Assembly: GCF_006345805.1 (NCBI RefSeq)
Contig: NW_021823726.1
Location: 1-21,037 of the forward strand
DNA length: 21,037 nt
Origin: Octopus sinensis
Taxonomy: Eukaryota
Reading direction: 5' to 3'
Shown: in pieces, positions 1 through 21,037 of the stretch
How the letters are laid out: the number at the start of each line of letters is the position of its first letter
How positions within the stretch are numbered: the first letter of the stretch is position 1
Notes under the pieces: generated by a model
Database searches by the model: none
Told to the model about the DNA's origin: nothing
The model's input: the letters and a program-made list of their open reading frames with translations, nothing else
Position numbers and translations under genes: made by a program

Positions 1-159
1 TGTTGTTAACAAAAAAAATGACTGCTGGACCTTTGAACAGCTGGTGTCATAGTTCTAACCAGACGAGTTTCTAGTGTTTGCTCCCCATCTCGTCTACCGT
101 CCTGCTGGCATTGAAAACAATTTCAACAATATCTTGGCTTCTTAAATAAACTATATCTA

Positions 160-745
160 ACTTTGGTTTGTTTTCTCTTTTGTTTTATTTTTAAGCTTTT
201 GATTTCGAATGTAATAGTCACTCTTTTTCTCCTTCCTCCCGATTCTTTATTTATTTACTTATTTATTTATTTACCTTGTTCGTTAAATCATCAATTCTTT
301 CCTTCTCTTATCTTTCTTCCATTTCCAAATCTTTGTTTTCTATATCATTAACCCTTTTCTTCATCTTTAAAACCGTCGCTTTTTTTCCTTAATTCATTTC
401 TTTTAAATATTTTATTGCTATTCTTCTTCTTTACTATTTTCATCCTTTTCTTCCATTCTACTTCTTTCTTCAGACTTCTTTCGTTTTCATCCTTCCCTCT
501 TTCCTATAAATTCTCCTTTCTTAATTTTATATTTTGGTTTGTATTTTCCATTTCTTCCTCATTCACTTCTTTCTTCTTTTCTATACTAGGTTTTCCCTTT
601 ATTTCTCTTCTCTTCATTCTCCACTGTTGTTATTTCCCCGTTCTCTTTTCCTGTTTTCTTTATTGTCGCTTCACACTTTACTTTCAGCTACCTTCTCTCT
701 TCAATCATCCTCTCTTTCGTCGTATTGTTCTTTCTGCCCCATCCC
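160..745. repeat. Long pyrimidine-rich low-complexity tract (degenerate TTC/TTTC/CTT)
   Basis: The + strand is overwhelmingly C/T over ~580 bp. The overlapping F/S/L-rich ORFs are compositional artefacts. Confidence 0.8.
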
Positions 746-1056
746 GTCCCCCTTTGCCCAACCCTAACGAAAATAAAAACTAAAACATTAACGGAACATC
801 TTTACTGAATGTTAGAAAAATACCAAATAACTCGTTTTTGTATATCAGATTTACAAATATACAGATGTGTGTGAGAGTGTATGTATGTTTGTGAATGTAT
901 GTGTATTTTTTTGTTGGGGTACATATATATATAATATATATATCTATACATATATATATACGTATGTATACAAATATAAGAATATGCACACACACACACA
1001 CACATACACACGCATACACGCATACTACATATATGTATGTATGTGTGTGTATGTAT

Positions 1057-1180
1057 ATAGCCTAGTGGTTAGGGTGTCGCAGTCGATCGTGATTTCAATT
1101 CCTAGAGCGGATGGTGAGCTATGTTCTTGAGCAAAGACTTCATTTTTACGTTGCTCTGAGATCATTTCGATACCTGGCGT
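1057..1180 (+). mobile_element. tRNA-derived SINE head, 3'-truncated (family C variant)
   Basis: A-box-like TAGCCTAGTGGTTAG and B-box-like GATTTCAATTCC, followed by TGTTCTTGAGCAAAGACTT...CGTTGCTC. Homologous to the reverse-strand copy at 7452-7590 and to 15433-15711. Confidence 0.8.
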
Positions 1181-1226
1181 ATATATGTATATATGTGTGT
1201 GTATGATAGTGTGTATATATACATAT

Positions 1227-1269
<43 letters not shown>

Positions 1270-1421
1270 ATGTATGTGTGGGTGTGGAGATAGATAGATA
1301 GATAGATATATATATATAATGTATGTATGTATGCATGTGTATATGTAAGTATACACTATATAGATAAATAATATATATATATATATGTATGTATTATGTA
1401 TGTATGTATGCATATATATAC

Positions 1422-1712
1422 ACCCCACGGCCTGGCTCCTTTTACAATAGCCTCGGGCCGACCAAAGCCATGTGAGTGGATTTGCTAGACGGAAACTGAA
1501 AGAAACCTGTCGTATACACATAAATATATGTATATGTATATATGGGGGGGAGGGTATTTGTTTCCCCACCATCGCTTGACAACCGATGTCGGTAGGTTTA
1601 CATCCTGTAACGTAACGGTTCGGCAAAAGAGACCGATAGAATAAGTACTAGGCTTACAAAGAAGACGGTATTCCAGCATGACTGCAGTCAAATGACTGAT
1701 ACAAGTAAAGAG
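1422..1712 (+). mobile_element. tRNA-derived SINE (family A), internally deleted head
   Basis: Shares AATAGCC.CGGGCCGACCAAAGCC.TGTGAGTGGATTTG..AGACGGAAACTGAAAGAA and the 3' half (GATAGAATAAGTACTAGGCTTACAAAGAA...CCAGCATG) with 4368-4745, 8345-8496 and 10347-10565. Confidence 0.88.
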
Positions 1713-1734
1713 AGATGATGGGGGCGAGAGAGTT

Positions 1735-1867
<133 letters not shown>

Positions 1868-1928
1868 CGAAGGCAAGTGGAGTACAAATAAACAAATGTA
1901 TTAGTATAGCGCTCGGGAATAGAAAAAG

Positions 1929-1966
1929 TCTTTTACGTTTCGAGCCTACGCTCTTCGACAGAAAGA
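1929..1966 (-). ncRNA. Minimal type-I hammerhead-ribozyme-like motif, Penelope-type, with core variant CUGUCGA
   Basis: Minus strand reads TCTTT-CTGTCGA-A-GAG-CGTAGG-CTC-GAAA-CG-TA-AAAGA. Stem I is TCTTT/AAAGA (5 bp), stem II is GAG/CTC, stem III is palindromic ACGT, and the putative site is GUA. One core position (A6) deviates from CUGANGA. Confidence 0.5.
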
Positions 1967-2211
1967 TACACAGAAAAAAACAAGGAGAGAAAAAAAGAGT
2001 GTAGGAGCTAACGATCTATCATGGCGTCCTGACTTCGGACAGTGGTCAGACGCGAGAGGGACAGTAGGGGAGATAACAGGGTCAAATGACTTCCAATACG
2101 AAGGTGCCCCCAACACAAAGGTGCGTGCGTGTATAAGAGAGTATGTATGTGCGTGTGAGAGAGGGCTGGTGGTCTGGACGTGTGTGTGTGTGTATGTATG
2201 TGTGGGTGTGG

Positions 2212-2219
2212 AGATAGAT

Positions 2220-2315
<96 letters not shown>

Positions 2316-2326
2316 CAGATAGATAG
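2212..2326. repeat. (GATA)n microsatellite
   Basis: Directly visible, with about two interruptions. Confidence 0.95.
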
Positions 2327-2443
2327 AAGTACAGATATAGAATATATATATTAATGCTTGTTTATATCAAGTTATATATAAAAGTAATTTAACAATAAAC
2401 TGAAGGATTACTCAATACTTTTTGTAAAGTGCATATTTATTAA

Positions 2444-2477
2444 GAGATGAAGGCGAGCAAGCCGAAACTTCGAAGTG
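2444..2477 (+). ncRNA. Degenerate hammerhead-like motif, probably inactive
   Basis: GAGATGA-A-GGC-GAGCAA-GCC-GAAA-CTTCGAAG-TG. Stem II is GGC/GCC and stem III is the palindrome ACTTCGAAGT. CU of the core is replaced by GA, position 17 is G, and no stem I is apparent. Confidence 0.3.
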
Positions 2478-2504
2478 ATTGTCCACCTTTTCCTTTTAAC
2501 AGTT

Positions 2505-2509
2505 TATAT

Positions 2510-2577
<68 letters not shown>
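2505..2577. repeat. (TA)n microsatellite
   Basis: Directly visible. Confidence 0.95.
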
Positions 2578-2583
<6 letters not shown>

Positions 2584-2660
2584 GGGTAATAAGAATCATA
2601 GAATTTTTTTTTCCAGTGGCCTAGCGCAAAAAAGTTTAGTCAATAGACTATATATATTCA

Positions 2661-3325
2661 TATAAAATATGGTGTACATTAAAACACATTAAGAGGTTTC
2701 CATCATAGGAAAGCCTTACGCTAGAAAAAACAGTTAAAAATTCAAACCCCTAATTAGGGATAAATTCTCGAAGGGAATGAAAAGTAAAAATATTTACCAT
2801 CTAATTTAATTCCTAGATCATGGTTTCTGACTTATTTCAGTAAAAAAAAGATTTACTGAGGCCATCATCTTCAATGGGTAACCTTAGATTTTAAATATAC
2901 ACACAACGCGATCGATTCCGCATGTAAACGCATTGTTTGTATATTCTAACTTTTCAAAACCACTGCGCAGTCGCAGTCTATTTTCGGCAACCTCGAACAA
3001 ATTTATCAAAAATCATTTAAACATAATAAATAATATTATGTGTGTATATTTATAATATACTATTATGTGTGTATTATAATAATATTATGTGCATTTATTA
3101 AAAATCTAATATATGATGAAGACGGCCTCAGTAAATCTTTTTTTACTGAAATAAGTCAGAAACCATGGTCTGGGAATTAAATTAGATGATAAATGTTTTT
3201 ACTTTTCATTCCCTTCGAGAATTTATCCCTAATTAGGGGTTTGAATTTTTAACTGTTCTTTCTAGCGCAAGGCTGTTCTATGATGGAAACCTCTGAATGT
3301 ATTTTAATGTATACGATATTTTATA
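2661..3325. mobile_element. Fold-back / long-TIR element: ~205-bp inverted arms (2661-2866 and 3119-3325) around an AT-rich spacer
   Basis: The arms are reverse complements with roughly a dozen differences by eye (~93-94% identity). Each contains the palindrome CCCTAATTAGGG and a TCAGTAAA...TTTACTGA hairpin. Confidence 0.75.
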
Positions 3326-3344
3326 TATATTAATTCGTCCTTAG

Positions 3345-3665
3345 TCGAAAGACACCTGTTGTTATGTCCTGTTATTTATATTTCTGTAACACTTCTGTTT
3401 TATTTTTTTCGTCCTTATTTCGTATACATTCGCTGCTTTCTTCCAAGGAATGTAATGCTCTTAGCTTATTTTTCCTTGGGGCTGGCCAGATTGGAGCAAT
3501 CTCGAGTATAACCAGCAAAGATAATCTGGAACTCGACTGAGGATAGAAAACTCCGAATGATCCGTCCTTGTTTTCCTCGTATCGTCTGTCTGAATATCTT
3601 GTTTTCCTTTTTTTGTTTCACCTAACTGTCTGAATGTTTTGCGTTCTTGTCCCATTTTTTGTATT
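3345..3665. repeat. T-rich interspersed-repeat-like segment with a central multi-stem hairpin
   Basis: Nested pairings ATT-GGAG (3490-3496)/CTCCGAAT (3551-3558), TCGAGT (3502-3507)/ACTCGA (3531-3536) and CCAG/CTGG. Composition resembles 6700-7100. Family not assignable. Confidence 0.4.
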
Positions 3666-3732
3666 TATATATACATATATATACGTACACGCACACTCAC
3701 ACGCAATACCACACACACACACATAGCACACA

Positions 3733-3734
<2 letters not shown>

Positions 3735-3817
<83 letters not shown>
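3735..3817. repeat. (TA)n then (TG)n microsatellite
   Basis: Directly visible. Confidence 0.95.
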
Positions 3818-3935
3818 ATAATAAAACGTCATTGATCGTGTAATTAGTTTTACTGTTTATCGGGAGCCACATTGAAAGTATTGTTATAAGTATAACTTAC
3901 TCCTCCTGTATGTGTGTATTTTTAGAAGAGAGAAC

Positions 3936-4139
3936 CATGTAATAATTGAAGTAGAAGAAAGATCAATATCATACGTGAACTTGTGTTTGTTTATGATCTA
4001 ACAATAATAAATGCGTTGTATGTTATTTTATTTATCTATACAGTAATGGCAATAATATAATATTTCTATATTAGAAAAACATGTAATAATTGAAATAGAA
4101 AAAAATATCATTTTTATACATGAGGTTCTGTTTGTTTAT
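3936..4139 (+). repeat. Diverged direct duplication of ~60 bp (3936-3994 and 4080-4139)
   Basis: CATGTAATAATTGAA(G/A)TAGAA...TGTTTGTTTAT occurs twice, ~144 bp apart. Confidence 0.7.
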
Positions 4140-4144
4140 TACAT

Positions 4145-4355
4145 GAAAATAGTTCAGCTGATTGATGTCTTGAATGCCTCGATCTCATATTTGTTGAAAG
4201 TTGAAGTGTTTTCACATGTTGCCATAATACAGGACATTTCCCATCATGGAATTGCAATTTTTAATGTCTCATAATGTTCGGTCAACAGCTTCAAATGGTA
4301 CATTCGACTCAGACAATTGACATCTTTGTATTAGTTCACCCATAACAGAATTTTT
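4145..4355 (-). mobile_element. Helitron Rep/Hel PIF1-type helicase fragment (decayed)
   Basis: Minus-strand translation gives SVMGELIQRCQL...PFEAVDRTL*DIKNCNSMMG and, in another frame, LWQHVKTLQLSTNMR. These match the Helitron helicase motifs FEAVDRTLRD and LWxxVxxLxLxxNMR. Contains a stop, a frameshift and internal deletions. Confidence 0.75.
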
Positions 4356-4367
4356 AGATATATATCA

Positions 4368-4745
4368 AACCACATGGCTCCAGGTTCAGTCCCACTGCAT
4401 ATCACCTTGGGAAAGTGTCTTCTACTATAGCCACGGGCCGACCAAAGCCTTGTGAGTGGATTTGGTAGACGGAAACTGAAAGAAGCCTGTCGTATATGTG
4501 TATGTGTGTGTATGCGTGTATGTGTGTTTGTATGTGTTTGTGTGTGTGTCTGTGTGTTTGTCCCCCCAACATCTTGACAATCGATGCTGGTGTGTTTACA
4601 TCCCCGTAACTTAGAGGTTCGGCAAAAGACACTGATAGAATAAGTACTAGGCTTACAAAGAACAAGTCCTGGTGTCGATTTGCTTGACTAAAGGTAGTGT
4701 TCCAGCATGGCCGCAGTCAAATGCCTGAAACAAGTAAAAGAATAA
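4368..4745 (+). mobile_element. tRNA-derived SINE (family A), near full length with an internal (TA/TG)n tract
   Basis: B-box-like GGTTCAGTCCC, then CACCTTGGGAAAGTGTCTTCTACTATAGCC, the shared body, an internal microsatellite at ~4493-4560 and the shared 3' half. Confidence 0.9.
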
Positions 4746-5213
4746 TGGACTTCGGTATGCATAGACGGTTGTGTGTATATAGGTATATGTATGAGTGTGC
4801 GTATAAGTATACGTATGTGCGTGTGTGTTTGTGTATGTATATGTGTTCGGACTTGACAATTTTTAGAAACCGTTATGTTAATTGCACTTTCCTAGAAATG
4901 CTATAGAACATGCATTATTTATTATTCAAAATTCCACTAACCAATCGACTTCAACTGATCAATATCGATCCGCATCAATTTCTTCTTAGGATTGACGAAT
5001 AATAGAAGTGTAAATGTATTTATGTGTGTATATATATTTATGTATATGTATATATGTGTGCATTTATGTGTGTGCACGTATGTATATGTCAACGTGAATA
5101 TGGATTAATATATCTGTATATACATACATCAATACATAGGTGTGCATATACGTATGTATGATGATGCACGTGATGGTTTGTGCTTAAGTGTAAATCTACG
5201 TAAATAAATGTGA

Positions 5214-5214
<1 letters not shown>

Positions 5215-5308
<94 letters not shown>
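5215..5308. repeat. Perfect (TG)47 microsatellite
   Basis: Uninterrupted TG array of 94 bp. Confidence 0.95.
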
Positions 5309-5309
<1 letters not shown>

Positions 5310-5918
5310 ACGTACAGATGAATGTATGAACGCGTGTAGAAATATATATGTGAAATTATGTTACATATATACAAACTTTCTCAACTTTATACACAACTTA
5401 CAAAGGTACTTTACCTCCTTACCTTATTTATGTTGTACTTTATTTATATTGTAATTTAATCTATAATCTGTATTTATAAATTCATTATTCTAAATCTATT
5501 TACCTAATCTATCCTATCTGCAAACCCCTCGCCCAAAGACTTATAAGTACAAACCATAAACAATATCAGTAAGTCTGCTGCGATGAATTTACAAACATAC
5601 ATCACATCCAGGGGTACACTTTTTCCCCTGAAGTGATTATGCTCAGAAATATGAATTTGATATTTAACTAACTTCACTGTGTATAATTGAAACAGCTGTA
5701 AGGGACAATGATCGATTTGTTGCTGATAATAAACTCTTATTAACTTCAGAATCTTCATTTTCTTTTTTCCTTTGCATGAATATAAACTACAGTTTATATA
5801 CACATCTATTTTTTTTTAAGGAAATCAGTTGCCCTTAAAATATTAGGTATTGAACCAGTATTTCCTTGGATGACACCATCCCTTTAAGAGGCTAACATAA
5901 TCTCTAACTCAATTCTAT

Positions 5919-5956
<38 letters not shown>

Positions 5957-5960
<4 letters not shown>

Positions 5961-7184
5961 TGAATGGAGACAAGAAGTGGAACGAACCGACAAATCGAAA
6001 CGAACTGACGCGGGGCGCTGTCAGACAATATGTGATAATTAAAAATATATGCATACATACAAACTATATGTACGTACCTACATCTACATGTATATATACA
6101 TGCATATATAAATAAATATACGTAAGTACAGGACGCCACAACAAGACGTAGAAATGGGAAAAACAAAAATTTAACGACAAGTACAGGACAGGCTACACAA
6201 GGAAAAATCCAAAAATATTTTTACAAGAAAACAAGTACAGGACAAGCTACACAAGGAAAAATCCACCGTCATCAGCTGTCGCTAGTTAACTCAGGCGTGT
6301 TTCGAAGGCAAGACAGGACACTCGTTAACTAGGCCTTCCTGCGAGAGAATTAAAATAAAATTCCAAGCTGCGGGGTAAAACATTATTGTCTGACAGCGCC
6401 CCGCGCCAGGTTCGTTTCGATTTGTCGGTTCGTTCCACTTCTTGTCCCCATTCAATTTTTATATAAATATTTAAGATGCGCAATTCTCTCCCTTTGCTTT
6501 ACCCTCTCCACTCTCGCTCCCTCTCACTCTTCCCCTTTTCTCTCTCTTAGCCGCGTGTCCCCCCTCCTTCCTTCTTTCTCACTCCCAGCTTAAAAACTTT
6601 CTCTCTTTCGCACGCTGCCTCTGCTACTGAAAAGTCTTGCTTCCCTACGCTGCCACACAACATCTTTCGTCTAGCCAAAAAAAGGCCTTTTTCGTCTGTT
6701 TGGTTTTTCTCATTTGTCCTCTTGTTTGTTTGATTTCCCGTATTGTATTCCCTTTTTATTTCTCGTCTTGTATTTTTTGTACATGTATTTTTATCTTGTA
6801 TTTTATTGTTACATCCTGTTTGTGTTCTTACCCGTTTTACCCCGCTGCTTGGAATTTTATTTTAATTCTCTCGCAGGAAGGCCTAGTTAACGAGTGTCCT
6901 GTCTTGCCTTCGAAACACGCCTGAGTTAACTAGCGACAGCTGATGACGGTGGATTTTTCCTTGTGTAGCATGTCCTGTACTTGTTTTCTTGTAAAAAATT
7001 TTTTGGATTTTTCCTTGTGTAGCCTGTCCTGTACTTGTCGTTAAATTTTTGTTTTTCCCATTTCTACGTCTTGTTGTGGCGTCCTGTACTTACGTATATT
7101 TATTTATATATGCATGTATATATACATGTAGATGTAGGTACGTACATATATGTTTGTATGTATGCATATATTTTTAATTATCAC

Positions 7185-7188
<4 letters not shown>
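5957..7188. mobile_element. Complex inverted duplication A-B-A'-C-B' involving an ~800-bp unit (6387-7185, TG...CA)
   Basis: A (5957-6030) is the reverse complement of A' (6384-6458), with ~3 differences. B (6028-6381) is the reverse complement of B' (6834-7188), with ~4 differences seen by eye. C (6459-6833) is single copy. Family unassigned. Confidence 0.85.

Positions 7189-7192
<4 letters not shown>

Positions 7193-7276
<84 letters not shown>
7193..7276. repeat. (TG)n microsatellite
   Basis: Directly visible, with one TGCG interruption. Confidence 0.95.
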
Positions 7277-7279
<3 letters not shown>

Positions 7280-7451
7280 GTGGACTCTCCCGTCGAAGAC
7301 GACATATTAGTTGTTGCCGATTGACCTGCACAAATAATTTGTTCATAGTGATCAAATGTTTGTGCCACACATTACCTTTCTCTCTCTCTCTCTCTCTTTC
7401 TCTCTTTCTCCATCAAATCGACGTTGTCGGAACAGGTGCACTGTGTACTAC

Positions 7452-7590
7452 ACGTCAGGTGTCAAAGTAATCGCAAAGCAACGTAAGATGAAGTGTTTTG
7501 CACAAGAACATAACGCTCCACCCACTCTAGGAATTGAAATCACGATCTAACGATCGCAACACCCTATCTGCTAGGCTATTCGCCCTCACC
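7452..7590 (-). mobile_element. tRNA-derived SINE head (family C variant)
   Basis: Reverse complement reads ...TAGCCTAGCAGATAGGGTGTTGCG...GATTTCAATTCCTAGAG...TGTTCTTGTGCAAAACACTTCATCTTACGTTGC, homologous to 1057-1180. Confidence 0.8.
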
Positions 7591-7760
7591 ATATGCATGT
7601 GTGTGCACGCGCGCGTGTATAGATATATATTACCGCATATATATAGTGGAATCACATGCATTCATACTCACATACATATATAAATATATATATACATACA
7701 TTCATATACACATACATACATACACACACAGTGTGTTTATCTTTTTTAATATTTCATATT

Positions 7761-7941
7761 AATGCGCCGTACAAAATATTTAGAGGCATTTCTTCCAACT
7801 TTACATTCTGAGTTCAAATTCCACCGGGGTCAACTTCGTCCCATCGGGTTCGATAAAATAAGTACCAGTTGAATACTGGGGTCAATGTAATCGACTTATT
7901 CCGTCCCCCGAAATTGTTGGTCTGTGCCAAAATTTGAAACC
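7761..7941 (+). mobile_element. tRNA-derived SINE (family B)
   Basis: B-box-like GAGTTCAAATTCC, then GATAAAATAAGTACCAGTTGAATACTGGGGTC.ATGTAATCGACT. Homologous to 11305-11517 (-) and 14736-14813. Confidence 0.85.
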
Positions 7942-8344
7942 AATATTTCGTATTTATCCCATATCTATACGTCTATAAACAGTCTGTTTCTATATGTTGT
8001 ACGTCATTATCATAAATGAATAGAACAACATAATCAAATAATTAATTTTATTGTATTCAAGTAAATGCTGTCATTTCTGATTAGGAAGATAGGAACAAAG
8101 AACAAAATGATACAGTTACAGGTAGTTTCTGAGATAATACAAATAGTTTTGAATGCACTCAATTCTTGTTCTTTTGCTAAGGAGAATCACACACACACAC
8201 ATAAACACGCAGATAGATAGAGAGAGAGAGAGAGGGGGAGGGAGATAGTGGGGAGAGACTGATTGATTGATTGATTAAGTAATTAGCAACAAAAACATTC
8301 TGACAAGTGGGAAAGGTTTCGCTGAAGTCGTACTGAAAACGTCA

Positions 8345-8496
8345 TTCAGTTTCAATTTCCGTCTGCCAAATCCACTCACAAGGCTTTGGTCAGCCCGAGG
8401 CTATAGTAGAAAACACTTGCCCAAGGTGCCACACAGTGAGACTGAACCCGGTAGCATGTGGTTGGGAAGCAAGCTTCTAAGCACACAGCCACGCCT
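8345..8496 (-). mobile_element. tRNA-derived SINE (family A), 5' half
   Basis: Minus strand has A-box-like TGGCTGTGTGCTTAG, B-box-like GGTTCAGTCTC, then GGCACCTTGGGCAAGTGTTTTCTACTATAGCCTCGGGCTGACCAAAGCC. Confidence 0.9.
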
Positions 8497-8946
8497 GGTG
8501 ATGGTTTTGTCGCTATCTTCTTTAACTTATTGCATCTAAGACTTTAATGTTTCTCATTAATTTCCTTTCAACTTTTCCACTTCCCACAGCAAGTTCAATA
8601 TACTCTTTATATTGATTTTACTATATCCACCGTCGCAGATCAACCCCATCCTCTTTGGGGTTATAGGCATTTATCTCACAAAAAAACAGCTCTGCGTGTA
8701 TTTTATTTTAATTGTACGCCTACATTTGTTTGCAATTCATTCCAGTTTAGACTATATGTATAAAACAAGACGAAGTAAAAGTTGTAGCACTGCATACAGT
8801 GAACGATCGCTTTAAAGCACGACAAAACTATCATGAAAGGTTAAGGCACAACAGCTGCATGTCAACGATGAACTAAGTCCAAATCGTATCAACGCATGGT
8901 ATTATATAGATATAGATCTACATTGGAACAAGGTTTGTAACATCGC

Positions 8947-9256
8947 CTATCTATCTATCCGCTCAGTCGAAGTCAACTCTCGGTTACTCGTTGGATCAGT
9001 GTCCTCCAGTCAGTTCTATCCTGGACCGCTTCTTTCCGATTGGCTATGTCCATTCCGGTATCACTCTTGATGGTGTCAAGCCAGCGGGTTCTTGGTCGGC
9101 CTCTTCCTCTCTTGCCACTGACTATTCTGAGCATGATGTCCTTCTCCAAGGATTTTCTCTGTATGATATGACCGAAAAATGCCAATCTATGCTTGGTGAT
9201 CCTAGCTTCTAGCGACATTTGCGGCCTGATCTGCTTAAGAACTTCTCCATTGGTGA
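8947..9256 (-). mobile_element. RTE-clade (BovB-like) LINE 3' end, 5'-truncated, with a (TAGA)n tail
   Basis: EVLKQIRPQMSLEARITKHRLAFFGHIIQRKSLEKDIMLRIVSGKRGRGRPRTRWLDTIK...AVQDRTDWRTLIQRVTES is the typical RTE ORF C-terminus. It is followed by CGACTGAGCGG and a (ATAG)3 tail. Confidence 0.92.
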
Positions 9257-9469
9257 GCCTAAGTAAATTAAATGCCATCCGAGGTTTAAACCGTATAACC
9301 CTCGCTAACTGCTACGCTAAGAAGACATCAGAACTTTCCAAGTCCTAATTAGAAGACTTATATACGATTACATCTCCTAACTGCTTAACAGGGATCTCGG
9401 TCCACATACATTCGAGGTATTATACATAACTCTAATGTAGAATACTTAATGTGTATGCATGTATATATA

Positions 9470-9472
<3 letters not shown>

Positions 9473-9500
<28 letters not shown>

Positions 9501-9545
9501 CTGTGTGTCTGTGTGTGTGTGTGTGTGTGTCTGTGTGTGTGTGTG
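9473..9545. repeat. (TG)n with TC interruptions
   Basis: Directly visible. Confidence 0.9.
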
Positions 9546-9561
9546 AATGCATGAGTGTATG

Positions 9562-9608
9562 TACGAGGGGGTACTGAAAAGTTCCTGGCTTTGGGCAAAA
9601 GAAAATAG
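9562..9608. mobile_element. Orphan mariner-type terminal inverted repeat
   Basis: TA followed by CGAGGGGGTACTGAAAAGTTCCTGGCTTT resembles mariner TIRs (CGAGGG...AAAAGTT). A related degenerate end lies at 18274. No partner TIR is found nearby. Confidence 0.6.
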
Positions 9609-10346
9609 GATCTTTTGTTTGGTTGCACCTGCGAAACTTTTGAAATTTAGTCAAAATTTTAAAATTTGATGTATTGACGCAATTGTCCATGCTGAATCAC
9701 GGGGACTAATTCACTTTTTTGAGAAAAAGCTATAAAAAAGTTACAGAGGTTTAAATTTTGATAATTTTACCCAGTCAGAAAACAAGATTTAGAAGCTGTT
9801 GTTTTGTGTGTAACAGTATGTATTGTCAACTGTAAACAAATGAAATAATGGCGGGATACTGCTTTACACACGACATATAACTCCACATAACTCTTTGTTT
9901 TTTTTCGAATTTTTAGAAAACTTTTGCGGATTTGTGTTCTGCACACAGGAATTCATAGGATTATGCAAAAACCAGAGCGAAAAATGTTTAGTCCGTGATT
10001 GAAGGTCTATTTAGCTATCATTTTTAGCACATCTCACGATCAACTCATGCCTTGTGTTTTAAGCATTTAATAAGTAAAAAATGAACGCGTTGCTTGACAG
10101 GACCACAACAGAGGAGTAAACAGCTAGGCAACAGCTTGGTTTATTACTATGGAAACAAGCACCTACATGGTTATGGCTTTCGATTGGCAAATTTGCAAAT
10201 TTTAAAAGCTGTTGACACTTTATTTATTGATTTATGGCGAAAATTAATTTCATGTCACTGATTACCATACAAAACTACATCAGAGTATCAGTTGGAACAA
10301 AAATTAAAGAAATTGAAAAGTGGCAGCTAAACAGAAAAGATACAAT

Positions 10347-10565
10347 ATATGTGTATGTGCGTGTGTGTGTGTCTGTGTCTGTGTGCCCCATCAATGCTAT
10401 GCAACCGGTACTGGTGTATTTACGTCCCAGTAACTTAGCCGCTCAGCAAAAAAGACCAATAGAATAAGTAGCGGGCTTTAAGAAAAGAAGTCTGAGGTCG
10501 ATTCATTCGACAAAATATTCAAGGCGATGCCCCAGCATGACCACAATCTGAAACAAATGATAAAA
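10347..10565 (+). mobile_element. SINE family A, 3' half (diverged)
   Basis: After a (TG)n tract: CCCCATCAATGC...GGTGTATTTACGTCCCAGTAACTTAG...CAAAAAAGACCAATAGAATAAGTA...CCAGCATGACC, matching 4560-4745. Confidence 0.8.
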
Positions 10566-11304
10566 AAAGAGATTAAAAAATATGTATAACTTTTTGAATC
10601 TCTTTTTTTATCATTTGCTTATTCATGCTCACGTGCTTATACATCCGTACAATATTCACTCACATACATGTGTGCGTATGAGTATATATATGTGTATACG
10701 TATATATGCGTATAAATACACTACACTTGCGCAAACACACATATACGCAGACGCACACATACACACAAATGCACATACACACACATACACGCACACACAC
10801 GCACGCACGCACTTACACAGAAACAAAGAAGCATGCACACACCGCCGTAGCTGATTAGGGTGTGGCCTGTGTTCAAAGTATGGGGAGGGGTTTGCACCGA
10901 GTTTAGCTTTATCAAAAGGAGACAGTCATAAATTTTGGATTTTCTTAATATTACTGTCTTCCTGGCAGCTGGAAGGGCAGTCGGTCTCGCTAGGTGACTT
11001 GATATTTCCTGAGGGGATGTGAGGGGTCGTTCTATTCCAACCTCGTCTCTTTCTCGAAGACGTTTTCGTGTTTATTTCTCGTCATAGAATGAGTACATTT
11101 ATATATATATATATATACGCGTAAATGTGTGTGTGCGCGCGTGCGTAGGATCATGCAACCATTTTTATGTATTTTATTCGAGATACAAAAACCTAACGCT
11201 AAATCCTCGCGACCTTTTTATCATCATAATCATTATTATTTTATCAATGCCAAGATTATGATGATGATGACGACGATGACGAGGAGGAGGAGAAGGAGGA
11301 TAAG

Positions 11305-11517
11305 CCTTTCTACTACAGGCGTAAAGTATGGAATTTGTGAGGAGGGAGAAAGTAAATTAGATCGACCCCAATGCTCAACTGGTACTTATTTCATCTACCT
11401 GGAAAGGATGTATGGCAAAGTCGACCTTGCAAAATTTGAAGTAATAACCTAAAGACGAGCGAAATTCCGCTGAGCAATTTTGTCCGGATTGCTAATTAGT
11501 CTGGCAGCTCATCGCCT
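11305..11517 (-). mobile_element. tRNA-derived SINE (family B), diverged
   Basis: The plus strand GATCGACCCCAATGCTCAACTGGTACTTATTTCATC...GGCAAAGTCGACC is the reverse complement of the family B body. Confidence 0.8.
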
Positions 11518-11679
11518 TTAATAAATATATTAAAAACGTGCGAGTGCCCCCACTGCGCTATGTATATATATACATTTCCACATGTATCCGTAACCGCTCG
11601 TTGTATTTGTAACAAATTGCAGTTTGTATGAATGGGTTCTGATGGCAAAGTAACTGGAATTATCATTATTATTATTATT

Positions 11680-12420
11680 CTCTTCATCACAGGTTTTGTT
11701 GGAGCTCTTGGAGTCTTGCATGCGCAGCGGCCTTACAACCTGCAGCCTACGGTACCATGCTATTCGTTCTTTTCAACTATCTAATACTTTCCTGATTATT
11801 CTGGCCGTGCCAAGGAAGCAAACCTTTTGTAACAGTTCTACTGGGCACTCTATTCAAATTTCCTTTATATTCCACATGATGCCTTCTGATATTGTTCCTA
11901 AGGACCCAACAATAATTGGCATTATCTTCGCCTTCTCCATTTTCCATAGCCGGACTATTTCGTACTTAAGAGGATTATATTTATCTACCTTTTCGCTTTC
12001 GTTCTTTACTGTTTGTAGGTCAAAGTGACATGCAACATCAACTATATAGCATATGTGGTGCACGTTGTCCACCACCACTAGGTCCGGTTGTTATGTTTTA
12101 ACACCTAATTTGTTTGGATTGGGAATTCCCAGAGGATTTTGCTAGTCTCCGACTCCGCCACTCTCTCCGGTTTGTGCTCATACCACGTCTTTCATTTCTC
12201 TAGCCCTCACTTTTCGCACGGTTTCCAATGTAGCACTTTCGCTACTTGATCATTTCGCCACAACCTGTAGTGGTTTGGGACAAGTCTAGGACTTGATATG
12301 CGCAATGGTTTCATCCACTCTATTGCAGATGCGGCTCAGCGGAGACACTTGCTCATTACTAAGGTTTACCCTCCAGTTTGTGGTCAAAGCTTGGTCTTGC
12401 GCTGCCAATATAGTGCTCCC
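11680..12420 (-). mobile_element. R4/Dong-clade non-LTR retrotransposon 3' fragment (zinc knuckle plus restriction-like endonuclease), decayed
   Basis: Across frames: ILAAQDQALTT...RICNRVDETIAHI (degenerate CCHC), WYEHKPERVAESETSKILWEFPIQT, PDLVVVD...IVDVA (PD..D), EKVDKYNPLKYEIVRLW, IIVGSLGTI, LQKVCFLGTARIIRKVLDS*. Then a short 3' UTR and a (TAA)n tail at ~11659-11679. Confidence 0.93.
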
Positions 12421-12451
12421 ATTATTATTATTATTGTTGTTATTATTATTG

Positions 12452-12490
<39 letters not shown>

Positions 12491-12512
12491 ATTAATTATT
12501 ATTATTATTATT
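12421..12512. repeat. (TTA)n / (TAA)n microsatellite with TTG interruptions
   Basis: Directly visible. Separates the Dong fragment from the 12513-13066 element. Confidence 0.95.
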
Positions 12513-13065
12513 GAGTGAGCGAGTAGAGCATGCCATCAAAGTGACACTGGGGTAAAATATACGAAGCCCAGTATACCATCATGACTACCCGTCTGATAAG
12601 GGTACACCAGGCACATGCATCACAACCATATGTGCGCGACATGGTGATCTCATATCAAGATAAACAGCACATGACCTTGCAGGTGGAGCCCAGTTAGAAT
12701 TTTCTTCAGATCGAGTAACCCATCCTGCTCAAAAGGTCCCTGAATAAGGGTTGTTTAAGGATGTTGAACGAAACACCCATGTTTCCAGAGGTGAATTATT
12801 CAAACCCCAAAGAATCCTTCTCAACACATGGCTATGATGCTCCCCCACTACTTCTGCTCGTGATCAGAGATGCACATATCGTCAGCCACTAAGGGACATG
12901 CTCAACTGGTTATGGTCAAACAACTGACAAGCAAATCTGTGGTATTGAGCAGAATATTTGCTGTAGCCCATCTTTTATACCAAGACAAAACAATGTACAT
13001 GATAACACTTCCAATCAGTTAAGATCAGAAGCCATGAGAGCCACTGCCTGGTACTGCACCAGGGC

Positions 13066-13066
<1 letters not shown>
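12513..13066. mobile_element. ~550-bp non-coding interspersed element bounded on both sides by (TTA)n
   Basis: A sharp-edged, higher-GC island with no ORF and no clear A/B box. I recall it as a high-copy octopus repeat, but that is unverified. Orientation and class are uncertain. Confidence 0.65.
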
Positions 13067-13106
<40 letters not shown>

Positions 13107-13155
13107 TATTATTATTATTATTGTTATTGTTGTTGTTGTTGTTGTTGTTGTTCTT

Positions 13156-13186
<31 letters not shown>

Positions 13187-13198
13187 TTATTATTATTA

Positions 13199-13239
<41 letters not shown>

Positions 13240-13279
13240 GTGTGTGTGTATATATGCGCGTATCTCTATCTATCTACTT

Positions 13280-13346
<67 letters not shown>

Positions 13347-13395
13347 CTGTCTGTCTGTCTGTCCATCCATCCATCCATCCATCTATCTATCTATA
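13067..13395. repeat. Compound microsatellite (TTA)-(TTG)-(TTC)-(TTA)-(TG)-(TATC)-(TGTC)-(TCCA)-(TATC)
   Basis: Directly visible successive blocks. Confidence 0.95.
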
Positions 13396-13499
13396 TAGAT
13401 GCATACACACATACATACATAAAAAAAAACGGTAAGCCTATAACAATAGTAATGGAACAAAAAGCTGCACTCCCATAGATGGTGTCACAGTTCAAAATT

Positions 13500-14330
13500 C
13501 GTCGACGACGACGACGACTGCAATCTTCTACGATATAAACAAAGTACCCAGCAACTCGTTTCTGATATTACATGAGCTGAATCCAGTTTAAGAATATATC
13601 ATGGTAGTTGCATGTCTCCTTACTTGAAGAATTTATCACAAAACGAACAATAAAGAACGAGACATCTATATTTCGCGAAGGGCAGAACTGGCTTCTATAA
13701 ACTTTCAAAAGGAACAGTTGAAGAAAGCTTTGAAGAACAATGTACTCCATTGAGTATGGAATATGGACATGTATAACTGCTCATCAGAACTGAAGACGAA
13801 GTAAGAAAGCAGGCTGAACAGGTGTACCACTCAGCAATTCATTCAAGCCCCTCGTTAAGGGGTTACTCCTCGCATGTCTTATTCGCCTTCGTATTGAATT
13901 CACTTTTTATGGAGAATTCCCTCTGTCCACGACTGTTCATTCTCCATCTCAATGGAGTATTACTATTGGCTGTAACCGGGAAAGGGGATCTCTGGTCATC
14001 GGCTTCAGACATTGAGCTCAAAGCGCTATCCTCGCAGCTGCAAACGATGGTGCTCTGGAAACGGCAACTGATAGTTACAAAACACCAAAGCAGACCATCC
14101 AAACCAGGCAATTTCCCCCTCCCCGAGAATCGTCAAGGTAGGCACTGAAGTCCATCCTGAGTTCCGGCCTGCCATCTGCTCGGGCTCGATTACCGTGCGC
14201 CCATTTTAGCCCACCAAAGACCAAATTGTGTCTTCGTTGCCACCTCTCCAAAACAACACCGCTGTTCCACCCCATTCCCGGTTGATATGGAGATAAGTAA
14301 ATCTACTGAAAATGAACATGAAAACTCGTC
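13500..14330 (+). mobile_element. Possible decayed LINE ORF1/gag-like region
   Basis: Higher-GC, coding-like island with stops and frameshifts. LLAVTGKGDLWSSASDIELKALSSQ could be an eroded VxGRxPxCWxCxxxxHxKxxCP knuckle of L1/Tx1 ORF1, but no Cys/His is retained, so support is weak. Confidence 0.35.
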
Positions 14331-14497
14331 GGTCGGAGAGGCTGGTTTCACTGATAGTCACAACATCCAAACTTAGTGACCTGAAGTCATAGAGGAGTTA
14401 GTTGGTCCCGTTTCCAAGCCGACCCCAAGCCGTGTGCATTTATATTGCCTAATCTGAGCAAGGCCAGGGGGAAGGAGAATGAATAGAATCACTTGCC

Positions 14498-15400
14498 CTA
14501 TTTCTGTAAAGTGACAGGTATGCCATCCGTCTGGTTATTTGTGGGCATCTCCAAAAACATTTCTTTGTAGAATCTTTTATTTATGGTCCCATGGAAGTCT
14601 TCCATTCCTTTGGGATGTTTTGCTTTCAGTTTGTTGTAAGTTTGTTGCGATGTTTTTATAATATTTATGTGAATAAGGATGTTATGCGGGGTTGCGATGC
14701 ATTCATTTAGAGTTATGTCAGTGTTTTTTTTTTTCGTGTTCAAAATCTGCAGAGGTCGAGTTTGCCTTTCCTCCTTTCAGAGGTGATAAAATAAGTACCA
14801 CTTGAAACTCAGGATTCAACCAGTACTTCCCTGATTTCTCTTTCTTATCTCTCGTTTTGATGAGAGACTCTAAGTTTGTTTTCAGTCTCTAAAACTACCT
14901 TTTTGAAGTGAAACTCTTCGTTGCCATTTTTGTTTATTTAAGCGATTTCAAATCTTTCATTTCCATGTTATGTCTTTCCAGTTTCTGTATATATTAGCAC
15001 TTCTCTCTGGGACAAATTTAATGCTTATGACTTGCATTATTAACTTAAATTCTGTAAGTCTCATAAAGAGATTCCCGTGCCAGTTTTGTTTCAGGATCTA
15101 TTTTGGAAATAATTTCCGGTCAATTTTGTAAAGGTTAAGAGTGAATAGGTTTCGGTATTTTGAACCATATATTGTTAGTTCCACAATGTTATAATCTGAG
15201 GAAATTTCCACATTGTGAATGAGTTGCTTATTATTAATGAGCAGAGATCCAAGATGTTGTTGGTACTGGTCAGGTACAGTATCATTTGTCTGAGTTCATT
15301 TTAGTGAGATCAAGTAGAGATTCTGTTCATGGTGCGACATTACCTCCAGGGGACGTTAGTCACCATACAGAAGTACATTGACGTACTTTTGGTATTTCTT
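14498..15400 (-). mobile_element. CR1/L2-group LINE ORF2 fragment (APE C-terminus to RT-proximal linker), heavily decayed, interrupted by a SINE
   Basis: Minus-strand remnants VNVLLYGD* (GDFN-like), TSTNNILDLC (ILDL motif), IHNVEISSDYNIVEL (SDH-like), KFVPER, and EMPTNNQTDGIPVTLQK (the SA.GPDG.P..L motif before the RT). Confidence 0.6.
14736..14813 (+). mobile_element. SINE family B fragment
   Basis: GTTCAAAATCTGCAGAGGTCGAGTTTGCCTTTCCTCCTTTCAGAGGTGATAAAATAAGTACCA matches 7805-7870. Confidence 0.75.
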
Positions 15401-15432
15401 GTATCATTCTAAGGCTATGTCTACAAATAATT

Positions 15433-15711
15433 ACTGGTACTCCGTCGGTTACGACGACGAGAGTTCCAGTTGGTCCGATCAACGGAACAGCCTGCTCGTG
15501 AAATTAACGTGCACGTGGTTGAGCATTCCACAGACACGTATACTCTTAACGTAGTTCTCAGGGAGATTCAACAAGACAGAGTGCGTCAAGGCTAGCCCTT
15601 TGAAATACAGGTACAACTCATTTTTACCAGCTGAGTGGACTGGAGCAACGTGGGATAAAGTGTCTTGCTCAAGGACACAACGCACCGCCAAGTATTGAAC
15701 TTACAACCTTA
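15433..15711 (-). mobile_element. tRNA-derived SINE (family C), near full body
   Basis: Minus strand has B-box-like AGTTCAATAC and GTTGTGTCCTTGAGCAAGACACTTTATCCCACGTTGCTCCAGTCCACTCAGCTGG. The CCTTGAGCAAG motif is common to many metazoan SINE cores. Confidence 0.85.
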
Positions 15712-15733
15712 TGTAAGTGTGTATGTGTGTGTG

Positions 15734-15737
15734 TGTA

Positions 15738-15803
<66 letters not shown>
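15734..15803. repeat. (TA)n microsatellite
   Basis: Directly visible. Confidence 0.95.
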
Positions 15804-15808
<5 letters not shown>

Positions 15809-15811
15809 TCA

Positions 15812-16069
15812 AAAGTTGTCTCTACAAATTTTCGATTGAAATTAGGTCAGTATTGGAAGTTACGACGTCTCGTATACGAATACGTTTATGTAAACAATGC
15901 GATCGAAGACAGAAAAACGAGTAATGAGTGTATATACATATTTCAGGAGTTCTTGTCCTTTCTTTAGCGCCCATCGACGAAAATATTATTTAAACAGACA
16001 TTAAATTTAGCGTCGTAATTTCCAGTACTGGCACTAACTACTATTAAAAAAATTTGTAGAGATAACTTT
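15812..16069. mobile_element. MITE-like element with ~57-bp bipartite inverted arms
   Basis: AAAGTTGTCTCTACAAATTTT (15812) pairs with AAAATTTGTAGAGATAACTTT (ends 16069). CAGTATTGGAAGTTACGACG (15848-15867) pairs with CGTCGTAATTTCCAGTACTG (16011-16030). Confidence 0.65.
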
Positions 16070-16296
16070 AAAAAGTGACTGAATCGCACTGCTAACACGG
16101 GTAGGACACAGTATTGACTTATAAAACTATAATATATTTGATAGTATATTATGGTTGCAAAACGAAATATGGTGTGCCTACCAACAAATTATATATATAT
16201 GACCACAATCACATGACTGAAATGTAATGCACACACACACACACACACCACACACACACACACACACCACACACACACACACCACACACACTCATA

Positions 16297-16535
16297 CTGG
16301 ATGCGGGGCAGAAGTAACGCCCTTTTGTATTTGAATCATGTATTGAATCATATTGTTTTGATGGAACAATACTTAATACATTTCCTAAAACTTCTGCGAT
16401 CTTTTTCATTAGTGTATTATTCGTTTCTTTAAGTAATGCAATAAATTTGTGTTCAATAAAAGAATTACTTAATAAACATTTATATACTATAAAAGTTATT
16501 AGATGCAAAAAGGGCGTTACTTCTGCCGCGCTCTG
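16297..16535. mobile_element. Tc1/mariner-like MITE
   Basis: Perfect 20-bp inverted repeat GGCAGAAGTAACGCCCTTTT (16307-16326) / AAAAGGGCGTTACTTCTGCC (16508-16527). The left end follows TA and the right end reads CAGAGCGC inward. Confidence 0.7.
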
Positions 16536-16639
16536 TGAAATCGTGTGTTGAAACAGATATTATTTTATTTCGGGATGGTCTTCTTTTTTCTTTTTTTTTT
16601 CTTTTTGAAGTAAGCAAGAATACACACGAAAATGAAAAG

Positions 16640-16686
16640 TGTTGCTGAAGAGGTCAGAGATGTGTGACGAAAGATTTCCGGACAAT
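16640..16686 (+). ncRNA. Minimal type-I hammerhead-ribozyme-like motif with an intact core
   Basis: CTGAAGA (16645-16651)-G-GTCA-GAGATGTG-TGAC-GAAA (16669-16672)-GATT-TC. The core is canonical CUGANGA/GAAA, stem II is 4 bp, stem III AGAUUU is quasi-palindromic, and the site is UUC. Stem I is weak (GTTG vs CGGAC, wobble pairs). Confidence 0.45.
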
Positions 16687-16858
16687 GGGCAGGTGATAAA
16701 ATAATAAAATAACAGTAATAAACGAGTGAAGAAAAAAAACAGAGTGCGTGTGTTTATTTGGCAAAAATAATAATAATAAAGTGACCATCTCGAAATACAA
16801 CAATATATGTTTCAACACAGGACTTCACATCAGGAATCTTTCAAAACGATTTGATAAA

Positions 16859-16866
<8 letters not shown>

Positions 16867-16913
<47 letters not shown>
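16867..16913. repeat. (TA)n microsatellite
   Basis: Directly visible. Confidence 0.95.
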
Positions 16914-16915
<2 letters not shown>

Positions 16916-17414
16916 CATGCTACATTAATTTGAAGATTATATTCACGTATATCTGAAATATCAATTCCTATAACTGTTATATTTGTGTGCGCGCATGTGC
17001 GTGCCTGCCTGCGTGAATATGTGCGTGCGGATGTACGTGTGTGAATGTGTGCCGCTGGAAACTTGGCGTATATAAAACTGCAATGGGAAATACATCTTTA
17101 AAGAATCGTAAACCAGAATAAATTGACGGAGTTCAATAAAACTCCGAGCAAATTAGGGGAATGCTGTGGATCCAATTGAGAAAAACCTTGTTAGCTCTGC
17201 TGCCAGCATGAACCGCAGTTTAATGAGTGTAACCAACAAAAGAATAGAAGAAAATATATACATAACTGGACGGGGATGTCTCGGGTCAAATAAAGACGAT
17301 TTTTATCTGACACTCTAATGGATTAAATGTGATGTGTCCGATGTTAATCTTCATGGAGACCTCTCTACCCCACCTGTCTCTCTCTCACTCCCTCTCTCTC
17401 TCTCTGTATGTATG

Positions 17415-17457
<43 letters not shown>

Positions 17458-17778
17458 GTACGCACACGCATAAATACCCATATGCGTATACACATGCATA
17501 TATATACACATATACATACACACAAACTTACACACACACACATGCACACACATGTATGTGTGTCTTATATATATATATATATACATACACACACACACTA
17601 CACACACAAACACATGTAAATATACATTGATAAACATATACATTTACATGTATGAATGTATGTATATATACATGCACACACAAAAAACACATACAGACAT
17701 ATATAACATTTTATACATACAAACATACATAAATACATATATAGATGAAGCATTCATGCACATATACACACAAATATA

Positions 17779-17834
17779 TACATACATACATACATACATA
17801 CATACATACATACATACATACATACATACATACA

Positions 17835-17862
<28 letters not shown>
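17779..17862. repeat. (CATA)n microsatellite within a wider CA/TA-rich low-complexity zone (17380-17870)
   Basis: Directly visible. Confidence 0.93.
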
Positions 17863-17866
<4 letters not shown>

Positions 17867-18271
17867 CATAGAACCACCCACCTAACTGTCAAACTAGCAA
17901 AGGTCAGATGCAGACAAGACCTGAAGACGTCTGTAAAAGCAACCAAGGTTGAGTGGTGCCAGTTATTTCAGAACAAATAAATTTACCATTCTCTAATGGT
18001 TATCAGTAATGGAAATTGCTGCAGGACCACCTCCAGCTTTGAACAGATCCCTTCATAAGTCCCGTCTACAATCAATGCTTCTTCTTTTTTTTTAACCTGT
18101 GAAGGTGTCTGTGGTTATGTGTAAGTAATATGTCTATGTATGCACATACGTCCACACCAATGTGTATGTGTACGCGCATGTATACACATATATGTATATA
18201 GTGTGTGTGCGCGTGTGTATATATATATATATTATATATATATATATATACATGTATGTATGTAAAAATGA

Positions 18272-18376
18272 TTGGGGTGCACAGAAGTTCCTGGTTTTAA
18301 GGGTGTCGCGAAAGGTCTAATTGGAGACCCAACCTGAGTTCTTTTCCAGGTCTTAGAAAATCTGAGGGACCACTGT
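18272..18376 (+). mobile_element. Mariner-derived MITE fragment (degenerate TIR plus transposase C-terminal remnant)
   Basis: GGGGTGCACAGAAGTTCCTGGTTTT resembles the 9564 TIR. It is followed by sequence translating to FQVLENLRDHC, reminiscent of the mariner C-terminal GIxKLxxRWxKC. It ends in (TG)n. Confidence 0.5.
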
Positions 18377-18385
18377 GTGTGTGTG

Positions 18386-18417
<32 letters not shown>

Positions 18418-19799
18418 CTGTCTATGCATACGTGTGTGCGTGTGCGTGTGTGTATGTGTGTTACGGATCGTTTTCGTTTTCTTGCAACCACTTGAAGATT
18501 TTTCAGTTTTTCAATGGATTATTCTCTTTATCATTAATTTTTTCGATAACATAAATGCAATCTTCGCCATCAGCATGCAAAACTAGACCAGTGTGGGAAA
18601 TTTGAAAACATTCTCTTGAAAATTGAGAAGTCTTCAAGCATTTGGAAAAAACAAAAAAAGGTCTCAATATCGTACTACCACGACGATTATGACGGTGACT
18701 ATCACCACACCACCACCATCACCATCATCGCCACAAAACTACAACCACAACTACACCCCGTCTCCACATGCCACCATCGCCGCCCAATGCAACGGAGAGG
18801 TTAACGGTTCGAATGATAAACAATGTGCTGTTTATAGAGTAGCTCTTACAAGTCAACATGTGTAAAACGGGGCAGAATATCATCAATTAATTGAGTCTAA
18901 TTGTGGTATAGAGTGTCTAGTGTCCCATTTAGGGGGCCCTGTGTTCGGTGAGGTAGGGGCAAAGGAATGGTGGGATTGGCAGTCTGGTTATGTACTCCTG
19001 TTCAACTTCGCTGCCAAACATAAACCATAGTTCTCAAAAACAACAAACACACACACACACACACATGGTGGCCATCTTGAGAACCAAATCTTCTTTACTC
19101 TCTCTCTCTCTCTCTCTCCGTTTCTCCCTCTTCCCCTCTCTCTCCCTTTCTCTTTCTATCTCGCTCTCTCATCACCATTATATACATACGTACAAACATA
19201 CACACGCAAGTACACACGTATGCGTATATGTATATACAAATACATAAATACATGTGTCTGAATCTATGTGCATATGTGTAGACAAGGACACAGATATACG
19301 AACACATATTGCACACATTATATATATAGATGTCACATTACATCTCTCACCTCTACATTCTATTTCTCTTTCTCTCCTCTTTCCTTCTCTCTTTTCTCTC
19401 TCTCTCTCTTTCTATCTCTCTCTATATATATTGCTCTTCCTCCGTCTTTTCTCTCTCTTCCTCTCTTTTTCACCTTTCATTCAATTTTGCTCTCTTGGCC
19501 AAAGAAAGTTGGGTTTTTTTCTTTTAGTTGGTGAAAATGAGAAAAAAAATCATTTGTGCTCTTCATTGTGACAAAATGATACTAAAATTTTAAATTGATG
19601 CAGATATAGGAAAGGAAGAATATAGTCGGTCGTGTTCTCAATATAGCTGGCATTTTGCTTATCGAACACCCTACAATATTTCTAACTGGAATCACGTAGC
19701 AAAACCAAATGATACAATAGATTTAGCCAAACGCCTTCACACATTTTTTCGTCGAACAACATAGACACCGGCAGAATTTTTTTTTTTTAAAGTGACTAG

Positions 19800-19935
19800 A
19801 GCAACATAAGTAACAATGGCAGCAACAACACAAACAGCAATGGCAACTGCAGTAGCAGCGATAGCAACAACAACAACAGCATCAACAACAATAGCGACCA
19901 CAAAAATATTTAAAAAATATAATAACGACGACAAC
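19800..19935. repeat. Degenerate (CAA/GCA)n trinucleotide low-complexity tract
   Basis: Directly visible. Confidence 0.85.
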
Positions 19936-19990
19936 AAAATGGTGAGGACAGCTCCACAGGCAAGCAATCGTTCGCCGGGGATGAGTGTAG

Positions 19991-20534
19991 TTCTCGAATG
20001 TGCCAATGTGGGGAAGGGTAGACAACATCGGGTCATCCAGATAGTATCAAGATAGCGTATTCTGTAGACTAGCATATAGGGGTAGCATACATTGTTCACA
20101 ATTCAAAGTGGTCAGCTCCACAGGCCACAAATTCATGATCTGTGTGGTTGACTTAAATAGGTTGCCTAGACAGGGGCACAGTTACTGGAAAATGAACGCG
20201 TCATTGCAGCCGCGCCAAGTTTACAAAGACAGATTAGAGAGCTAGTTCAGAGGAAGTTGACAGGGACAATCGTCAACAACTGATGGTGGTTATGAAAAGG
20301 ACTGTAAGATTAGAATCGATTAGGTTTAGTAAGGAAATAGTTATAGAGAATTCCAGAGTAGAAAAGGCTCATAAGAAAGGCATTGCAACTGACGTGCTCG
20401 CGGCGAGCTTGGCCCCTGACCGATTCTTCAACGCTAAGCAAGAAGGTTGCATTGCCTTTACTAGGGCGCGTGCTCTAAAGAATGGGGGACCGAAAGCTGT
20501 TCGATGGGCTCTGGTAACAGAGGTGCAATATTAA
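19991..20534 (+). mobile_element. L1/Tx1-clade LINE ORF2 fragment (APE C-terminus plus linker), decayed
   Basis: NVPMW..DNIGSSR*YQDSVFCR (SRxYLDRV-like), STGHKF (SDH-like), RQGHSYWKMNASL (GPGYWKLN motif of L1/Tx1), then WW..KRTVRLESIRFSK...EGCI..RARALK. Confidence 0.78.
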
Positions 20535-20636
20535 CACACCAACTTGTTTTTGTACGACCGTACCTGTGGTGTGTGTCACACTTACTTCAAAGAAAGAAGT
20601 GAGTCGCAAAGTGGGGGAGAGGAGGACAGAGAGGAA

Positions 20637-20762
20637 GTGAGAGAGAAAGAGAGAGTGAGAGAGAAAGAGAGAGTGAGAGAGAAAGAGAGAGTGAGAGAGA
20701 AAGAGAGAGTGAGAGAGAAAGAGAGAGTGAGAGAGAAAGAGAGAGTGAGAGAGAAAGAGAGA
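20637..20762. repeat. Perfect minisatellite, 7 x GTGAGAGAGAAAGAGAGA (18 bp)
   Basis: 126 bp equals 7 identical units. Confidence 0.95.
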
Positions 20763-20764
20763 GT

Positions 20765-21037
20765 GCTTATTTTATCCACTATAATCAAGTCTAGTCCTCT
20801 TGCTTCAATAGTATGGTCAGTCATTATGGTGAAGTCCCACAAGAACTTGTAATTCTCATTTTCTATCTCAGCTTTGTGTTCATACCACTTTTCTGTTGTT
20901 CTGAAACCACATACTCGACTAACATCCCAATGCACTCTTTTGCCTACACAGTCATATCTACGCTTGTGCTCCTTTTGTTTGCTAGTGTACTTGCACTGAA
21001 AATGTTCCCGATACTCTCGTCTCCTTTAGCAATAGAA
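20765..21037 (-). mobile_element. Second R4/Dong-clade fragment (post-knuckle to start of RLE), cut by the window edge
   Basis: DESIGNIFS...KEHKRRYDCVGKRVHWDVSRVCG...KWYEHKAEIENENYKFLWDFTIMTDHTIEARGLDLIIVDK matches R4 YKRRHD..HW..WYEH..ENE..KILWDF.IQTD..RPDI. Confidence 0.88.

Follow-up and report, generated by a model that had tools for sequence, protein, structure and literature searches.

Several families of Penelope-like elements (PLEs) have copies bounded by inverted pseudo-LTRs (pLTRs), one of which can carry an optional 3' extension, the 'tail', that continues into the following sequence (Arkhipova et al. 2013). The published length of this tail is 30-40 bp. Purified PLE protein cleaves and extends both DNA strands, favouring AT-rich DNA, and reverse transcription starts at two internal RNA sites, the interval between which corresponds to the tail; a multi-copy RNA has been proposed as the template (Frangieh et al. 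2024). PLEs of the Naiad type have (TA)n as their preferred target, contain no canonical hammerhead and occur in Octopus spp. (Craig et al. 2021). In the canonical PLE clades a hammerhead is found in the pLTR; it is absent in Naiad and Chlamys elements. Non-autonomous PLE derivatives are described from Chlamydomonas, where they form pLTRs and head-to-tail insertions.

Two further groups of retroelements are relevant for comparison. DIRS1-like elements have inverted terminal repeats together with two adjacent halves of an internal complementary region (ICR), which are complementary to the termini and overlap on a 3-bp circular junction. These elements begin and end with the same trinucleotide, and their published ICR halves measure 24-110 nt. 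Among LINEs, twin priming is a known route to inverted insertions, and template jumping is a known activity of non-LTR reverse transcriptases.

Here, a stretch of 21,037 nt from Octopus sinensis (the window) was analysed, in which a 1.23-kb block at 5958-7188 combines an inverted repeat with a tail-to-head junction. We give about an even chance to the reading of this block as a single complex PLE-type retrotransposition of a short, non-coding, non-autonomous element into (TA)n. The block is probably a fairly ordinary mobile-element scar, left by an event of a known kind.

Results

Architecture of the repeat block

Repeat finding, blastn and global alignment across the 21-kb window establish that the interleaved inverted repeat is real and that the block is laid out as A-B-A'-C-B' (Table 1). 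This bears out the order given in the preliminary description, and blastn and global alignments also confirm that, as stated there, A-B corresponds in reverse complement to the end of B' fused with the start of A'. In global alignment, B and the reverse complement of B' differ at 5 of 355 columns (one 1-nt indel, an adjacent TA/AT pair and two substitutions). A differs from the reverse complement of the A' interval 6385-6457 at 3 of 73 columns.

With the unit (6387-7188) as the blastn query and the whole window as the target, three matches were recovered: the unit itself; the B arm (6381-6028, reverse strand, unit positions 448-802, 98.6% over 355 nt); and the A arm (6027-5942, reverse strand, unit positions 1-87, 93.1% over 87 nt). 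The remainder is TA/TG low-complexity sequence. Repeat finding resolved inverted pairs at 6065-6381 / 6834-7150 (317 nt, 99%), at 6028-6064 / 7152-7188 (37 nt, perfect) and at 5942-6005 / 6410-6473 (64 nt, 94%). Chance is far too weak to yield a 355-nt match at 98.6%.

Table 1. Features of the repeat block and its flanks, as positions in the window
Feature	Position	Strand	Description
(TA)18 microsatellite	5922..5957		TRF, 18 copies, 100%; left flank, presumed left half of the target
A	5958..6029	-	The unit's first ~70 nt (A') in reverse complement, in direct continuation of B; may be read as a PLE-type 'tail'
A-B tail-to-head junction	6028-6029	-	Point at which B meets A
B	6028..6381	-	Inverted last 355 nt of the unit (448-802); putative 5'-truncated inverted copy or inverted pseudo-LTR
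ATTAT, head-to-head joint	6382..6386		ATT at 6382-6384 is filler, from sequence and alignment
A'	6387..6473	+	Start of the forward unit (TGTCTGACAG...), includes TATATAAATA at 6460-6469
C	6474..6833	+	Middle of the unit: single-copy in the window, CT-rich, non-coding; A' and C together would be the 'body'
B'	6834..7188	+	Last 355 nt of the forward unit (putative direct pseudo-LTR), terminus ...AATTATCACATAT
TATATATA then (TG)41	7186..7276		Right flank, presumed right half of the target microsatellite

At the A-B junction, 2 nt (AT, 6028-6029) belong to both homologies; with one indel allowed for, the shared stretch becomes ACAT(T)AT. A TAT had been placed between the unit end and the unit start as a piece of its own; it is shared sequence and not an insert, as the homologies overlap there. 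On the outer side, the A homology fades into TA-rich sequence and (TA)18 between 5958 and 5942, and to the left of (TA)18 no unit homology was detected, the alignment score being at shuffle level. On the inner side, only the 3-nt ATT lies between the B end and sequence that can be attributed to the unit. The AT that follows (6385-6386) corresponds to the last 2 nt of the unit as read in the A-B junction.

A 35-nt motif, TGGATTTTTCCTTGTGTAGCNTGTCCTGTACTTGT, is doubled at 54-nt spacing in B' (6950-6984, 7004-7038), and the doubling is also present in the B arm (6177-6265). This doubling inside the unit is older than the inverted copy.

Ends and content of the unit

The unit spans 802 bp (6387-7188, TGTCTG...CACATAT), and its forward copy starts and stops at the period point marked by the A-B junction. 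If the junction point is a natural end, only two arbitrary breakpoints are left, at unit position 448 and at about 87. Any other phase needs an unexplained coincidence, and the 802-bp TGTCTG...CACATAT unit is therefore accepted. The proposed TGT...ACA termini are present (TGTCTG...ATCACA), as is the proposed TATA-like motif with its pyrimidine tract, in the form of TATATAAATA followed by a CT-rich tract. Within the 21-kb window, blastn detected no further copies of the unit.

The longest ORF in the unit encodes 95 aa, and this ORF returned no exact look-up match and no protein-search match. Neither the ORFs in and around the block nor the larger ORFs elsewhere in the window had a Pfam match above threshold. 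The Pfam searches of window ORFs found neither PLE reverse transcriptase nor GIY-YIG remnants close to the block, and no ORF for a tyrosine recombinase, RT/RNase H or methyltransferase. DNA patterns from the unit start and the B' repeat had no match in metagenome and prokaryotic-genome contigs, the unit-start pattern had no match in viral contigs, and a literature k-mer search had no match.

At the RNA level, no Rfam family reached its gathering score anywhere in the window. Between 5700 and 7500, no hammerhead or other ribozyme was recovered at Rfam E<=10, and the hits there were low-complexity miRNA-like noise only. A CTGATGA at 6933 is single and has no GAAA downstream. No tRNA was found in the window, and no tRNA-like SINE head or pol III promoter was found on the unit. 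A TA-rich imperfect hairpin is located at about 7098-7170, near the 3' end of the unit; the weak mir-297 hits on this region, far under the gathering score, stem from its low complexity. When the junction and the whole unit were folded as RNA, z was about -1.7, which is not significant.

The presumed target site

The (TG)41 tract of the right flank corresponds to the TRF row 7194-7276, with a regex match at 7186-7224, and the first TAT of this flank overlaps the unit end. When 5958-7188 is removed in silico, a continuous (TA)~21(TG)41 tract results. Like compound (TA)n(TG)n tracts occur twice more in the window, at 1239-1269 and 3769-3817. The simplest reading of this arrangement is that the whole 1.23 kb would have entered one TA tract as a single piece. 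The flanking microsatellites could also be independent of each other, since the window holds 16 TA runs of at least 6 units. No 4-6-bp target-site duplication is seen between the flanks (ATTAT on the left versus TATAT on the right), and TA-rich flanks would mask any such duplication.

Other repeats in the window

The window is AT-rich and dense in microsatellites, with 57 tandem-repeat rows, and its ORFs do not exceed 154 aa. A second long inverted repeat has arms at 2660-2873 and 3114-3326 (214 nt, 92.5%) separated by a 240-nt spacer, which holds a 22-27-nt TA/TG-rich tandem repeat; a (TA)39 tract lies 80 nt away. This repeat, 2660-3326, looks like a long-TIR MITE or a foldback element, and is possibly an inverted-pLTR insertion that has no body.

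SINE-like repeats are found at 1439-1721, 4368-4748, 8350-8463 (reverse) and 10344-10503, and a second family at 1057-1183 and 7449-7579 (reverse). Copies are 70-89% identical and have internal (TA)n(TG)n tracts. We take the repeats at the first four of these positions to be like an abundant octopus SINE.

ORF remnants at 8976-9311 (-), 11857-12090 (-) and 20585-21025 (-) resemble the C-terminal tails of LINE-type proteins and contain no Pfam domain; the first of these has 16 database relatives, the best at 65% identity. An 18-nt tandem repeat, AGTGAGAGAGAAAGAGAG, is present in 7.2 copies at 100% identity within a LINE-like ORF remnant (20636-20765). Dense microsatellites occupy 12421-13394, where (ATT)30 and a (TTA)57 grading into (GTT)n and (CTT)n are followed by (TCTA)33. 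This run is complementary to (AGAT)n arrays at 1741-1867 and 2212-2327.

Discussion

Comparison with Penelope-like elements

The option of Penelope tandem or inverted pseudo-LTRs, one of four mechanisms raised, with no choice made between them, when the locus was first described, agrees part for part with the published layout. As in Pen2a_Av and Pen5/6_Av of Adineta vaga and in the invertebrate Naiad clade, a body lies between inverted copies of the 3' part. As in PLEs with a tail, one inverted arm extends past the pLTR and so contains a head-to-tail junction; here, A-B is the unit end plus the unit start in reverse complement, the two overlapping by 2 nt. A further PLE trait is a 5'-truncated inverted copy that adjoins a 5' end: B ends at 6381 and adjoins the 5' end of the forward unit at 6385/6387. 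The AT-rich or (TA)n target of PLEs is represented by the left-hand (TA)18 and the right-hand TATATATA(TG)41, and the block resembles Naiads in being without a canonical hammerhead. A matches a PLE tail in its position and in its sequence relation, yet is ~70-87 nt long as compared to the published 30-40.

Other features depart from PLEs. An ORF for reverse transcriptase and GIY-YIG, which PLEs possess, is absent from the unit and from the surroundings of the block, and the unit in its entirety measures just 802 bp. With no such ORF, the copy would have to be a non-autonomous passenger. Upstream of the forward copy there is no direct pLTR, and the copy ends no more than 2 nt from a complete period; the PLE model accounts for this end only ad hoc, by a roadblock at the initiation site or by the RNA 5' end.

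Short, non-coding units like that of the block are known from non-autonomous PLE derivatives, namely MRC1 and its relatives in Chlamydomonas and the animal hammerhead 'retrozymes'. Both MRC1-type derivatives and retrozymes have head-to-tail junctions and pLTR-like repeats, and both rely on a PLE in trans. The comparison with MRC1, from an alga, concerns the described layout only. Retrozymes carry hammerhead ribozymes and usually have shorter tandem units, whereas no hammerhead was found in the block.

A possible route to the block

If the insertion was of the PLE type, B and B' would be inverted pseudo-LTRs, each made up of the 3' 355 nt of the unit, and A' together with C would be the non-coding body. 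A would then be the optional 'tail', produced where the pseudo-LTR runs on into the next sequence of a tandem or read-through template.

The reaction would likely involve: nicking of both strands of the AT-rich target by a PLE reverse transcriptase/GIY-YIG endonuclease acting in trans; cDNA synthesis primed from both nicked strands; and head-to-head joining of the two cDNAs, with ATT as the 3-nt filler. On one strand, synthesis would start at the unit end and produce the forward copy from one full unit. Synthesis on the opposite strand would begin on a multimeric RNA ~70-87 nt further downstream, or would follow a template jump. This second cDNA would copy the tail, cross the unit junction and halt after 355 nt of the previous unit; the inverted copy would be its product.

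The tail-to-head junction in one arm implies a template that was multimeric, circular or reached by a template jump, in keeping with the circular or tandem intermediate suggested at the outset. We infer the enzyme, the RNA template and the membership of the unit in a repeated family; the unit is known here from one locus.

Alternative explanations

The same geometry could have been generated by a different enzyme, namely a LINE reverse transcriptase at work on a SINE-like 802-nt RNA by twin priming with end-to-end template jumps. We consider this origin unlikely. The first cDNA would copy the whole RNA. The second primer would be the top strand of (TA)n, annealing to the UA-rich unit positions 65-87, and the second cDNA would run to the RNA 5' end, jump to the 3' end of another copy and stop after 355 nt. 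As in L1-type twin priming, in which both target strands prime, the block contains an inverted 5' segment and a direct 3' segment with overlap; unlike L1-type insertions, it has no poly(A) and no visible target-site duplication, and its inverted segment crosses the unit junction. The outer end of the inverted arm lies exactly where TATATAAATA of the unit meets (TA)18 of the flank, which suggests microhomology priming, and a forward copy of one full unit is expected if the cDNA reached the 5' end of a monomer RNA. LINE-like ORF remnants do exist in the window (8976-9311), but the unit shares no 3'-end similarity with them and is without a LINE-type tail, a pol III promoter or a tRNA-like head. 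A head-to-tail junction combined with a head-to-head inversion and a (TA)n target is routine in PLEs but rare for LINEs.

It is also improbable that the block arose by host replication error (FoSTeS/MMBIR) with no transposition, the product of three strand or template switches at TA-rich or ACAT(T)AT microhomologies. The '802-bp unit' would then be the mere interval between two microhomology sites, and within the window 6387 and 7188 are indeed marked as 'ends' by this event alone. Microsatellite-dense DNA is prone to such events, and the joints have a suitable character, with 2-6 nt shared between A and B, a TA-rich outer breakpoint and a 3-nt filler between B and A'. However, three switches are required, one of which must join interval ends that lie exactly at borders between unique sequence and microsatellite. 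Moreover, the whole block acts like one insert within a (TA)n(TG)n tract, and its layout coincides part for part with a known transposon architecture.

A highly unlikely candidate is a non-coding element with a circular or multimeric intermediate that bears an inverted copy of its end-to-start junction in order to regenerate its termini. Such an element would follow a DIRS-like logic in miniature and with no ORF; its layout would be one that is described for no tyrosine-recombinase or PLE family.

Very little probability is given to a DIRS1-like or other tyrosine-recombinase element, in which A-B would be the internal complementary region, or in which a circle would have integrated at TAT. Part of the DIRS-type option in the preliminary description stands, namely its 3-nt detail: like DIRS1-like elements, the block has the same trinucleotide at both unit ends (TAT at 6384-6386 and 7186-7188), with one ATA at 6028-6030; in TA-rich DNA such agreement is weak evidence. 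Both unit termini have their complement in A-B, as expected of a sequence complementary to the joined end and start, and B and B' can be read as long inverted terminal repeats, with A as a left extension complementary to A'. The remainder of that option is not borne out. In contrast to DIRS1-like elements, the complementary part lies beyond the unit and exceeds known ICR halves 4-10 times in length (B has 355 nt, as compared to 24-110 nt), and the unit is without inverted terminal repeats. If the whole block is taken as the element, B and B' may serve as the inverted terminal repeats, but a single ICR half (A') results; the third copy of the outer end of B that is expected beside A' is absent, its score being at shuffle level. 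No coding capacity for a tyrosine recombinase, reverse transcriptase or methyltransferase was found. What defeats the DIRS1-like reading is the missing second half of the internal complementary region.

The LTR-like or LTR-circle interpretation is missing most LTR hallmarks, and a solo LTR (TGT...ACA) beside an inverted fragment of an LTR-LTR junction, derived from a 2-LTR circle or a tandem LTR, is hardly probable. An LTR would suit the TG...CA ends, the 802-bp length and the TATA-like motif with a pyrimidine-rich stretch after it, but the ATTAT and TATAT flanks give no 4-6-bp duplication, a microsatellite and not a PBS follows the unit, no clean PPT precedes it, and there is neither an internal region nor a second direct copy in the window that could make up a direct LTR pair. 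Junctions of circles are a dead end and seldom become fixed in chromosomes, and the inverted, truncated arm requires additional independent events.

It is most improbable that the block is an artefact of assembly, or that its structure is an unrelated one, for instance a long-TIR foldback DNA transposon (B...B') nested in a fragmentary relative: PLE-like tandem and inverted structures are known to upset assemblies, but missed-adapter chimeras give a simple palindrome, which the block is not, and the arm differences resemble real mutations; a long-TIR MITE-like element lies nearby (2660-3326) and TA flanks B...B' on both sides, but A would be left unexplained unless deletions occurred on both sides.

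Age and significance

The arms differ by about 1.4-4%, so that the event is recent but not brand-new. The recency earlier proposed from the high identity is retained to this extent, and gene conversion between the inverted arms could lower the apparent age. Transcription through the block would yield a 355-bp hairpin RNA, a possible source of small RNA.

If the block is a one-off replication error, it would be of local interest only. If the PLE reading is true, the block would be a compact example of the enigmatic Penelope-type integration, recording both-strand priming, two initiation sites and the unit junction in 1.2 kb. It would also show why such loci get mis-annotated as LTRs or as segmental inversions. 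In that case the passenger would be hammerhead-less and non-coding, and it could help to define the minimal cis sequences for a Naiad-type enzyme.
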